A stretch of 64,000 nucleotides of DNA from Paludibacteraceae bacterium. GTDB taxonomy: Bacteria > Bacteroidota > Bacteroidia > Bacteroidales > Paludibacteraceae. The position numbers and the translations under genes were made by a program. The stretch is taken from assembly GCA_024405875.1 (NCBI GenBank), contig JAKSOA010000010.1:3295-67294 (forward strand), in the 5' to 3' direction. Of this stretch, positions 1-64,000 are shown in pieces. Within the stretch, counting starts at the first letter, position 1. Every line of letters starts with the position of its first letter. The notes beneath the pieces are model-generated. The model did no database searches. It saw only the letters and a list, made by a program, of their open reading frames with translations, and was not told where the DNA came from.

Positions 1-1362
1 TCAGAACTTTTGAGCCGTATGCTCACACTGCGTCATATAAAGCATAATGTGCTAAATGCCAAACTGCACCAAAAAGAGGCTGAGATAGTGGCTCTGGCAG
101 GCCGTCCTGGTACTGTTACAATTGCAACCAATATGGCAGGTCGTGGTACTGATATTAAACTTACGCCTGAGTCAAAGGCGGCAGGTGGTCTTGCCATCAT
201 TGGTACGGAGAGGCACGAGAGCCGTCGTATTGACCGTCAGTTGCGCGGACGTTCAGGACGTCAAGGTGACCCGGGCTCATCTGTATTCTATGTCTCATTT
301 GAAGACAATCTTATGCGTGTCTTTGGTTCGGACCGTATTGTAAAGGTTATGGATGCCTTGGGACTTAAGGAAGATGAGATGATGGAGCATAACCAAATCT
401 CAAAATCAATTGAGCGTGCCCAGAAAAAGGTTGAGGAGAACAACTTTGGCATTCGTAAGCGTCTGCTTGAGTATGATGACGTTATGAACAAACAGCGTAC
501 AAACATTTACGCCCGCCGTCACCACGCTCTTATGGGAGAACGCATAGGTATTGACATTATAAATATGATTTATGACGGCATTGCCGCACAGGTTGACACA
601 TATTATGACAGTGCCGACGCTGAGGCTCTAAAGATGGCTCTGCTGCGCCAGTTTGCCATAGACCTTGACATTACTCTTGAACAGATGCGTAAGACCAAGA
701 TTCAGGATTTGACAGATTGGATTTATGACCAGGTTTATGACAGTTTCAGCCGTAAGTGTGAGCGCACGGCACAGATAGCGTATCCTGTAATCAAGAGAGT
801 ATATGAGACACAGGGTCAGATGTATGAGCGTATTATAATTCCGTTCACTGATGGCAAACTAATGTATAATATCCCTGTAAGCCTTAAAGAGGCGTATGAG
901 ACAGAGGGTAAGGTGGTTGTCAAGGAGTTCCAGAAGGCTATACTGCTTCACACAATAGACGAGGCTTGGAAAGAGCATCTGCGTGATTTGGACGATTTGC
1001 GTACAAGTGTGCAGAATGCCCAATATGAGCAGAAAGACCCGCTTGTAATCTACAAGATTGAGGCTCACGGACTCTTTATGAATATGATAGAGACCATAAA
1101 CCAGAAGGCTATTACAGTGCTTCTGCGTGGTCAGATACCTGTAAAGGAGGGCGATGCGGTGCAAGAGGCTCGTCAGCAGCAACGCAGTGACTATAGCAAA
1201 TATCAGGCTCACAAGAGTGATATTATGAAGGCAGGCTCACAGGATACCCGTGAGCAGCAGAAGACACAACCAATACGTGTAGAGAAGACGGTAGGGCGTA
1301 ATGACCCTTGCCCGTGCGGTAGCGGTAAGAAGTATAAGAACTGCTGCGGCAGAGGACTCTGA
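1..1362 (+). CDS. secA: Preprotein translocase ATPase SecA, C-terminal part (5' end outside the window)
   Basis: The frame is open from base 1. The sequence is SecA-like and ends in the terminal zinc-binding motif [14 protein letters not shown]. Confidence 0.95.
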
Positions 1363-2129
1363 TGCAGGTAAGGGCGAAGAAATACTTAGGTCAGCACTTC
1401 CTCACTGATTTGGGAATTGCAAGCCGTATTGCCGATACTGTTGACCAGACTGCTGAGAGAAATGTGCTTGAGATAGGTCCTGGTATGGGTGTTCTTACGC
1501 AGTTTCTTCTTGAAAAAGAGAAAAACCTTCAGGTAATTGAAATTGACGGAGAGTCTGTTGAGTACCTGAAGGAGAACTTCAGCAGAGGGTTGGACGGTAG
1601 GATTATAGAGGGTGATTTTCTTAAATTCAATATTGACACTCTTTTTGACGGTGCCTCATTTGCCTTGATAGGCAACTATCCATATAACATATCAAGTCAG
1701 ATTTTCTTTCGTGTGCTGGACTACCGTGACCGTATTCCTTTTGTCTCAGGTATGATACAGAAGGAGGTTGCCAGGCGTCTTGCCTCAGGACCAGGAAATA
1801 AGGATTATGGCATATTAAGCGTGCTTTTGCAGGCGTATTATGATATTGAATATCTCTTTACCGTGCCCCCTGGAGTCTTTGCCCCTCCGCCAAAGGTTGA
1901 TTCCGCTGTACTATCAATGAAAAGGAACGGAGTAAAGTCACTTCCTTGTGATGAGAGACTCTTTAAAACAGTTGTCAAGACTGCTTTCAACCAGCGCCGC
2001 AAGACACTGAGAAACTCACTTAAACCAATTATGAAAGAGGGTATGGATACCACTTCTGATTTGTGGAACAGGCGTCCTGAACAACTCAGTGTTGCTGACT
2101 TCATTAATCTGACACTTAAATTTCAATAA
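1362..2129 (+). CDS. rsmA: 16S rRNA (adenine1518/1519-N6)-dimethyltransferase
   Basis: 255 aa. It has the KKYLGQHFL N-terminus and the EIGPGMG SAM-binding motif of KsgA/RsmA. The ATG overlaps the secA stop. Confidence 0.92.
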   Translation: MQVRAKKYLGQHFLTDLGIASRIADTVDQTAERNVLEIGPGMGVLTQFLLEKEKNLQVIEIDGESVEYLKENFSRGLDGRIIEGDFLKFNIDTLFDGASFALIGNYPYNISSQIFFRVLDYRDRIPFVSGMIQKEVARRLASGPGNKDYGILSVLLQAYYDIEYLFTVPPGVFAPPPKVDSAVLSMKRNGVKSLPCDERLFKTVVKTAFNQRRKTLRNSLKPIMKEGMDTTSDLWNRRPEQLSVADFINLTLKFQ

Positions 2130-2866
2130 TGGAGCAGGGTTTGATTACATTTATTGATGAGTGTACATCAACCAACAGGCTTTTGCTTGATGGCATTGAA
2201 AGAGGGGAGTCATACGCTGACTTTCATACAATATACACATCATTTCAAAGTTGCGGCTATGGTCAGGTGGGTAATCATTGGGAGTCAGAAAAGGGGAAGA
2301 ACCTGTTATTCTCAACGGTTGTTCACCCTGTTACGGTCAAGGCGTCGGAGCAGTTTTTCATCTCAGAGGCTATAGCCCTTGCTGTTGCTGAGACTCTTGA
2401 TGCTGAAATGGGCTCAGTATCAGTGAAATGGCCTAATGACATCTATTGGAAGGAGAAAAAAATTGCGGGCATTCTTATTGAGAACAATTTGAGTGGCGGA
2501 GGCATAAAAGATTGTGTCATCGGGGTAGGACTTAACGTAAATCAAAAGGTGTTCCGCTCAGATGCCCCAAATCCAGTTTCAATGCTCAATATTACAGGTG
2601 CGGAACATAATATAAGGCGGGTTCTTGGGACCATATTGGAGAATTTCCGCCGTAACTTCTATGATGGATTGACAGGTAGGGCTACTCTTCACGCAAGGTA
2701 TATGGAGCGTCTTTTCAGGTTTGGCGTTCAAGCCACTTACCACGATGCCACAGGCGTTTTTTCCGGTCGCATCACTTCTGTTGAGCCTGACGGACATCTT
2801 CATATAACCAGCCCCGATGGCAGAGACCGCCGCTATGCCTTCAAAGAGGTTCAATATATTCTATGA
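2129..2866 (+). CDS. birA: Biotin--[acetyl-CoA-carboxylase] ligase (class I, no HTH domain)
   Basis: 245 aa with the biotin protein ligase core (GYGQVGNHWES, KWPNDIYWKEKKIAGILIEN). The start overlaps the rsmA stop. Confidence 0.85.
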   Translation: MEQGLITFIDECTSTNRLLLDGIERGESYADFHTIYTSFQSCGYGQVGNHWESEKGKNLLFSTVVHPVTVKASEQFFISEAIALAVAETLDAEMGSVSVKWPNDIYWKEKKIAGILIENNLSGGGIKDCVIGVGLNVNQKVFRSDAPNPVSMLNITGAEHNIRRVLGTILENFRRNFYDGLTGRATLHARYMERLFRFGVQATYHDATGVFSGRITSVEPDGHLHITSPDGRDRRYAFKEVQYIL

Positions 2867-2869
2867 TTT

Positions 2870-3562
2870 ATGATTGCGGAATGGTTCAAAGCACTTATGT
2901 CACTTATCTATCCAAAGGTTTGCGGTGGGTGTGGCGGCTATCTTGTGAAAGGGGAGAGTGAGATATGCACGCAATGCAGATATGACCTAAGCAAGACTGG
3001 TTTTCACCGTGAGAGTGACAATGAGGCTGAGAAACTTTTCTGGAACAAGGTGCCCGTAGCGCACGCTACGGCATATTGTTATTTTCATAAGGGTGGAATT
3101 GCCCAGCAGATGCTTCATAACCTGAAATACAAGGGAGCCAAAACCCTTGGCGTGGAGATGGGACACCTTATCGGGGGTGAGATTAAGGGTTCCCCTGTGG
3201 CTGATGTTGACTATATTGTACCAGTGCCGCTTCACCCGTCAAAACTTAAAAAGCGTAAGTATAATCAGGCGGAAATGATAGCGAATGGTATAAGTTCTGT
3301 CATCGGGGTACCCGTTGACACAACCACCCTTGTTAGAGTGAGGGAGAATGTTACGCAGACTCATAAGAACATAAGTGAGCGGTATGAGAACTCTCTCAAT
3401 TTGTTCGGGATAACAGAGAGCCGCATTCTTGAGGGTAAGCGTGTTATGATTGTTGATGATGTTATGACAACTGGCGCCACACTTGAGGCGTGTACCCGTG
3501 AACTACTTAAAATAGACGGAGTTACTGTTAATTGCGTCTCCTTTGCCATAGCCGCACACTAA
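2870..3562 (+). CDS. ComF family protein (phosphoribosyltransferase-like)
   Basis: 230 aa. It has an N-terminal Cys-rich zinc finger (CGGCGG...CTQC) and the PRTase motif VMIVDDVMTTGAT. Confidence 0.85.
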   Translation: MIAEWFKALMSLIYPKVCGGCGGYLVKGESEICTQCRYDLSKTGFHRESDNEAEKLFWNKVPVAHATAYCYFHKGGIAQQMLHNLKYKGAKTLGVEMGHLIGGEIKGSPVADVDYIVPVPLHPSKLKKRKYNQAEMIANGISSVIGVPVDTTTLVRVRENVTQTHKNISERYENSLNLFGITESRILEGKRVMIVDDVMTTGATLEACTRELLKIDGVTVNCVSFAIAAH

Positions 3563-3577
3563 TTCCTAAAAATTCAC

Positions 3578-3585
3578 TATATTTG
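3578..3585 (+). promoter_or_regulatory. Bacteroidota-type -7 promoter box TAtaTTTG upstream of lgt
   Basis: It matches the TAnnTTTG consensus and is followed by CA. It lies 89 nt before the lgt ATG. Confidence 0.5.
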
Positions 3586-3637
3586 CACCTTAATGTGTTG
3601 AATCGGTTACAAGTTTGTCTGTATTCGGCTTGCACCA

Positions 3638-3672
3638 TAATTGTTAATTATTAATTGTTAATTGTTAATTAA
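3638..3672 (+). repeat. Tandem heptanucleotide array (TAATTRT) x5 abutting the lgt ATG
   Basis: Read directly: TAATTGT TAATTAT TAATTGT TAATTGT TAATTAA, then T, then the ATG at 3674. Confidence 0.9.
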
Positions 3673-3673
3673 T

Positions 3674-4504
3674 ATGTCATTACTATCTATAATCTGGAAC
3701 CCTGACCCCGTGGCATTTGCATTGGGCTCTGTTGAGGTGCGTTGGTATGGAATAATATATGCCACAGGTTTTTTGTTTGCCATCTGGCTTCTTGGTAAGA
3801 TGCTCAAGAGTGAAGGTTGCCCCGATGATTGGGCGGACAAGATTTTCATCTATATGGTCATTGCCGTAATTGTGGGCTCTCGTTTGGGACACGTATTCTT
3901 CTATGATTGGGATTACTATAAAGACCACATAGGTGAGATTTTTCAGATTTGGAAGGGTGGGCTTGCAAGCCACGGAGGTGCCGCAGCCATTATCATAACA
4001 GTGTGGCTGCTTGCCAAATATTTGTGTAAGAAGTCATTCTTCTGGCTTGCTGACAGAATGTATGTTGTCTGTTGCTCTGTGGCCGCTCTTATAAGAATTG
4101 GTAATCTTATGAACTCTGAGATATACGGTTGTGAGACAGACCTGCCTTGGGGCTTCAAGTTTGTGAGAGACTATCCGGGTATTCCTGTTGAACAGATTCC
4201 AGCCTGTCATCCTACGCAGATATATGAGTCTCTTGCATATCTTGTGCTATTCGGCATACTGATGTGGATGTATTGGCGAACAGACGCACGCAAGCGTGAG
4301 GGTCTTATATGCGGAACAGGTTTTGCCGTGATGTTCATTATGAGGTTCCTTATTGAGTTCATAAAGAATGACCAATCAGAGTTTGAGGCGGGTATGATTA
4401 TAAATATGGGACAGATTCTGAGCATTCCGTTTATCATTTTCGGCATCTGGCTGATAATCAGAGCAATGAGAAAGGATAAAGGAGAAAGGAGAAATAATTA
4501 CTAA
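3674..4504 (+). CDS. lgt: Prolipoprotein diacylglyceryl transferase
   Basis: Polytopic membrane protein with the Lgt signature GGLASHGG. I prefer the ATG at 3674 over the track's TTG at 3662, which lies inside the heptamer array. Confidence 0.92.
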   Translation: MSLLSIIWNPDPVAFALGSVEVRWYGIIYATGFLFAIWLLGKMLKSEGCPDDWADKIFIYMVIAVIVGSRLGHVFFYDWDYYKDHIGEIFQIWKGGLASHGGAAAIIITVWLLAKYLCKKSFFWLADRMYVVCCSVAALIRIGNLMNSEIYGCETDLPWGFKFVRDYPGIPVEQIPACHPTQIYESLAYLVLFGILMWMYWRTDARKREGLICGTGFAVMFIMRFLIEFIKNDQSEFEAGMIINMGQILSIPFIIFGIWLIIRAMRKDKGERRNNY

Positions 4505-4522
4505 TTACTAATTGCTAATTGA
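4495..4522 (+). repeat. Tandem heptanucleotide array TAATTAC x2, TAATTGC, TAATTGA
   Basis: Read directly. The lgt stop TAA (4502-4504) is part of unit 2. The next ATG is at 4525. Confidence 0.9.
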
Positions 4523-4524
4523 AT

Positions 4525-4722
4525 ATGCGGTTTCTGCTGTTTATAATACTGTTCATTCTCTTCATCGTGGTATATAATATACTATCAGTGAGGAAGATGA
4601 TAAAACGCACTCATAATGACCGTTTTGAGCGTCAGAATGGGAACAGTGCGTCACAGCAGTTCCGTCGTGGTAAAATAGACAAATCAAAGGCGGAGGATAC
4701 CAAATTTGAGGAGATAGAATAA
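4525..4722 (+). CDS. Small membrane-anchored hypothetical protein
   Basis: 65 aa from the ATG at 4525. It has one N-terminal hydrophobic helix (FLLFIILFILFIVVY) and a charged tail. It sits in the lgt-metG gap in the same orientation. The family is not recognised with certainty. Confidence 0.5.
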   Translation: MRFLLFIILFILFIVVYNILSVRKMIKRTHNDRFERQNGNSASQQFRRGKIDKSKAEDTKFEEIE

Positions 4723-4740
4723 TATTAATTTTATATATAT

Positions 4741-6795
4741 ATGGAGTTTAAAAGAACTACAATCACATCGGCGCTTCCATACGCCAACGGACCTGTTCAT
4801 ATAGGTCACCTTGCAGGTGTATATGTGCCTGCTGACATCTACGCCCGATATTTGAGACTACAGGGCAAGGAGGTGCTTTTCATCGGTGGTTCAGATGAGC
4901 ACGGAGTGCCTATTACAATAAAGGCTCGTAAGGAGGGTGTGACGCCACAGGATATTGTTGACCGTTATCATACTCTCATAAAGAGGTCTTTTGAGGAGTT
5001 CGGTATCTCGTTTGATATTTACTCTCGTACAACAAGTGATGTCCACACACAGGTTGCCTCAGACTTTTTCAAGACAATATATGACAAGGGTGGCTTTATT
5101 ACAAAGGAGAGTGAGCAGTACTTTGATGAGGAGGCAGGGGTTTTCCTTGCTGACCGTTACATTACAGGAGAGTGCCCTAAATGCCACGAACAGGGTGCAT
5201 ACGGAGACCAATGTGAGAAGTGTGGCTCAACCCTCTCACCAGATGAACTTATAAATCCAAAATCCACGATAAGCGGCAGCGCCCCTGTAAAGCGTATGAC
5301 AAAACATTGGTATCTGCCTCTTGACAAGGATGAGGAGTGGCTCCGTAAGTGGATTCTTGAAGACCACAAGGAGTGGCGTCCCAATGTTTACGGACAGTGT
5401 AAGAGTTGGCTTGATATGCATCTTCAGCCACGTGCCGTAAGCCGTGACCTTGATTGGGGTATCCCGCTTCCAATAGATAATGCCAAGGGAAAAGTCCTGT
5501 ATGTGTGGTTTGACGCACCTATAGGCTATATTTCAAATACTAAGGAACTTCTGCCAAATGATTGGGAGAAGTGGTGGAAAGACCCTGAGACACGTCTTGT
5601 CCACTTCATTGGAAAGGATAACATAGTATTCCACTGCATTGTGTTCCCTGCAATGCTTAAGGCGGAGGGTTCTTTCATACTTCCCGATAATGTCCCGTCA
5701 AATGAGTTCCTGAACCTTGAGGGGGATAAGATATCAACTTCACGCAACTGGGCTGTATGGCTGCACGAATATCTTGCCGATTTCCCAGGCAAACAAGATG
5801 TGTTGCGTTATGTTCTTACGGCAAACGCACCTGAGACAAGGGATAATGACTTCACTTGGCGTGATTTCCAGGCACGTAATAACAATGAACTTGTAGCCAT
5901 CTATGGTAACTTTGTAAACCGAACCCTTGTGCTGACTCAGAAATATTTTGACGGCAAGGTTCCCGCACGTGGCACCCTGACTGAATATGATGAGGCTACA
6001 CTTAAAGAGTTTGCAGATGTAAAGGCTGAAGTTGAGCAATTGCTTGATAACTTCAAGTTCCGTGACGCTCAGAAAGAGGCTATGAATCTGGCTCGTATAG
6101 GTAACAAATATCTTGCCGACACAGAGCCTTGGAAAGTTGCAAAGGAGGATATGGAGCGTGTTGCCACAATATTGAATATCTCTTTGCAGATTACAGCGAA
6201 TCTTGCAATTGCTTTTGAGCCTTTCCTGCCGTTCAGCAGCAAGAAACTTAGAGAGATGATTAATCTTGAGAGTTGGTCGTGGGATAAATTAGGCAGCCTT
6301 GACTTGCTTACTACAGGTTCTCAGATAGGGAAGGCTGAACTCTTGTTTGAGAAGATAGAGGATGCCGCCATAGAGGCTCAGATGAATCGTTTGGCAGAGA
6401 TAAAGAAGAAGAATGAAGAGGCAAAGCGTTTGGAGGAACTCAAGAACTTCAAACCACAGCCCGTACAAGAGAATGTTCCGTTTGATGATTTTGAAAAACT
6501 TGACATACGCGTGGGTAAAGTGCTTGAATGCTCCCGTGTTCCAAAGGCCGACAAACTTCTGCAGTTCAAGATTGATGACGGTATGGGTTGCCGTACAATA
6601 GTTTCAGGCATAGCCGCCTGGTATAATCCGGAGGATTTGATTGGCAAGCAGATTTGTTTTGTAGCCAACTTCGCACCTCGTAAACTAAAGGGTGTGGAGA
6701 GTCAGGGAATGATACTCTCCGCTATGGATGCTGATGGCAGATTAGTGGTTGTTTCCCCTTCGGCTGAGGTGAGAAACGGGGTGAAGGTATGTTAA
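4741..6795 (+). CDS. metG: Methionine--tRNA ligase with C-terminal tRNA-binding domain
   Basis: 684 aa. It has the HIGH motif (PVHIGHL), the KMSKS-type KISTSRN motif, the zinc knuckle CPKCH...CEKCG, and a C-terminal EMAP-like domain. Confidence 0.97.
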
Positions 6796-6904
6796 TGTAA
6801 CAACAATGAAACAACCTTGTAATTGCTTTGAAATAACACAATGAAAAATAGGGTATATATGCAAAATATTTTATTATATGTGTACTTGCATATTTAAAAC
6901 GCCC

Positions 6905-6912
6905 TATATTTG
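6905..6912 (+). promoter_or_regulatory. TAtaTTTG -7 box in the metG-XRE gap, about 45 nt upstream of a terminator
   Basis: Motif match only. Confidence 0.3.
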
Positions 6913-6955
6913 CATTGTGATTTTTTCATAGTATTTGATTTTAAGGTTAGCAAAT

Positions 6956-6987
6956 AGGTGTTCAAGCGTGAACACCTTTTGTTTTTT
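6956..6987 (+). terminator. Intrinsic terminator (9-bp stem, GNRA-like loop, T-rich tail)
   Basis: AGGTGTTCA AGCG TGAACACCT followed by TTTGTTTTTT. Confidence 0.75.
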
Positions 6988-7498
6988 ATACCTCTTTGTC
7001 TTTATTTGGTTTCTTCTTTTTATAAACCCTTTTTTTTGGTTTTTCCTGTTTCACACATCTCCTTTTGACAGGTTGTCCAACTCCCGCTTTAAGCATTTCA
7101 AAATCCTGCTGTGCCATAACAGTACCAGCATCCGCTATTCTATAAATTTGTGGTTTCTCACTTGCTATCCAGGATGATATCTTCTCAATGTTCCTGTTCA
7201 TTGATTTGAGGTTTGATATTAAATCCTGTAGGGCTATCCGGCTTGGCGGTGCGTTGTCAATCAGAGTGTCAAGGTCAACTTCAAGTACTTTACCCAATTG
7301 TCTAAGCCTGTCCATATTGACTCCGCTTTCCCCTCTCTCTATTTTTGAGTAAGCCGTGGTTGTAAGTCCTATTAATTTAGCAACCTCTTCTTGAGTTAGA
7401 TTTTTAAGATGTCTGCGTGTTCTTAATATCTCACCGATTTTGGTCCTCTCATTTGCATCTGTCTCTCTCTTCTTTTTAAGTAGGTACAATTTTTTCAT
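6986..7498 (-). CDS. XRE-family helix-turn-helix transcriptional regulator with lysine-rich C-terminal tail
   Basis: 170 aa. The HTH segment LTQEEVAKLIGLTTTAYSKIERGE is XRE-like. The C-terminal half is unassigned and ends KKRVYKKKKPNKDKEV. Confidence 0.75.
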   Translation of the reverse strand: MKKLYLLKKKRETDANERTKIGEILRTRRHLKNLTQEEVAKLIGLTTTAYSKIERGESGVNMDRLRQLGKVLEVDLDTLIDNAPPSRIALQDLISNLKSMNRNIEKISSWIASEKPQIYRIADAGTVMAQQDFEMLKAGVGQPVKRRCVKQEKPKKRVYKKKKPNKDKEV

Positions 7499-7503
7499 AG
7501 TTG

Positions 7504-7562
7504 TTAATGATTAAATTAGGCATAGCCACTATTGGCACTGCGTATGTAAAGTTAATCATTAA
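7504..7562. promoter_or_regulatory. Perfect 11-bp inverted repeat TTAATGATTAA / TTAATCATTAA upstream of the 170-aa XRE gene (candidate operator pair)
   Basis: The arms are at 7504-7514 and 7552-7562, in the 133-bp gap between the two XRE genes. Confidence 0.45.
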
Positions 7563-7584
7563 AACAGTTTAAAAACTATAAAAA

Positions 7585-7606
7585 TTAGTTGCTAAATAAC
7601 AACTAA
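7585..7606 (-). terminator. Weak AT-rich hairpin after the 101-aa XRE gene
   Basis: TTAGTTG / CAACTAA form a 7-bp stem. On the minus strand it is followed by a T-rich stretch. Confidence 0.35.
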
Positions 7607-7631
7607 AACTACAATTACGCTATTTTTAGAG

Positions 7632-7937
7632 TCATTTTTTGTTGAATGGAGAGGCAAGTTCAGCGGCAATCATACTTCTTATATCATTACCAAGGTTTGC
7701 CATCTCCTTCACGCCAAGTTCTCCTAAGAATATCTCATCAACAAAGAATGTTGCTATGTGGACTTTGAATATTGATGACAATTTTGAGAGGTGGTCTATA
7801 TTGATTTTAGTCTTGCCTGTCTCTAATTTTATGTACGCTCCCACGGTTATTCCCATAGCGTCAGCAACTACCGTCTGTTTCATCTGTTTCTCTGCACGAA
7901 CCGCTTTTATCCTGCGTCCAAGTTCTTCTCGTGTCAT
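7632..7937 (-). CDS. XRE-family helix-turn-helix transcriptional regulator
   Basis: 101 aa with the HTH segment MKQTVVADAMGITVGAYIKLETGK. Confidence 0.75.
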   Translation of the reverse strand: MTREELGRRIKAVRAEKQMKQTVVADAMGITVGAYIKLETGKTKINIDHLSKLSSIFKVHIATFFVDEIFLGELGVKEMANLGNDIRSMIAAELASPFNKK

Positions 7938-7997
7938 CTTGTGGTTTTTTATGTTTTCTTATACCATAAAATTACAATTTGAAACAGATAGAAAAAC

Positions 7998-8075
7998 TAT
8001 ACTTTTAATACATAAAAATATACTATTAGTATAGCCGCATATATTTTTAGTATAAAAACAGATACTAAAAGTATA
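7998..8075. promoter_or_regulatory. Cluster of TATACT/AGTATA half-sites, including a 15-bp palindrome and a 9-bp inverted repeat, upstream of the 101-aa XRE gene
   Basis: TATACTA-T-TAGTATA lies at 8019-8033. TTTTAGTAT (8045-8053) pairs with ATACTAAAA (8062-8070). More half-sites occur at 7998-8003 and 8070-8075. Confidence 0.45.
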
Positions 8076-8080
8076 TTTAT

Positions 8081-8112
8081 AAAAAAAGTGGTCCTGTTCA
8101 AAGACCACTTTT
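8081..8112 (-). terminator. Intrinsic terminator of the oad operon (bidirectional shape)
   Basis: AAGTGGTC / GACCACTT form an 8-bp stem flanked by A7 on one side and T4 on the other. On the minus strand a T7 tail follows the stem. Confidence 0.75.
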
Positions 8113-8135
8113 AATTTATCTCTCAGGTTGTGTGT

Positions 8136-9380
8136 TTATCCGAGGAATGATATCAGGATTCCCGCCGCAACGGCGGAACCGATAACACCAGCCACATTAC
8201 TTGACATACAGTAGTTCAACACGTGGTTTTTAGGGTCATATTTAAGAGCTATGTCATTGGCCACACGTGATGCCATAGGAACGGCACTCAGGCCGGTAGC
8301 ACCTACAAGCGGATTAATCTTCTTCTTAGTAAAGAGGTTCATTATCTTGACAAGCATAATGCCACCGAATATTGAAAATCCGAAAGCAAGGAAACCTCCC
8401 GCTACAATTCCTATTGTTGTCCAGTTTAGGAATGCCTCAACGGTCATCGTGGCTCCTACAGAGAGTCCGAGGAATATAGTTGCCGCATTCATAATACCGT
8501 TAGAGGCTGCGTCAAACAGACGTGAGGTGTTAGCGCCAATCTCTTTCAACAGGTTACCGAACATAAGCATACCTACAAGTGCCACAGCATCAGGCACAAT
8601 TATGGCCACGATGGTTGTTACCGCTATTGGGAACACTATTTTAAGCACTCTCATATTCTTGAACTCTTGTTTATTAGGATAGAGTTTATCTTGCTCCTTC
8701 ATATTAATCATAAGTTCCTTCTTTCTGCAGGTAAGTTTTACAACAAGCGGAATTATGACAGGCACGAGTGCCATATATGAGTATGCCGCTATGGCTATAG
8801 GACCAAGAAGGTGCGGGGCAAGTTTCAGAGTGGTGAATATTGCTGTAGGACCGTCTGCTCCACCTATGATTGCAAGTGAGCCCGCCTCCTGCATTGTGAA
8901 GAACTGTGACGCTACAAGCAGTACCGCAAAGATACCGAATTGTGCTCCTGCACCAAATATGGCAAGTTTCAGGTTACGCAGCATAGGACCAAAGTCAGTC
9001 AATGCGCCTACACCCATAAATATTATAGGTGGAAGCAGACCTGACTTGATAAGTGCGTAGTAGATATAGTTCATAAGACCCAAATCGTGGGCTATCTCAG
9101 GCAGAGGCATCTCATAAACATTCTTAGCCACCATCACGCCATCTTTCATATAGTGAACCAAGCCGTCTCCGTCAGCACCAAGCACACCCATTCCACCTCC
9201 AGGGAAATTTGCTATAAGTACACCAAATGCGATAGGAACAAGCAACAATGGCTCAAACTCCTTCTTGATACCTAAATAGAGTAGCAGGAAGGCAAGTGCG
9301 TACATAATAAGGAATCGTGGGTCAGCAATAATATCACTGAACGCCGTCATTTGGTATATTTTCTCAAATACATTCTCCAT
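8136..9380 (-). CDS. oadB: Sodium ion-translocating decarboxylase, beta subunit
   Basis: 414-aa polytopic membrane protein typical of OadB/MmdB/GcdB. It is the last gene of an oadG-oadA-oadB operon. Confidence 0.92.
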   Translation of the reverse strand: MENVFEKIYQMTAFSDIIADPRFLIMYALAFLLLYLGIKKEFEPLLLVPIAFGVLIANFPGGGMGVLGADGDGLVHYMKDGVMVAKNVYEMPLPEIAHDLGLMNYIYYALIKSGLLPPIIFMGVGALTDFGPMLRNLKLAIFGAGAQFGIFAVLLVASQFFTMQEAGSLAIIGGADGPTAIFTTLKLAPHLLGPIAIAAYSYMALVPVIIPLVVKLTCRKKELMINMKEQDKLYPNKQEFKNMRVLKIVFPIAVTTIVAIIVPDAVALVGMLMFGNLLKEIGANTSRLFDAASNGIMNAATIFLGLSVGATMTVEAFLNWTTIGIVAGGFLAFGFSIFGGIMLVKIMNLFTKKKINPLVGATGLSAVPMASRVANDIALKYDPKNHVLNYCMSSNVAGVIGSAVAAGILISFLG

Positions 9381-9385
9381 ACGGC

Positions 9386-11239
9386 TTATCCTTTGATTTT
9401 CATTATTACATCATCTTCAGAGATTGAGTCTCCGCTCTTGTAGCAAATCTCTGTAATAACACCGTCACACTCCGCCGCAATGGCGTTAAAGGTCTTCATA
9501 GCCTCAATGTAGCATACTGTCTGACCTTGCTTTACAGTGTCACCAACCTTAACAGGTGTTTCTGCGGCAGACTTTACAAGGTAGAACTTGCCTTCAAGTG
9601 GTGCCTGTAGTTCCTTGCCCTCACCTGGTGCGGCTGTGGCTGCGGGCGCTCCTGCTTGCGGTGCTGCCGCTGAACCATCATTGGCACCTATTGTAACTGT
9701 GTATTTCTCACCGTTTACATCAACTGTAACTGTTTGTGGAAGTGCTATGCCACCCTTTGCACCAGCCTTCTCAGCCTTGCGTTTTGCAAGGTCCTCTTCA
9801 AAGGCAGCCTTTGCCTGACCTGATTTATACAGACGGTACTGTTGCGGGTGCATTGCAAGTTCAAAGAGTTCCTCGTCATCCTGTCCAAGTTCCCAATTGT
9901 TGTCTGCCATCTCCTTGCGGAATGTGTCAAGGGCGTCAGGGTAGTTTGATTGCGGGTCTTCAGTGTGGAACTCACGTCCTTGTTCCTTAGCCTTTTGAAT
10001 AAGTTCAGGAGCAAGCGGACCTGGTAGCGCACCTGCTTTGCCAAGCATCATATCCCAGATGTCATCGGCAATCATAGACCAACGCTCCTTACCCTTCTCC
10101 ATTTGCATAACGTTCATAAGTGCCATATTCTTTACATATTGGCTGAATGGAGTAACCAGACAAGGATAACCCATCTTAGGCCAAATGTAGGCAACTTCAT
10201 TAAATAGTTTTATAAGAAGTTCATCTTGAGACATCGCTGGCAGATTGTTCTTTGCCTTGTATTTGTTAATGCTCTCAAGATTTGTCTCAAGGTCGGTCAT
10301 TAGAGAACCCATCATACCGCCAGGAAGTCCCGGAGCGATAAGAAGAGAGTTCATAAGACGGTTTCGTGATGGAATATAGTAACCAAGGAAGTCATCCATC
10401 ATCTCCTGAATCAGAGTCCTAACCTCCATATATGCCTCCATATTTATCTCAGGAACATCAAAACCGGCATCTTTAAGCATAGCCTGAACAGCAAGCACAT
10501 CAACGTGTCCCGTACCCCAGGAGAGAGGTTCCATACCTACGTCAACATAGTCACAGCCAGCCTTGCAAACCTCAAGAACTGATGCCATAGAGAAACCGGG
10601 ACCTGCGTGTGAGTGGTATTGAACAGGGATATCGGGGTATTTCTTCTTTATGTTTGCTACAATCTGACCAAGTGTCACTGGGCGGCCTATTCCAGCCATA
10701 TCTTTCAGGCATATCTCATCAGCGCCAGCCTCAATAAGTTTGTACGCCATCTCTGTATAATATTCAACAGTGTGAATAGGCGAGAATGTTATGCAAAGAC
10801 TGCACTGTGAAATCATTCCGCCTGCTTTTGCATAGCCTATTGAAGGTATGATGTTACGCAAGTCATTAAGTCCGCAGAATGTGCGGGCAATATCGGTACC
10901 CTGTTTCTTCTTGACAACATAAAATAGTTTTCTGACATCACTTGGTACAGGACTCATTCTTAGACCGTTAAGCGCACGGTCAAGAAGTTGGGTCTGAATG
11001 CCCGCCTCACGGAAAGGTTTGGTCCACTCACGTACGGCTTTGTTCGGGTTCTCTCCAAAAAGAAGATTAACCTGTTCAAAACCACCGCCGTTTGTCTCAA
11101 CACGAGCGAAGCACCCCATCTTTACAATAGCAGGTGCGACTTTTGTAAGTTGGTCAACACGTGGCACATACTTGCCTGCAGCCTGCCACATATCACGGAA
11201 CACCAGGCAGAATTTCACTTGTCTCTTTTTAGTAGCCAT
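9386..11239 (-). CDS. oadA: Oxaloacetate decarboxylase alpha subunit (carboxyltransferase plus C-terminal biotinyl domain)
   Basis: 617 aa. It has a PYC/OADA-type carboxyltransferase domain, an Ala/Pro linker, and a biotinyl-lysine motif EAMKT near the C-terminus. Confidence 0.9.
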   Translation of the reverse strand: MATKKRQVKFCLVFRDMWQAAGKYVPRVDQLTKVAPAIVKMGCFARVETNGGGFEQVNLLFGENPNKAVREWTKPFREAGIQTQLLDRALNGLRMSPVPSDVRKLFYVVKKKQGTDIARTFCGLNDLRNIIPSIGYAKAGGMISQCSLCITFSPIHTVEYYTEMAYKLIEAGADEICLKDMAGIGRPVTLGQIVANIKKKYPDIPVQYHSHAGPGFSMASVLEVCKAGCDYVDVGMEPLSWGTGHVDVLAVQAMLKDAGFDVPEINMEAYMEVRTLIQEMMDDFLGYYIPSRNRLMNSLLIAPGLPGGMMGSLMTDLETNLESINKYKAKNNLPAMSQDELLIKLFNEVAYIWPKMGYPCLVTPFSQYVKNMALMNVMQMEKGKERWSMIADDIWDMMLGKAGALPGPLAPELIQKAKEQGREFHTEDPQSNYPDALDTFRKEMADNNWELGQDDEELFELAMHPQQYRLYKSGQAKAAFEEDLAKRKAEKAGAKGGIALPQTVTVDVNGEKYTVTIGANDGSAAAPQAGAPAATAAPGEGKELQAPLEGKFYLVKSAAETPVKVGDTVKQGQTVCYIEAMKTFNAIAAECDGVITEICYKSGDSISEDDVIMKIKG

Positions 11240-11251
11240 ATTCTTTAGGTT

Positions 11252-11506
11252 TTACTGTTTTTCTATTTTATCAACTTTGCCCTTGCCTCCTGTAATTACA
11301 TTTACCGCCTGTGCTATAGCCTGTGCCACATTAGGCATAACGGCTGCAGGGGTGGCTGCCTTAGGCTGAGGTTTCTCCTCTTCAGGGGCTATTTTGTTGA
11401 CAATGGCAATCAATGCCTTGCCAAGTTCTATTACAAGAATTAGAACAACAAATACAGTTCCCATTCCAATTCCCATTAATTCTAACGCGTAGATAAAATT
11501 TCCCAT
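11252..11506 (-). CDS. oadG: OadG-family decarboxylase gamma subunit
   Basis: 84 aa with a single N-terminal TM helix and an Ala/Pro-rich tail. It lies directly upstream of oadA. Confidence 0.75.
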   Translation of the reverse strand: MGNFIYALELMGIGMGTVFVVLILVIELGKALIAIVNKIAPEEEKPQPKAATPAAVMPNVAQAIAQAVNVITGGKGKVDKIEKQ

Positions 11507-11569
11507 ATTTTTAAGTCTTCTTTTTTGTATATATTATGCATATATGCACTATTCAAGCAAAAATTCTTC

Positions 11570-11577
11570 CAAAGTTA
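11570..11577 (-). promoter_or_regulatory. TAacTTTG -7 box for the oadGAB operon
   Basis: The plus strand reads CAAAGTTA. It lies just downstream of the rsmE terminator and about 60 nt before the oadG ATG. Confidence 0.5.
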
Positions 11578-11579
11578 TG

Positions 11580-11617
11580 AAAAAAAACTGACTTTTGAAA
11601 ATGAATTTTTCCAAAAG
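11580..11617 (-). terminator. Intrinsic terminator after rsmE
   Basis: CTTTTGAAAA / TTTTTCCAAAAG form an imperfect stem. On the minus strand it is followed by T8. Confidence 0.6.
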
Positions 11618-11627
11618 TAATGAAATA

Positions 11628-12338
11628 TCAAGAAAGTTGATTCTTTACTGCTACTACTGAGCAACTGTAGAGTGCCGCAGTCTCAACACGCAGACGCATA
11701 TCTCCTAAGGAGATTGGTGTGAAACCGTTTTTCACCGCTTCCGCCACCTCTTCTTCACTGAAATCACCTTCCGGTCCAATCATTATAAGATATTTGCCAT
11801 TGGGCTGAACCGCTTTTGCCAGCATCTCCTTCTCTCCGCTATGGCAGTGACCTATGAATTTCTGCCCGTCAAATATTGATACACGCTTTAGAAATGCATT
11901 AAATGCGCAAGGCTCGTTCAGTTTTGTGAGGTATGGTTGCATTGACTGCTTCATTGCTGATACAAGAATCTTCTCAATGCGGTCATTTTTCAGTACTTTT
12001 CGCTCTGAGAATGTGCAGAATATAGGGGAAATTTCATCTATGCCAATTTCAGCCGCCTTTTCCACAAACCATTCCAACCTGTCCATATTTTTAGTAGGTG
12101 CTATGGCTATATGAAGATGGTAGTTGCGAGTGCGTATTGTGTCCACCTTCTCCAAACTATTAAGTACGCAGTGTTTTGGGTGTGCCACAGCAATTGTGGC
12201 GTGGTACATTGTGCCTTTACCGTCCATTACCAGGATACTGTCACCAGCCTGCAGACGCAGAACCTTTACTGCGTGGTGAGATTCCTCCTCAGGCAGAGTG
12301 TTGTCAGAGAGAATATTTGGGGCGTAGAATTGGTTCAA
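11628..12338 (-). CDS. rsmE: 16S rRNA (uracil1498-N3)-methyltransferase
   Basis: 236 aa. The N-terminal PUA-like region (HHAVKVLRL..GD) and the C-terminal SPOUT motif (IGPEGDFSEEE) are typical of RsmE. Confidence 0.88.
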   Translation of the reverse strand: MNQFYAPNILSDNTLPEEESHHAVKVLRLQAGDSILVMDGKGTMYHATIAVAHPKHCVLNSLEKVDTIRTRNYHLHIAIAPTKNMDRLEWFVEKAAEIGIDEISPIFCTFSERKVLKNDRIEKILVSAMKQSMQPYLTKLNEPCAFNAFLKRVSIFDGQKFIGHCHSGEKEMLAKAVQPNGKYLIMIGPEGDFSEEEVAEAVKNGFTPISLGDMRLRVETAALYSCSVVAVKNQLS

Positions 12339-12341
12339 GTT

Positions 12342-13439
12342 TTAAATATGTGTTTTTACTGCATAAAGGATATATTTTGCACTTTTATACAGGTAATTCT
12401 TAAGTTTATTGAATAAATATTGAAAAGAAAGTGGAATAAGAAATAATAGTAAAAGATACACCCAAAATGACAATGTTGGCTGATAGCTCCAAAGTGAGTT
12501 TTGAAATGAATGAATATCTGTATTTATTCCAATTTTTATACATAGCCAATTTAGCATGAATAGTACAAATAAATGATGTAACATTATGCTCCATGTGTTC
12601 TCGCTGGCAAATTTTTCGAATTCAGATGTTACAGTATAATGTGTAATTATTCTTGCAATGCGTAGCCAAAACATTATTCCAAGAAAACTGGATACAAAAG
12701 GTTGCCATGTTCCACCATTAAAATTACCATATGCAGAAAAATAAATATATGATGGTGAGAACTTATTAAATGTTAGTAAAAGCAGACCCCATATTGCAAA
12801 ATATAATATATTATTTAAAGCGTCATACTTTTCCAAATATGTCTTATAACAATAACCGAAATGGAAAAAAACGATAAAAAAACAGGTCCTTTTAATGTTC
12901 ACACTAAGTATATCTGGTAGCGAACTCATATCAATGTGCATAGATATTACGGCAATGCATAGTAGCACAATGGCAATAGCCCAATCAGGTATTTTATATT
13001 TTGCACAGAAAATTATTCCATACACTATTTGTACAAAAAATAAGGCAGTTACGAACCAACCAACTAAGTTTAATAGATACTGATCTCCATAAATAAAAGG
13101 AGAGATAAACAAATTGAATACGGAGAAATAATCTTGTGCAGGAAAATAGTTAACTATATGATGTTGATAAATAGTATTTGCCAGAAAAGCGTATACTATG
13201 TTCCATCCAATTAATGGAAGTACCAGATGTTTTACTTTTTTTATAAAATATTTTGGCAATGTTTTCCATTCCAGATTTTTAAAAAAATATCCGGATATGA
13301 AAAAAAACAGAGCCATGTGATATCCGTAAACTGGGAAATATATGTTAGTGTGAATAATACCAGGAATCGAATTCAAATGTCCTATTATGACAAGTAGTAT
13401 CGCAATAATTTCCAAAATAGAGAATTGTCTGTTTCTCAT
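12342..13439 (-). CDS. Acyltransferase family 3 membrane protein (sugar O-acyltransferase-like)
   Basis: 365 aa with about 10 predicted TM segments. The N-terminal IAILLVIIGH motif is typical of acyltransferase_3 proteins. Confidence 0.7.
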   Translation of the reverse strand: MRNRQFSILEIIAILLVIIGHLNSIPGIIHTNIYFPVYGYHMALFFFISGYFFKNLEWKTLPKYFIKKVKHLVLPLIGWNIVYAFLANTIYQHHIVNYFPAQDYFSVFNLFISPFIYGDQYLLNLVGWFVTALFFVQIVYGIIFCAKYKIPDWAIAIVLLCIAVISMHIDMSSLPDILSVNIKRTCFFIVFFHFGYCYKTYLEKYDALNNILYFAIWGLLLLTFNKFSPSYIYFSAYGNFNGGTWQPFVSSFLGIMFWLRIARIITHYTVTSEFEKFASENTWSIMLHHLFVLFMLNWLCIKIGINTDIHSFQNSLWSYQPTLSFWVYLLLLFLIPLSFQYLFNKLKNYLYKSAKYILYAVKTHI

Positions 13440-13443
13440 AAAC

Positions 13444-14118
13444 CTACTTTATTATTTCAGAAACTATCTGGAACAACCTTTGTGGTGCCGATTTCCAGAA
13501 TGCGGCATATTGCTCAGTGTGGTATTCCACCCAAGGGGTGTCGCTTATGATTCTAATGCTTATAAACGGAACATTGTTTTGATAGCAGGCGTGGGCAATG
13601 CTGTTTGATTCCATATCAACTGCAAGCGCTTCGGGGAACTTCTCCTTAATAGCCATCAAGGCGTCATTGTTTGTAATGAACTGGTCTCCTGTGCAAATAA
13701 GTCCGTATTTTACAGTGTCATCAGATACTCTAATCTCTTTTATACGTGCAAGTAGCGCGGAATCCGCAGGTATGTATTTGGGGAATCCCAAATCATCTTG
13801 AGATGCAATCTCCTCACCTATATCAAGGTCGTGGTATGCCGTATATTCGCCTACAACCACGTCACCTTGAGCCACTGAGCGGTCAAGACCACCTGCAACA
13901 CCACTGTTTATAATGTAATCAGGGTGTTCTGTCGCTATCAGTTTAGCGGTGGCAAGGGCTGAGTTAACCTTTCCTATTCCGCTTTTCTGCAATATTATTT
14001 TTTTATCACCCAATACCCCGATGCAATATCCAGGCATATCCACGGTAATATTAGAAAGAGTTTGCTTCATTAAAGCAAACTCAATCTCCATAGCAACTAT
14101 AAGACCTATTATTGTCAT
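13444..14118 (-). CDS. mtnN: 5'-methylthioadenosine/S-adenosylhomocysteine nucleosidase
   Basis: 224 aa of the PNP_UDP_1 family, with Pfs-like motifs (MEIE, SGIGKVNSA, AVDMES). Confidence 0.88.
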   Translation of the reverse strand: MTIIGLIVAMEIEFALMKQTLSNITVDMPGYCIGVLGDKKIILQKSGIGKVNSALATAKLIATEHPDYIINSGVAGGLDRSVAQGDVVVGEYTAYHDLDIGEEIASQDDLGFPKYIPADSALLARIKEIRVSDDTVKYGLICTGDQFITNNDALMAIKEKFPEALAVDMESNSIAHACYQNNVPFISIRIISDTPWVEYHTEQYAAFWKSAPQRLFQIVSEIIK

Positions 14119-14669
14119 TTTTTCGTTGGTTTCTCTGGTTTAGGACACTTAAACAAGATAGGTAACTGATAGATAGATGTTACGGCTTGCCCCGATACGT
14201 AACCTGGCACCCAATCAGGCATCATATTTACAAGTCTCAAAGCCTCTGCGTCAATTGTCGGAGACAAACTGCGGACAACTTCAGGAGAGACTATCCTGCC
14301 CTCTGAAGAAATCATAAATTTCACTACAACATAGCCGTTAATCTTGTTAGGCTTGTCTGCCTCAGGATAAACAAGATTCTCAGCAAAGAATGCGTCCAAA
14401 GCCTCCTTGCCACCAGGGTAGTGAGCCTCTTGTTTCTCCCCTTCTGACAGTTGGTGAACTTTAGTATAAATCATTACTGAATCATTAGAAATGGTAACAG
14501 ACTCAACTGTAGCCATATCCATCTCTTGAGCCACAGCCTTTTTAACGGATTTTCCGTTTATAAGGTATTTTGCACCATCTGGAGCGTCATTGATAGTAGC
14601 GGCCCAGTCTTCAGCAAATGCTAATGTGGCAGTTAGTGCCATAAATGGGATAAATAATAGTTTTTTCAT
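14115..14669 (-). CDS. TonB C-terminal domain protein (secreted)
   Basis: 184 aa with a signal peptide. The C-terminal region HYPGGKEALDAFFAENLVYPE...GYVVVKFMISSEGRI matches the TonB_C fold family. Confidence 0.75.
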   Translation of the reverse strand: MKKLLFIPFMALTATLAFAEDWAATINDAPDGAKYLINGKSVKKAVAQEMDMATVESVTISNDSVMIYTKVHQLSEGEKQEAHYPGGKEALDAFFAENLVYPEADKPNKINGYVVVKFMISSEGRIVSPEVVRSLSPTIDAEALRLVNMMPDWVPGYVSGQAVTSIYQLPILFKCPKPEKPTKK

Positions 14670-14703
14670 AGTTTTTTTTTAAGAATATGCTTATACCTTT
14701 TCG

Positions 14704-14711
14704 CAAAGGTA
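14704..14711 (-). promoter_or_regulatory. TAccTTTG -7 box upstream of the TonB-C domain gene
   Basis: The plus strand reads CAAAGGTA. It lies 35 nt before the ATG at 14669. Confidence 0.45.
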
Positions 14712-14750
14712 TAAAAATATACCATTTAGAAAAAATAAAAGCATAAAATT

Positions 14751-17186
14751 TTATCTTTCAATAACTATTCTGTTAGTTGTAGTATTGTTGTTTTCGCTAA
14801 TAGAGATTATGTAAACGCCTTGTAACAGATTGCTCACATCAACGCTTTCGCCCGTTCCTTTCAAAAGTTCATTACCTGCGATATTAGAAATGATATAAGA
14901 TACGCCATCAGTTCCGCCAGATATTGTAATAATGTCAGATGCAGGATTAGGCCAAGCTGTAATATTAGAATTGTATACATTGTCATCGGTATCTGCAGGT
15001 ATAGGGTCTTTTAGCACGAGACGTATATCACTGTTAGATGTGAGCGTATAGTCTAGGGTGTCTTCAAAAATATTTACAACCTCACCTTCTTCAGATGTTA
15101 TCTGCCAATGGTCAAAGTTATACAACTCGTGGTCAAATGCTGGCTCCAACCGGATTGGTCTTTTGCCAAACAGCAGACCTTCAAAAGGAGTCGCTATGTT
15201 CACACCATATAACTTTATGCCAGCAACACCTCCATCAACAGATATTGTAGTGTTAAATGTACCTTCCACTCCAAAACGCTCTTGCAGGAATTGATACATA
15301 TATTGTGGTCTGTCAAAGAGGAATGTCTTTAATGAACTAAGAGATTCCTCCCATCTGGCAATAGTGTTGTTCTTCCATTTGTCAAACTCGTATGGCATTT
15401 CATTTCTTATCAGATTTGAGAGGCTGTCAACAGATTCTGAGGTGTTGTCATAATGAAGTACTGTTGATAAATAAAGAGCATATCGTTGTGTGAATTCATT
15501 TAAGAACGAGTCATTTGTCATAAGCCTTCTAAACAATCTGTTTGACCATTCCGGATATTTTGATTCAGGTTCAAAAGAAATTAATTGAGAATCAAAAACA
15601 GATGGACTTGACGCTGGTATCTTGTCTCCATATAATCCATAACTGTGATCAGTGTCATATAAGATCCATCGCCATTTATCAATGTTTCTTTCAGACCAAT
15701 ATAATATATTATTATGAGGCCAGTCATCATTACTGATAAATGTTTCCAGAATTAAATAGTCAATATAATTTGATACATCAATATGATTTGTCACATACAA
15801 ATAATCTGATTCGTTCTCAAGCGATGCAGTATCTTTTAGAAATCTTTCCAATAGATTAATATATGAGTCGTTAGAGCCATTTACAATAATGTAATGATTT
15901 TCCACCATATTTACTTCATCCTTATCTATTCCGTAATTTTCCTGTATATAGTGCTCGTCTAATTTTTCTCTTAAATTAAAAATGCCCCAATATTCTCCAT
16001 TTACAAAGACTACAATTGGTTGATATGCCTGATAATCAATGTCCATCCCTTTTGCTATCTCTGCGGATAATATATCGTGCACGTAATCTCCATTAGAGAA
16101 AAAACCCGTATTTCTCAGTTTAATCGCTTTAAAAGTATCATTTTCCCTGTCTTTAAAAAATCGGTATTTTAACTTGCCATCAGAATATTTGCTATTTGTT
16201 TTTAGATTTAATGTTTTTTTAGAAAACGACCTACTGCAACCACCAGCAATTTTAATTCCTAAGTCAATATTAAGTTGGCTGGTGTCAGATTCTCCTAAAT
16301 AGCAGAAATTTGCTGGTCTCTCCCAATCCTGATTCCAATTACGTGGAATGTCAGAGCAGTTCCCTGTTATGCCGTTAGTACCTGTCACATAAATTCCAAT
16401 CTCATCATCAAGCAGATTTTTAGGGTCTGTAACCAGTAGTGCCACTGGCAGTTCAGGTTTTCTCTCATTTATAAGATATGTTTCTGATGCCGGAGTGCCT
16501 GCAGGTGCCCCCTCGATGTATGATACCGCCCTAAGCACTGTTGTCGTTTCAAAAGTTAAAGGCTCTGTGTATAGGTTGGAAGTGCCGTCAGGTACACTTC
16601 CGTCGAGAGTGTATCTTATTTCTGCGAGGTCATCATCTGTGGTTATCTCAACTGTAACAGGTTCATTATAGAATCCTGATTTTTGAGATATCACAGGTGT
16701 TGAAGTCAACACTTTTGATGGGTCATTTGCTGCGGCAGGTGATGGTGGCATAAAGCGTACCATTGTGCCACCGCCGTCTGTAAGTCTGCCGTATGATACA
16801 TCATCTCCTAAAGAGGGTGTCTCCACATTGTTAACTATCTCTCCAGAACTGTCAAATAAGAATATTTTCTCTCCGTCTTTAGAAATTTTGAAATTTAGGT
16901 GCAGACCCTCACCCTTGTCATCAGCATATATTAGCAAATAAGACTTAGGTGCTATAACAGTGCCTTCCGGTAGTTGATATTTTAGTTTTGATTTCTTATC
17001 AGACATATACCATCCGCTAATATCAGTGGTGGCACTATCATCATTGTACAATTCTATCCAGTCCGGATACTCTCCTTCCACCTCATACGTGGTGTTGGAC
17101 GCCACAACCTCATTTATGTAAATTGATGCAAATGATGGAACTATGTATAAGAAAATAGTTGCTAACAAAAGTTTAAATTTTCTCAT
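14751..17186 (-). CDS. Secreted CotH kinase-family protein with lamin-tail domain and T9SS C-terminal sorting domain
   Basis: 811 aa with a signal peptide and an LTD-like segment (INEVVASN...DWIELYN). It also has a chitobiase-C-like segment (IRYTLDGS) and a CotH core (VFVNGEYWGIFNLREK, WILYDTDHSYG). The C-terminus is a T9SS type-A sorting domain (WPNPASD...GVYIISI...IVIER). Confidence 0.85.
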   Translation of the reverse strand: MRKFKLLLATIFLYIVPSFASIYINEVVASNTTYEVEGEYPDWIELYNDDSATTDISGWYMSDKKSKLKYQLPEGTVIAPKSYLLIYADDKGEGLHLNFKISKDGEKIFLFDSSGEIVNNVETPSLGDDVSYGRLTDGGGTMVRFMPPSPAAANDPSKVLTSTPVISQKSGFYNEPVTVEITTDDDLAEIRYTLDGSVPDGTSNLYTEPLTFETTTVLRAVSYIEGAPAGTPASETYLINERKPELPVALLVTDPKNLLDDEIGIYVTGTNGITGNCSDIPRNWNQDWERPANFCYLGESDTSQLNIDLGIKIAGGCSRSFSKKTLNLKTNSKYSDGKLKYRFFKDRENDTFKAIKLRNTGFFSNGDYVHDILSAEIAKGMDIDYQAYQPIVVFVNGEYWGIFNLREKLDEHYIQENYGIDKDEVNMVENHYIIVNGSNDSYINLLERFLKDTASLENESDYLYVTNHIDVSNYIDYLILETFISNDDWPHNNILYWSERNIDKWRWILYDTDHSYGLYGDKIPASSPSVFDSQLISFEPESKYPEWSNRLFRRLMTNDSFLNEFTQRYALYLSTVLHYDNTSESVDSLSNLIRNEMPYEFDKWKNNTIARWEESLSSLKTFLFDRPQYMYQFLQERFGVEGTFNTTISVDGGVAGIKLYGVNIATPFEGLLFGKRPIRLEPAFDHELYNFDHWQITSEEGEVVNIFEDTLDYTLTSNSDIRLVLKDPIPADTDDNVYNSNITAWPNPASDIITISGGTDGVSYIISNIAGNELLKGTGESVDVSNLLQGVYIISISENNNTTTNRIVIER

Positions 17187-17191
17187 AAATT

Positions 17192-18166
17192 TTATTGCTT
17201 TAGAAATTCATATTTTAGTGTTCTTGCCAATCCCTCTTTAAGAGTGAAAGGTGGCTTGTACCCCGATGCCATAGCCTTAGAGGAGTCAAACTGTGTTACC
17301 GCACAGAATTTCTTAACCCTGACGCTACTTATGGTAAGTTTTTTCCTTGTAATCCAAGCCAATAAATCAAAACAGTAGCCTCCGCACATTCCAATGCAGT
17401 ATGGTATGTGAAGTGGAGATATATGCCTGTTTAGGGTTTGAGATACAATAGGCACAAGTTCATTCATAGATAAATCAGGCTTGTCTATATAGTTGTAAAC
17501 CTCATATCCTGTTTTTTGAGTGTCAAGTAGGAAATTAATGAATGCCACCACATTACCTACGTAAGCCATAGATTTTACATTGTCTCCTTTGCCTATCATC
17601 ATAAACTTACCTGAGGCTATTTGGTTAAGCAGGTTATAGACATTGCCTCTGTTGCGTTCTCCAAAAATCACCGTTGGTCTAAGTATGCTTATGTTCATAT
17701 CAGAATGAGTCTTATACCACTCCTGTAACACTTGTTCCGCCTGCCATTTGCTCTTGCCATAATGATTAAACGGGTCTGCGGGATGTTGCTCATTAGGATT
17801 AACCTTATTAAGCCCATAAACCGCCACAGAACTTGTAAATACGAGGCGTTTAATTCCATTTGCCTCCATTGCAGCCAATGTGTTACGCATACCATCTACG
17901 TTTACATCGTAGTAAAGAGATGTGGGAGTAACATCATCTCTGTGCTCGGCGGCGAGTAATACAACGGTATCAGCACCCTTTAGCGCCTTTGTAAGTGATG
18001 GCAAATCAAGCACATTTCCTATTGTAACTAATTCAGGATATGTTTGGCTTGTCTGCTTGTCATAGATATAGACATCCTTTTTTTCTGATAACAAAAGTTC
18101 TGTAAGTCTGGTTCCTACAAATCCGGAACCACCTATAATTGCAATTTTCATTTTTGTGTATGTCAT
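17192..18166 (-). CDS. NAD-dependent epimerase/dehydratase family protein
   Basis: 324 aa with the Rossmann motif IIGGSGFVG and an SDR extended-family YxxxK (YGKSK). The start could instead be the internal MKIAIIGG at 18151. Confidence 0.85.
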   Translation of the reverse strand: MTYTKMKIAIIGGSGFVGTRLTELLLSEKKDVYIYDKQTSQTYPELVTIGNVLDLPSLTKALKGADTVVLLAAEHRDDVTPTSLYYDVNVDGMRNTLAAMEANGIKRLVFTSSVAVYGLNKVNPNEQHPADPFNHYGKSKWQAEQVLQEWYKTHSDMNISILRPTVIFGERNRGNVYNLLNQIASGKFMMIGKGDNVKSMAYVGNVVAFINFLLDTQKTGYEVYNYIDKPDLSMNELVPIVSQTLNRHISPLHIPYCIGMCGGYCFDLLAWITRKKLTISSVRVKKFCAVTQFDSSKAMASGYKPPFTLKEGLARTLKYEFLKQ

Positions 18167-18186
18167 TTTAAAAAAGTGTTAAAAAT

Positions 18187-20430
18187 TTATCTAACGCATC
18201 TGACACTTAACATAAGACCTTTATCATAATGGTACTCTCCGAACTTGGAGGTGTTGTAAAAAAGATATCGTCCGTATGCCTCTTGTTCAACAAAAACGTC
18301 TGCTGACCAATAATAACAGCCTTCTCCTACATGATTAATCGTATTTACAAAGGCATATCCAGTAGGTACAGAGTTTAAACCAACGTCTTCCACTCCTTCA
18401 TAATAGGCACTACCAGAGTCTCCTTTGTACCAGCCGTTTTGTGTCTTCAAATGTATCCCGGAATCATTGTATCCATACAAATTATCACTTAAATTTTCCC
18501 AATCCTTTTTAGTTGGGATATGGAAACCATCAGGACATATACCTTGCCTTTCAGAATCAAACCCCTTTGTGCTGTACGCATAGGCTTTCACACCGACAGC
18601 CGCCGCCCAATTATACAAATACCCGAACTGATTCCTCATATCAGGTGTTAAATTGTCTGTATATGGAGAGAATTCAAATTTACTGGCGTCACTGTAAGTA
18701 GGGTCGTATCCTTCTGATGATAGAGATTGTATGCTAACACGTTTTCCACCTGATAGTTGTCCTATCTCACTGTTTGCACTATATATGTTACATTTAAGAT
18801 TTTCCGCCATCCAATATCGGGTGCCGATTTTTCTTACAAGATATGAGTTCCCACAGTCATCTGTTACAGAATCTGTCTCGCCGTATTCAAAATCTAAATA
18901 GTCTAATAATCCTAATTCGTATGTAACTTTCTTTGAAGTGTTAAGATAAATATGTAATGAATCTTTTGGCTGATTTGTCGCTGCTTGTTGAACGCAAATA
19001 CTATCTACGTTAGAACACAATATGGCTTGAGTCTTTCCGCTCTTGAGATGAAGGTATAGATATTGAAGTTTTTCAAGAGTGGAGGACGGAGTGTTTTTCA
19101 GAACAGTAACCCCTTTATAATCTTTATTCCTTAACTCGTCCATCGCCTTAGGCATCCATTTTTTTCTTGCTGTCAGATATGAGATAATATTATCTATTTG
19201 TTGGGAAAATTTGGTCGTTTGATACCATCTGGTGGATTCCAATGCCAATGCTTGTTCCATTGTATTGGCAAATGCTGAGTTTTTTAATGTGGTTAATGAA
19301 TCAATTACTGAATTAAATATATTATCCACTTGTGTGTCGTAGATATTGAGATAGTCGTTTATAAAATCTTTTTGCGGCAGGTTGAAACAAGGTTCAAACC
19401 ACCATTTGTTATGCACAGATGACCAATTGTCCGCTACGCTGAATGCCCCGTCAAAATCCCAAGCACAAATCATTGATATAGGGGATTTTGATGATGCGTC
19501 TTTTTTGCTAAAATAAAGATTTGATCCGGCAAAATCCTGACTTCCAATAATATCGTGAACCATAAGCCATCTGGCAAAAGAGTGTAAACTAATGTTGTCT
19601 GCTATAGAATCTTTTGTAAAGAATCCGTGCTCAAATTTTGCTATCTCACTAGCAATGTAATTTTTGCTATCGATGGTTATATCCTCAGCATCCGGATATT
19701 TGAATGTGTAATTATATCTTATCCTTGTGGATGGAACAAAAACATCCTCATTCCACCAATAAGCGTCATACTCGAATATATATCCCTCTTTGGAAACATT
19801 GATTCTACAATCTGTATTGCGATCAATTGACTCAGATAGAATATATAAACCTCTGAAATCTCCGTTCAAATAGACAAAAACATACTGGTGTTCAGGTGTC
19901 CATTCCATCCCAATCTGTTTGTTTATCAGATTCCCGGTATATGTCAGCATATCATTAATATTTAGCAGAACCCAATTCTTGTCGGCATATTTTTTGTCCC
20001 CGCGAAACAGTAGGTCTGCTTTCTTCTGCAGTTTTATCTTATAGGGTTTTTTCTCCGAAGCGTTGGCGGCAGATGTATTTCCTCTGACTTTTATAGTAAT
20101 TCCTGATTCGTCTTTTTTATATTCCCCGCTGCTGTATAGTGTTTCGCCTAATCTTGTTATAGTTAAATCACCTTTTAGTTTCTCAGCATTTGTAATACCC
20201 ACTCCATCACAGTTAAGAGGTGGATATACGTGTTGGTAACTTGGAGTTGAGCCATTATTGGTGTTAATATGTAAAGTCAACAAATCAATTTTGTCGGTTA
20301 GTTCTGTGTAATTCGACTGAGCACTGATGTTAACGGTTAACAAAGTAAGAAACATACAAAATGTATATTGAATATTTCCAATAAATCTGGTTACTATTGA
20401 CATTAAGACTTTTGTTTTTGTAGTTTTCAT
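18187..20430 (-). CDS. Secreted CotH kinase-family protein fused to a C-terminal FISUMP (Fibrobacter succinogenes major paralogous) domain
   Basis: 747 aa with a signal peptide and a CotH core (VFVYLNGDFRGLYILSESIDR, CAWDFDGAF). FISUMP hallmarks are present (WMAENL, GYLYNWAAA, CPDGFHIPTKKDWENL, YYWSAD, SVRCVR). Confidence 0.8.
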   Translation of the reverse strand: MKTTKTKVLMSIVTRFIGNIQYTFCMFLTLLTVNISAQSNYTELTDKIDLLTLHINTNNGSTPSYQHVYPPLNCDGVGITNAEKLKGDLTITRLGETLYSSGEYKKDESGITIKVRGNTSAANASEKKPYKIKLQKKADLLFRGDKKYADKNWVLLNINDMLTYTGNLINKQIGMEWTPEHQYVFVYLNGDFRGLYILSESIDRNTDCRINVSKEGYIFEYDAYWWNEDVFVPSTRIRYNYTFKYPDAEDITIDSKNYIASEIAKFEHGFFTKDSIADNISLHSFARWLMVHDIIGSQDFAGSNLYFSKKDASSKSPISMICAWDFDGAFSVADNWSSVHNKWWFEPCFNLPQKDFINDYLNIYDTQVDNIFNSVIDSLTTLKNSAFANTMEQALALESTRWYQTTKFSQQIDNIISYLTARKKWMPKAMDELRNKDYKGVTVLKNTPSSTLEKLQYLYLHLKSGKTQAILCSNVDSICVQQAATNQPKDSLHIYLNTSKKVTYELGLLDYLDFEYGETDSVTDDCGNSYLVRKIGTRYWMAENLKCNIYSANSEIGQLSGGKRVSIQSLSSEGYDPTYSDASKFEFSPYTDNLTPDMRNQFGYLYNWAAAVGVKAYAYSTKGFDSERQGICPDGFHIPTKKDWENLSDNLYGYNDSGIHLKTQNGWYKGDSGSAYYEGVEDVGLNSVPTGYAFVNTINHVGEGCYYWSADVFVEQEAYGRYLFYNTSKFGEYHYDKGLMLSVRCVR

Positions 20431-20435
20431 AAGTG

Positions 20436-21485
20436 TTAGCCTTTAATAAAGTGAATAAATTTATTTTCAAAAATATCATAATCTTCCGTAAATTCTTTTA
20501 AAAGTGTATCGCACCTTATTTCAAATTTATCATCAACAGTGAATGATGTCAGTTTCTCTTGCAGGTCAGTGCAGTTGTCTAATGACAATCCCAAATGGTA
20601 CTTCTCAACAAAGTCTCCCTGAATGGATTTGCTCCTTACAATCATAGGTTTCTTAAATACAAGTGATTTATAGAATCTATTGGATAAGGCGGTGTCGTGT
20701 GACAACAAATGAGGGTAGTATATATTCACAAAATCAGTCTCCTCATAGAAAGTATGCTCAATGCTTTTGTCATAATAACCTTTAAATTCAACATTTTTGG
20801 CGTTAACATTTTTAGCATAACTATGCAGGGACTCGGATGCAATGCCCTTTCCAATGAATCTTAATTTGATGCCAGGGTTATTTTTAATGCTGTCAATGAT
20901 TTCTGCGTTGGCGTCAAAGTCTCTGATGGAACCTATTGTGGATATTGTAATAATGTCTGATGATTTTTTCCGTTCACAAGTTTTTTGTAGCACATCTTGT
21001 ATCTCATTAATATCAAAATTGTGGCTTAAAATGTAGTCATATCCGTCAGGTAACGCCTTTTTGAACCCTGGTGATGAAATGGATATGTATTCGCTAATGT
21101 CCAACACTTTTTTGTATAATCCCATACATTTTTGCTCAATGCTCAAGTCTCTGTAGTCCATCCAAAATTTCTTGTTGTAATGCTTTTTCAGAAAAGGATA
21201 CATAAACAGTGCCAGTTGAGGTCCGAAAATAATAAGTTTGTCATATTTGTGCGTTCTGGATACTTTAGCGGCAAATCTGGCAAATCCAGCGTAATTCAAT
21301 AGTTTTAGAATGTTATTCTGGGCTGGTGCTGAAGAGCGGTGAAAAACAATTCCATTCTCTTCCATATTCATTCTGTCCCAGATTACAGATTCGTACTCCA
21401 CATTTTCTCTGTCAAGTATCTTTTTGAAGATATTGACAAATGGTTGGAAGCCTTCATTTGCAGGTATTATCAATCCTACCTTCAT
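20436..21485 (-). CDS. Glycosyltransferase (GT-B-like, family uncertain)
   Basis: 349 aa, soluble, located within the polysaccharide locus. The C-terminal half resembles the GT-B nucleotide-sugar-binding half. This is a weak motif-level call. Confidence 0.5.
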   Translation of the reverse strand: MKVGLIIPANEGFQPFVNIFKKILDRENVEYESVIWDRMNMEENGIVFHRSSAPAQNNILKLLNYAGFARFAAKVSRTHKYDKLIIFGPQLALFMYPFLKKHYNKKFWMDYRDLSIEQKCMGLYKKVLDISEYISISSPGFKKALPDGYDYILSHNFDINEIQDVLQKTCERKKSSDIITISTIGSIRDFDANAEIIDSIKNNPGIKLRFIGKGIASESLHSYAKNVNAKNVEFKGYYDKSIEHTFYEETDFVNIYYPHLLSHDTALSNRFYKSLVFKKPMIVRSKSIQGDFVEKYHLGLSLDNCTDLQEKLTSFTVDDKFEIRCDTLLKEFTEDYDIFENKFIHFIKG

Positions 21486-21487
21486 AA

Positions 21488-22606
21488 TTACAGATTTCTA
21501 AATAGTTCTAAAATTCTTTTTGAAGCAAGTCCGTCTCCGTATGGATTGATGCATTCCGCCATTTGATTATATTTCAATGAATCTGTCATCAGTGTTGTCA
21601 CTTCATTGACAATTTTATCTTTGTCGGTTCCAACCAGATGAACAGTTCCTGCCTCTACCGCCTCAGGGCGTTCTGTAACCTCTCTCATTACAAGAACAGG
21701 CTTTCCAAGGCTTGGTGCTTCTTCTTGCACACCTCCGCTATCCGTTATAATCAGTTTGCAACGTTTCATCAGCCATACAAATGCGGGATATTCCAAGGGT
21801 TTTATGAGAGATATGTTGTCAATCCCTGCAAGAAGCGTATAGACGGGCTCCTGCACATTTGGATTTAGATGGACAGGGTAGATTATGCGTATTTTGGGAA
21901 ATTTAAGAGCAATTTCTTTCAGGGCATCGCATATATGTATGAATCCGTCGCCGAAATTTTCTCTGCGATGTCCTGTAATTGCAATTATCTCATCTTTGCC
22001 ACAAATCTCTTTTAGCATATTAATTTCATCATTGTCTGTCAGCCTCTCAACTTTCTCCACACTATATAACAGTGCGTCAATAACAGTATTACCGGTAATG
22101 TATATATCCTCGGCTGGTATTCGTTCGCTAACAAGGTTTTCTTTTGCCCTTGTTGTCGGAGATAAATGTATATCTGTCAATCTTCCTGTTAATTGACGGT
22201 TCATCTCTTCCGGGTATGGGGCATACTTGTTGTAGGTGCGTAATCCCGCTTCAACGTGAACTATTTTTGTGCGGGCGTAATATGCCGCTATTGCGGTTGC
22301 TGTTGAGGTTGTTGTATCTCCGTGAACAAACACATAATCAGGATTGAATTCCTCAAGTACTCCTTTCACGGACATAACTACGTCACACGTAATGGAATAT
22401 AAATTCTGATTAGGTCTCATTAAATTCAGGTCATAGTCAGGAACTATTTCAAAAAACTCCAATACCTGGTCCAGCATTTGTCTGTGCTGTGCCGTAACAC
22501 AAACTTTGACATCAAATTCTGAGGGATATTTCTGAAATTCCTTAATAACTGGTGCCATTTTAATAGCTTCAGGTCTTGTCCCGAATACCAATAATAACTT
22601 TTTCAT
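21488..22606 (-). CDS. wecB: UDP-N-acetylglucosamine 2-epimerase (non-hydrolysing)
   Basis: Typical WecB N-terminus MKKLLLVFGTRPEAIKMAP and DSGGVQEEAPSLGKPVLV. I chose the start at 22606 (MKK) rather than the track start at 22666, because this removes the overlap with the upstream gene. Confidence 0.93.
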   Translation of the reverse strand: MKKLLLVFGTRPEAIKMAPVIKEFQKYPSEFDVKVCVTAQHRQMLDQVLEFFEIVPDYDLNLMRPNQNLYSITCDVVMSVKGVLEEFNPDYVFVHGDTTTSTATAIAAYYARTKIVHVEAGLRTYNKYAPYPEEMNRQLTGRLTDIHLSPTTRAKENLVSERIPAEDIYITGNTVIDALLYSVEKVERLTDNDEINMLKEICGKDEIIAITGHRRENFGDGFIHICDALKEIALKFPKIRIIYPVHLNPNVQEPVYTLLAGIDNISLIKPLEYPAFVWLMKRCKLIITDSGGVQEEAPSLGKPVLVMREVTERPEAVEAGTVHLVGTDKDKIVNEVTTLMTDSLKYNQMAECINPYGDGLASKRILELFRNL

Positions 22607-22611
22607 TCTCT

Positions 22612-23382
22612 CTATTTTAGATATTTTATTACTGATTTGAACATATAAGATGCAAAATAAACACATGCTCTTGGGAAGGAAATTCTCTCGTGCCCTCTAA
22701 GAATATCCCAGTACCATTTAGCAGATTGCAATTTATTGGAAGAGACTGATGATTCCCCAACTCTATAGTATGCAAGTACTTCAGGTATGCAAATGGCCTT
22801 ATATCTATCTTTTAGAATGGTTAGCCATAAGATATAATCTTCATGATGGCTTTTCTCAAATTGTTTTACTCCTACCTTACTTGCGTCATATATTGCAGTC
22901 AGACAGCCGATTACCGAGCCATATAGCATTGATGAATATGTTGTGAATGCAGGTGCGGTAATCAGTCTTGATTCATTTATGTGGTCTGTGAACTTGCTGT
23001 AATATGAGTATACAAGTGCTACTTCTGGGTCTTTTAATGCGGCAACCTGTTTTTCCAACTTGTTTTTTCCCCAAATATCATCCGCATCAAGGAACGCAAT
23101 GTACTGCCCCGATGCCTCAGCCAAACTTCTGTTTCTCGCTCCTGCGGGACAACCTGTATTGGAGTCTGTTTTAACGACTTTAATTTTTGGATTTTCTGAG
23201 GCGTATGATGAGGCTATCGCAAACCCGTTGTCAGTTGAGCAGTCGTCAGCGATAATCATTTCCCAGTTTGTATATGTTTGGGACAAAACGCTCTCTATGG
23301 CTTGAGCGATAAAGGCTCCCGCATTATACATCGGAGTGATAATTGACACAAGTCCGGGGATATATGTCGGTTTGTTATCCAT
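22612..23382 (-). CDS. Glycosyltransferase family 2
   Basis: 256 aa with the GT2 N-terminal signature VSIITPMYNAG...IIADDCSTD and the DAD motif (FLDADD). Confidence 0.88.
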   Translation of the reverse strand: MDNKPTYIPGLVSIITPMYNAGAFIAQAIESVLSQTYTNWEMIIADDCSTDNGFAIASSYASENPKIKVVKTDSNTGCPAGARNRSLAEASGQYIAFLDADDIWGKNKLEKQVAALKDPEVALVYSYYSKFTDHINESRLITAPAFTTYSSMLYGSVIGCLTAIYDASKVGVKQFEKSHHEDYILWLTILKDRYKAICIPEVLAYYRVGESSVSSNKLQSAKWYWDILRGHERISFPRACVYFASYMFKSVIKYLK

Positions 23383-24538
23383 TTTTCAAAACGTCTTTCA
23401 TTACATCAAGGAATCCGTGTCCGTATTTTAAATCAGGTTCAACATAGTTGCCTTCGGCCCATTCATTCCAAGATTTCAGGAATATTATCCTGTGCTCGTC
23501 TGATTTCTCTTGAACCAAATTAACCGCATCAATAAGATGTTGTCTGAATGCTTCAGGGGTGCTGTTCACATATATTCCCTCCGCCTTACCAATGCGCGGG
23601 CTTCTATCCCATTGTGGAAGTACGGTGGGATAGACATTCTCCCATTTGTCCTCAGGAGGAAAGAAATTCTTTACAACTTTTGCGTATTCGTATGTGTTAG
23701 CGACATTGCCTCCTGTAAGTTTCATAAAGACCTTTTTTGCCAAATCTGCGTACACCCCCTTGCTAAGCATCTCTCCACGGCTTTTCCCAAATGAGTTGAC
23801 CGCGTCAAAACCGTATGTCAAAACCTTATTGTACAGAGTGGCGCTACTTTTCAGATCTGGAATTTGTTTGGTTGTAGTACCGTCAGGGTTTGTCACCACT
23901 GATAGTGTAGCGGGAACCATTCCTATAAAATGTATGCCTTTCAAGCCATTTTTTACAGCTAAATTACGCCATGTGTCAATGAAACATTTAACATCAGCAA
24001 AGTAAAGAGTGTCATAAATGACAAATACGGGTTTTTCGTCAATTTTGAAGTAGCGCTTGTCTTTAAATGCTGGTAGAAGTGCGTAAAAATGTTCTGTGTA
24101 ATCTTCCTCTCCTAAATATTTCTGTTCCATTAACATTGTATCGGAGGAGAATGACGCACCCTTTTTCCACGTTTTGTTTGACCAAGAGTGGTTTGCCCAG
24201 CACAAGCAAAAGGGAAAATCAGGCTTGCCACTTGAAAGAACTTCATTAAAAGGTCTTTCAAGTAAGCGTTTCCCATTCCCAAACCAATAGTGATAATAAC
24301 AAAATGCACTTACACCAGCTTCTCTCGCCATCTGTGCCTGTTCTTCCCTGATTTCCGGCAATCTGAGGTCATAATATCCCAAATCAGATGGAACACGAGG
24401 TTGATAGTGCCCTTTGAAAAGGGGTTTTGCGTTCCCCACATTTGTCCATTCAGTAAATCCTTTCCCCCACCATTTATCGTTCTCCGGAATCGGATGAAAC
24501 TGCGGTAGATAGAGAGCAAGTAAGGTTACTTTTTTCAT
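23375..24538 (-). CDS. WbsX-like glycosyl hydrolase/transferase family protein
   Basis: 387 aa. The N-terminus LALYLPQFHPIPENDKWWGKGFTEWTNV is characteristic of the WbsX (GH99-like) family found in O-antigen loci. Confidence 0.75.
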   Translation of the reverse strand: MKKVTLLALYLPQFHPIPENDKWWGKGFTEWTNVGNAKPLFKGHYQPRVPSDLGYYDLRLPEIREEQAQMAREAGVSAFCYYHYWFGNGKRLLERPFNEVLSSGKPDFPFCLCWANHSWSNKTWKKGASFSSDTMLMEQKYLGEEDYTEHFYALLPAFKDKRYFKIDEKPVFVIYDTLYFADVKCFIDTWRNLAVKNGLKGIHFIGMVPATLSVVTNPDGTTTKQIPDLKSSATLYNKVLTYGFDAVNSFGKSRGEMLSKGVYADLAKKVFMKLTGGNVANTYEYAKVVKNFFPPEDKWENVYPTVLPQWDRSPRIGKAEGIYVNSTPEAFRQHLIDAVNLVQEKSDEHRIIFLKSWNEWAEGNYVEPDLKYGHGFLDVMKDVLKNG

Positions 24539-25823
24539 TTGATATGTTTTTATTGTTTAATTTAAAATATAGATAAAAGATGAGATAGACAATCAGTTTA
24601 AGATTACCTCCGACATCTCCGTATGTATAAAGGGATATGACCCCTTGACAACAGATATTAACACAGCAGTATAATAAAACAATCTGACAGAACTGCAACG
24701 TTCCGTCACGTGGCTTTGTAAGTAAGCGGAATATGACAGCAAACAATAGAAACAAAATGAAAGCAGGAAATGGACCGTAATCCAGTGTGAAATCACCCAC
24801 AAATGTATAAAAAACATAATCATCAATTTTCAAATGCGAGTATTTTGCACGCCTTTCCACATAGTTCATCGGAACATTTTTGTCGCCCAATGCCAGCTTG
24901 AAAAGTAAAGCGGTTTTGTCCCCGTGTCTTATTCCGCCGGCATCAAGGCCGTAGTTGTTAAAAAATATCATAGGTTGTCCGATATACCAAATAAATGACG
25001 TAGTGGCATTTTGTTGTGATGGGTCTTTGCTTGAACCGAAACGGCTGATAGTAATAGCCATAAAAGGAATAGACAAGATGATAATCCCGAAAATTGTAAT
25101 GCGTTTGACTTGGTGTAGTCTGTGTTTAGGAATCCATTGGACAAACAATAAGACTGCACATACGAGTGAAGTGAGAATCGATACAATTCCCGCTCTCTCG
25201 CCGTCAATGATTTTTCTTGTAAAGGAACATAGAATCATCAAGGCTAAAAAGACAGTATTTCTTTTTGAACCTTGTTTAGATATTGATTGGTAAGCAAGTA
25301 ATAGAATGGCAATGTCAGTTAGTGCATTGCTGAATATTGCAATACAATTTGTTATCGTATGACCCTGTATGGCTGCTTTCATCATTTTTTGTTTATAAAG
25401 TTCCGCCGCTCCGCTGTCTGAAAATAATGTGGAATAAAAAGCATTGATGCCAGATGTTAGCAATTCTGGTAGTTGAAGCAAAAACAGAACGAAACAAATA
25501 CAGCAAATAAATGATACAGAAGACTCTGATGGTTTTTGAAGATTGCATTTTGAAATATTGGATGAAAGTGCAGGGCTCAACGCAATCATCATCATTACAA
25601 AAAGGTACAGGAATGGATACAGGTGCAAATCTGGAAGATATGGTATATATTGACCCGTTGAGAAGCAAAACGATATAAATCCTAAAATTGAGATTGACAG
25701 GAAGAGCAAAAGAGCAAATGCAACAACGTCAAATGTCTTGTGCTTGTACCTATACCAAGAGTAAGAGAACAGGTAAAGTAAAACATTCAACAGTAAAAAT
25801 AATATGTTTACAATTGTTTGCAT
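24474..25823 (-). CDS. O-antigen polymerase-like (Wzy/EpsG-type) polytopic membrane protein
   Basis: 449 aa with 10 or more TM segments. It lies between the Wzx flippase and the glycosyltransferases. The assignment rests on topology and context only. Confidence 0.55.
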   Translation of the reverse strand: MQTIVNILFLLLNVLLYLFSYSWYRYKHKTFDVVAFALLLFLSISILGFISFCFSTGQYIPYLPDLHLYPFLYLFVMMMIALSPALSSNISKCNLQKPSESSVSFICCICFVLFLLQLPELLTSGINAFYSTLFSDSGAAELYKQKMMKAAIQGHTITNCIAIFSNALTDIAILLLAYQSISKQGSKRNTVFLALMILCSFTRKIIDGERAGIVSILTSLVCAVLLFVQWIPKHRLHQVKRITIFGIIILSIPFMAITISRFGSSKDPSQQNATTSFIWYIGQPMIFFNNYGLDAGGIRHGDKTALLFKLALGDKNVPMNYVERRAKYSHLKIDDYVFYTFVGDFTLDYGPFPAFILFLLFAVIFRLLTKPRDGTLQFCQIVLLYCCVNICCQGVISLYTYGDVGGNLKLIVYLIFYLYFKLNNKNISNEKSNLTCSLSTAVSSDSGER

Positions 25824-27079
25824 TTCAATATTCTTATTCCTTTAACACTCATTAGGACTGTGACAGTAAACTCTGTCAAAAGTAATGATACAGCAGCTCC
25901 TGTTCCAAAAAACTTATACGACAAGGTAAGAACAGAGATCAGTGCGACTGCTCCGGCAATAATGTATGTGTTTCTATAGTATATTTTGTCATTCTCATTA
26001 CCTAACGCAAGTATTACTAATTGAGCGAAAACGCCTCCTGTCCCGACAAGGAAGGGAACAAATGCCATAATTCTGAACAGAGTTTCCGTGCCATTGTAAG
26101 TCTCTCCTAGAAATAGTTGTATATAGTTGGCAAATGAAAAGAACAACGCTCCGCAGAACAGACATAATGTGGATACCAATAGCAGGAGTTTCTTTATCAG
26201 CAATACCGCCTCATCAATGTTATTTGTTGATAGAGATGATATTTTAGGATAGAAAGCCTGGGATATCGGTATGAATATCATATAAGTGATAGCTTTGATT
26301 ATTCTGTCAGTCGCTGAATATTCCCCAACTTCAGAAGGTGTGGCAAAGATGCCTAAAATTATGACAAAACATGCTGTGTATATAGTTGTAGCTGCATTTG
26401 AAAGAAAAATGGGCATACTCTCATGTAACTCATTCTTGCATGTGTTCCAATCAAATGATTGAAGCCTGATCCATTTTCTATCTGCAATTATGCATATTGA
26501 GATTATGGCGGCGGCAACTGATACGAAACCTTGCAAAAATGCTGCGATAAGATAATCATCGGGTTGCTTGACAAAGACAAATGTAAGTGGCAGTATTGAC
26601 AGTTTGGCAATACAATTTACTATGGAGACCCATCGTATCTCTCCCAAGCCCTGAAAAAGAAACACAAAAAGGAATGCATTGCCAACAACTGTTGTAAACA
26701 TTACAAAGAGTGCCGGCCTGTAAACCTCAAATCTGGGAATATACGCTATCATTGATAGAATAATGAGGCTTATTGCTAGCAATAACATTTTAGCGTAAAA
26801 AGTAGCGGAGAATATTTTGTTCAGTTCGTCCTGATTGCCTTTTGCCAGCGCTATGCGTTTTGTGGCACTGAGGTTGAAACCAAAATCAACAACTATCATA
26901 AGATATTGGCAGACTGCAAGGGCAAATCCAATGCAGCCGAACTTCTCCGCTCCCAGAACCACCATAAGGTATGGTAGTACAACTATAGGAGCCAGATAGT
27001 TAAGCCCTTGCAAAGCGATGAGATAAAATACATCTTTTACCTCACGCTCATTGCCCTTTATAAGTTCTTTTATAGCCAA
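25808..27079 (-). CDS. wzx: Oligosaccharide flippase (Wzx / polysaccharide biosynthesis protein family)
   Basis: 423 aa with about 12 TM segments. The N-terminal region and overall topology are typical of MOP-superfamily Wzx flippases. Confidence 0.75.
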   Translation of the reverse strand: MAIKELIKGNEREVKDVFYLIALQGLNYLAPIVVLPYLMVVLGAEKFGCIGFALAVCQYLMIVVDFGFNLSATKRIALAKGNQDELNKIFSATFYAKMLLLAISLIILSMIAYIPRFEVYRPALFVMFTTVVGNAFLFVFLFQGLGEIRWVSIVNCIAKLSILPLTFVFVKQPDDYLIAAFLQGFVSVAAAIISICIIADRKWIRLQSFDWNTCKNELHESMPIFLSNAATTIYTACFVIILGIFATPSEVGEYSATDRIIKAITYMIFIPISQAFYPKISSLSTNNIDEAVLLIKKLLLLVSTLCLFCGALFFSFANYIQLFLGETYNGTETLFRIMAFVPFLVGTGGVFAQLVILALGNENDKIYYRNTYIIAGAVALISVLTLSYKFFGTGAAVSLLLTEFTVTVLMSVKGIRILKCKQL

Positions 27080-27082
27080 TAC

Positions 27083-28555
27083 TTAGTACGCTCTTGCAAA
27101 TACAACTCTTTGTTTTGATGGTTTGCCTGTCACCATACATTTGCCGGGTGTCTTGTCCCCGTCAAGAGGAATGCAGCGTATGGTCGCTTTGGTCTCAGCC
27201 TTAATCTTCTCCTCAGTCTCCGGTGTGCCGTCCCAGTGGCACATTAGGAATCCGCCTTTCTCTATCTCTACCTTAAATTCATCGTATGTGTCCACATTTC
27301 GTGTTACAGACGCTCTGTAGTCAAACGCTTTCTTAAATATATTTTTCTGAATATCAGCAAGCAGTTCTTTAATATAAACGTCGATGCCGTCAATTGAGCG
27401 GGTCTCCTTCTCCATAGTGTCACGGCGAGAGACCTCTATAGTGCCGTTCTCAATATCTCTCGCACCTATTGCCAGACGTACGGGAACACCCTTCAGTTCA
27501 TATTCAGCAAACTTGAATCCGGGACGCTTGTTATCAGAGTTATCGTATCTATATGATATGCCAAGGGCTCTTAGTTTAGCGGTTATCTCCGATACTTTAG
27601 CATCAATAGTGGCAAGTTGTTCCTCATTTTTGTAAATAGGTATTATAACTACCTGATATGGTGCAAGATTTGGAGGCAGGACAAGTCCGTTGTCATCAGA
27701 GTGGGTCATAATTAAAGCACCCATCAGACGGGTTGATACACCCCACGATGTTGCCCATACAAGTTCCTGCTGGTTCTCTTTGTTGAGGAATGTAACGTCA
27801 AACGCTTTTGCAAAGTTCTGACCAAGGAAATGTGAGGTTCCTGCCTGTAGAGCCTTGCCGTCTTGCATAAGTGCCTCAATGCAGTAGGTCTCCAATGCCC
27901 CTGCAAAACGCTCATTGGCAGATTTTACGCCACGTATTACAGGTACTGCCATAAAGTTCTCTGCAAAATCTGCATAAACGCCAAGCATCTTTTTAGCCTC
28001 TGCTTCAGCCTCTTCACGTGTGGCATGTGCTGTATGACCCTCTTGCCATAGGAACTCCGCCGTGCGTAGGAACAGACGTGTACGCATCTCCCAGCGTACT
28101 ACGTTAGCCCACTGATTGCAAAGAATAGGAAGGTCTCTGTAAGAGTGAATCCAATTCTTATATGTACTCCATATAATGGTTTCGGATGTAGGGCGTACTA
28201 TGAGTTCCTCCTCAAGGCGTGCCTCAGGGTCAACAACAACACCGCTGCCGTCAGGATTTGTCTTTAATCTATAGTGTGTTACAACGGCACACTCCTTTGC
28301 AAAACCCTCTACATGGTCTGCCTCTTTGCTTAAAAAGGATTTAGGTATAAACAACGGGAAATAGGCGTTTACATGCCCGGTCTCCTTAAACATACGGTCA
28401 AGTTCACGTTGCATCTTTTCCCAAATAGCATAACCGTAAGGCTTAATAACCATACAACCTCTGACCGCAGACTGCTCCGCAAGGTCTGCTTTTACCACTA
28501 AATCATTGTACCACTGTGAATAGTTCTCACTACGCAGCGTCAACTCTTTTGCCAT
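27083..28555 (-). CDS. proS: Proline--tRNA ligase (archaeal/eukaryote-like type)
   Basis: About 490 aa starting at [16 protein letters not shown]. Class II aaRS motifs are present, and the C-terminal domain ends in Y. I prefer the start at 28555 over the track start at 28600. Confidence 0.95.
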
Positions 28556-29489
28556 TATTCTCCCTGTTAATAAATTGTTTAAGACTCTCTTTATATACAA
28601 CCAATAATGCTATCGCATAACAAAGAAATAGAGATAGGATTGTATATTTAAAAACTATTTTAGTAATATGGTTTTTAGGCAAGTCATTAACCTGCATATC
28701 TGATGAGATGTACACTATCTCATTTTGATATTCAAGTGAAATAGTAGCACTTAGTATCATATTGCCCAGTCTGAGCTTTTCGTTTACTAATTCAGAAGGT
28801 TTTACCATTGATGTCATCAAATTGCCGGCGCTGGAGAAACCAAGCAAGACGTCGTCACCTTTTTTATCTACTATGGAATCCAACCTGACGGACTCAGCCT
28901 CGGCTATTTTTATGTTCGCCTTCATCTCCGCCAGTCGCTGATTGTTTATTCTCTGGTAATATGAATTACTACTCAAATACCTTACTATTCCGTCATTAAA
29001 CAACGGGAAAACAGACCTCTCATTCGCCTCAACTTCAATGCTGAATTTGTGCTTAAGAGGTATGGTTTTGTTTTTTGCTGTGGAGTCAGCAAAGTCAATT
29101 ATATAGTCGGTCTTCAGTGAATCCGTGTAGCAGAGGTAGTGCGGTTTAATTTTCTTGATTTTAAGCACTTCTTCAATAGGTATTCCTAAGGCCTCTGATT
29201 TGTGTTGCGGATCTGTCAGATCAAAATTTCTAATGTTATTTATGAATTCACTGCTGTCTGCAATGTTGTTTACAAGAATCATAGTGCCCTGGTATACGGG
29301 GAATAACAGCCAGAACAAAATGGAAATGGCTACGCCAAAAATTACTCCAATGACACCAATCCACCATTTCCTAACGCAGAACTTAAATAAAAAGAGTAAC
29401 GGACTGCAGATGTATTCCTTAAACCAATTCCAGAACACTTTAATAAGGTCAATTAAGTCAAATTCTTTTTCGGTGGTAGAGTTTTCCAT
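28530..29489 (-). CDS. Polysaccharide co-polymerase (Wzz-like chain-length determinant) candidate
   Basis: About 319 aa from MENSTTEK. It has two TM helices (N-terminal [22 protein letters not shown] and C-terminal [16 protein letters not shown]). They flank a periplasmic region with a coiled-coil segment, which is the PCP topology. Confidence 0.5.
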
Positions 29490-29738
29490 AGTTTTTTTAG
29501 TAAGAAAAGTGCAAAGATAATAATTTTTAGTACAAAAACGCCATATCATCAAAAATTAAAACAAAAATATTTTTTTCTGGCTACTCTCTTTACGGGATTT
29601 AGGTTTTTCTCTTTTCTAACGCTCTACATAATCTCCAAATCATTGCATGTAGAGTCGGGAAAGGTTGTAATGTGAATTTCGGCGGTCATTTTTGATAATT
29701 AATGAGATTTTTTTTTTTTGACTGTCAAATTATTTGCA

Positions 29739-29746
29739 TAACTTTG
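29739..29746 (+). promoter_or_regulatory. TAacTTTG -7 box with an upstream TTTG (29717-29720, the end of a T12 run) for the lipoprotein genes
   Basis: The motif plus the -33-like TTTG lie at a spacing of about 18 nt. Confidence 0.55.
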
Positions 29747-29793
29747 CACCAAATTTGTGAAGGGGATATTAACATTAAATAATATTTAAATTT

Positions 29794-30234
29794 ATGAAGA
29801 AAGTATTTATTTTGGCTCTTGCAGCCATTTCAAGTGCCGCTCTTGTATCTTGCTCAAACAACAACGCTGAGGGAGAGGCAGAGGCACAGGACACTTTGGC
29901 AGTTGAGGTAATTGACTCAGTTGCAGTGGAAGTTGACACTCTTGCCGCTACAGACTCAACAATTATTGAGGAGATTGTAGAAGAGGTTAAAGAGGAGACA
30001 AAAACAGTTGTAAAAAAGCAAGCCGCTCCTGCTAAGAAAGCTGTTGAGGCAAAGGCAGAGGAGGTAAAGCAAGAGGTTGTTGAAACCGCTCAGGAGGTTA
30101 AGGAAGAGGTTGTTGAAGCCGCACAGGAAGCACAACAAGAGGCTCAACCACAGACTCTGAAAGAAAAGAAAGATGCCGCAAAACAAGAGCAAGTTGATGC
30201 TAAGGCGGCAAGTAAGAAAAGTCGTTTGAAATAA
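29794..30234 (+). CDS. Acidic low-complexity lipoprotein
   Basis: 146 aa with a lipobox (AALVSC). The mature part is a Glu/Lys/Ala/Val-rich repeat (EEVKQEVVETAQEVKEEVVEAAQEAQQEAQ). Confidence 0.65.
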   Translation: MKKVFILALAAISSAALVSCSNNNAEGEAEAQDTLAVEVIDSVAVEVDTLAATDSTIIEEIVEEVKEETKTVVKKQAAPAKKAVEAKAEEVKQEVVETAQEVKEEVVEAAQEAQQEAQPQTLKEKKDAAKQEQVDAKAASKKSRLK

Positions 30235-30267
30235 AGTATTAGCGTTTAATTTTAAAAAATTTAAATT

Positions 30268-30684
30268 ATGAAAAATGTTATTTTTAAAGCTCTGACAATC
30301 GTAGCATTGATTGCAGCATTTACATCTTGCAAAAAAGAAGAACCAACAGAGGGTGAAAAAACAGTGGTAGAAACGTATGGCGGTAAAGATAGCGATGGAG
30401 ACTATTTAACATTAGTACTTACTACTGTGACGGAAACAAAAAAAGAAGTAACCGAAACTAAATCAGCCACATACGAATTGTATTATGGAGAAAGCAAAAA
30501 AAGCGAAGACTATTATGAATTCTCTAACGGCACATTCAAAGTTGAAAATGGTGGTGCAATCTATACTTTTAGTGATTACGATGGTGTAACAACATTCCAG
30601 ATGGTTGCTGACGGGAAGAAGTTAAAATATGATAATGGTTTAGAGGGAGAAGCCCATCTTTCTTTTGAGCTGACAAAAAAATAA
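30268..30684 (+). CDS. Hypothetical lipoprotein
   Basis: 138 aa with a lipobox (AAFTSC). It is followed by a strong intrinsic terminator. Confidence 0.6.
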   Translation: MKNVIFKALTIVALIAAFTSCKKEEPTEGEKTVVETYGGKDSDGDYLTLVLTTVTETKKEVTETKSATYELYYGESKKSEDYYEFSNGTFKVENGGAIYTFSDYDGVTTFQMVADGKKLKYDNGLEGEAHLSFELTKK

Positions 30685-30707
30685 CTTCTTATCAGAAATA
30701 TGAAGAG

Positions 30708-30740
30708 AAACGGGAGCCACTGCGGTTCCCGTTTTTTTTT
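30708..30740 (+). terminator. Intrinsic terminator after the two lipoprotein genes
   Basis: AAACGGGA-loop-TCCCGTTT followed by a T9 run. Confidence 0.85.
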
Positions 30741-30798
30741 GTAGTTTTCACTAATCCAAAATTTCTCCTTTCTCCTTTTTCCTTTCTCATTTTATTTT

Positions 30799-30806
30799 TA
30801 TTTTTG
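30799..30806 (+). promoter_or_regulatory. TAttTTTG -7 box upstream of pepD
   Basis: Motif match followed by CA, 20 nt before the ATG. Confidence 0.45.
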
Positions 30807-30825
30807 CAAAAAAAATAAAAATAGT

Positions 30826-32271
30826 ATGACTATGCTTGATTTGGAGCCAAAGGAGGTTTGGCGATACTTTTCTGAGATTTGCAGTGTGCCGCGCGGTTCA
30901 GGTTTTACAGACGGGATACGTGACTACTTGGTGCAATTCGCCTCAGACAACAACCTATACTGCAATATTGATGAGGTTGGCAATGTAATTATACGCAAGC
31001 CAGCCACAGACGGTTGCTCACTTAGCAGTCTGCTTTTTCAGGGACATATGGATATGGTATGTGAGAAGAACTCAAATGTTGAGCATAATTTTCATACAGA
31101 CCCGCTTGAAGTTATTGTTGATGAGAAAAATGACACTGTAAGAGCCAACGGCACAACCCTTGGCGGCGATGACGGCATTGGCGTGGCTATTGCAATGGCA
31201 CTGCTCACTGATAAATCAATATACCGCCCCGTTGAGGCTCTATTCACAGTTGATGAGGAGGTGGGGCTGACAGGAGCGCTGATGATTAAGCCCGGACTTC
31301 TTGAATCAAAGACTCTCATAAACCTTGACTCAGAGGATGATAATGAGATTATAATTGGTTGCTCAGGCGGTGTTGACACATCAATATGGATTGATATTGA
31401 GCGTGAGAGACCTGACTTCAGGGCGTTTGCGGCAAAAGTCAAGATAAGCGGGCTCAAGGGCGGTCACAGCGGAGAGGATATTGATAAAAGAAGGGCAAAC
31501 TCAAACAAACTGCTTGCTGAGTTTTTAAGAAGAATTCAGAAGGTTATGGAGTTGAGAATAGTCTCAATAGACGGAGGCGGCTTACGCAATGCGATACCAC
31601 GTGAGGCAGAGGCGGTTATAATGGTGCCGTGGGCAGATAAGGAGACTCTGCGTGTTATTTGGAATATGTATGAGGCTGAGTGCGAGGACGAATGGAAGGC
31701 TGGTGAGCCGGGAATGAAGTTTGAACTTGATTCCGTTTCAGTGCCTGAAGAGTGCTACACAAAGGAACTTACACAAAAAATAATAACAGTCCTCACTGAT
31801 ACACCGCACGGAGTTATTGAGTTCAACCACACCTTGAATATGGTGGAGGTCTCAACAAACCTTGCCTTCATACGTGAGAAAGATGGAAAATTGCTTGTGG
31901 GCACCAGCCAACGCAGTCCTAATGCAATTAAGCGTGACACTATAGCAACACGTGTTGGTGCTGCGGGAAGAGGCATCGGGGCAAAGATTGAGCATATTGG
32001 AGCCTACTGCGGTTGGGAGCCTAAGAAAAACTCACCTCTACAGAAAAGCGCTGTTGAGGTTTATGAGAGACTCTTTGGAAACAAGCCCACGGTCAAGACC
32101 ATTCACGCAGGGCTGGAGTGCGGGCTCTTCCTTGACAAATATCCTGACCTTGATATGATTTCAATAGGTCCTAAAATTCTGGACATTCACTCCCCGAATG
32201 AGACGCTCTACATAAGCACTGTTGAAAAATGTTGGAAGTTTGTAAGGGAACTTTGCAATGTTTTGCCATAA
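30826..32271 (+). CDS. pepD: Aminoacyl-histidine dipeptidase (M20 family, PepD)
   Basis: 481 aa with the PepD-like N-terminus LEPKEVWRYFSEICSVPRGSG, the metal-site motif GHMDMV, and TVDEEVGLTGA. Confidence 0.9.
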   Translation: MTMLDLEPKEVWRYFSEICSVPRGSGFTDGIRDYLVQFASDNNLYCNIDEVGNVIIRKPATDGCSLSSLLFQGHMDMVCEKNSNVEHNFHTDPLEVIVDEKNDTVRANGTTLGGDDGIGVAIAMALLTDKSIYRPVEALFTVDEEVGLTGALMIKPGLLESKTLINLDSEDDNEIIIGCSGGVDTSIWIDIERERPDFRAFAAKVKISGLKGGHSGEDIDKRRANSNKLLAEFLRRIQKVMELRIVSIDGGGLRNAIPREAEAVIMVPWADKETLRVIWNMYEAECEDEWKAGEPGMKFELDSVSVPEECYTKELTQKIITVLTDTPHGVIEFNHTLNMVEVSTNLAFIREKDGKLLVGTSQRSPNAIKRDTIATRVGAAGRGIGAKIEHIGAYCGWEPKKNSPLQKSAVEVYERLFGNKPTVKTIHAGLECGLFLDKYPDLDMISIGPKILDIHSPNETLYISTVEKCWKFVRELCNVLP

Positions 32272-32277
32272 AAGTTG

Positions 32278-32285
32278 TACATTTG
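32278..32285 (+). promoter_or_regulatory. TAcaTTTG -7 box upstream of dnaX
   Basis: Motif match followed by CA, just after the pepD stop (32269-32271). The ATG at 32291 follows closely, implying a very short leader. Confidence 0.4.
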
Positions 32286-32290
32286 CAGAG

Positions 32291-33397
32291 ATGGAAAGTT
32301 TTGTAGTATCAGCACTCAAGTACCGCCCCGCAACCTTTGATACGGTTGTTGGTCAGAAGGCATTGGTGACCACCCTGCGTAACTCAGTTAAGTCAGGGCA
32401 GATTTCACACGCATACCTCTTCTGCGGTCCTCGTGGTGTTGGAAAGACCACAACCGCACGCATACTTGCAAAGACAATAAACTGTCTCAATCCTAAAGAG
32501 AACGGTGACGCCTGCGGTGAGTGCGAGTCCTGCAAGGCTTTTGAAGAGAGACGCTCACTTAACATTCACGAACTTGACGCCGCCTCAAACAACAGCGTTG
32601 AGGACATCCGTGTTCTTATTGACAAGGTACGCATACCGCCTCAAATAGGAAAATATAGCGTATATATAATTGATGAGGTGCATATGCTCTCAACAAGCGC
32701 CTTCAACGCCTTTCTAAAGACACTTGAGGAGCCACCTGCGTATGCCGTCTTCATTCTTGCCACGACAGAGAAAAACAAGGTTCTGCCTACCATAATATCC
32801 CGCTGCCAGGTCTTTGATTTCAACCGTATGAATATTCAGGAGACGGTGGCTCACCTTAAGGATATTGCAAGGAAAGAGGGCATAGAGGTTGAAGATGAGG
32901 CTCTCAATGTCATAGCAATGAAGGCTGACGGCGGAATGCGTGACGCCCTCTCAATATTTGACCGTGCCGCAAGCTTTGGAGGAGGCAAGATAACCTATAA
33001 GAATGTTATTGAAGACCTTAACATACTTGACTTCAACTACTATTTCAAAGCCGTTGATTTTGCTCTCAGCAAAGATATAAGCGGTTCTCTGCTTATGTTT
33101 GATGAGATTCTTGCAAAGGGCTTTGACACCGGGAACTTTGTGCTTGGGCTTATGGAGCATATACGCAATGTGCTGGTTTGCAAAGATGAGGTTACCGCTC
33201 CCCTGCTTGAAGCGGCTGACAGCGTTAGACAGAGTTACATTGAGCAATCAAAGAAATGCTCGCAGGAGTTCCTGCTTGAGGCGTTGGAGGTGGTTAATGA
33301 TTGCGCCATAAACTACAAACAGAGCAAAAGTCAAAGGCTTACAGTTGAGTTAATGTTAATCCGTTTGTGCCAACTTCCGGATCAAAAAAAAAATTAG
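32291..33397 (+). CDS. dnaX: DNA polymerase III subunit gamma/tau, domains I-III (zero-frame product ends just after an A10 run)
   Basis: It has the Walker A motif GPRGVGKTT, the zinc module CGECESC, the DEVHML box, and the sensor motif SRCQ. I prefer the ATG at 32291 because a TAcaTTTG box sits at 32278-32285. The ORF stops (TAG, 33395-33397) one codon after the A10 run. Confidence 0.9.
   Translation: MESFVVSALKYRPATFDTVVGQKALVTTLRNSVKSGQISHAYLFCGPRGVGKTTTARILAKTINCLNPKENGDACGECESCKAFEERRSLNIHELDAASNNSVEDIRVLIDKVRIPPQIGKYSVYIIDEVHMLSTSAFNAFLKTLEEPPAYAVFILATTEKNKVLPTIISRCQVFDFNRMNIQETVAHLKDIARKEGIEVEDEALNVIAMKADGGMRDALSIFDRAASFGGGKITYKNVIEDLNILDFNYYFKAVDFALSKDISGSLLMFDEILAKGFDTGNFVLGLMEHIRNVLVCKDEVTAPLLEAADSVRQSYIEQSKKCSQEFLLEALEVVNDCAINYKQSKSQRLTVELMLIRLCQLPDQKKN
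33384..33393 (+). promoter_or_regulatory. dnaX: A10 homopolymer at the dnaX gamma/tau junction (candidate slippage site or homopolymer sequencing error)
   Basis: The zero frame reads C AAA AAA AAA A TTAG and stops. A length of A9 would join the downstream 197-codon frame. Confidence 0.6.
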
Positions 33398-33407
33398 GCT
33401 GAAGTAT

Positions 33408-33450
33408 CAGAAGAGGTCATTGCTCCCATTCTTCCCGGAGACCTCTGCTG
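33408..33450 (+). promoter_or_regulatory. Stem-loop 14 nt downstream of the dnaX A10 run
   Basis: CAGAAGAGGTC (33408-33418) pairs with GACCTCTGCTG (33440-33450) at 10 of 11 positions. Confidence 0.45.
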
Positions 33451-33986
33451 TTCCACAATACTCTGTTCCGCTTAAAAACGCCACACCGGAGCCTGTCATT
33501 CCAAAAGAGACGGTACGCAAATTCAGTCGCGGGCAAAAGATAGACCTCTCAACCAAAGCGGCTCTCTCCACGAAGAAGCCGGTTATGAGTGTCGGAGAAC
33601 CTTCAAATGAGAATAAAAAGCGTGACACACCTGTTACAGAAGATGGCATTTTCTCTCTATGGATGCGTTTCCCCTCACAAATAAGGGATATGTACGGATT
33701 ACATTTCCTATTCTCCAAGGCACCGCTATGGAACTCAGAGAAGATGACAATAACGGTTGAGACATCGGGGCAGTTAATTGCGACAGAACTTAATACAGTA
33801 CTCAGCAAACTTATAAACTATATGCGTGACGGGCTCAGGAATGACTCTGTCAATGTGGAGATAAGTGTCAATGAGTCCAATCAGGATAATATGGATATAA
33901 GCCCTAAAGGGAAAGCCACCGCTATGGCTAAGAAAAATGAGAAACTTCGCGACCTTTGCCGTCGCCTTAACCTTGATTTCACATAA
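33420..33986 (+). CDS. dnaX: DnaX tau-specific C-terminal segment in the +1 frame (this frame is open from 33360 across the A10 run)
   Basis: There is no plausible independent ATG. The segment has a Pro/Ser/Lys-rich linker and then a conserved-looking domain ending KNEKLRDLCRRLNLDFT. From memory, this resembles Bacteroidota DnaX C-termini. Removing one A from the A10 run fuses it in frame to 32291-33391. Confidence 0.6.
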   Translation: MLPFFPETSAVPQYSVPLKNATPEPVIPKETVRKFSRGQKIDLSTKAALSTKKPVMSVGEPSNENKKRDTPVTEDGIFSLWMRFPSQIRDMYGLHFLFSKAPLWNSEKMTITVETSGQLIATELNTVLSKLINYMRDGLRNDSVNVEISVNESNQDNMDISPKGKATAMAKKNEKLRDLCRRLNLDFT

Positions 33987-34285
33987 TGGATAAAGAGAAG
34001 TTCAAAAGCGTTTTTTTTAAGATTGTAAACAAATATACAATCACAATTGTTGTGTTTCTTTGCATTCTGTTTATGGGAGAGAAACATAACGCTATGCAGC
34101 GTATTGAGTATGCCCGTCAGATAAAGGCGTTGGAGCAGGAGATTGAGTACTACAAGGAACTTACACGCAAGAACCAGGAGAAACTTGAGCAGTTGCAGTC
34201 AGATAACGCCAATCTTGAGAAGTTCGCACGTGAGGAGTGGCTGATGAAAGAGCCGGACGAGGACATATTTAAAATTAGTAATTAG
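33986..34285 (+). CDS. Septum formation initiator (FtsB/DivIC-like) family protein
   Basis: 99 aa with an N-terminal TM helix and a coiled coil (IKALEQEIEYYKELTRKNQEKLEQL). This is the typical FtsB/DivIC architecture. Confidence 0.7.
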   Translation: MDKEKFKSVFFKIVNKYTITIVVFLCILFMGEKHNAMQRIEYARQIKALEQEIEYYKELTRKNQEKLEQLQSDNANLEKFAREEWLMKEPDEDIFKISN

Positions 34286-34292
34286 TAATTGT
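34272..34292 (+). repeat. Tandem heptanucleotide array AAATTAG TAATTAG TAATTGT
   Basis: Read directly. The stop TAG (34283-34285) of the FtsB-like gene lies in unit 2. The NUDIX ATG is at 34295. Confidence 0.85.
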
Positions 34293-34294
34293 AT

Positions 34295-34786
34295 ATGAAT
34301 TTGTACTGTAATAAATGCGGAACTAAGTTGGAGATGGCGGAGTGCAAAGGAGAGCCTCAGCCTATACCCTACTGCCCTTGGTGCGGTGAGTACAAGTTTG
34401 AGCAGTTCAACGCCGCCGTAATAGTGGCAATACTCTCAGAAGACCGCAAACGTATTTTTATGATGAAGCAGTACAGCCGTGAATTTTACAATTTTCTTGC
34501 CGGTTACATAAACAAAGGGGAGTCAGCAGAGGAAGCCTTACGCCGTGAGATGATGGAGGAAATGGGTATGACCCCTACATCAGAGAAGATTCTGTTCACC
34601 CAATACTTTGCAAAAACAAACACCCTGATGATTGCCTTTGAGGCTACAGTGGCTGATGAGGATATATCACACGCCAACCCCGATGAGGTTGATGAGGCTC
34701 GCTGGTTTGACTCATTTGAAGAGGCTTATGCCGCAGTAATAAAGGGAGCGGTGGCGGAGAGGCTGCTGAAGGTGATAATGGGCTAA
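34295..34786 (+). CDS. NUDIX hydrolase with N-terminal zinc ribbon
   Basis: It has a Cys4 ribbon (CNKCG...CPWCG) and a Nudix box (GYINKGESAEEALRREMMEEMG). I prefer the ATG at 34295 over the track's TTG at 34289. Confidence 0.85.
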   Translation: MNLYCNKCGTKLEMAECKGEPQPIPYCPWCGEYKFEQFNAAVIVAILSEDRKRIFMMKQYSREFYNFLAGYINKGESAEEALRREMMEEMGMTPTSEKILFTQYFAKTNTLMIAFEATVADEDISHANPDEVDEARWFDSFEEAYAAVIKGAVAERLLKVIMG

Positions 34787-35742
34787 CGCTTGAACGCACG
34801 CCATACCTTCAAAATAGGGTTGGATATTCTTGAAATTTGTGAAAACGGAGTAAGAACGGCTCCGAATGACTGATTTTTTAAAGCCACACCCTTTATCATA
34901 CTTCCCTCAAAATCATAACATTCTGTTTTTGCTGAGAGATATTTCACAACCTCACAGATTATAAGTGTGGAGGCACCTGAACTTCTGTATGCCTCATCAA
35001 TGTAAATTACAAGATTGTATGCGGAGTGACTGTCCCAGACAACAAACAGAGAGACGGCGTGCGAGCCATCGCTCTTATCATACATTGAGAAAATCTGACC
35101 CTGACCTCTCTCACTTGCAGCCTTATGTATGCTAAGAAAAGTCTCTTTTGAATAACTTATCTTCTGACCTTTTGACCTCAATTGCGCTGAGTAGGAATCA
35201 TAGAAAGCAGACGGAGTCATATCCATTCTAAGTTCAAAGCCCTCTTTAGCCTTTGCAAGTGGCTTTTGGCGTTTGCGATGCGACATTCCATTAAGGAGCA
35301 CCTCAATATCAGAGATATCTTCAAACCTGTATGTATACCTTGTAGTCTGTGAGTATCCGTTCCAATAGAACGGCTGCCAATAGTTCTGAGAATAATGGAA
35401 ATTCAGTTCAAAAAAAACAGGTTTGAGAGACTCTATCTGCCATATTAAATCATTATATGTCTCATTCTCAAAACTGTATCTTGATTCAACGGTTAAGTTA
35501 TCGGGGTAGAATAGAAAAGTGCCGCTATACTGGGTAAGCGTTGCAGGAACAATGAGCAACTGACCAAACTTTTTGACATAATGATAGACGAACACTCCAC
35601 GCAAGAGACCGTTATTGTCGTATGACAAAAGGACATTCCAATCTGAACCGCAGGCTGCCTCCATCCACCAATATTGAAGGAAGAGCGGAATAGCGCTGTT
35701 CTGTCTGCATATCTCCCTGTATTTCTCTTTATTGTCAATCAT
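34783..35742 (-). CDS. FemAB-like / GNAT (Acetyltransf_6-type) family protein
   Basis: 319 aa. The size and sequence character match the FemAB-like aminoacyl/acetyl transferases found in glycan loci. This is a motif-level recognition only. Confidence 0.5.
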   Translation of the reverse strand: MIDNKEKYREICRQNSAIPLFLQYWWMEAACGSDWNVLLSYDNNGLLRGVFVYHYVKKFGQLLIVPATLTQYSGTFLFYPDNLTVESRYSFENETYNDLIWQIESLKPVFFELNFHYSQNYWQPFYWNGYSQTTRYTYRFEDISDIEVLLNGMSHRKRQKPLAKAKEGFELRMDMTPSAFYDSYSAQLRSKGQKISYSKETFLSIHKAASERGQGQIFSMYDKSDGSHAVSLFVVWDSHSAYNLVIYIDEAYRSSGASTLIICEVVKYLSAKTECYDFEGSMIKGVALKNQSFGAVLTPFSQISRISNPILKVWRAFKR

Positions 35743-36329
35743 ATATGACGCTGTGCCTTGCCATTATATGGCTCTAATTTTTTGATTATAACAGCAGGGT
35801 TGCCGCCAATCAAACAATTGCCTTCAGTGAATGAGTGTGTGACTACGCTTCCTGCCGCCACTATGGTATGCTCTCCTAATTCAACTCCTGACAATATTGT
35901 GGCGCCTGTGGCTACCCAGCAGTGCCTATGCAAGATTATCTTACCTTTGGTAACGTATTGTGAATAGTCTGTCTCATTGTGATTTGTTGATATTAATGAG
36001 ACTTTGGGACCGATAAGAACGCCCTCCTCTATGGTAATTCCGCCTCTGCCGTCTATGTAACACCCCATTGCATAACCCGGGGCTCTCATTCCTCCGTCAT
36101 TATCAACTTTTTGAGCATCAATGACTTTTGATGTGAAGTGCACCGGCCAAGGTACGGAACCGTTGATACGCAGTATCTTCTGCCAGAAGATAAATTTAAG
36201 GAGTGTTGAATTTATGTAGGAATCATTGCAAAAATGCGGGAAAAACACCTTGCCAAACACTCTCCAGATATGTTTTGTAAACTTTGACATATATACGCTA
36301 TCTGCAAAATTAGTCATTTTTTTCAACAT
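35739..36329 (-). CDS. Hexapeptide-repeat (LbH) acetyltransferase, WcaF-like
   Basis: 196 aa. The C-terminal half carries left-handed beta-helix hexapeptide repeats (IGPKVSLIS..., CWVATGATILSGVELGEHTIVAAGSVV). Confidence 0.8.
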   Translation of the reverse strand: MLKKMTNFADSVYMSKFTKHIWRVFGKVFFPHFCNDSYINSTLLKFIFWQKILRINGSVPWPVHFTSKVIDAQKVDNDGGMRAPGYAMGCYIDGRGGITIEEGVLIGPKVSLISTNHNETDYSQYVTKGKIILHRHCWVATGATILSGVELGEHTIVAAGSVVTHSFTEGNCLIGGNPAVIIKKLEPYNGKAQRHI

Positions 36330-36357
36330 CTTTGATATTTTTTCTTAATTTTGTACT

Positions 36358-37626
36358 ATGAACAACCTTTTGCATAATACTCTTACACGCAATACAGCAA
36401 AAATTCTGACAGGGAACGTATTGGCACAGATAATATCACTAATTATCTACCCTATACTGTCCAGATTGTATTCTCCCGATGATTTTGGAGTTCTTAATGT
36501 ATTTTGCAGCATTGGCGGTATTTTTATTATTCTTGCAACTTGTGAATACCAAAATTCCATTGTCATAGCCAATAAAAATGCAGAGGCCTCAGCGTGCCTT
36601 CATCTAACCTTAATAATAAACATAATTGTCTCCTCATTTGTTGCGTTAACTATATTGTTTGCCAAACCAATATCAGAATTCTTTAACGTACCTGCCCTTG
36701 CCCATTGGTATTTTCTTTTGCCGGTTTATATATTCTTTTTCGCACTATGGAACATATTGCAACATTGGTATATCAGGAAAAAACTATTTGGTGAGATAGG
36801 CAAATACCAAGTTAGCCTAAGCACATCAAACGCAATATTAAAAAGCGGGTTTGGCTACTTTGGTCAAACATCATTCGGTCTTGTACTTTCTATGACAGTA
36901 AGCCCCATTATTGCTATTGGTATCAGCATCGGGGTACATTTCAAACATATTAAGGAGTTGTTCCTAACTAATACGACACACATTAAGGACGCCGCAAAGA
37001 AATACTCCAATTTTCCTAAATACGCAACACCACGTATGCTGATGCACTACCTCATAAGTTCATTACCTATTCTAATGCTTTCACCAGAATTCAGTGCGTA
37101 TGAAATAGGTATTTTAGGAATGGCTATGACTCTTGCCGGTAAGCCCATAAATATTTTAACTACGACTATGTTTACCCCTCTGTTCCAAAGAATTTCTGAG
37201 ATGGTTAATAAAAATATAGCAATTACACCCACGATTCGGAAAATAATAATCTTTATTCTTGCCGTAACAATTCCGTTTTTTATTATCCTATATTTTATTC
37301 TTCCTGATTTAACTCTATGGCTGTTAGGCAACGAGTGGCGTGAAAGCGGAGAACTTATCAGGTTTATGCTTCCCTATTTTGCATCGGTGTTGGTAACCTC
37401 CACTCTGAATTTTATTCCTGATATTTTTCAAAAACAGAAAATAACATTACTATTTGAGATTGTAAATCTTATAATATGCACAATAGCCTTGTCAATAGGC
37501 ATTGCATATTCTGATTTCAAAACGGGAGTTCTACTGTATTACCTGTCTTATACGCTGATTTGGGTTTGCGAAGGTGTTTGGATTTATCATCTTGTAAGTG
37601 TCTACGACAAACAATTAGCAAAATAG
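36358..37626 (+). CDS. Oligosaccharide flippase family protein (second Wzx-like MOP transporter in the window)
   Basis: 422 aa with about 12 TM segments and the N-terminal motif TGNVLAQIISLIIYPILSRLYSPDDFG, which is typical of polysaccharide biosynthesis (Wzx) proteins. Confidence 0.75.
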   Translation: MNNLLHNTLTRNTAKILTGNVLAQIISLIIYPILSRLYSPDDFGVLNVFCSIGGIFIILATCEYQNSIVIANKNAEASACLHLTLIINIIVSSFVALTILFAKPISEFFNVPALAHWYFLLPVYIFFFALWNILQHWYIRKKLFGEIGKYQVSLSTSNAILKSGFGYFGQTSFGLVLSMTVSPIIAIGISIGVHFKHIKELFLTNTTHIKDAAKKYSNFPKYATPRMLMHYLISSLPILMLSPEFSAYEIGILGMAMTLAGKPINILTTTMFTPLFQRISEMVNKNIAITPTIRKIIIFILAVTIPFFIILYFILPDLTLWLLGNEWRESGELIRFMLPYFASVLVTSTLNFIPDIFQKQKITLLFEIVNLIICTIALSIGIAYSDFKTGVLLYYLSYTLIWVCEGVWIYHLVSVYDKQLAK

Positions 37627-37968
37627 GAGACCACACCTTAAACGAATGGCTGTTTGCTAAGGAAATGGTTAAGGAATACCCTGAAATAAAAGGGCGCAGC
37701 ACAAATGAGTTGTTACTTAAATGGTATCGTTGTTTTTCTTTCCAATAGTATTCACTGCTTATTGGATGATTGATTATTAGTCCGTGGCAAACAAGCAATT
37801 GTTAATCTGCTGTTCATTCCCACACGGTTGAACTAATATGAAATTTCTTGATGCCTTGATATTTGATTCTTCTTTTGCTTCTACATCAAATTTTAATTTG
37901 TGTTTTGCTGAAATTTTTCGTATCTTCGCACCCAATTTAACGTTTTAATAATTTAATACTGTAATCTA

Positions 37969-40104
37969 ATGAATGTAGTTACAAAGACCATCACACTCAG
38001 TGATGGAAGGAAAATTACCCTGGAGACCGGTAAACTTGCTAAGCAGGCTGACGGAGCCGTAATGGTTACAATGGGTAAGACAATGTTGCTGGCGACAGTG
38101 TGCTCAGCACAAGACGCAGTACCTGGCACAGACTTTATGCCACTTACTGTAGAGTATAAGGAGAAATTCGCTTCTAACGGCCGTTTCCCTGGAGGTTTCA
38201 CACGTAGAGAGGGAAAGGCATCTGATTATGAGATTCTTACCGCACGTTTGGTGGATAGGGCGTTACGTCCTCTGTTCCCGTCAAACTATCATGCGGAGAC
38301 TTTTGTAAATGTAACCCTTTACAGTGCCGATGGAGAGGATATGCCTGATGCGCTTGCCGGGCTTGCCGCCTCTGCGGCTCTTACCGCCAGTGACATTCCA
38401 TTTGAGGGACCTATCTCAGAGGTCAGAGTGGCACGCATAAATGGTGAGTATGTAGTTGACCCAACCTTCAAACAACTTGAGGGTGCTGACCTTGATATTA
38501 TGGTAGCCGCCACCCTTGATAACATTATGATGGTTGAGGGTGAGATGAAGGAGGTTTCTGAGGCAGACCTTCTAAACGCAATGAAAGTTGCCCACGAGGC
38601 TATCAAGCCTATGTGTCAAGCCCAGTTGGAACTTATGAATGAATACGGCAAGAGCGTTAAGCGTGAGTACTGCCACGAGGTTAATGATGAGGACTTGCGT
38701 CAGGATTTGCACGACAAGACATACGCCAAGACATACGAACTTGCAAAATCTTGCAACACAGACAAACACTCACGTGAGGCTAATTTCAAGGCTGTATGTG
38801 AGGAGTACAAGGCGCAGTTCACAGAAGAGGAGTTGGTAGAGAAGGCTCCGCTTATTGACCGCTACTACCACGATATTGAGCGTGAGGCAATGCGTCGCGC
38901 CGTACTTGATGAGGGTATGCGTCTTGATGGTCGTAAGACAACAGAGATACGTCCTATCTGGTGCGAGGTTGGTCCTCTCCCAGGCCCTCACGGTTCATCA
39001 ATATTCACACGTGGTGAGACACAGTCACTCTGTACAGTCACACTTGGCACAAAAGATGATGAGAAGATGATAGATGAGGCTCTCATTCAAGGAAATGACC
39101 GCTTCCTTCTTCACTATAACTTCCCACCGTTCTCAACAGGTGAGGCTAAGGCTCAACGTGGCGTAGGACGCCGTGAGATTGGTCACGGAAACCTTGCCTG
39201 CCGCGCTCTTAAGAGTATGATTCCTGATGATTATCCGTATGTTGTACGTGTTGTATCAGATATTCTTGAGTCAAACGGCTCATCATCAATGGCTACAGTA
39301 TGTGCCGGTACACTTGCACTTATGGACGCCGGTGTTCAAATCAAGCGTCCCGTATCAGGTATAGCAATGGGTCTTATCTCAGAGAACAAGGGTAAGAATT
39401 ATGCCATACTTTCTGATATTCTTGGTGACGAAGACCATCTTGGTGATATGGACTTCAAGGTAACAGGTACAGAGAAGGGTATTACCGCCACCCAGATGGA
39501 TATTAAGGTTGACGGACTCTCATACGAGATTCTTGAGAACGCACTTAAACAAGCCCACGATGGCCGTATGTACATTCTTGGCAAAATCAAGGAGACAATC
39601 GCAGAGCCACGTGAGGATTTGAAGCCACACGCTCCACGTATTGTAACATTGGAGGTTCCAAAAGATATGATAGGAGCAATCATTGGTCCTGGAGGAAAGG
39701 TAATACAAGGTATGCAGGCTGAGACAGGTGCCGTCATCTCTATTACAGAAGATGACAACAGAGGCATAGTTGAGGTCGCCGCCAATAATAAGGAGTCAAT
39801 TGACGCCGCTGTTAATAAGATTAAGGGTATTATAGCCGTACCTGAGATAGGTGAGGTATATGAGTCAAAGGTTAAGTCCATTATGCCTTACGGAGCATTT
39901 GTTGAGTTCCTGCCAGGCAAGGAGGGCTTGCTTCACATTTCAGAAATCAGTTGGAACAGAATTGAGGATATGGAGCACTCCGGTCTTAAAGAGGGTGACC
40001 TTATTCCTGTCAAACTGCTTGACATTGATAAGAGAAGTGGCAAGTTCAAACTCTCTCATAAGGTACTTACAGAGCGTCCTCCACGTCCGAAGAAAGAAGA
40101 GTGA
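37969..40104 (+). CDS. pnp: Polyribonucleotide nucleotidyltransferase (PNPase)
   Basis: 711 aa with two RNase PH domains plus KH and S1 domains ([20 protein letters not shown]). Confidence 0.97.
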
Positions 40105-41453
40105 GCATAACAAAGCGAATACTGCTTCAGTGCACCATTATCTACATTATAACCTCATTGGTTATTGTTCTGATAATGAATTTGTTTTACCCCGATGGGC
40201 AAAGCGTTGCGTGCACGGTGGCAGTACTCGCTGTTTTTTTGTTGGCATTTCTGGGGTTCTATATAGTGGCACGCAGGTTTGTAAAGACCATAACCGCACT
40301 GAAGAACCTTATTGAGAAGGTTGATTCCGAAGACCTGTACAAATTTCCTGAAGGTGAGTTGCAAGAGATTAGTGAGTATATAGTCAGTATGTACAAGAAT
40401 CTTGACCGCTCACAGAGAGCGCTAAACCAGGAACGTGAGAAGATGCAGGAGCACCTACGTCTGTCAAAGCGAGGCATAGCCATATTCTCACCTCAGCGCA
40501 AGGAGATTCTTTCAAATGAACTCTTCATTCAGTTTATGAATATAATTTCAGACAAGCGTCGTCGTTACTCTGAAGATGTGTTTGATATACCTGAACTCTC
40601 CGAACTGCTTGAATTCCTTGATGATATGCAGTGCAGGGCTATTGAGAAGATTGAGACCAAGGCGTTTCAGGTAAGCAAGAATGAGGCCACACTTGTAGTC
40701 CATTGCATTATTTTCCAGGACAAGAGTTTTGAGATAACTTTTGATGACATTACTGAAAAAGAGCAACAGGCAATACTTAAGAAGGAACTTACACAAAATA
40801 TCTCTCACGAACTTAAAACCCCCGTGGCAAGTATTCAGGGATTTATGGAGACCATTCTTCAAAATCCAGATATGGACGCTGAGAAACGCACGAACTATGT
40901 AAGCCGCTGTCTTACTCAGGCTACACGTCTTACCGCATTGCTACAGGATATTTCAACGTTAAACAAGATTGATGAGGCGTCAGATATGTATGTGGGGGAG
41001 GAGGTTGATTTAACTCAACTCATTAACGGAGTAGTTCAAGACCTTGCTTTGAAATTAGAGGAGAAAGGAGATAAGGTTGAACTTGAATTGCCTGAAAAAC
41101 TGCTGATTAATGGTAATGTATCTCTACTGTACTCAATATTCCGTAATCTGTTTGACAACAGTATAGCGTATGCCGGCAATAATGTCAACATTCACGTAAG
41201 TTGTTACCGTTCTGACCCTGATTTCTATTACTTCTCATTTTGTGATAATGGTGTGGGTGTAAGCGAGGAGCATCTTGGACGTATCTTCAACCGTTTTTAC
41301 CGTGTAGATGACGGACGAGCGCGCAAATCGGGTGGTACAGGCTTGGGTCTTGCCATTGTTAAGAATGCCGTGCAGTTCCATCACGGCAGAATTTCCGCTA
41401 AAAACCGTCAGGAGGGAGGTTTGGAGTTCCTCTTTACTCTCAAAAAGAACTAA
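40101..41453 (+). CDS. Sensor histidine kinase (no cognate response regulator adjacent)
   Basis: 450 aa with two N-terminal TM helices, a HisKA H-box ([14 protein letters not shown]), and HATPase N, G1 and G2 boxes ([11 protein letters not shown]). The GTG start overlaps the pnp stop (GTGA). Confidence 0.88.
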
Positions 41454-41462
41454 TATTGTCTT

Positions 41463-43370
41463 CTACTTTCTGTTTCCCAAGACAGCAGAGATTTGTTTTC
41501 TCTCTTCTGTAGCCTCTTTCAACTCTTGCAGTAGTTCATCAACCCTGTCAGTCTGTCCCGCTGTGCTTGCAGTCTCAATCTCTCTGCGTAGTTCCGCACA
41601 TCTCTCCTTTACAAGAGCGAACCTATATTCAAACATTATGGTTCTCACCTCTCCTGAGAGTCTGTTCAAACGCTCAGATTCCCTCTCCTTAGTCTCATAT
41701 AACGCACTCTTTTCATATTTGTCCTCTGACAGGGAGAAGGCATAGTTCTGAATAGTGACATCGGGGTGATTAAGGAAGTATGAACGCAGGTCGCCATCTT
41801 GCTGTAGAGCCTCCTCAAGCATCTGAATATGAATAGGGTATTGAAGTGGAATGTCATCAGCCTCAATGCTGCCGGCAATATAGTCAAGCACGGAAATCTG
41901 TACCGTCTCTCCGTTTGATTGAATCTCAATAGGCTCCAGTCCGTGGCGGATTATGTAGCGTAGCAGTTGCCTCTCCTCCTTGTAAGCCACAGGGTAGGCG
42001 TTGTGCTGCTCTATCGTCTGTTTCTCAAGGATGCTGTTTTGTGTTGCCTGAGTCTCTCCGGATATTTTGCTTTTCTGGCGTTTGGCAACCTCTTGAACCA
42101 ACACCTCCTCACGCATAGAGAACTTTGACGCACACTCCCTTATGTATATGGCTTGCTGAATCTTATCTGGAATGACCGAAATGCTGTCCACGATGTCACC
42201 TATCAGAGAGGCTCTTTTTATAGGGTCGTTTCCCGCCTCACTGAGTAGAAGGTTGGTCTTGAATGATATGAAGTTGGTTTTGTTGCGGTTTATGAAATCC
42301 ACAAATTGCGTTGAATCCTGGCTACGGGCGAATGAGTCAGGGTCCTCTCCGTCTGGCAGTAGCAGAACCTCAACCTGCATACCCTCAGAGAGTAGCATAT
42401 CTATACCCCTTATAGAGGCGTGTATTCCTGCCGCATCGCCGTCATAAAGCACTATGATATTAGAGGTGAAACGGTGTATTAGTCTTATCTGTCCTGTAGT
42501 GAGTGATGTCCCCGATGACGCCACCACATTCTCTATGCCCGCCTGATGCATTGATATAACATCAGCATAACCCTCAACAAGATAGCAGACATCATTTCTC
42601 TGAATGGCGTTTTTAGCGAAATAGAGACCATACAGTTCATTGCTCTTGTGGTAAATCTCTGACTCAGGAGAGTTTACATATTTACCCGTGTTCTCTGTCT
42701 TTTTAAGCACACGCCCTCCGAACGCCACAATCTGCCCTGAGATTGAGTGGACGGGAAACATTACCCTGCCCCGGAAACGGTCAGTAAGACCGCCCCTTTG
42801 ATTCTCAATGCACAAACCCACATCAACAAGAGTCTTGCGGCTGAAACCAGCCTTTGTGGCGGCTTTGCCCAGTGCCTCAAATGAGTCAGGGGAGTAGCCC
42901 AGACAGAATTTTTTTATGGTGTCATCACGGAATCCTCGTTCACGGAAATATGCCATACCGATATTCCGCCCTTCATCGGTGTCATTTAGTGTGTTTTCAA
43001 AAAATTCCAGAGCGAATTTGTTAGCCGCAAGCATATTCTCACGGTCATTCCGCTTATCCATCTCCTCTTTGGTCAGTTCCTTCTCAACTATCTCTATTCT
43101 GTATTTTTTTGCTAAATAGCGTAATGCGTCAACGTATGAGAGGTTCTCGTGCTCCATTATGAAGTTAACGGGCGAGCCTCCCTTGCCGCAACCAAAGCAG
43201 TGGCAGATATTTTTAGCAGGGCTTACGGTGAATGACGGGGTCTTCTCATTGTGGAACGGGCACAGTCCTATATAGTTAACACCACGACGTTTCAGAGTGA
43301 CAAAATCCCCGACAACCTCCTCAATTCTGGCGGTGTCAAGAATCTTCTGTACTGTGGTTCGGTCAATCAT
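41463..43370 (-). CDS. dnaG: DNA primase
   Basis: 635 aa with a zinc finger (CPFHNEKTPSFTVSPAKNICHCFGCGKGG) and a TOPRIM domain (LVEGYADVIS). Confidence 0.96.
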   Translation of the reverse strand: MIDRTTVQKILDTARIEEVVGDFVTLKRRGVNYIGLCPFHNEKTPSFTVSPAKNICHCFGCGKGGSPVNFIMEHENLSYVDALRYLAKKYRIEIVEKELTKEEMDKRNDRENMLAANKFALEFFENTLNDTDEGRNIGMAYFRERGFRDDTIKKFCLGYSPDSFEALGKAATKAGFSRKTLVDVGLCIENQRGGLTDRFRGRVMFPVHSISGQIVAFGGRVLKKTENTGKYVNSPESEIYHKSNELYGLYFAKNAIQRNDVCYLVEGYADVISMHQAGIENVVASSGTSLTTGQIRLIHRFTSNIIVLYDGDAAGIHASIRGIDMLLSEGMQVEVLLLPDGEDPDSFARSQDSTQFVDFINRNKTNFISFKTNLLLSEAGNDPIKRASLIGDIVDSISVIPDKIQQAIYIRECASKFSMREEVLVQEVAKRQKSKISGETQATQNSILEKQTIEQHNAYPVAYKEERQLLRYIIRHGLEPIEIQSNGETVQISVLDYIAGSIEADDIPLQYPIHIQMLEEALQQDGDLRSYFLNHPDVTIQNYAFSLSEDKYEKSALYETKERESERLNRLSGEVRTIMFEYRFALVKERCAELRREIETASTAGQTDRVDELLQELKEATEERKQISAVLGNRK

Positions 43371-44308
43371 AACTTCATCTTTGTTCCATTCAGAAACTCC
43401 TTAATTGTCATCACTTTTTTGCCTGCGGGTTGGATTTGTTCCAAATATACATAGCCGTCAGTTACGGCAATCTTTATATAACTTTTGTTGTCAGTAAGCA
43501 CTGTCCCCTCCGCCTCATTGTGTTCTGTATGTTCAGGTAAAACCTTCAAAACCTTAACCCTCAAATCTTCTCCTTTTGTGGTTTTAAGTATTGTGTATGC
43601 GGCAGGATAAGGGGAGAGCCCTCTTACAAAGTCATTGACTTGTTTTGCTGACTTGTCCCATAAAATGAGACAATCTTCCTTGAAAATCTTAGGTGCGGGT
43701 TTTAGTTCCACAGACTCATCTTGCGGATATGTCTGAACGTCTCCTTTCCCTATCAAATCAACAGTACGGCACACAACTTCCGCCCCTATACTCATCAGAC
43801 GGTCATAAAGGGTTCCTATGTTGTCATCGGGGTTAATGGGAGTACGCTCCTGCATAATAATGTTACCCGTGTCTATATCGTGTTTCAGAAAGAAGGTTGT
43901 AACTCCTGTCTCAGTCTCTCCGTTTATGATAGCCCAATTTATAGGAGCGGCGCCTCTGTACTGTGGCAGGAGTGACGCGTGCAGGTTAAATGTTCCCATT
44001 GGCGGCATAGCCCAGACAGCCTCAGGTAACATTCTGAATGCTACAACAATCTGCAAATCAGCATTATAACTTTTTAACTCTTCAAGAAATCGCAAATCTT
44101 TCAACTTCTCTGGCTGGAGTACGGGAAGCCCCGCCTCAAGAGCGTACTGCTTTACAGGCGATGGTTGGAGTCTCATACCCCTCTGGGCAGGCTTGTCAGG
44201 CATAGTGACAACGGCTACAACATTGTAGCCGCCGTCAATTAAAGCCTTCAGAGGTGCCACGGCAAACTCCGGAGTACCCATATATATTATTCGCAACAAG
44301 TTGCTCAT
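43367..44308 (-). CDS. fmt: Methionyl-tRNA formyltransferase
   Basis: 313 aa with IIYMGTPEFAV and the HASLLPQYRGAAPI motif. Confidence 0.96.
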   Translation of the reverse strand: MSNLLRIIYMGTPEFAVAPLKALIDGGYNVVAVVTMPDKPAQRGMRLQPSPVKQYALEAGLPVLQPEKLKDLRFLEELKSYNADLQIVVAFRMLPEAVWAMPPMGTFNLHASLLPQYRGAAPINWAIINGETETGVTTFFLKHDIDTGNIIMQERTPINPDDNIGTLYDRLMSIGAEVVCRTVDLIGKGDVQTYPQDESVELKPAPKIFKEDCLILWDKSAKQVNDFVRGLSPYPAAYTILKTTKGEDLRVKVLKVLPEHTEHNEAEGTVLTDNKSYIKIAVTDGYVYLEQIQPAGKKVMTIKEFLNGTKMKL

Positions 44309-44312
44309 ATTC

Positions 44313-44361
44313 AGTTGATAGTTGACAGTTGATAGTTGACCGTTAATAGTGTATAGTAATC
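44313..44361. repeat. Tandem heptanucleotide array (AGTTGAT/AGTTGAC) x4 plus three degenerate units
   Basis: Read directly. On the coding (minus) strand it ends 4 nt before the fmt ATG (44308). Confidence 0.9.
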
Positions 44362-44363
44362 AT

Positions 44364-44384
44364 TGTCCACTGTCCACTGTCCAC
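44364..44384. repeat. Tandem heptanucleotide array (TGTCCAC) x3
   Basis: Three perfect copies read directly, lying between the ompH-like stop and the previous array. Confidence 0.9.
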
Positions 44385-44398
44385 TAATGATACTTGAA

Positions 44399-45055
44399 TT
44401 ATTTATTCAGTAATGTCAGTATATCATTTGTAATGTCATATCCCGGATTTCCGTAAAGAATTACAGTGTTGCCGGTATTACCGAAGATAAAGTGATAACC
44501 CTTTTCCGCATTGTACTCCTTAATAGTTCCTTGTATGATTGTGAAAAGTGAGTCAGTCATTCTTGCTTGCTTCGCCATCAACTCCTGTGTGAGTTTGGCG
44601 TCAAGTTGCTCAAGTTCTTGTTGCTGACGGAGTATGCGTTCCTGCTCAGAACGGGCACGCTCCTCTGAAAGGAAGGCGCGGTTTTCAAGTTTTGTCTGGA
44701 AATCACGGGCGTCGGCCTGCAGTTTGTTAGCCTTTTGGTTTATTGTGGCACGCGCACGCTCCTGCTCACTGATAAGTTGGTCTTGAATCTCATTAGAGAG
44801 GTTGTATTTTGCAAGCAGTGAGTCCATATTGACATATGCTATCGGAAGTTGCTCATCAGTGGCGACCGCAACCTCATCAGTACTGCTTGAACAGCATTTT
44901 GGTGACAATACAATAAAGTAAAGCGCTATGACAGCAAGTGCTATAACTCCCATAATTGCGTATGGCAGACACTTGCAACTGCATTTACACTTGCAACCAC
45001 ATTTGTTTTCACTCTCTTCAACCTGAACTTCAGGCATCTCTTTAATTTCTTCCAT
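44399..45055 (-). CDS. OmpH/Skp-family protein with Cys-rich N-terminal extension and TM anchor
   Basis: 218 aa. The C-terminal 150 aa form an OmpH-like coiled coil (AYVNMDSLLAKY...). The N-terminus has KCGCKCKCSCKC followed by a hydrophobic helix instead of a classical signal peptide. Confidence 0.75.
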   Translation of the reverse strand: MEEIKEMPEVQVEESENKCGCKCKCSCKCLPYAIMGVIALAVIALYFIVLSPKCCSSSTDEVAVATDEQLPIAYVNMDSLLAKYNLSNEIQDQLISEQERARATINQKANKLQADARDFQTKLENRAFLSEERARSEQERILRQQQELEQLDAKLTQELMAKQARMTDSLFTIIQGTIKEYNAEKGYHFIFGNTGNTVILYGNPGYDITNDILTLLNK

Positions 45056-45056
45056 T

Positions 45057-45245
45057 TTATTTTAAATTTTTGCGTGCCGCGCGGTCTTGTGAGCGGGCAC
45101 AGGTTATTCCTTTGTCTCTTAAAGCCTTGTTCCCTTCAACGTGTGTGTTGGGAAACCTGCCCTCTTTTGTGAAGAATACTTTGAATCCCATAAGCAGCAC
45201 TGCCGGCAGCAGTAATCCTAAACAAACAAGGAACAGTTTAAGCAT
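45057..45245 (-). CDS. Small membrane protein, hypothetical
   Basis: 62 aa from MLKLFLV, with one TM helix and a basic tail. A TActTTTG -7 box at 45266-45273 argues against the longer track start at 45266. Confidence 0.5.
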   Translation of the reverse strand: MLKLFLVCLGLLLPAVLLMGFKVFFTKEGRFPNTHVEGNKALRDKGITCARSQDRAARKNLK

Positions 45246-45265
45246 ATCTTCTTCACAGATTTGCA

Positions 45266-45273
45266 CAAAAGTA
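45266..45273 (-). promoter_or_regulatory. TActTTTG -7 box for the small-protein/ompH-like/fmt/dnaG transcription unit
   Basis: The plus strand reads CAAAAGTA. It is divergent from the mlaE promoter. Confidence 0.45.
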
Positions 45274-45285
45274 CAAAAAATTTGC

Positions 45286-45293
45286 TAAATTTG
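45286..45293 (+). promoter_or_regulatory. TAaaTTTG -7 box for mlaEF
   Basis: Motif match followed by CA. The heptamer array lies in the predicted 5' UTR. Confidence 0.5.
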
Positions 45294-45312
45294 CACACTA
45301 ATGTTGAAATCT

Positions 45313-45333
45313 TAATTACTAATTGCTAATTGA
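45313..45333 (+). repeat. Tandem heptanucleotide array TAATTAC TAATTGC TAATTGA
   Basis: Read directly. It is identical over 22 nt to 4502-4523. The mlaE ATG is at 45338. Confidence 0.9.
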
Positions 45334-45337
45334 AAAA

Positions 45338-46075
45338 ATGAATTTATTTGAACACGTAGGTCGCTACTCCCGTCTTATGGCAGGCGTTTTCACCAAACCG
45401 CAACGGTGGGGCATTCTATGGAAGCAGTATAAGGCTGAGATTGAGAAACAGGGTTTGCAGTCAATTCTCATAACTGTAATCATATCAATTTTCATAGGTT
45501 CAGCCATAACAATGCAGATGGTTCTGAATACAGAGAACCCTATGCTGCCTAAATATGTGACAGGTCTTACAACCCGTGAAACTCTGCTGCTTGAGTTCTC
45601 TTCAACCATCCTCTGTCTGATACTTGCAGGTAAGGTTGGCTCAAACATCGCATCAGAGATAGGCACAATGCGTATCACAGAACAGATTGACGCCCTTAAG
45701 ATTATGGGCGTGAATGCAGAGAACTACCTGATACTCCCTAAAATCTTAGGTTTTGTGTCAATAGTGCCTGTTCTGGTTATTTTCAGTATGTTCTTCGGAC
45801 TGCTTGGCGGTTACATAATAGCCACCACGGGTGTCATATCACCATCTCAGTATGTTATGGGCATTCAGTATGCGTTTAATCCGTATTATGTCACCTACTC
45901 AATTATCAAGTCACTCTTCTTTGCTTTTATAATAGCCTCAATATCATCATATTACGGCTATTATGCCTATGGCGGGGCGCTTGAGGTTGGTAAGGCGAGT
46001 ACTAATGCCGTAGTAAAGAGCAGTATATTCATTCTTTTGTTTAACGTTATTCTAACAGATCTTTTGCTGGTATGA
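45338..46075 (+). CDS. mlaE: MlaE-family ABC transporter permease
   Basis: About 245 aa. Sequence and topology are MlaE/YrbE-like. It is followed by an overlapping ATPase gene. I prefer the ATG at 45338 over the TTG at 45323 inside the repeat. Confidence 0.85.
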   Translation: MNLFEHVGRYSRLMAGVFTKPQRWGILWKQYKAEIEKQGLQSILITVIISIFIGSAITMQMVLNTENPMLPKYVTGLTTRETLLLEFSSTILCLILAGKVGSNIASEIGTMRITEQIDALKIMGVNAENYLILPKILGFVSIVPVLVIFSMFFGLLGGYIIATTGVISPSQYVMGIQYAFNPYYVTYSIIKSLFFAFIIASISSYYGYYAYGGALEVGKASTNAVVKSSIFILLFNVILTDLLLV

Positions 46076-46833
46076 TAGAGGTAAGGAATGTAACAAAATC
46101 CTTCGGGGATTTGACGGTGCTGCATAATATATCAGCACTTTTTGAGGCAGGAAAGACAAACCTCATAATAGGTCAGAGCGGCTCTGGTAAGACTGTTCTT
46201 ATGAAGAGTGTCATAGGTATCCATCAGGTAGATGAGGGACAGATTCTCTATGACGGCAGAGATATTGCCAAGATGACAAAAAAAGAGGTCGCCATTCTAC
46301 GCCGTGAGGTAGGAATGCTTTTTCAGGGTTCAGCCCTTTTTGACTCAATGACAGTTGAGGAGAATGTCCGTTTTCCGCTTGAGATGTTCTCAGATAAGAG
46401 TAAGGAGGAGTGGGATGAGCGGGTTAACTTCTGTCTTAACCGTGTGGGACTGAGCCACGCCGCAAAACTTTTCCCGTCAGAGATAAGCGGAGGTATGCAG
46501 AAGCGTGCCGCCATTGCCCGTGCCATTGTGCTAGAACCCACGTATCTTTTCTGTGATGAGCCTAACTCAGGTCTTGACCCTAAGACATCACTTACGATAG
46601 ACCAACTTATTCACGAAATCACAGTTGAGAACAACATAACAACAATTGTTAACACCCACGATATGAACTCAGTTATGGAGATAGGAGACAAGGTTATCTT
46701 CATACATAAAGGTTACAAAGGCTGGGAGGGAGACAAGGACTCTATCTTTGAATCAGGCAACCAAGACCTTGAAGACCTTGTGTTCGCATCAAACCTATAC
46801 AAGAAAGTTAAGAAGTACCATAACCTCAAATAA
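46072..46833 (+). CDS. mlaF: ABC transporter ATP-binding protein (MlaF-like)
   Basis: 253 aa with Walker A (GQSGSGKT), the ABC signature (ISGGMQKR) and Walker B (LFCDEP). Confidence 0.9.
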   Translation: MIEVRNVTKSFGDLTVLHNISALFEAGKTNLIIGQSGSGKTVLMKSVIGIHQVDEGQILYDGRDIAKMTKKEVAILRREVGMLFQGSALFDSMTVEENVRFPLEMFSDKSKEEWDERVNFCLNRVGLSHAAKLFPSEISGGMQKRAAIARAIVLEPTYLFCDEPNSGLDPKTSLTIDQLIHEITVENNITTIVNTHDMNSVMEIGDKVIFIHKGYKGWEGDKDSIFESGNQDLEDLVFASNLYKKVKKYHNLK

Positions 46834-46834
46834 T

Positions 46835-47110
46835 ATGTCTTTCCTATTTAAACTCCGCAAGCCTCGCAAATATAATGTAAAGTACCGCTACTATGATGAG
46901 CAGAAGGAGCGTTTGCGTGAGTCAGAGGCTCGTGTCCGTAAGAAGTTGGGTTTGGAGACAGATGACAATGAGCCACGCATACTTCGTCCGGGTGTTTTCA
47001 GAGATAGCGTTGAGGCTTCCCGTGATGAGAAGAGCCGTAATATGAAGTTGGGAATAATAATAGGTCTTCTTTTAATTTTCGCCTACGTTTTTATCCACTA
47101 TGCCGGATAA
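46835..47110 (+). CDS. Small tail-anchored hypothetical protein
   Basis: 91 aa from the ATG at 46835. It has a basic N-terminal region and a single C-terminal TM helix (LGIIIGLLLIFAYVFI). The track's longer start overlaps mlaF. Confidence 0.5.
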   Translation: MSFLFKLRKPRKYNVKYRYYDEQKERLRESEARVRKKLGLETDDNEPRILRPGVFRDSVEASRDEKSRNMKLGIIIGLLLIFAYVFIHYAG

Positions 47111-48908
47111 TCAGAACATAATACACACCCTCTCATCAGCAACAATCAACCAGATTGCCGCAGGTGAGGTCGTCCAGCGTCCTTCGTCAGTTGTCAAGGA
47201 GTTGATGGAGAACGCCATAGATGCCGGAGCCACCAGGATTGATGTAATAATCCAGGATGCGGGACGCACCCTTATTCAGGTTATTGATAACGGTAAGGGT
47301 ATGAGCCCCGATGACTCAGTGAAGGCGTTTGAGCGTCACGCCACATCAAAAATAAGTGATGCCGAAGACCTTTTCGCCCTCACAACTATGGGATTCCGTG
47401 GAGAGGCTCTCGCCTCCATTGCGGCTGTGAGCAGAGTGGAGTTAAAGACCCGCCGTCAAGCCGATGAACTTGGAAGTCGGGTTGAGATTAACGGCGGGGA
47501 ACTTGCCCTTCAGGAGATGATAAATTGTCAGGCTGGAACGCAGATTTTAGTAAAGGACCTTTTCTACAATATACCTGTACGCCGTAAGTTCCTGAAAAAG
47601 AATGAGACAGAACTACGTAACATACTGAACATATTTGAGCAGATAGCATTGGTATATCCGGGCATTTGCCTCACGCTGACAAATAACGGCAGTACTATCT
47701 TTAATTTGGGTAAAGAGAACTACCGTCAGCGCATAGCCTCTGTTTGTGGTGACAAAACAGGCAAGGAGTTGCTCACCATTGATGTTGATACCGTTCTTGC
47801 TCATATAAGCGGCTTTATATCAACACCAGACACAACTGTGAAAAAGAGTCCGTCACAATATTTCTTTGTCAACGGACGCTATATTCAGCATCCATATTTC
47901 GCAAAAGCGGTTTTATTGGGTTATGAACGGCTCATACCCGCTGACTGCAAGCCGCAGTTCTTCATCTACTTTGATGTGGAGCCTGATAAGATAGATGTGA
48001 ATATCCACCCCACAAAAACAGAGGTCAAGTTTGAAGATGAGCAGTCACTCTTCCCGATAATAGTATCCGCCGTAAAGGAGGCATTAGCCTCATCTTGCTC
48101 AATGCCGGGTCTTATGTTTGATCAGGAGGACAGAATTGAGATACCTGTGGCACCAGTTGATTTCAGCGGTCTTAAGACACCACCCGTAACAGGGAATACA
48201 AATTATAACCCGTTCAGTTCCCACTCTTCAGCATCATCACACGCAGCCAAGCCTGTTACAGGCTGGGAACGCCTGTATGACGGCACCTCAAAAGAAGAAG
48301 AGATTTTAAAGAGTTCAGATAGACTTGCAGGATATGAGATAGTGGACTCTGTCAAGCCTCTGTTCAGAGGTTTTGTCTATAACGGAAAATATATAGTCTG
48401 CTCGTCAGACAAAGGGGTGCTGCTTGTAAATAGTTACCGTGCCTCACTTAGAATAGCGTATGACCGTCTCTCAAAGATGATTGAGTCAGGGCATAGTGAG
48501 GGGCAGATGTTGCTTTTCCCTGAGATACTGGAACTTACCGCTACAGAGAATGTCACATTTCGTGAAAATAAATCGCTTTTTGAGAGCGTTGGTTATGGAT
48601 TTGAGGAGTTTGGCCACACTGCGTATAAACTTACCTCAATTCCATCATCTCTTGCCGGTGATTACATAAATTCAATAAAGGAACTTCTTTCTGACCCCGA
48701 TGTCTGCAATGTCAGGGAGAGTTTCAGGGAGAGAATGCTAATGTCGCTTGCAAAAAAATCCACCCGTCAAAGTGATGTGAGTGGCTCGGAAGAGGCGGAG
48801 AAGATTATAAGTGAACTGTTCAAGAGTAGGACCCCATCGGTAACGCCACAGGGTCTGCCTATATTCTTTGAATTGGACTCTGATTTCATTAAAAACAAAA
48901 TAGGCTAA
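47100..48908 (+). CDS. mutL: DNA mismatch repair endonuclease MutL
   Basis: 602 aa with the GHKL ATPase N-terminus (INQIAAGEVVQRPSSVVKELMENAIDAGA) and a C-terminal dimerisation domain. Confidence 0.95.
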   Translation: MPDNQNIIHTLSSATINQIAAGEVVQRPSSVVKELMENAIDAGATRIDVIIQDAGRTLIQVIDNGKGMSPDDSVKAFERHATSKISDAEDLFALTTMGFRGEALASIAAVSRVELKTRRQADELGSRVEINGGELALQEMINCQAGTQILVKDLFYNIPVRRKFLKKNETELRNILNIFEQIALVYPGICLTLTNNGSTIFNLGKENYRQRIASVCGDKTGKELLTIDVDTVLAHISGFISTPDTTVKKSPSQYFFVNGRYIQHPYFAKAVLLGYERLIPADCKPQFFIYFDVEPDKIDVNIHPTKTEVKFEDEQSLFPIIVSAVKEALASSCSMPGLMFDQEDRIEIPVAPVDFSGLKTPPVTGNTNYNPFSSHSSASSHAAKPVTGWERLYDGTSKEEEILKSSDRLAGYEIVDSVKPLFRGFVYNGKYIVCSSDKGVLLVNSYRASLRIAYDRLSKMIESGHSEGQMLLFPEILELTATENVTFRENKSLFESVGYGFEEFGHTAYKLTSIPSSLAGDYINSIKELLSDPDVCNVRESFRERMLMSLAKKSTRQSDVSGSEEAEKIISELFKSRTPSVTPQGLPIFFELDSDFIKNKIG

Positions 48909-50071
48909 TGAGGAAATTTTACATTATTTGTTTATTCATAGCGTGTTATGCATTTGCATTTGCGGCTGACTCACTTTCAACGGTTACTCCGGATACATTT
49001 CTTCCGCCACAGCCAAAGAGTGCCAAGGATTCAAAGGTGAAACTGCTCTATAATGTTGACTTCCTCTTCTTTTTTGATAACCGTGAATATGACCGTTCCC
49101 CATATCAGCGCTCCCAAACACTTTTTGGAGCACGTTTGTCACCGGAGATAGGCGTAGGTATAATGGATAGCGTTGCCGGTAATCACCGCCTGATGGCTGG
49201 CTGTTCATATATTCAGCCCATCGGAGCGAACTATAAGGACGCAAAGGTGCTGCCTACAATCTACTATCAATTCCGCAAGAGAGGATTCGGTGTGCATTTA
49301 GGACTTCTGCCATTTACCAAAATGATAGAGGAGATGCCTGACTACCTGATGTATGACTCCATAACATATTTTCATCCAAACATACAAGGTGCCCTTTTCA
49401 ACTATCAGGACAGGCGTGGTTTTGTGGAGATAATGGCCGATTGGAGAGGAATGTGGTCAGCGACAACCCGTGAGGCATTCCGTGTCACACTTAACGGACG
49501 CTATAATTACAAATGGTTCTTTGTTGGCGGACGTGCAATGATGAACCACCTTGCCTGCTACGCACCAGAGACAGCAGCACCATCGGTAGGGGTATGTGAT
49601 GACCTTCTCGGCAGCGTCTATTTTGGATTTGATTTAGGGAAACGTACAGGAGTCACACCTCTTGACTCATTTGCCATAAGGGCTAATTATATTATCGCGT
49701 ATGAGAATGACAGAGAGGCGGCGAAACGCTCAATACCACAGGGTGGACTATTTGAAATCTTTCTAAGGTGGAAGTGGATAGGGTTCCGTAATGTCACATA
49801 TTATGGTCAGCCTCAGATGCCGTTGTATCCGGACTACCATTCACTTCTGAATCAAGGAGACCCATTCTATCAGGCTAAGTTCTACAACCGCTCTGACATA
49901 TTCTTCTACATATACAATAACAGTTTTGTGAACATTCTTGCCTCTGCTAACTTCCACGTCGCAGACGGAACTTTTACCACACAGCAACAGATTGTAGCAC
50001 AATTCTCCCTTGACGGTGTATGGGGATTCCGTCACAACTCAAAGAAATTAAGGTCAGTATTAGGAAAGTAA
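48908..50071 (+). CDS. Hypothetical secreted, probably outer-membrane beta-barrel, protein
   Basis: 387 aa with a signal peptide (ACYAFAFA). The sequence is aromatic-rich with an alternating pattern. Its ATG overlaps the mutL stop (TAATG). Confidence 0.5.
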   Translation: MRKFYIICLFIACYAFAFAADSLSTVTPDTFLPPQPKSAKDSKVKLLYNVDFLFFFDNREYDRSPYQRSQTLFGARLSPEIGVGIMDSVAGNHRLMAGCSYIQPIGANYKDAKVLPTIYYQFRKRGFGVHLGLLPFTKMIEEMPDYLMYDSITYFHPNIQGALFNYQDRRGFVEIMADWRGMWSATTREAFRVTLNGRYNYKWFFVGGRAMMNHLACYAPETAAPSVGVCDDLLGSVYFGFDLGKRTGVTPLDSFAIRANYIIAYENDREAAKRSIPQGGLFEIFLRWKWIGFRNVTYYGQPQMPLYPDYHSLLNQGDPFYQAKFYNRSDIFFYIYNNSFVNILASANFHVADGTFTTQQQIVAQFSLDGVWGFRHNSKKLRSVLGK

Positions 50072-50241
50072 AAAACCGCACCGCTATTATGATCCAAACT
50101 TGAAAAAGAAAGGATTTGGGGTCCGGACTATCTTTGTAATCCGCCCGAATACCTTGCGGTATAGCGGCACGCCATTGAAACACCCGGATTACCCGTTTTA
50201 ATAATTGATTGTAAAGTTTGCCGAAATAAGCGATGCGGTCT

Positions 50242-50408
50242 AAGGATATATCTATGGCATTTTCGTGTGTTATTTTTGTTTATTAATGGTTTGTTTTTAG
50301 TTCTTCCTCAGTCATTTAGCCCGCACTAAACTCCTTCGTCATAACATAAAAACACCCTCATTACTAAATCACAAATACCTTACACTCAAATACTATAGAT
50401 ATATCCTT
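50242..50408. repeat. Segment bounded by a perfect 14-bp inverted repeat (AAGGATATATCTAT / ATAGATATATCCTT); MITE-like or invertible-segment-like
   Basis: The arms are at 50242-50255 and 50395-50408, separated by 139 bp of non-coding AT-rich sequence. Confidence 0.6.
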
Positions 50409-50449
50409 TAAATAATCCTCGCTGATAATTATGCCGTATTAATATAAGA

Positions 50450-51940
50450 TTAATACAGCAGTTCCAAAGAGCGTTTTGTTACTCCATCGGAGTATCTTAC
50501 TACAAAGATATACAATCCTTCTAAATTTACAACTTTATCTGATGTTAAATTTTCAACGGGCGTTCCATCTGTTGCGTGAATTGTTATCTCAGATGCGGTG
50601 TTCCATACCTCAGCGTTGATTTTGCCGTTTATGACAGGATTCTCATACACTCTCTCCGCTTCCTCTGATTCAGTGGGCTTACCCACATTTTGTGTATAGG
50701 CCTTAAGGCAAAGGTTCATATCTGTGAAGGGTTCGTCAACGCCTACACGATACTCCATTTCAGGGTTGTCATTGAATTGAATTATTTGTTGTGGCTCATC
50801 GGAGATTATGAAATCAGGTTTGTTGTAGCCATCTATCTCAAACTCAATCGGAATGAAATCAGGGTAATCCGCCGCTATGATGAACTGTCCGTCCACCACA
50901 GGTTCCTCATCTATTTTGGCTGTGAAGTATCCTGCGTACGGGCAGGTTATCTGTTTGGAATAGACATCGGCTCCAATCATAACGTAGAGAGTCAGCGTAC
51001 ACGGTCTGATTACGTATGTGCCTACATATTTGACTTTCTGCTTCTCTTTTGCCGTGAAATAAGACATAGCGGAGACCTTCTTTATAGTCGCTTGTTCTAA
51101 ATAATCATACCAACCTGTCATACCGGTCTTGTCATAATAGTATGCTGTGTCTATCTCAGTTGTCTCAACTCTGTTTTGGAAAGAGAAACACTCTGACATT
51201 ACCTTAGTGTCATTGTATGATATTTTCAAAAAGCCGTTGTCAAACCTGCTTGTACCGCTCCAATTGAATTTCGCTATGAAAACCTGCTCTTCATCATCCC
51301 AACCCACCAGAGATATTCCGTGGTTTGCCGGTTCATCACCCGTGTAGAGGTAGGTGTTTGTTGATTTGTCATAATACTTGGATTCATAATACATTGCCGC
51401 CGTTACAGCACCATACTCATAGATACACTGTTTTATAGCGGTTATTTCTCCTGACGGGAGGGAGTATGAACTAAGAAAATAGGCCGCAAAATCATCACGG
51501 TTGTATTCAGGACAATCAGAATCATTAGCCGCAAACGGAATATTATCCTCAAGTGCCTGCCCGTCAAGCCTTGCTAGAAGCGCCGCCGCAATATTGGAAT
51601 TGCCACCTTGCGTTTTCGTCCACAGAAAGCCATCGTGGCAGTTGGTTAGAAGTTGCGGAGCGTGGTAAATATTCTCCTTGCCGTTTTTTATGGAATATGC
51701 CTCGGTTGCGTCACAAGTGGCGAATGCCCAGCAGGGACCGCCAATTACCTGATTACGAGGTGTTGTTATATATCCATAGTCACGGGAGTCATACTTGGCT
51801 GGCAGCAACTCTGTCTTCTGATGCCCTGCGGTGTAGTTGTGCGTATTGAATGGTGCGGGTTTATATCCGCCCTCAATATTCTGAGCTGCTGATGGCAACA
51901 CACTTAAAACTGTCAATATGATAATGTATGGAGTCTTCAT
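50450..51940 (-). CDS. Secreted C1 (papain-like) cysteine peptidase with probable T9SS C-terminal domain
   Basis: 496 aa with a signal peptide, a catalytic Cys context (GGPCWAFA), and a His context (ANHGISLVGWD). The C-terminal beta-rich tail (GLYIFVVRYSDGVTKRSLELLY) resembles a T9SS sorting domain. Confidence 0.75.
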   Translation of the reverse strand: MKTPYIIILTVLSVLPSAAQNIEGGYKPAPFNTHNYTAGHQKTELLPAKYDSRDYGYITTPRNQVIGGPCWAFATCDATEAYSIKNGKENIYHAPQLLTNCHDGFLWTKTQGGNSNIAAALLARLDGQALEDNIPFAANDSDCPEYNRDDFAAYFLSSYSLPSGEITAIKQCIYEYGAVTAAMYYESKYYDKSTNTYLYTGDEPANHGISLVGWDDEEQVFIAKFNWSGTSRFDNGFLKISYNDTKVMSECFSFQNRVETTEIDTAYYYDKTGMTGWYDYLEQATIKKVSAMSYFTAKEKQKVKYVGTYVIRPCTLTLYVMIGADVYSKQITCPYAGYFTAKIDEEPVVDGQFIIAADYPDFIPIEFEIDGYNKPDFIISDEPQQIIQFNDNPEMEYRVGVDEPFTDMNLCLKAYTQNVGKPTESEEAERVYENPVINGKINAEVWNTASEITIHATDGTPVENLTSDKVVNLEGLYIFVVRYSDGVTKRSLELLY

Positions 51941-54045
51941 TTGTTTTTTTGTTTTTTAAGTTCGGGGTATGCAATCCTTGTGTGGTAAATGTTCCGTAGT
52001 TTCTCCTTCAGAATCTCCTTTATTTGCTCTATCTGTTTGAGTTGTATAGGTGTGTTGTCAAGAGAGTGCTCCGTAACCATTGTGTTTACAATTTTCTCCA
52101 CGAGTGAGTTAATGGAGTCATCAGTATACTCTGTAAGACTTCTTGAAGATGCCTCAATGGCGTCACATATCATTACTATACCCTCTTCCATAGTGCTTGG
52201 GTTAGGTCCGTGATATGAGAATCCGGAAGTGTCAATATCTTTGTCCGGATTGGCGTTGGCATAGACCGTATAGAAGTATCTGACAATATTCTTGCCGTGA
52301 TGTGACTGGATAATGTCAATGATACATTGTGGCAGGTGGTTCTCTTTGGCAAGTTCAACACCATTTTTCACGTGCTCAATTATGATGGCGGCACTCTCTT
52401 GCGGTGTGAGTTGTGAGTGAGGCGTGTTTCCTCCGTGTTGGTTCTCTGTGAAGAAGGCGGAGTTTTTTGTCTTCCCGATATCGTGGTAGAGAGCCCCTGT
52501 GCGTGCAAGCAATGAGTTTGCTCCAAGTTCCATAGCAATATCTCCTGACAGGTTGGCAACCTGAAGAACGTGTTGGAATGTGCCGGGAGCCTCTTCTGAA
52601 AGAGTCCTGAGAAGAGGGTGGTTTGTGTTTGAAAGTTCAAGCAAAGTCACGTTTGAGGTGTATCCGAACGTTTTTTCAATAACAAAAATGAACGGATATG
52701 CGAACAGAAGCAATATGCCGTTGATGGTGAACCAGAGGTACATCCAAATGTCAATGACAAGTATGTCTCCCTCAAGAATCAGTCCGTATGCGGTGTACAT
52801 CAGGCAATATGTAAGGAATACAGCCACGGCGCACTTGATTAACTGTGACCTCTCCACCACATCTTTTGACATAAATATTGCCATCATACCTACAGGTAAC
52901 TGCAGAATAACGAATTCCAATGGGACTGAAACCATCAGTGATGCCAGCAGAATAGTTGTTATATGAGCGAAAAGCGCTGTCCGGGTGTCATAGAAGGTGC
53001 TCATAATCATAGGCACCAAAGCAAATGGAATTATATATACGAACTCAGGATCAGCATATTGGGCTATGAGAGACGTTGCAACGAAATATAGAGTAATCAG
53101 GCTTAATGAGAGGGCGAAGTATCTCTTGCTAATGTAGAATCTCTTTCTGAATATTGCCGTATAGGCGAAGAAGAAACCAATCAGGCAACTTGTCAGAAGT
53201 ATTCTGCCTACTAGTATGCTCAAATGCTGCTCGTTGGTGGTTATACTCTTGTTGAGAGACTCCTGTTTAATTGAATTAAGAATCTTATATTTTTCCTCAG
53301 TCACTATCTCTCCTCGGTCAATAATCCTCTCTCCTCTTTGAACCATTCCCTGTGTTGCTGAGACATTCTTGTACTCTTCACTTAAAACCTTCTCTGTAAT
53401 CTCCTCATTATATATGAGATTAGGTTTCAAGTAACCGTCAATACGTAGTTGTCTCAACCACTCCTTTTCTATTTTTGTCGGAGCCTTGCTATATATGGCT
53501 GACTTTGCGGTATGTACGGAGTACAGAGAGTTTTTGTCACACTTTCTTCCCATATTGTTGGCACTGAGAATGACAATATGGTCACTTGTGCTGTTTTGTG
53601 TGGACTCATAATCATTGTCATCTATAAGACCAGTCTCATATATTTTGTCAAGAATTTGTTTGAGATAAGATATGTAATCTTCGTGATGTCTGATAAAAGA
53701 GAGGGACTCCGGGGTCTTTATTGAGGCTTCCTGCTCTTCTTTGTACAGACGGTTTACATCAGCCTTCATTATCCTGACAGCCTCATCTTTGGTGCTCTCC
53801 GCCAAATTGAAATAGTACACTTTAGCATTGAGAACATCCTCTCTCTCATTCCTGAATTCAGTTCGGTCTTTGTAAATAGGACAGTCAAAATCTGCTGTCA
53901 GAAGGTCATACTGCCAGGGCTTTCCAAGCTCAAACTGGTATTGATACTGTGCCTCATTAGGGCAGAAGAGTACAATTATCGCCACAGAGGCTATGAAAAA
54001 CAGAATGCGTAGTACTGCGTCAAAAATCTTTTTTTTCTTTGCCAT
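51937..54045 (-). CDS. 7TM receptor with intracellular HD/HDIG phosphohydrolase domain (PgpH-like)
   Basis: 702 aa with an extracellular N-domain, a 7TM block, and a C-terminal HDIG domain (LYHDIGK, QSHHGK). Confidence 0.85.
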   Translation of the reverse strand: MAKKKKIFDAVLRILFFIASVAIIVLFCPNEAQYQYQFELGKPWQYDLLTADFDCPIYKDRTEFRNEREDVLNAKVYYFNLAESTKDEAVRIMKADVNRLYKEEQEASIKTPESLSFIRHHEDYISYLKQILDKIYETGLIDDNDYESTQNSTSDHIVILSANNMGRKCDKNSLYSVHTAKSAIYSKAPTKIEKEWLRQLRIDGYLKPNLIYNEEITEKVLSEEYKNVSATQGMVQRGERIIDRGEIVTEEKYKILNSIKQESLNKSITTNEQHLSILVGRILLTSCLIGFFFAYTAIFRKRFYISKRYFALSLSLITLYFVATSLIAQYADPEFVYIIPFALVPMIMSTFYDTRTALFAHITTILLASLMVSVPLEFVILQLPVGMMAIFMSKDVVERSQLIKCAVAVFLTYCLMYTAYGLILEGDILVIDIWMYLWFTINGILLLFAYPFIFVIEKTFGYTSNVTLLELSNTNHPLLRTLSEEAPGTFQHVLQVANLSGDIAMELGANSLLARTGALYHDIGKTKNSAFFTENQHGGNTPHSQLTPQESAAIIIEHVKNGVELAKENHLPQCIIDIIQSHHGKNIVRYFYTVYANANPDKDIDTSGFSYHGPNPSTMEEGIVMICDAIEASSRSLTEYTDDSINSLVEKIVNTMVTEHSLDNTPIQLKQIEQIKEILKEKLRNIYHTRIAYPELKKQKNK

Positions 54046-54185
54046 ATATTATATATAGGTGTATGTTAAACAGCATTGAGGTGTAAAGATACTATTATTT
54101 TTACTTTTGGGACCTGTTACATAAAATTTTTACATCGATGTAAAGAAAAAACATAAAAAAGTTTTGGCAGATGAAAAACTTTGTG

Positions 54186-54193
54186 TACCTTTG
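54186..54193 (+). promoter_or_regulatory. TAccTTTG -7 box for the str operon (rpsL)
   Basis: GTACCTTTGCAACCCC is the classic Bacteroides-type promoter context. It lies 66 nt before the rpsL ATG. Confidence 0.6.
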
Positions 54194-54258
54194 CAACCCC
54201 AAAAGTATAATTGGGTGTAAAAGGAAATTAATCAACAAATTACAATAAATAACAAACA

Positions 54259-54648
54259 ATGCCTACTATTCAACAATTAGTAAGAAAAGGGAGAACGGTG
54301 CTGACAGACAAGAGCAAAGCTCCTGCTTTGGATTCCTGTCCGCAACGTCGTGGTGTTTGTGTACGTGTTTACACAACCACTCCTAAAAAGCCTAACTCAG
54401 CTTTACGTAAAGTGGCTCGTGTTCGTTTGACAAACCAGAAAGAGGTTAACTCTTACATTCCTGGTGAAGGTCACAACTTGCAGGAACACTCAATAGTTAT
54501 GATTCGTGGAGGACGTGTTAAAGACCTTCCAGGTGTACGTTATCACATTGTACGTGGTACACTTGATACGGCTGGTGTGAACGGTCGTCTTCAGCGTCGT
54601 TCAAAGTACGGAGCAAAGCGTCCTAAAGCAGGAGCGGCAAAAAAATAA
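54259..54648 (+). CDS. rpsL: 30S ribosomal protein S12
   Basis: [12 protein letters not shown]... Unmistakable S12. Confidence 0.98.
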
Positions 54649-54651
54649 GAG

Positions 54652-54665
54652 ATTAACAATTAACA
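54652..54665 (+). repeat. Two tandem heptamers ATTAACA ATTAACA just after the rpsL stop
   Basis: Read directly. With only two units, this is weak as an array. Confidence 0.4.
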
Positions 54666-54780
54666 GTTTTTAATACTGTTTTGTTTCTTGGAAATCATTA
54701 AGGTTGAGTAAATTGGTTCAACGGAACCTTTTGAAGACAATATGGCAACCAAAAAATAAAACGGATAATTTATTACTAAG

Positions 54781-55257
54781 ATGAGAAAAGCGACACCTAA
54801 AAAGAGGATCATCCTTCCAGATCCTAAGTTCGGTGAGGTTATGGTTACAAAGTTTGTAAACCACCTGATGTATGAGAGTAAGAAATCAACCGCGTTCACT
54901 ATTTTCTACGAAGCTCTTGAGGGCGTTAAAGCGAAAATGCCTAATGAAGATAAGAGTGCGTTGGAAATTTGGAAAAAAGCCCTGGAAAACATCACTCCGC
55001 AAGTAGAGGTTAAGTCACGCCGTATAGGCGGTGCCACATTCCAGGTTCCAACAGAGATTCGTCCAGACAGGAAAGAATCCATTTCAATGAAAAATATGAT
55101 CTTGTTCTCTAGAAAAAGAGGTGGCAAGACTATGGCTGACAAACTTGCGGCGGAGATTGTTGACGCATTCAATATGCAAGGTGCGGCATTCAAACGTAAG
55201 GAGGATATGCACCGTATGGCTGAGGCTAACCGTGCATTCGCACATTTCCGTTTCTAA
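54781..55257 (+). CDS. rpsG: 30S ribosomal protein S7
   Basis: 158 aa with S7 sequence, in str operon order. Confidence 0.98.
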
Positions 55258-55269
55258 TATTTACAGACA

Positions 55270-57387
55270 ATGGCTAAGAAAGACTTACATTTCACTAGAA
55301 ACATCGGCATTATGGCTCACATTGATGCTGGTAAAACCACAACATCTGAGCGTATATTGTTCTACACAGGTCTTACCCACAAGATTGGTGAGGTACACGA
55401 CGGTGCCGCCACAATGGACTGGATGGAGCAGGAGCAGGAGCGTGGTATAACTATCACATCCGCCGCTACAACAACTTTCTGGAACTATAACAATGACAAG
55501 TACAAGATAAACCTGATTGACACCCCGGGACACGTGGACTTCACAGTTGAGGTTGAGCGTTCACTCCGTATTCTTGACGGTGCCGTTGCCGCATTCTGTG
55601 CTGTAGGTGGTGTTGAGCCACAGTCAGAGACAGTATGGCGTCAGGCGGATAAGTATAATGTACCTCGTATAGGTTATGTAAACAAGATGGACCGCTCAGG
55701 TGCGGACTTCTTTGACGTAGTACGTCAGGTACACGATGTTCTTGGTGCCAATCCTTGTCCTATTCAGATTCCTATAGGTGCTGAGGAGACATTCAAGGGT
55801 GTTGTTGACCTTGTAAAGATGAAAGCCATCCTTTGGCACGATGAGACAATGGGTGCCGAATATGAGGTTGATGAGATTCCTGCTGAACTTCAGGCTGAGG
55901 CAGAGGAGTGGCGCACAAAGATGCTTGACACCATAGCAGAGTTTGATGACGAGCTTATGGAGAAGTACTTTGATGATCCTTCAACAATTACAGAGGATGA
56001 AATTAAGAGGGCTATCCGTAAGGGTACTCTCGCTATGAAGATATACCCGATGATTTGCGGCTCTTCATTCAAAAACAAGGGTGTTCAGACAATGCTTGAC
56101 GCTGTCTGTGCATACCTTCCTTCCCCACTTGACACAGAGGAGATTATTGGCCACGATGTACGTGATGAGGCAGTTAAGATTGTTCGCCACCCTGTAGAGG
56201 AGGAGCCAACTTGTGCTCTTGCGTTCAAGATTGCCACAGACCCGTATGTAGGTCGTCTCTGCTTCTTCCGTGTATATTCAGGTAAGATTGACGCTGGTTC
56301 ATACGTGTTTAACTCTCGTTCAGGTAAGAAGGAGCGTATCTCACGTATTTTCCAAATGCACTCAAATAAGCAGAACCCTGTTGACTTTATCGCCGCTGGT
56401 GATATAGGTGCAGGTGTTGGTTTCAAGGATATCCGTACAGGTGACACACTTTGTGATGAGGAACATCCTATGACTCTTGAGTCTATAGACTTCCCTGATC
56501 CGGTAATTGGTATTGCCGTAGAGCCTAAGACCCAGAAGGATCTTGACAAACTTAGCAACGGTCTTGCAAAACTTGCCGAGGAGGATCCTACATTCACAGT
56601 CAAAACAGACGAGCAGTCAGGTCAGACAATCATCAGTGGTATGGGTGAGCTTCACCTTGAGATTATCATAGACCGTTTGCGTCGTGAGTTCAAGGTTGAG
56701 TGCAACCAAGGTCGTCCGCAAGTATCATATAAGGAGGCAATTAAGAATACTGTTGACCTGCGTGAGGTTTATAAGAAACAATCAGGTGGTCGTGGTAAGT
56801 TCGCCGATATGATTCTTAAGGTTGGTCCTGTTGACGAGGGCTTTGAGGGAGACCTTCAGTTCGTTGATGAGGTTAAGGGCGGTAACATTCCTAAGGAGTT
56901 TATCCCAGCAATACAGAAAGGTTTCCAACAGGCTATGCGTAACGGTGTTCTTGCCGGCTACCCTGTAGATAAACTTAAAGTTGTTGTAGTTGATGGTTCT
57001 TATCACCCGGTTGACTCAGACCAAATCTCATTTGAGATATGTGCCCAGATAGCATTCAAGAATGCTTGTGCTAAGGCAAAACCAGTTCTTCTTGAGCCTA
57101 TTATGAAAATAGAGGTTGTTACACCAGAGGAGAATATGGGTGATGTCATAGGTGACTTGAACAAGCGTCGTGGTCAGGTAGAGGGTATGGAGACAAGCCG
57201 TACAGGTGCGCGTATAGTTAAGGCTAAGGTGCCACTTGCTGAGATGTTCGGTTATGTTACAGCACTCCGTACAATAACATCAGGACGTGCCACATCATCA
57301 ATGGAGTTCTCTCACTATGCTGAGGTTTCAACTTCAATTGCAAAAGAGGTATTAACAGAGGCAAAAGGACACGTAGAACTATTGTAA
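55270..57387 (+). CDS. fusA: Elongation factor G
   Basis: 705 aa with GTPase motifs [14 protein letters not shown] and NKMD. Confidence 0.98.
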
Positions 57388-57392
57388 AACCA

Positions 57393-57426
57393 GTAGCGGC
57401 TTAGCGAATGATTCTTAAGCCGCTAC
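57393..57426 (+). promoter_or_regulatory. Strong 11-bp stem-loop between fusA and rpsJ
   Basis: GTAGCGGCTTA (57393-57403) pairs perfectly with TAAGCCGCTAC (57416-57426). There is no clear U-tail (ATTAAATATTT follows). Confidence 0.6.
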
Positions 57427-57443
57427 ATTAAATATTTAATAAA

Positions 57444-57749
57444 ATGAATCAGAAAATCAGAATCAAACTTAAATCTTACGACTACAACTTAGTTGATAAG
57501 TCTGCAGAGAAGATTTGTGCGACAGTGAAGGCTACAGGTGCTGTGGTAAGCGGTCCTATTCCACTACCTACACACAAGCGCATCTTCACAGTGAACCGCT
57601 CAACATTCGTTAACAAGAAGTCTCGTGAGCAGTTCCAACTTTTTTCTTACAAACGTCTCATTGACATCTACAGTTCAACATCAAAGACTGTTGACGCTCT
57701 TATGAAGCTTGAACTTCCAAGTGGCGTAGGTGTTGAGATTAAAGTATGA
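57444..57749 (+). CDS. rpsJ: 30S ribosomal protein S10
   Basis: 101 aa with S10 sequence. Confidence 0.98.
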
Positions 57750-57784
57750 TAATTTTTTATAACAATTTAATAATACACTAAGAA

Positions 57785-58402
57785 ATGCCAGGATTAATTG
57801 GAAAAAAAATCGGAATGACTTCCGTTTTCAGTGCTGATGGAAAAAATGTTCCATGCACTGTTATCGAAGCTGGTCCTTGTGTTGTAACCCAAGTCAAGAC
57901 CATGGAGAAAGATGGCTATGAGGCTATCCAACTTGGTTTTGAGGACAAGAAAGAGAGCAATGTCACAAAACCTGAGGCTGGTCTCTTTAAAAAGATAGGC
58001 GCAACACCAAAGTACCACTTGGTTGAGTTCAAAGGCTTTGACTCATCAGTCAAGGCGAGTGATGTTATTACTGTTGATTTGTTCAATGACACAACTTGGG
58101 TTGATGTCATAGGCACATCAAAAGGTAAAGGCTTCCAGGGCGTTGTTAAACGTCATGGTTTCGGTGGCGTAGGCCAGATTACACACGGTCAGCATAACCG
58201 TCAGCGTAAGCCAGGTTCCATAGGCGCTTGCTCTTACCCTGCAAGAGTTTTCAAAGGACTCCGTATGGGTGGTCAGATGGGTGATGCCAGAGTAACCGTA
58301 CAAAACTTAGAGATTTTAAAAGTTATCCCGGAAAACAACCTTCTTTTAATTAAGGGTTCTGTTCCAGGTGCTAAAGGTTCAATTGTAATTGTAAATAAGT
58401 AA
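57785..58402 (+). CDS. rplC: 50S ribosomal protein L3
   Basis: 205 aa with L3 sequence. Confidence 0.97.
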
Positions 58403-59031
58403 TGGAACTTAGCATATTAAACATACAAGGAAAAGAGACCGGTAGAAAGATTACACTAGATGAATCTATCTTCGGCATTGAGCCAAATGACCATGCTATT
58501 TACCTTGACGTAAAGCAGTATTTGGCCAACAAACGCCAGGGAACAGCTAAATCTAAGGAGAGAAGCGAGGTTTCCGGTAGTACTCGTAAACTAGGTCGTC
58601 AGAAGGGTGGCGGCGGTGCGCGCCCAGGTGATATCAACTCACCAGTCCGCGTAGGTGGTGGTCGTGTATTCGGACCAAAACCACGTGACTATGAGTTCAA
58701 ACTTAACAAGAAACTGAAACAGCTTGCACGTAAGTCAGCCCTTTCTTATAAGGTTCAGGAGAATGCACTTGTTGTTCTTGAGGACTTCTCTTTTGAGGCT
58801 CCTAAGACAAAAGAGTATATCTCTATGTTAAGTGCGCTTAAGGCAGCGGACAAGAAGTCTCTTCTTGTTCTTCCTGAGTCAAACAAAAATGTATATCTGT
58901 CAGCCCGTAACATTGAGAACGCTGATGTGACACTCTCAACAGAGCTTAGCACATACAAGATTCTTGATGCAAAATGCCTTATCATAGCAGAGAAGGCTCT
59001 TGAGGGTTTGGCTTCAACTTTTAACGCATAA
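58402..59031 (+). CDS. rplD: 50S ribosomal protein L4
   Basis: 209 aa with L4 sequence, in S10 operon order. Confidence 0.97.
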
Positions 59032-59044
59032 GGAGGACATAAAA

Positions 59045-59335
59045 ATGGGAATCATAATCAAGCCTATAGTAACTGAGAAAGCTACAAGTCTTACCGAAAA
59101 GTTAAGCAAGTACGCCTTTAAGGTAGTGAAAGACGCTGATAAGGAGCAAATCAAGGCAGCAGTTGAGAAGACATACAATGTGACAGTTGTTGATGTTGAC
59201 ACAGCGGTTGTTAAAGGAAAGGTGAAGAGCCGTTATACAAAGGCAGGTCTTATCGTTGGTAAGACATCTGACTATAAGAAGGCGGTTGTTACACTGAAAA
59301 AAGGAGATACAATAGATTTTTATAGCAACATTTAA
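59045..59335 (+). CDS. rplW: 50S ribosomal protein L23
   Basis: 96 aa from MGIIIKPIVTEKA. The track ORF start at 59000 overlaps rplD and is rejected. Confidence 0.95.
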   Translation: MGIIIKPIVTEKATSLTEKLSKYAFKVVKDADKEQIKAAVEKTYNVTVVDVDTAVVKGKVKSRYTKAGLIVGKTSDYKKAVVTLKKGDTIDFYSNI

Positions 59336-59344
59336 TAAAACAAG

Positions 59345-60169
59345 ATGGCTGTACGTAAACTAAACCCCACTACACCGGGGCAGAGACACAAGATTATTGG
59401 AACATTCGAAACAATTACCGAATCAGTTCCAGAAAAGTCTCTTGTGAGAGGCAAAGCCCAGACAGGCGGCCGTAACAATACCGGCAAGATGACTATGCGT
59501 TATATTGGCGGTGGTCACAAGAGAAAGTATAGAGTAATTGACTTCAAACGTGAAAAGGACGGAGTTCCTGCAACAGTAAAGACAATTGAGTATGATCCTA
59601 ACCGTTCCGCTCGTATTGCGCTTCTTTTCTATGCAGATGGCGAAAAACGCTACATTCTGGCTCCTAACGGTTTGCAAGTAGGACAGGTGCTTCTATCTGG
59701 AGCAGAGGCGGCACCTGAAGTAGGTAACACACTTCCACTACAGAACATTCCACTTGGTACGGTAATTCATAACATTGAGTTACGTCCTGGTCAGGGTGCC
59801 GCATTGGTACGTTCTGCCGGAACATTCGCTCAGCTTGCTTCACGTGAGGGCAAATATGCAATTGTAAAATTGCCTTCTGGTGAGATGCGTATGATACTAT
59901 GCGATTGCAAGGCTACAATAGGTGTTGTCGGCAACTCCGACCACGCTCTTGAGGAGTCTGGTAAGGCAGGACGCTCACGCTGGTTAGGTCGTCGTCCACA
60001 CAACCGTGGTGTTGTTATGAACCCGGTAGATCACCCGATGGGTGGTGGTGAAGGAAGAGCTTCAGGTGGTCACCCGAGATCACGCAAGGGCTTGCTTGCT
60101 AAGGGCTACAAGACACGTACACCTAAGAAGGCTTCAAACAAATACATTATAGAGAGAGCCAAGAAGTAA
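59345..60169 (+). CDS. rplB: 50S ribosomal protein L2
   Basis: 274 aa with L2 sequence. Confidence 0.98.
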
Positions 60170-60193
60170 TAACCAGTATTAATTGAGAAAATT

Positions 60194-60457
60194 ATGAGTC
60201 GTTCATTAAAGAAAGGTCCGTTTATTAGCGTAAAACTTGAGAAGAAAGTTATCGCTATGAATGAGGCAAATAAGAAATCCGTAATTAAGACCTGGTCCAG
60301 AGCTTCAATGATCTCTCCGGATTTTGTAGGTCATACCATCGCCGTTCATAACGGAAATAAGTTTATACCTGTGTATGTCACAGAGAATATGGTTGGTCAT
60401 AAGTTGGGAGAGTTCGCTCCTACCCGTACTTTCAGAGGCCATAGTGGTAACAGATAA
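60194..60457 (+). CDS. rpsS: 30S ribosomal protein S19
   Basis: 87 aa with S19 sequence (SRSLKKGPF). Confidence 0.98.
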
Positions 60458-60472
60458 TAAAAAATAAGAGAT

Positions 60473-60880
60473 ATGGGTAATAGAAAAAAAATCTCAGCAG
60501 ATAAGAGTAAGGAGGCTAGAAAGGCTCTTTACTATGCAAAGCTCAACGATGTGCCTACCTCTCCGCGTAAGATGCGTCTTATAGCAGATATGATCCGTGG
60601 TGTTGAAGTCCAGAAGGCTCTTGGTATGTTGAAGTTCTCTACAAAAGAGTGCTCTTCAAAGATGGAGAAACTTCTTCTTTCAGCTATCAATAACTGGGAA
60701 CAGAAGACAGGACAAAAGGCCGAAGATGGTAACTTGATTGTAAGTGCGGTTAGCGTTGATTGTGGAAGAACCCTTAAGAGACTGCGTCCGGCTCCACAAG
60801 GTCGTGGATACAGAATCCGCAAGCGTTCAAACCACATTACAATTTTTGTTGACAGTAAAAATAACGATACAAAGGAATAA
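60473..60880 (+). CDS. rplV: 50S ribosomal protein L22
   Basis: 135 aa with L22 sequence. Confidence 0.96.
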
Positions 60881-60883
60881 GTT

Positions 60884-61699
60884 ATGGGACAGAAAATTAA
60901 TCCAATAAGCAATCGTCTTGGAATCATCAAAGGTTGGGATTCCAATTGGATAGGAGATAAAAAGAGAGGCAAGAGTTATGGTGACACAATTCTTGAGGAC
61001 TACAAATTGAGAAAATATGTAGATGCTTTTCTTGAGAAAGTCCCTGCAAGGGATGATGCCTCAGAGCAAGTAAACAGCAAACCTTCTGAGAGAGAGCTCA
61101 GTATGGCTCGTGAGAGGAAGGCAAGCGTCTCTCGTATTGTTATTGAGCGTACAATGAAGCTTATCACAGTCACAATATGCACATCTAAGCCCGGTATGAT
61201 TATAGGTAAGGGTGGCAAGGATGTAGAGAAGCTTAAAGTTGAGTTGAAGAAATTCACAAACAAAGAAGTTCAAATCAATATTTATGAGATTAAGAAACCT
61301 GAAGTAGATGCAGTGGTTGTAGCAAACTCTATCGCTCGCCAAATTGAAGGTAAGACAGCTTACCGTAGAGCTGTGAAGACTGCCATCGCTTCCACAATGC
61401 GCGCAGGTGCGGAGGGAATCAAGATTCAGGTGTCTGGTCGTTTGAACGGTGCTGAAATAGCTCGTTCAGAGATGTACAAGGAGGGTCGTACTCCACTTCA
61501 CACCTTCCGTGCCGATATTGATTACGCCCAATGTGAGGCTTTGACAAAGGTTGGTATTCTTGGTATCAAGGTTTGGATTTGTCGTGGAGAAATCTACGCT
61601 AAGAAGGATCTTGCACCTCAGTATACTTCATACAAGGAGTCAAGTCGTCCGTCTCAGCAGAGAGAGGGCAAGGGAGGCTTCAAGAGAAAGAAAAAATAA
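60884..61699 (+). CDS. rpsC: 30S ribosomal protein S3 (carries an insertion of about 26 aa near the N-terminal domain)
   Basis: 271 aa with [14 protein letters not shown]..., a KH domain, and [12 protein letters not shown]. See the finding on 61040-61117. Confidence 0.97.
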
Positions 61700-61730
61700 T
61701 ATTGTCTAATCCTGTTTATTCTAAAAAATT

Positions 61731-62165
61731 ATGTTACAACCTAAGAAAACAAAGTTCCGCAGACAACAGAAATGCCCGTCAAAGGGTATTGCTCAGCGTG
61801 GCAACCAGCTTGCCTTCGGATCTTTTGGAATAAAGTCATTGCAGACAAAATGGATAACCGGTCGTCAGATTGAGGCGGCTCGTGTAGCCATAACACGTTA
61901 TATGCAACGTCAAGGTCAGGTTTGGGTACGTATTTTCCCGGACAAGGCTATAACAAGAAAACCGGCTGATACCCGTCAAGGTAAAGGTAAAGGTAATCCG
62001 GAAGGATTCGTAGCACCTGTTACTCCAGGCAGAATGTTGTTTGAAGTTGGTGGCGTTCCTTTTGATGTGGCAAAGGAGGCGCTTCGCCTTGGTGCTCAGA
62101 AGTTACCTATCACAACTAAGTTTGTTATCAGCAACAGTTACGATTTTGAAACCGAAAACGCTTAA
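61731..62165 (+). CDS. rplP: 50S ribosomal protein L16
   Basis: 144 aa with L16 sequence. Confidence 0.97.
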
Positions 62166-62179
62166 ACTGCAGAAATAGT

Positions 62180-62380
62180 ATGAAAACAAAGGAAGTAAGA
62201 GAATTGTCTGACAAGGAGCTTGTCGAGAGAATTGCGGCAGAGAGAGCAAATCTGTCAAAAATGAAACTTAATCACGCTATTTCACCACTTGACAAACCAA
62301 GTCAGATAAGTGATTCAAGAAAAACAGTGGCGCGTCTTCTAACAGAGTTGCGTCAGAGAGAAATTAACAAACAAAAATAG
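62180..62380 (+). CDS. rpmC: 50S ribosomal protein L29
   Basis: 66 aa with L29 sequence. Confidence 0.95.
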
Positions 62381-62388
62381 TCAGCCGT

Positions 62389-62640
62389 ATGAGAAATCTA
62401 AGAAAAGAAAGACAAGGCGTTGTGTCCAGCGATAAGATGGACAAGACTGTTACTGTTTCCATTCAATGGAAAGAGAAACACCCTATCTATGGCAAATTCG
62501 TAAGCAAGACTAAGAAGTATCACGCTCACGATGAAAAAAATGAGTGTCATATCGGTGATACAGTTAGAATTATGGAGACTCGTCCTCTAAGCAAAAGCAA
62601 GAGATGGAGAGTAGTAGAAATCGTAGAAAAAGCTAAGTAA
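62389..62640 (+). CDS. rpsQ: 30S ribosomal protein S17
   Basis: 83 aa with S17 sequence. Confidence 0.96.
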
Positions 62641-62642
62641 TT

Positions 62643-63008
62643 ATGATACAGCAAGAATCTAGATTGACAGTAGCCGACAACAGCGGAGCAAAGGAAGTTC
62701 TCTGTATCCGTGTTCTTGGTGGTACCGGTAAGAGGTACGCCACAGTTGGTGACATTATTGTAGTAGCGGTAAAATCCGTAATCCCTTCTAGTGATACTAA
62801 AAAGGGTTCTGTTTCAAAAGCAGTTGTCGTTCGTACAAAGAAGGAGATCAGAAGAGCCGATGGTTCTTACATCCGTTTTGATGACAACGCTTGTGTTCTA
62901 CTGACAGGTGCCGGTGAGATGAAGGGTAGCCGTATTTTCGGTCCTGTGGCTCGTGAGTTACGTGCTACAAATATGAAGATAGTTTCTTTGGCGCCAGAGG
63001 TACTTTAA
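62643..63008 (+). CDS. rplN: 50S ribosomal protein L14
   Basis: 121 aa ([17 protein letters not shown]). Confidence 0.98.
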
Positions 63009-63027
63009 TTAGTAAAAATTTGTAAAA

Positions 63028-63342
63028 ATGAGCAAGTTACACATTAAAAAGGGTGATACCGTTTACATCAACGCCGGTGATGATAAAGGTAAGACTGGCC
63101 GTGTATTAGCAGTAGACGTAGAGAAGAAGCGCGCTATTGTTGAAGGTGCCAATATGGTGTCAAAGCATACCAAACCCAACGCAAAAAGTCCACAAGGTGG
63201 CATAATTAAGAAAGAGGCTTCTATTCATATCTCCAACCTTAACGTTTGTGGTAAGGATGGCAAACCGACTCGTATCGGTCGTAAGGAGGTTGATGGAAAG
63301 TTAGTACGTTACTCTAAAAAAACAGGGGAGGAACTGAAATAA
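63028..63342 (+). CDS. rplX: 50S ribosomal protein L24
   Basis: 104 aa with the L24 KOW motif. Confidence 0.96.
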
Positions 63343-63884
63343 TGAATACCGCTAAATTAAAAAACGACTATAAGGAACGTATAGCTCCGGCACTACTCAA
63401 GCAGTTCGGTTATAAATCAGCTATGCAGATTCCTGTATTGGAGAAGATTGTCCTTAACCAAGGTTTGGGTGACGCTGTCGCAGATAAGAAAATCATAGAG
63501 GTCGCTATGACTGAAATGTCTGCAATTGCCGGTCAAAAAGCAGTTACAACAGTGTCTAAGAAGGATATTTCAAACTTCAAACTCCGTAAGAAAATGCCTA
63601 TAGGCGTGTGTGTCACACTGCGTAGAGACAGAATGTATGAGTTCCTTGAGAAACTTGTACGTGTGGCTCTTCCTCGTATCCGTGACTTCAAGGGCATTAA
63701 CTCAAAACTTGATGGTAGGGGCAATTACACACTGGGAATTCAGGAGCAGATAATTTTCCCTGAAATTAATATTGATTCTGTTACTAAAATATCAGGAATG
63801 AATATTACCTTTGTGACTTCTGCCAAAACAGATGAGGAGGCTTACGCACTTCTTAAAGAATTTGGTTTACCATTTAAAAAATAA
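63342..63884 (+). CDS. rplE: 50S ribosomal protein L5
   Basis: 180 aa with L5 sequence. Confidence 0.97.
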
Positions 63885-63891
63885 TTAGAGT

Positions 63892-64000
63892 ATGGCAAAA
63901 GAATCAATGATAGCCCGTGAGGTTAAGAGAGCCAAAATGGTAGAGAAATATGCCGCTAAGAGAGCTCAGTACAAGGCTGAAGGTAATTATGAGGCTTTGC
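63892..64000 (+). CDS. rpsN: 30S ribosomal protein S14, N-terminal part (3' end outside the window)
   Basis: MAKESMIAREVKRAKMVEKYAAKRA... It runs off the window end and follows spc operon order. Confidence 0.9.
   Translation, partial: MAKESMIAREVKRAKMVEKYAAKRAQYKAEGNYEAL

Follow-up and report, generated by a model that had tools for sequence, protein, structure and literature searches.

A ten-adenine run that divides dnaX into two reading frames in a Paludibacteraceae clade is a probable site of transcriptional slippage

In a 64-kb stretch of DNA from a Paludibacteraceae bacterium (hereafter the window), a run of ten A residues (A10) at the gamma/tau boundary breaks the dnaX gene into two reading frames, and this split is kept in all close relatives. 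The run appears to be a genuine, conserved dnaX recoding site at which RNA polymerase probably slips, giving both tau and gamma. The frame change most likely takes place during transcription, and the mRNA species that supply tau are most likely those with one A fewer or two A's more than the template. Two-ORF dnaX genes with an A10 run have been known since 2013; the arrangement in which tau occupies the +1 frame, as it does here, is a rarer variant of them.

Anatomy of the locus and the tau frame

The features of the locus are collected in Table 1. Direct reading of the sequence bore out both the A10 run and the zero-frame stop of the original prediction. The 3’ end of ORF1 reads ...CCG GAT CAA AAA AAA AAT TAG, with the TAG at 33395-33397 falling one codon past the run, and no other A run of nine or more occurs within the 64-kb window. 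Translation of ORF1 gave the gamma-like product of about 368 aa that had been expected, and the protein matches the Pfam families DNA_pol3_delta2, DNAX_ATPase_lid, AAA and DNA_pol3_gamma3. Its start codon (MESFVVSALKYRP) agrees with the N-termini of homologues, in which an ATG further upstream, at 32258, is not conserved.

Table 1. Features of the dnaX region, numbered from the first base of the window.
Feature	Position	Strand	Remarks
dnaX ORF1, zero frame	32291..33397	+	Clamp-loader domains I-III; 368-aa gamma-type product, C-terminus ...LPDQKKN
Weak candidate nascent-RNA hairpin, AUCCG-(13 nt)-CGGAU	33359..33382	+	Ends one base before the A run; tentative
A10 slippery run, proposed frame-change site	33384..33393	+	Template strand is T10
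dnaX ORF2, +1 frame, tau-specific	33384..33986	+	200 codons from the run: basic junction, linker, C-terminal domain
-1-frame stop, TGA	33400..33402	+	Three codons past the run; would end A11 transcripts as ...QKKKLG
Tau-frame motif LLPFFP	33420..33437	+	12 codons after the run start; conserved in the clade alignment
Tau C-terminal domain	33624..33983	+	Placed by tblastn and alignment; ends KNEKLRDLCRRLNLDFT; PF28557 (DUF8439) in relatives

From 33360 up to its TAA at 33984-33986 the +1 frame contains no stop and reads ...SVCANFRIKKKIRLKYQKRSLLPFFPE...; frame reading and homology together confirmed that it is open through the run and carries a tau-like C-terminus, as had been proposed. A stop at 33357-33359 closes the frame upstream, and no start codon occurs from there to the run. 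A fusion of about 564 aa had been predicted on deletion of one A or addition of two, and the computed translations agree: an mRNA with nine A’s encodes a 564-aa fusion and one with twelve encodes 565 aa, with the junction QKKKIRLKYQK. The two non-tau frames of the window stop one and three codons past the run. The closure of the -1 frame is a detail that was absent from the original prediction.

ORF2 encodes the C-terminal part of tau. The fused 564-aa query aligned over 100% of its length to contiguous tau proteins of 570-607 aa, and the fused protein scored 724 bits against the NCBIfam equivalog model NF011531, for which the cut-off is 685. In precomputed annotations, PF28557 is assigned to full-length tau proteins as well as to the ORF2 that relatives carry; the tau part of the window was judged by the NCBIfam match and by these annotations of its relatives rather than by direct PF28557 scoring. 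By homology, then, the fused ORF1-ORF2 product is a complete tau. The NCBI entry for ORF2 (MCQ2360725.1, 188 aa, Paludibacteraceae bacterium) calls it a hypothetical protein.

In an alignment of nine clade members, the tau-frame peptide KKKI-RLR....(L/K)PFF(P/T) is conserved directly after the run, and no conserved start codon was found upstream of it. The first possible start in the tau frame lies anywhere from codon 12 to codon 115 across the relatives, downstream of the motif in eight of the nine, and wherever the sequence of a relative reaches far enough, the frame is open for 193-214 codons from the run. Because the conserved peptide precedes any conserved start codon, ORF1 and ORF2 must be joined during expression. 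To judge from these reading frames, their fusion must be required to make tau.

Conservation among close relatives and across Bacteroidota

Close relatives were gathered through protein look-ups and a DNA pattern scan, which yielded 16 related contigs from Logan, JGI, NCBI and ENA data. Over 12 independent datasets are represented, and projects and assemblers differ among them. The run is exactly A10 in 15 of the 16 and A11 in the remaining one; none of the 16 has a fused gene, and none carries an A9 or A12 allele. Tau lies in the +1 frame wherever an A10 contig extends far enough to reveal it, and two short contigs end with the frame open. The bases flanking the run vary between contigs, and the A11 contig (L094) is otherwise identical around the run to one of the A10 contigs (L095). 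The comparison with close relatives that had been proposed at the outset therefore found both the A run and the two-frame layout conserved, and their recurrence in all close relatives marks a feature far beyond chance.

The stops of the non-tau frames are kept as well, with some freedom of position. A -1-frame stop falls three to four codons past the run in every clade member, and it is written with varying codons (CTG A, CTA A, ATA A, CGA CTA A). The zero-frame stop lies one codon past the run in most members and five to eight codons past it in L084-L087. The +1 clade is monophyletic in a neighbor-joining (NJ) tree.

Protein searches gave the same picture. Between 70% and 92% identity (70-92%) there are 12 homologues, every one of them 368-393 aa long and aligned to the same 65% of the fused query, and the 90% cluster that holds the window’s own protein comprises 12 distinct sequences of 368-373 aa. 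In a protein search with the fused query, full-length DnaX homologues appeared only at 52% identity or below, and in a scan of genome contigs the closest species had 64% identity among the matches listed. The original prediction had taken uninterrupted relatives without an A run, or a second intact dnaX, as signs of a pseudogene. Such relatives do exist, at about 55-64% identity; because they are limited to distant relatives, a pseudogene is not implied. A second dnaX was looked for within the 64-kb window and was absent.

Across the phylum, 83 Bacteroidota dnaX loci were surveyed. A run of at least A7 stands at the gamma/tau boundary in 64 of them and is exactly A10 in 55. Of the run-bearing loci, 45 have tau in frame, 14 have it in the -1 frame and 5 in the +1 frame, such that recoding is needed for tau in 19 of the 64 and the +1 layout is rarer than either of the others. 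The NJ tree required at least 17 switches between frame arrangements, and the run was found in all three codon phases. The genes with an in-frame A10 include those of cultured isolates of Pedobacter, Hymenobacter, Chitinophaga and Aequorivita. Both non-tau frames run into a stop soon after the A’s, at a median of 4 codons (93% within 7), compared to 18 codons (17% within 7) at control positions (Mann-Whitney p = 2e-33, a value inflated because the surveyed loci are related by descent). This frame-independent pattern, in which tau may lie in any frame and the other frames stop quickly, points to transcriptional slippage, as in Thermus.

Proposed slippage and its relation to known systems

We propose that RNA polymerase slips on the A10 run, which is T10 in the template strand, and would thereby produce mRNAs of varying A number. 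The templated A10 mRNA, translated normally, would give the gamma-type product ending ...DQKKN, and an A11 mRNA would give a second gamma-type product ending ...DQKKKLG at the -1-frame TGA. Transcripts that had lost one A (A9) or gained two (A12) would encode tau of 564 or 565 aa, respectively, with the junction ...DQKK(K)IRLKYQKRSLLPFFPE.... Both clamp-loader forms would in this way come from one gene, with a polarity opposite to that of E. coli and Thermus. A reversed polarity of this kind, with gamma templated and slippage needed for tau, was part of the original prediction and is supported by the conservation of the layout, with slippage as the probable step. Slipped Thermus mRNAs mostly carry one or more extra A’s, in diminishing proportion (PMC5009743). 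The +1 geometry needs a less favoured insertion of two A’s or else a deletion, and so the yield of tau might be low.

The original prediction had called such an arrangement unusual. Two-ORF dnaX genes with an A10 run, in which tau needs recoding, had already been described in 17 genomes from 12 genera (Antonov et al. 2013, NAR, PMC3711429; noted in Atkins et al. 2016, PMC5009743), and recoding is needed in nearly a third of the run-bearing loci surveyed here. The taxa shown in Figure S3 of the 2013 study are Flavobacterium, Cytophaga, Capnocytophaga, Chlorobium, Prosthecochloris, Pelodictyon and Coraliomargarita (PMC3711429). The present locus shares with that type the gene, the boundary between domain III and the tau part, the A10 run, an ORF1 that ends just after it, an overlapping second frame homologous to tau, a conserved layout, the phylum group and the proposal of transcriptional realignment, and both works are purely bioinformatic. 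It differs in direction: all 17 published cases are -1 at the DNA level and would need one extra A, whereas one fewer or two more are needed here. Bacteroidales and Paludibacteraceae also lie outside the listed taxa. Because its tau is in the +1 frame, we consider the window locus a variant of this type and not a plain member. A literature search, which was not exhaustive, found the bioinformatic description of Bacteroidota dnaX recoding, no experimental work on it, and no description of a +1 dnaX arrangement.

The dnaX gene of Thermus thermophilus has an A9 run from which a mixture of mRNAs gives both tau and gamma (Larsen et al. 2000, as relayed in PMC1088944 and PMC5009743). It shares with the present locus a homopolymeric A run of at least nine at the gamma/tau boundary and early stops in both non-tau frames (PMC1088944). 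The run there is A9 rather than A10, and the templated Thermus mRNA encodes tau while slipped mRNAs encode gamma; in the window, the templated frame ends at 33397 as gamma and tau would come from some of the slipped mRNAs. An experimental precedent for the geometry is tssM1 of Citrobacter rodentium, where an A11 run gives rise to mRNAs detected with A10 to A15 and about 20-25% of the product is full length (Gueguen et al. 2014, PMC4256274). There, too, the interruption comes just after the A run, the long form occupies the +1 frame, and neither length variant is dispensable (PMC4256274). However, tssM1 encodes an unrelated type VI secretion protein that is not essential for growth, and its arrangement is limited to a few strains, whereas that of dnaX is clade-wide.

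In E. coli, too, a single dnaX locus yields two products, by way of an A-rich slippery site on the same domain boundary. The frame change there is ribosomal, occurs at A AAA AAG, aided by a Shine-Dalgarno-like element upstream and a stem-loop downstream, and leads to gamma; in the window it is tau that depends on the shift, the run closes with AAT rather than AAG, and such stimulators were not found. No GGAGG-like element is present in the 20 nt upstream of the run (GTGCCAACTTCCGGATC), and Bacteroidia ribosomes do not use Shine-Dalgarno pairing (PMC9976891). A consensus fold of the clade contained no conserved pairs downstream of the run, the 150-nt region folded with z = 0.23, and downstream 36-nt windows of 63 loci folded no better than shuffles. 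A downstream frameshift-stimulating structure was rejected on the basis of these three tests. With no conserved downstream structure, and with Bacteroidia ribosomes that do without Shine-Dalgarno pairing, an E. coli-type frameshift stimulator is unlikely.

On the 5’ side of the run the folding results differ from those downstream: over the phylum as a whole, the 36-nt segment that precedes the run folds better than its shuffled versions. In the window this region holds a small candidate hairpin (5 bp with a 13-nt loop; dG -6.1 kcal/mol, z -1.6, p 0.05 vs shuffles) that may assist realignment of the RNA. In a consensus fold of eight clade members its four core pairs are kept with GC-to-GU changes only, and true compensatory changes were not found. 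Hairpin strength showed no clear difference between in-frame, -1 and +1 loci. As described in PMC5009743, a nascent-RNA hairpin immediately 5’ of the slippage motif in Roseiflexus IS630 promotes forward realignment and a one-base deletion (Penno et al. 2015). The likeness to Bacteroidota dnaX is that a hairpin abuts the run, which is statistically enriched, and that a one-base deletion would yield tau here. The IS630 element has a T5C5 motif, a strong GC hairpin and a strict dependence on it, whereas the A10 of dnaX is of sufficient length to slip by itself and the window has a weak candidate hairpin. An Rfam scan of the window gave nothing near dnaX; its single match was a Bacteroidales-1 sRNA at 50068-50240.

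Alternative explanations and implications

If A10 were copied faithfully, the ribosome could change frame instead, by a +1 or -2 frameshift or by sliding along the A run, which codes for lysine, and the nearby zero-frame stop might assist. We regard this as unlikely, although it is the most serious of the alternatives. A runs are slippery for ribosomes too, and a translational share is inseparable from a transcriptional one by sequence analysis; sliding of ribosomes on poly(A) is reportedly a finding of Koutmou and colleagues from 2015. The run also holds the slippery heptamer A AAA AAA, the heptamer A AAA AAG drives -1 frameshifting in E. coli dnaX (PMC5009743), and a stop directly behind it, as in most clade members, could slow decoding as in prfB. 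It is hard, however, to reconcile a direction-specific signal with the same A10 serving in-frame, -1 and +1 genes in all codon phases, and a shift in one direction would have no need of early stops in both alternative frames. Runs of 9-11 A’s are experimentally proven sites of RNA polymerase slippage, no conserved structure was found downstream, and Shine-Dalgarno stimulators are ignored by Bacteroidia ribosomes (PMC9976891). A prfB-type +1 shift was rejected in particular, as the adjacent stop is not conserved (L084-L087) and an upstream Shine-Dalgarno element is absent. Gene fission is less probable still. Under this explanation ORF1 would be a gamma-like DnaX and ORF2 would be translated separately from an internal start, with the two polypeptides cooperating unjoined, and it fits the annotations of gene callers and NCBI, which list ORF2 as a separate protein of 86-188 aa, as well as the presence of a TTG at 33420. 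Separate initiation of ORF2 was nevertheless rejected, because its candidate starts are scattered and the conserved KKKIRLR..LPFFP peptide lies upstream of them. The tau frame is also open all the way from the run, and fission would leave unexplained why an exact A10, and stops in the two remaining frames, are conserved.

Two further explanations place the irregularity in the DNA, and both are highly improbable. The first is that the assembly miscounts the homopolymer by one base, or that this copy of dnaX has recently become a pseudogene. In its favour, the window comes from a metagenome-assembled genome and L094 reads A11, which shows that miscalls or variants of run length occur. The error was also the simple alternative named in the original prediction, and it fails against A10 in nearly all related contigs across projects and assemblers, none of them A9, A12 or fused, and against 12 homologues that are all short. 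The arrangement persists down to 70% protein identity with the ORF2 protein conserved, there is no second dnaX in the window, and a systematic +1 miscall would break the in-frame A10 genes, those of cultured isolates included. Alternatively, replication slippage could turn A10 into A9 or A12 in some cells of a population, which would then supply tau; homopolymer runs are classical phase-variation sites, and the A11 contig matches an A10 contig in its surroundings. Such a scheme is about as improbable as an assembly error, given that A9 and A12 alleles are absent from the 16 contigs and that the same run is kept in in-frame genes, where variation of the DNA would be harmful. Tau is essential in every cell, as established for E. 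coli DnaX, and a heritable off state would therefore be lethal.

Transcriptional slippage at a conserved site thus remains the preferred reading. Tau links the clamp loader with both polymerase and helicase. A clade that makes tau only by departure of a polymerase or ribosome from its template would mean that an essential function can rest permanently on an error-like event. The retention of A10 at the tau/gamma boundary in Bacteroidota, with tau in any frame, supports the idea that selection favours having both DnaX forms. Current annotation lists such loci as a short dnaX followed by a hypothetical protein, or may flag them as a pseudogene or an assembly error; annotation pipelines and genome-quality checks should handle these pairs as one recoded gene. 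The surveyed loci also form a natural gene series in which the influence of run length, frame and context on the tau:gamma ratio could be tested.

A broader and more tentative possibility is that A10 and the 5’ hairpin form a phylum-wide module that scrambles the frame of dnaX mRNA. Slippage might then be efficient enough to fill all three frames, which would leave the tau frame free to move, as it has done at least 17 times, without loss of the tau:gamma balance, and tau of the +1 clade might arise through a hairpin-assisted one-base deletion. A deletion of that kind has to date been demonstrated only in an insertion sequence.

The dnaX reading frames and their joining

Direct reading of the window places a run of ten A residues (A10) at 33384-33393, the only A run of nine or more in the 64 kb, and the segment 33340-33400 includes ...TGC CAA CTT CCG GAT CAA AAA AAA AAT TAG GCT GAA.... 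The zero frame of dnaX (ORF1) encodes the clamp-loader Pfam domains DNA_pol3_delta2, DnaX ATPase lid and DNA_pol3_gamma3, and a Pfam search of its product found no domain past residue 366. The +1 frame (ORF2) reads SVCANFRIKKKIRLKYQKRSLLPFFPE...KNEKLRDLCRRLNLDFT through the run to its TAA. All factual statements of the original prediction on the run and its frames proved correct when the sequence and translations were re-read.

Coordinates of dnaX features and other elements in the window
Feature	Position	Strand or context	Remarks
dnaX ORF1, zero frame	32291-33397, TAG at 33395-33397	+	368 aa, C-terminus LPDQKKN (translation)
dnaX ORF2, +1 frame	bounded by stop 33357-33359 and TAA 33984-33986	+	open across run
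-1 frame stop TGA	33400-33402	+	read from sequence
Candidate hairpin	33359-33382	+	AUCCG 33359-33363 with CGGAU 33378-33382; ends one base 5' of run
Motif (L/K)PFF(P/T), tau frame	33420-33437	+	~12 codons past run, preceded by basic KKKIRLRKK stretch
Bacteroidales-1 RNA (RF01693, suggested 6S-like)	50068-50240	-	Rfam, 71 bits; gathering score 60
T12 run, longest homopolymer of window	29708-29719	intergenic	between minus-strand ORF 28530-29552 and plus-strand ORF from 29794
T9 run	30732-30740		just upstream of M20 peptidase gene

Alignment of the tau-frame translations of nine members of the window's clade revealed a conserved peptide right after the run, KKKI-RLR-(3-5 basic residues)-(L/K)PFF(P/T), followed by a variable linker and a conserved C-terminal domain of ~120 aa that carries a PF28557 annotation in relatives. 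The first ATG, GTG or TTG of the tau frame lies at codon 12, 61, 28, 53, 76, 115, 61, 53 and 35 in the nine sequences, downstream of the PFF motif in eight of them, and the stretch from the upstream +1-frame stop to the run contains no start codon. The junction peptide is therefore reachable only by ribosomes coming from ORF1, and separate initiation of ORF2 was rejected. The fused protein scores 724 bits against the NCBIfam equivalog NF011531 (DNA polymerase III subunit gamma/tau; cut-off 685). The (L/K)PFF(P/T) motif, examined in the close relatives L001, L002 and L083-L092, might be a tau-specific interaction motif; some Flavobacteriales loci of the -1 type (L036, L060, L065) have comparable 'IPFF' or 'LPF' motifs past the run.

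At NCBI, ORF2 (33420-33986) is entered separately as MCQ2360725.1, 'hypothetical protein MJ009_04520 [Paludibacteraceae bacterium]', from a metagenome-assembled genome (MAG), and in relatives gene callers choose differing internal starts (86-188 aa), so the recoded gene is systematically mis-annotated.

Conservation in close relatives

A protein search with the conceptual 564-aa fusion (the A9 version) as query found no fused dnaX in close relatives: all 12 homologues at 70-92% identity, drawn from Logan, JGI, NCBI and ENA assemblies, are 368-393 aa long and match the query over just its first 65%. Contiguous proteins of 570-607 aa were first seen at 52% identity or below, and their alignment over 100% of the query identifies ORF2 as the true tau C-terminus. 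The 90%-identity cluster that holds the window's 368-aa protein contains 12 distinct sequences, all of 368-373 aa.

At the DNA level, 16 related contigs were compared, 11 fetched as DNA and 5 found by pattern-scanning metagenome contigs with A8 to A14 permitted. The run is exactly A10 in 15 of them; in 13 of these the +1 frame encodes tau and stays open for 193-214 codons past the run, and the remaining two are short contigs whose +1 frame is still open where they end. Neither A9 nor A12 was seen among the 16. The bases before the run (GATC/GAGC/GAAC/GGGC) and after it (TTAGGCTGA/TTAGGCTAA/TCAGGATAA/TTAGGCGACTAA) vary, and the contigs are therefore independent lineages rather than one assembly copied. 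Comparison with relatives, suggested originally as a check, thus finds the A run and two-frame layout kept and no gene fused. This excludes the trivial alternative, a one-base homopolymer error in the assembly, and likewise a pseudogene; no second dnaX was found within the 64-kb window. The sixteenth contig (L094, 2233-2243, minus strand of the locus) has A11, which places tau in the -1 frame, and is identical near the run to L095 and L088 apart from the extra A; it represents either a homopolymer miscall or a natural variant tolerated by efficient slippage.

The A run across Bacteroidota and the mode of frame change

Scanning species-representative genomes with the N-terminal part yielded at least 80 Bacteroidota dnaX loci at 55-64% identity, with no species closer than 64% among the matches listed. 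Adding the window and two close relatives to the 80 scan loci listed gives a survey set of 83. A run of A7 or longer lies within 50 codons past domain III in 64 of these listed loci, and 55 have exactly A10 at the domain III/tau boundary; 16 listed loci, among them Bacteroides, Muribaculaceae and Rikenellaceae MAGs, have a continuous gene and no run. Of the 64 run-bearing loci, 45 have tau in the incoming frame, 14 in the -1 frame and five in the +1 frame (the window, L001, L002, the Paludibacter MAG L010 and the Bacteroidaceae MAG L011), and cultured isolates (Pedobacter, Hymenobacter, Chitinophaga and Aequorivita) are among the in-frame A10 loci. In a neighbour-joining tree the members of the window's clade form one monophyletic, entirely +1 group, and the +1 type of L010 and L011 arose separately. 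By parsimony the arrangement has changed at least 17 times, and the run is found in all three codon phases. The non-tau frames close early past the run (median 4 codons to a stop, 93% within 7) compared with control positions in the same genes (median 18, 17% within 7; n = 11,484; Mann-Whitney p = 2e-33), and the clade retains its -1-frame stop through different codons (CTG A, CTA A, ATA A, CGA CTA A).

The run length is fixed, frame and phase vary freely, and both other frames meet early stops; Thermus thermophilus dnaX bears this signature, and there RNA polymerase slips on A9 and any A count other than 9+3n leads to a nearby stop and gamma (PMC1088944; PMC5009743). By the reasoning of Antonov et al., differing frameshift directions serving one function indicate transcriptional realignment (PMC3711429). 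Experimental precedent for the +1 geometry comes from Citrobacter rodentium tssM1, which is interrupted after A11; mass spectrometry detected mRNAs with 10 to 15 A's, and full-length protein makes up 20-25% of the product (PMC4256274). Of the E. coli-type signals, direct reading found no AAG at the window's run and no Shine-Dalgarno-like element upstream of it, and Shine-Dalgarno sequences are not recognised by Bacteroidia ribosomes (PMC9976891). Consensus folding and shuffle comparisons found no conserved or significant structure downstream. Stimulation by an adjacent stop, as in prfB, was rejected: the stop is not conserved and comes 5-8 codons later in the relatives L084-L087.

On the Thermus-like signature, the +1 precedent and the absence of E. 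coli- and prfB-type signals, we propose that templated A10 mRNA would yield gamma (...DQKKN), A11 mRNA a second gamma (...DQKKKLG), and A9 or A12 mRNA tau of 564 or 565 aa. The frame change thus probably occurs at transcription, and ribosomes slipping on the lysine codons of the run may contribute. The conserved layout supports slippage-dependent tau synthesis, the main interpretation of the original prediction; the slippage itself we infer.

In the window itself the upstream hairpin has weak support (dG -6.1 kcal/mol, z = -1.6), and a consensus fold of eight clade members retains four core pairs, with GC-to-GU the sole type of change. When 63 run-bearing loci were compared with dinucleotide shuffles, the 36 nt upstream of the run folded more stably than their shuffled versions (mean z = -0.81) and the 36 nt downstream did not; 24% of upstream segments reach p <= 0.05 versus 5% downstream. 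Usually a gap of 0-3 nt separates the 3' arm from the run (e.g., L010, L018, L065, L069 and L074). This layout resembles that of a Roseiflexus insertion sequence, in which a 5' stem-loop stimulates one-base deletion (PMC5009743). Since the surveyed loci are phylogenetically non-independent, a role for the hairpin as a slippage aid is treated as a lead rather than a result.

Relation to described dnaX genes and other features

Judged by its layout, the window dnaX is of the kind described bioinformatically by Antonov et al., who listed 17 genes from 12 genera, nine with A10 and all -1 at the DNA level, in the taxa Chlorobium, Prosthecochloris, Pelodictyon, Flavobacterium, Cytophaga, Capnocytophaga and Coraliomargarita (PMC3711429). 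It differs in belonging to Paludibacteraceae (Bacteroidales) and in that its tau needs one A fewer or two more, whereas theirs needs one more. The reversed arrangement was touched on briefly by Atkins et al. (2016) (PMC5009743); in the literature searched, whose coverage is incomplete, we found no description of a +1 dnaX arrangement or of phylum-wide, Thermus-like in-frame A10 in Bacteroidota dnaX.

The clade shares a gene order (window 30826-34786; L001, L002, L083-L088) of M20 peptidase, dnaX ORF1 and ORF2, and a DivIC/FtsB-like small protein; next comes, in part of the clade, a NUDIX hydrolase, and after that an acetyltransferase-like gene lies on the other strand. Elsewhere in the window, the Bacteroidales-1 match agrees with a Bacteroidales origin.
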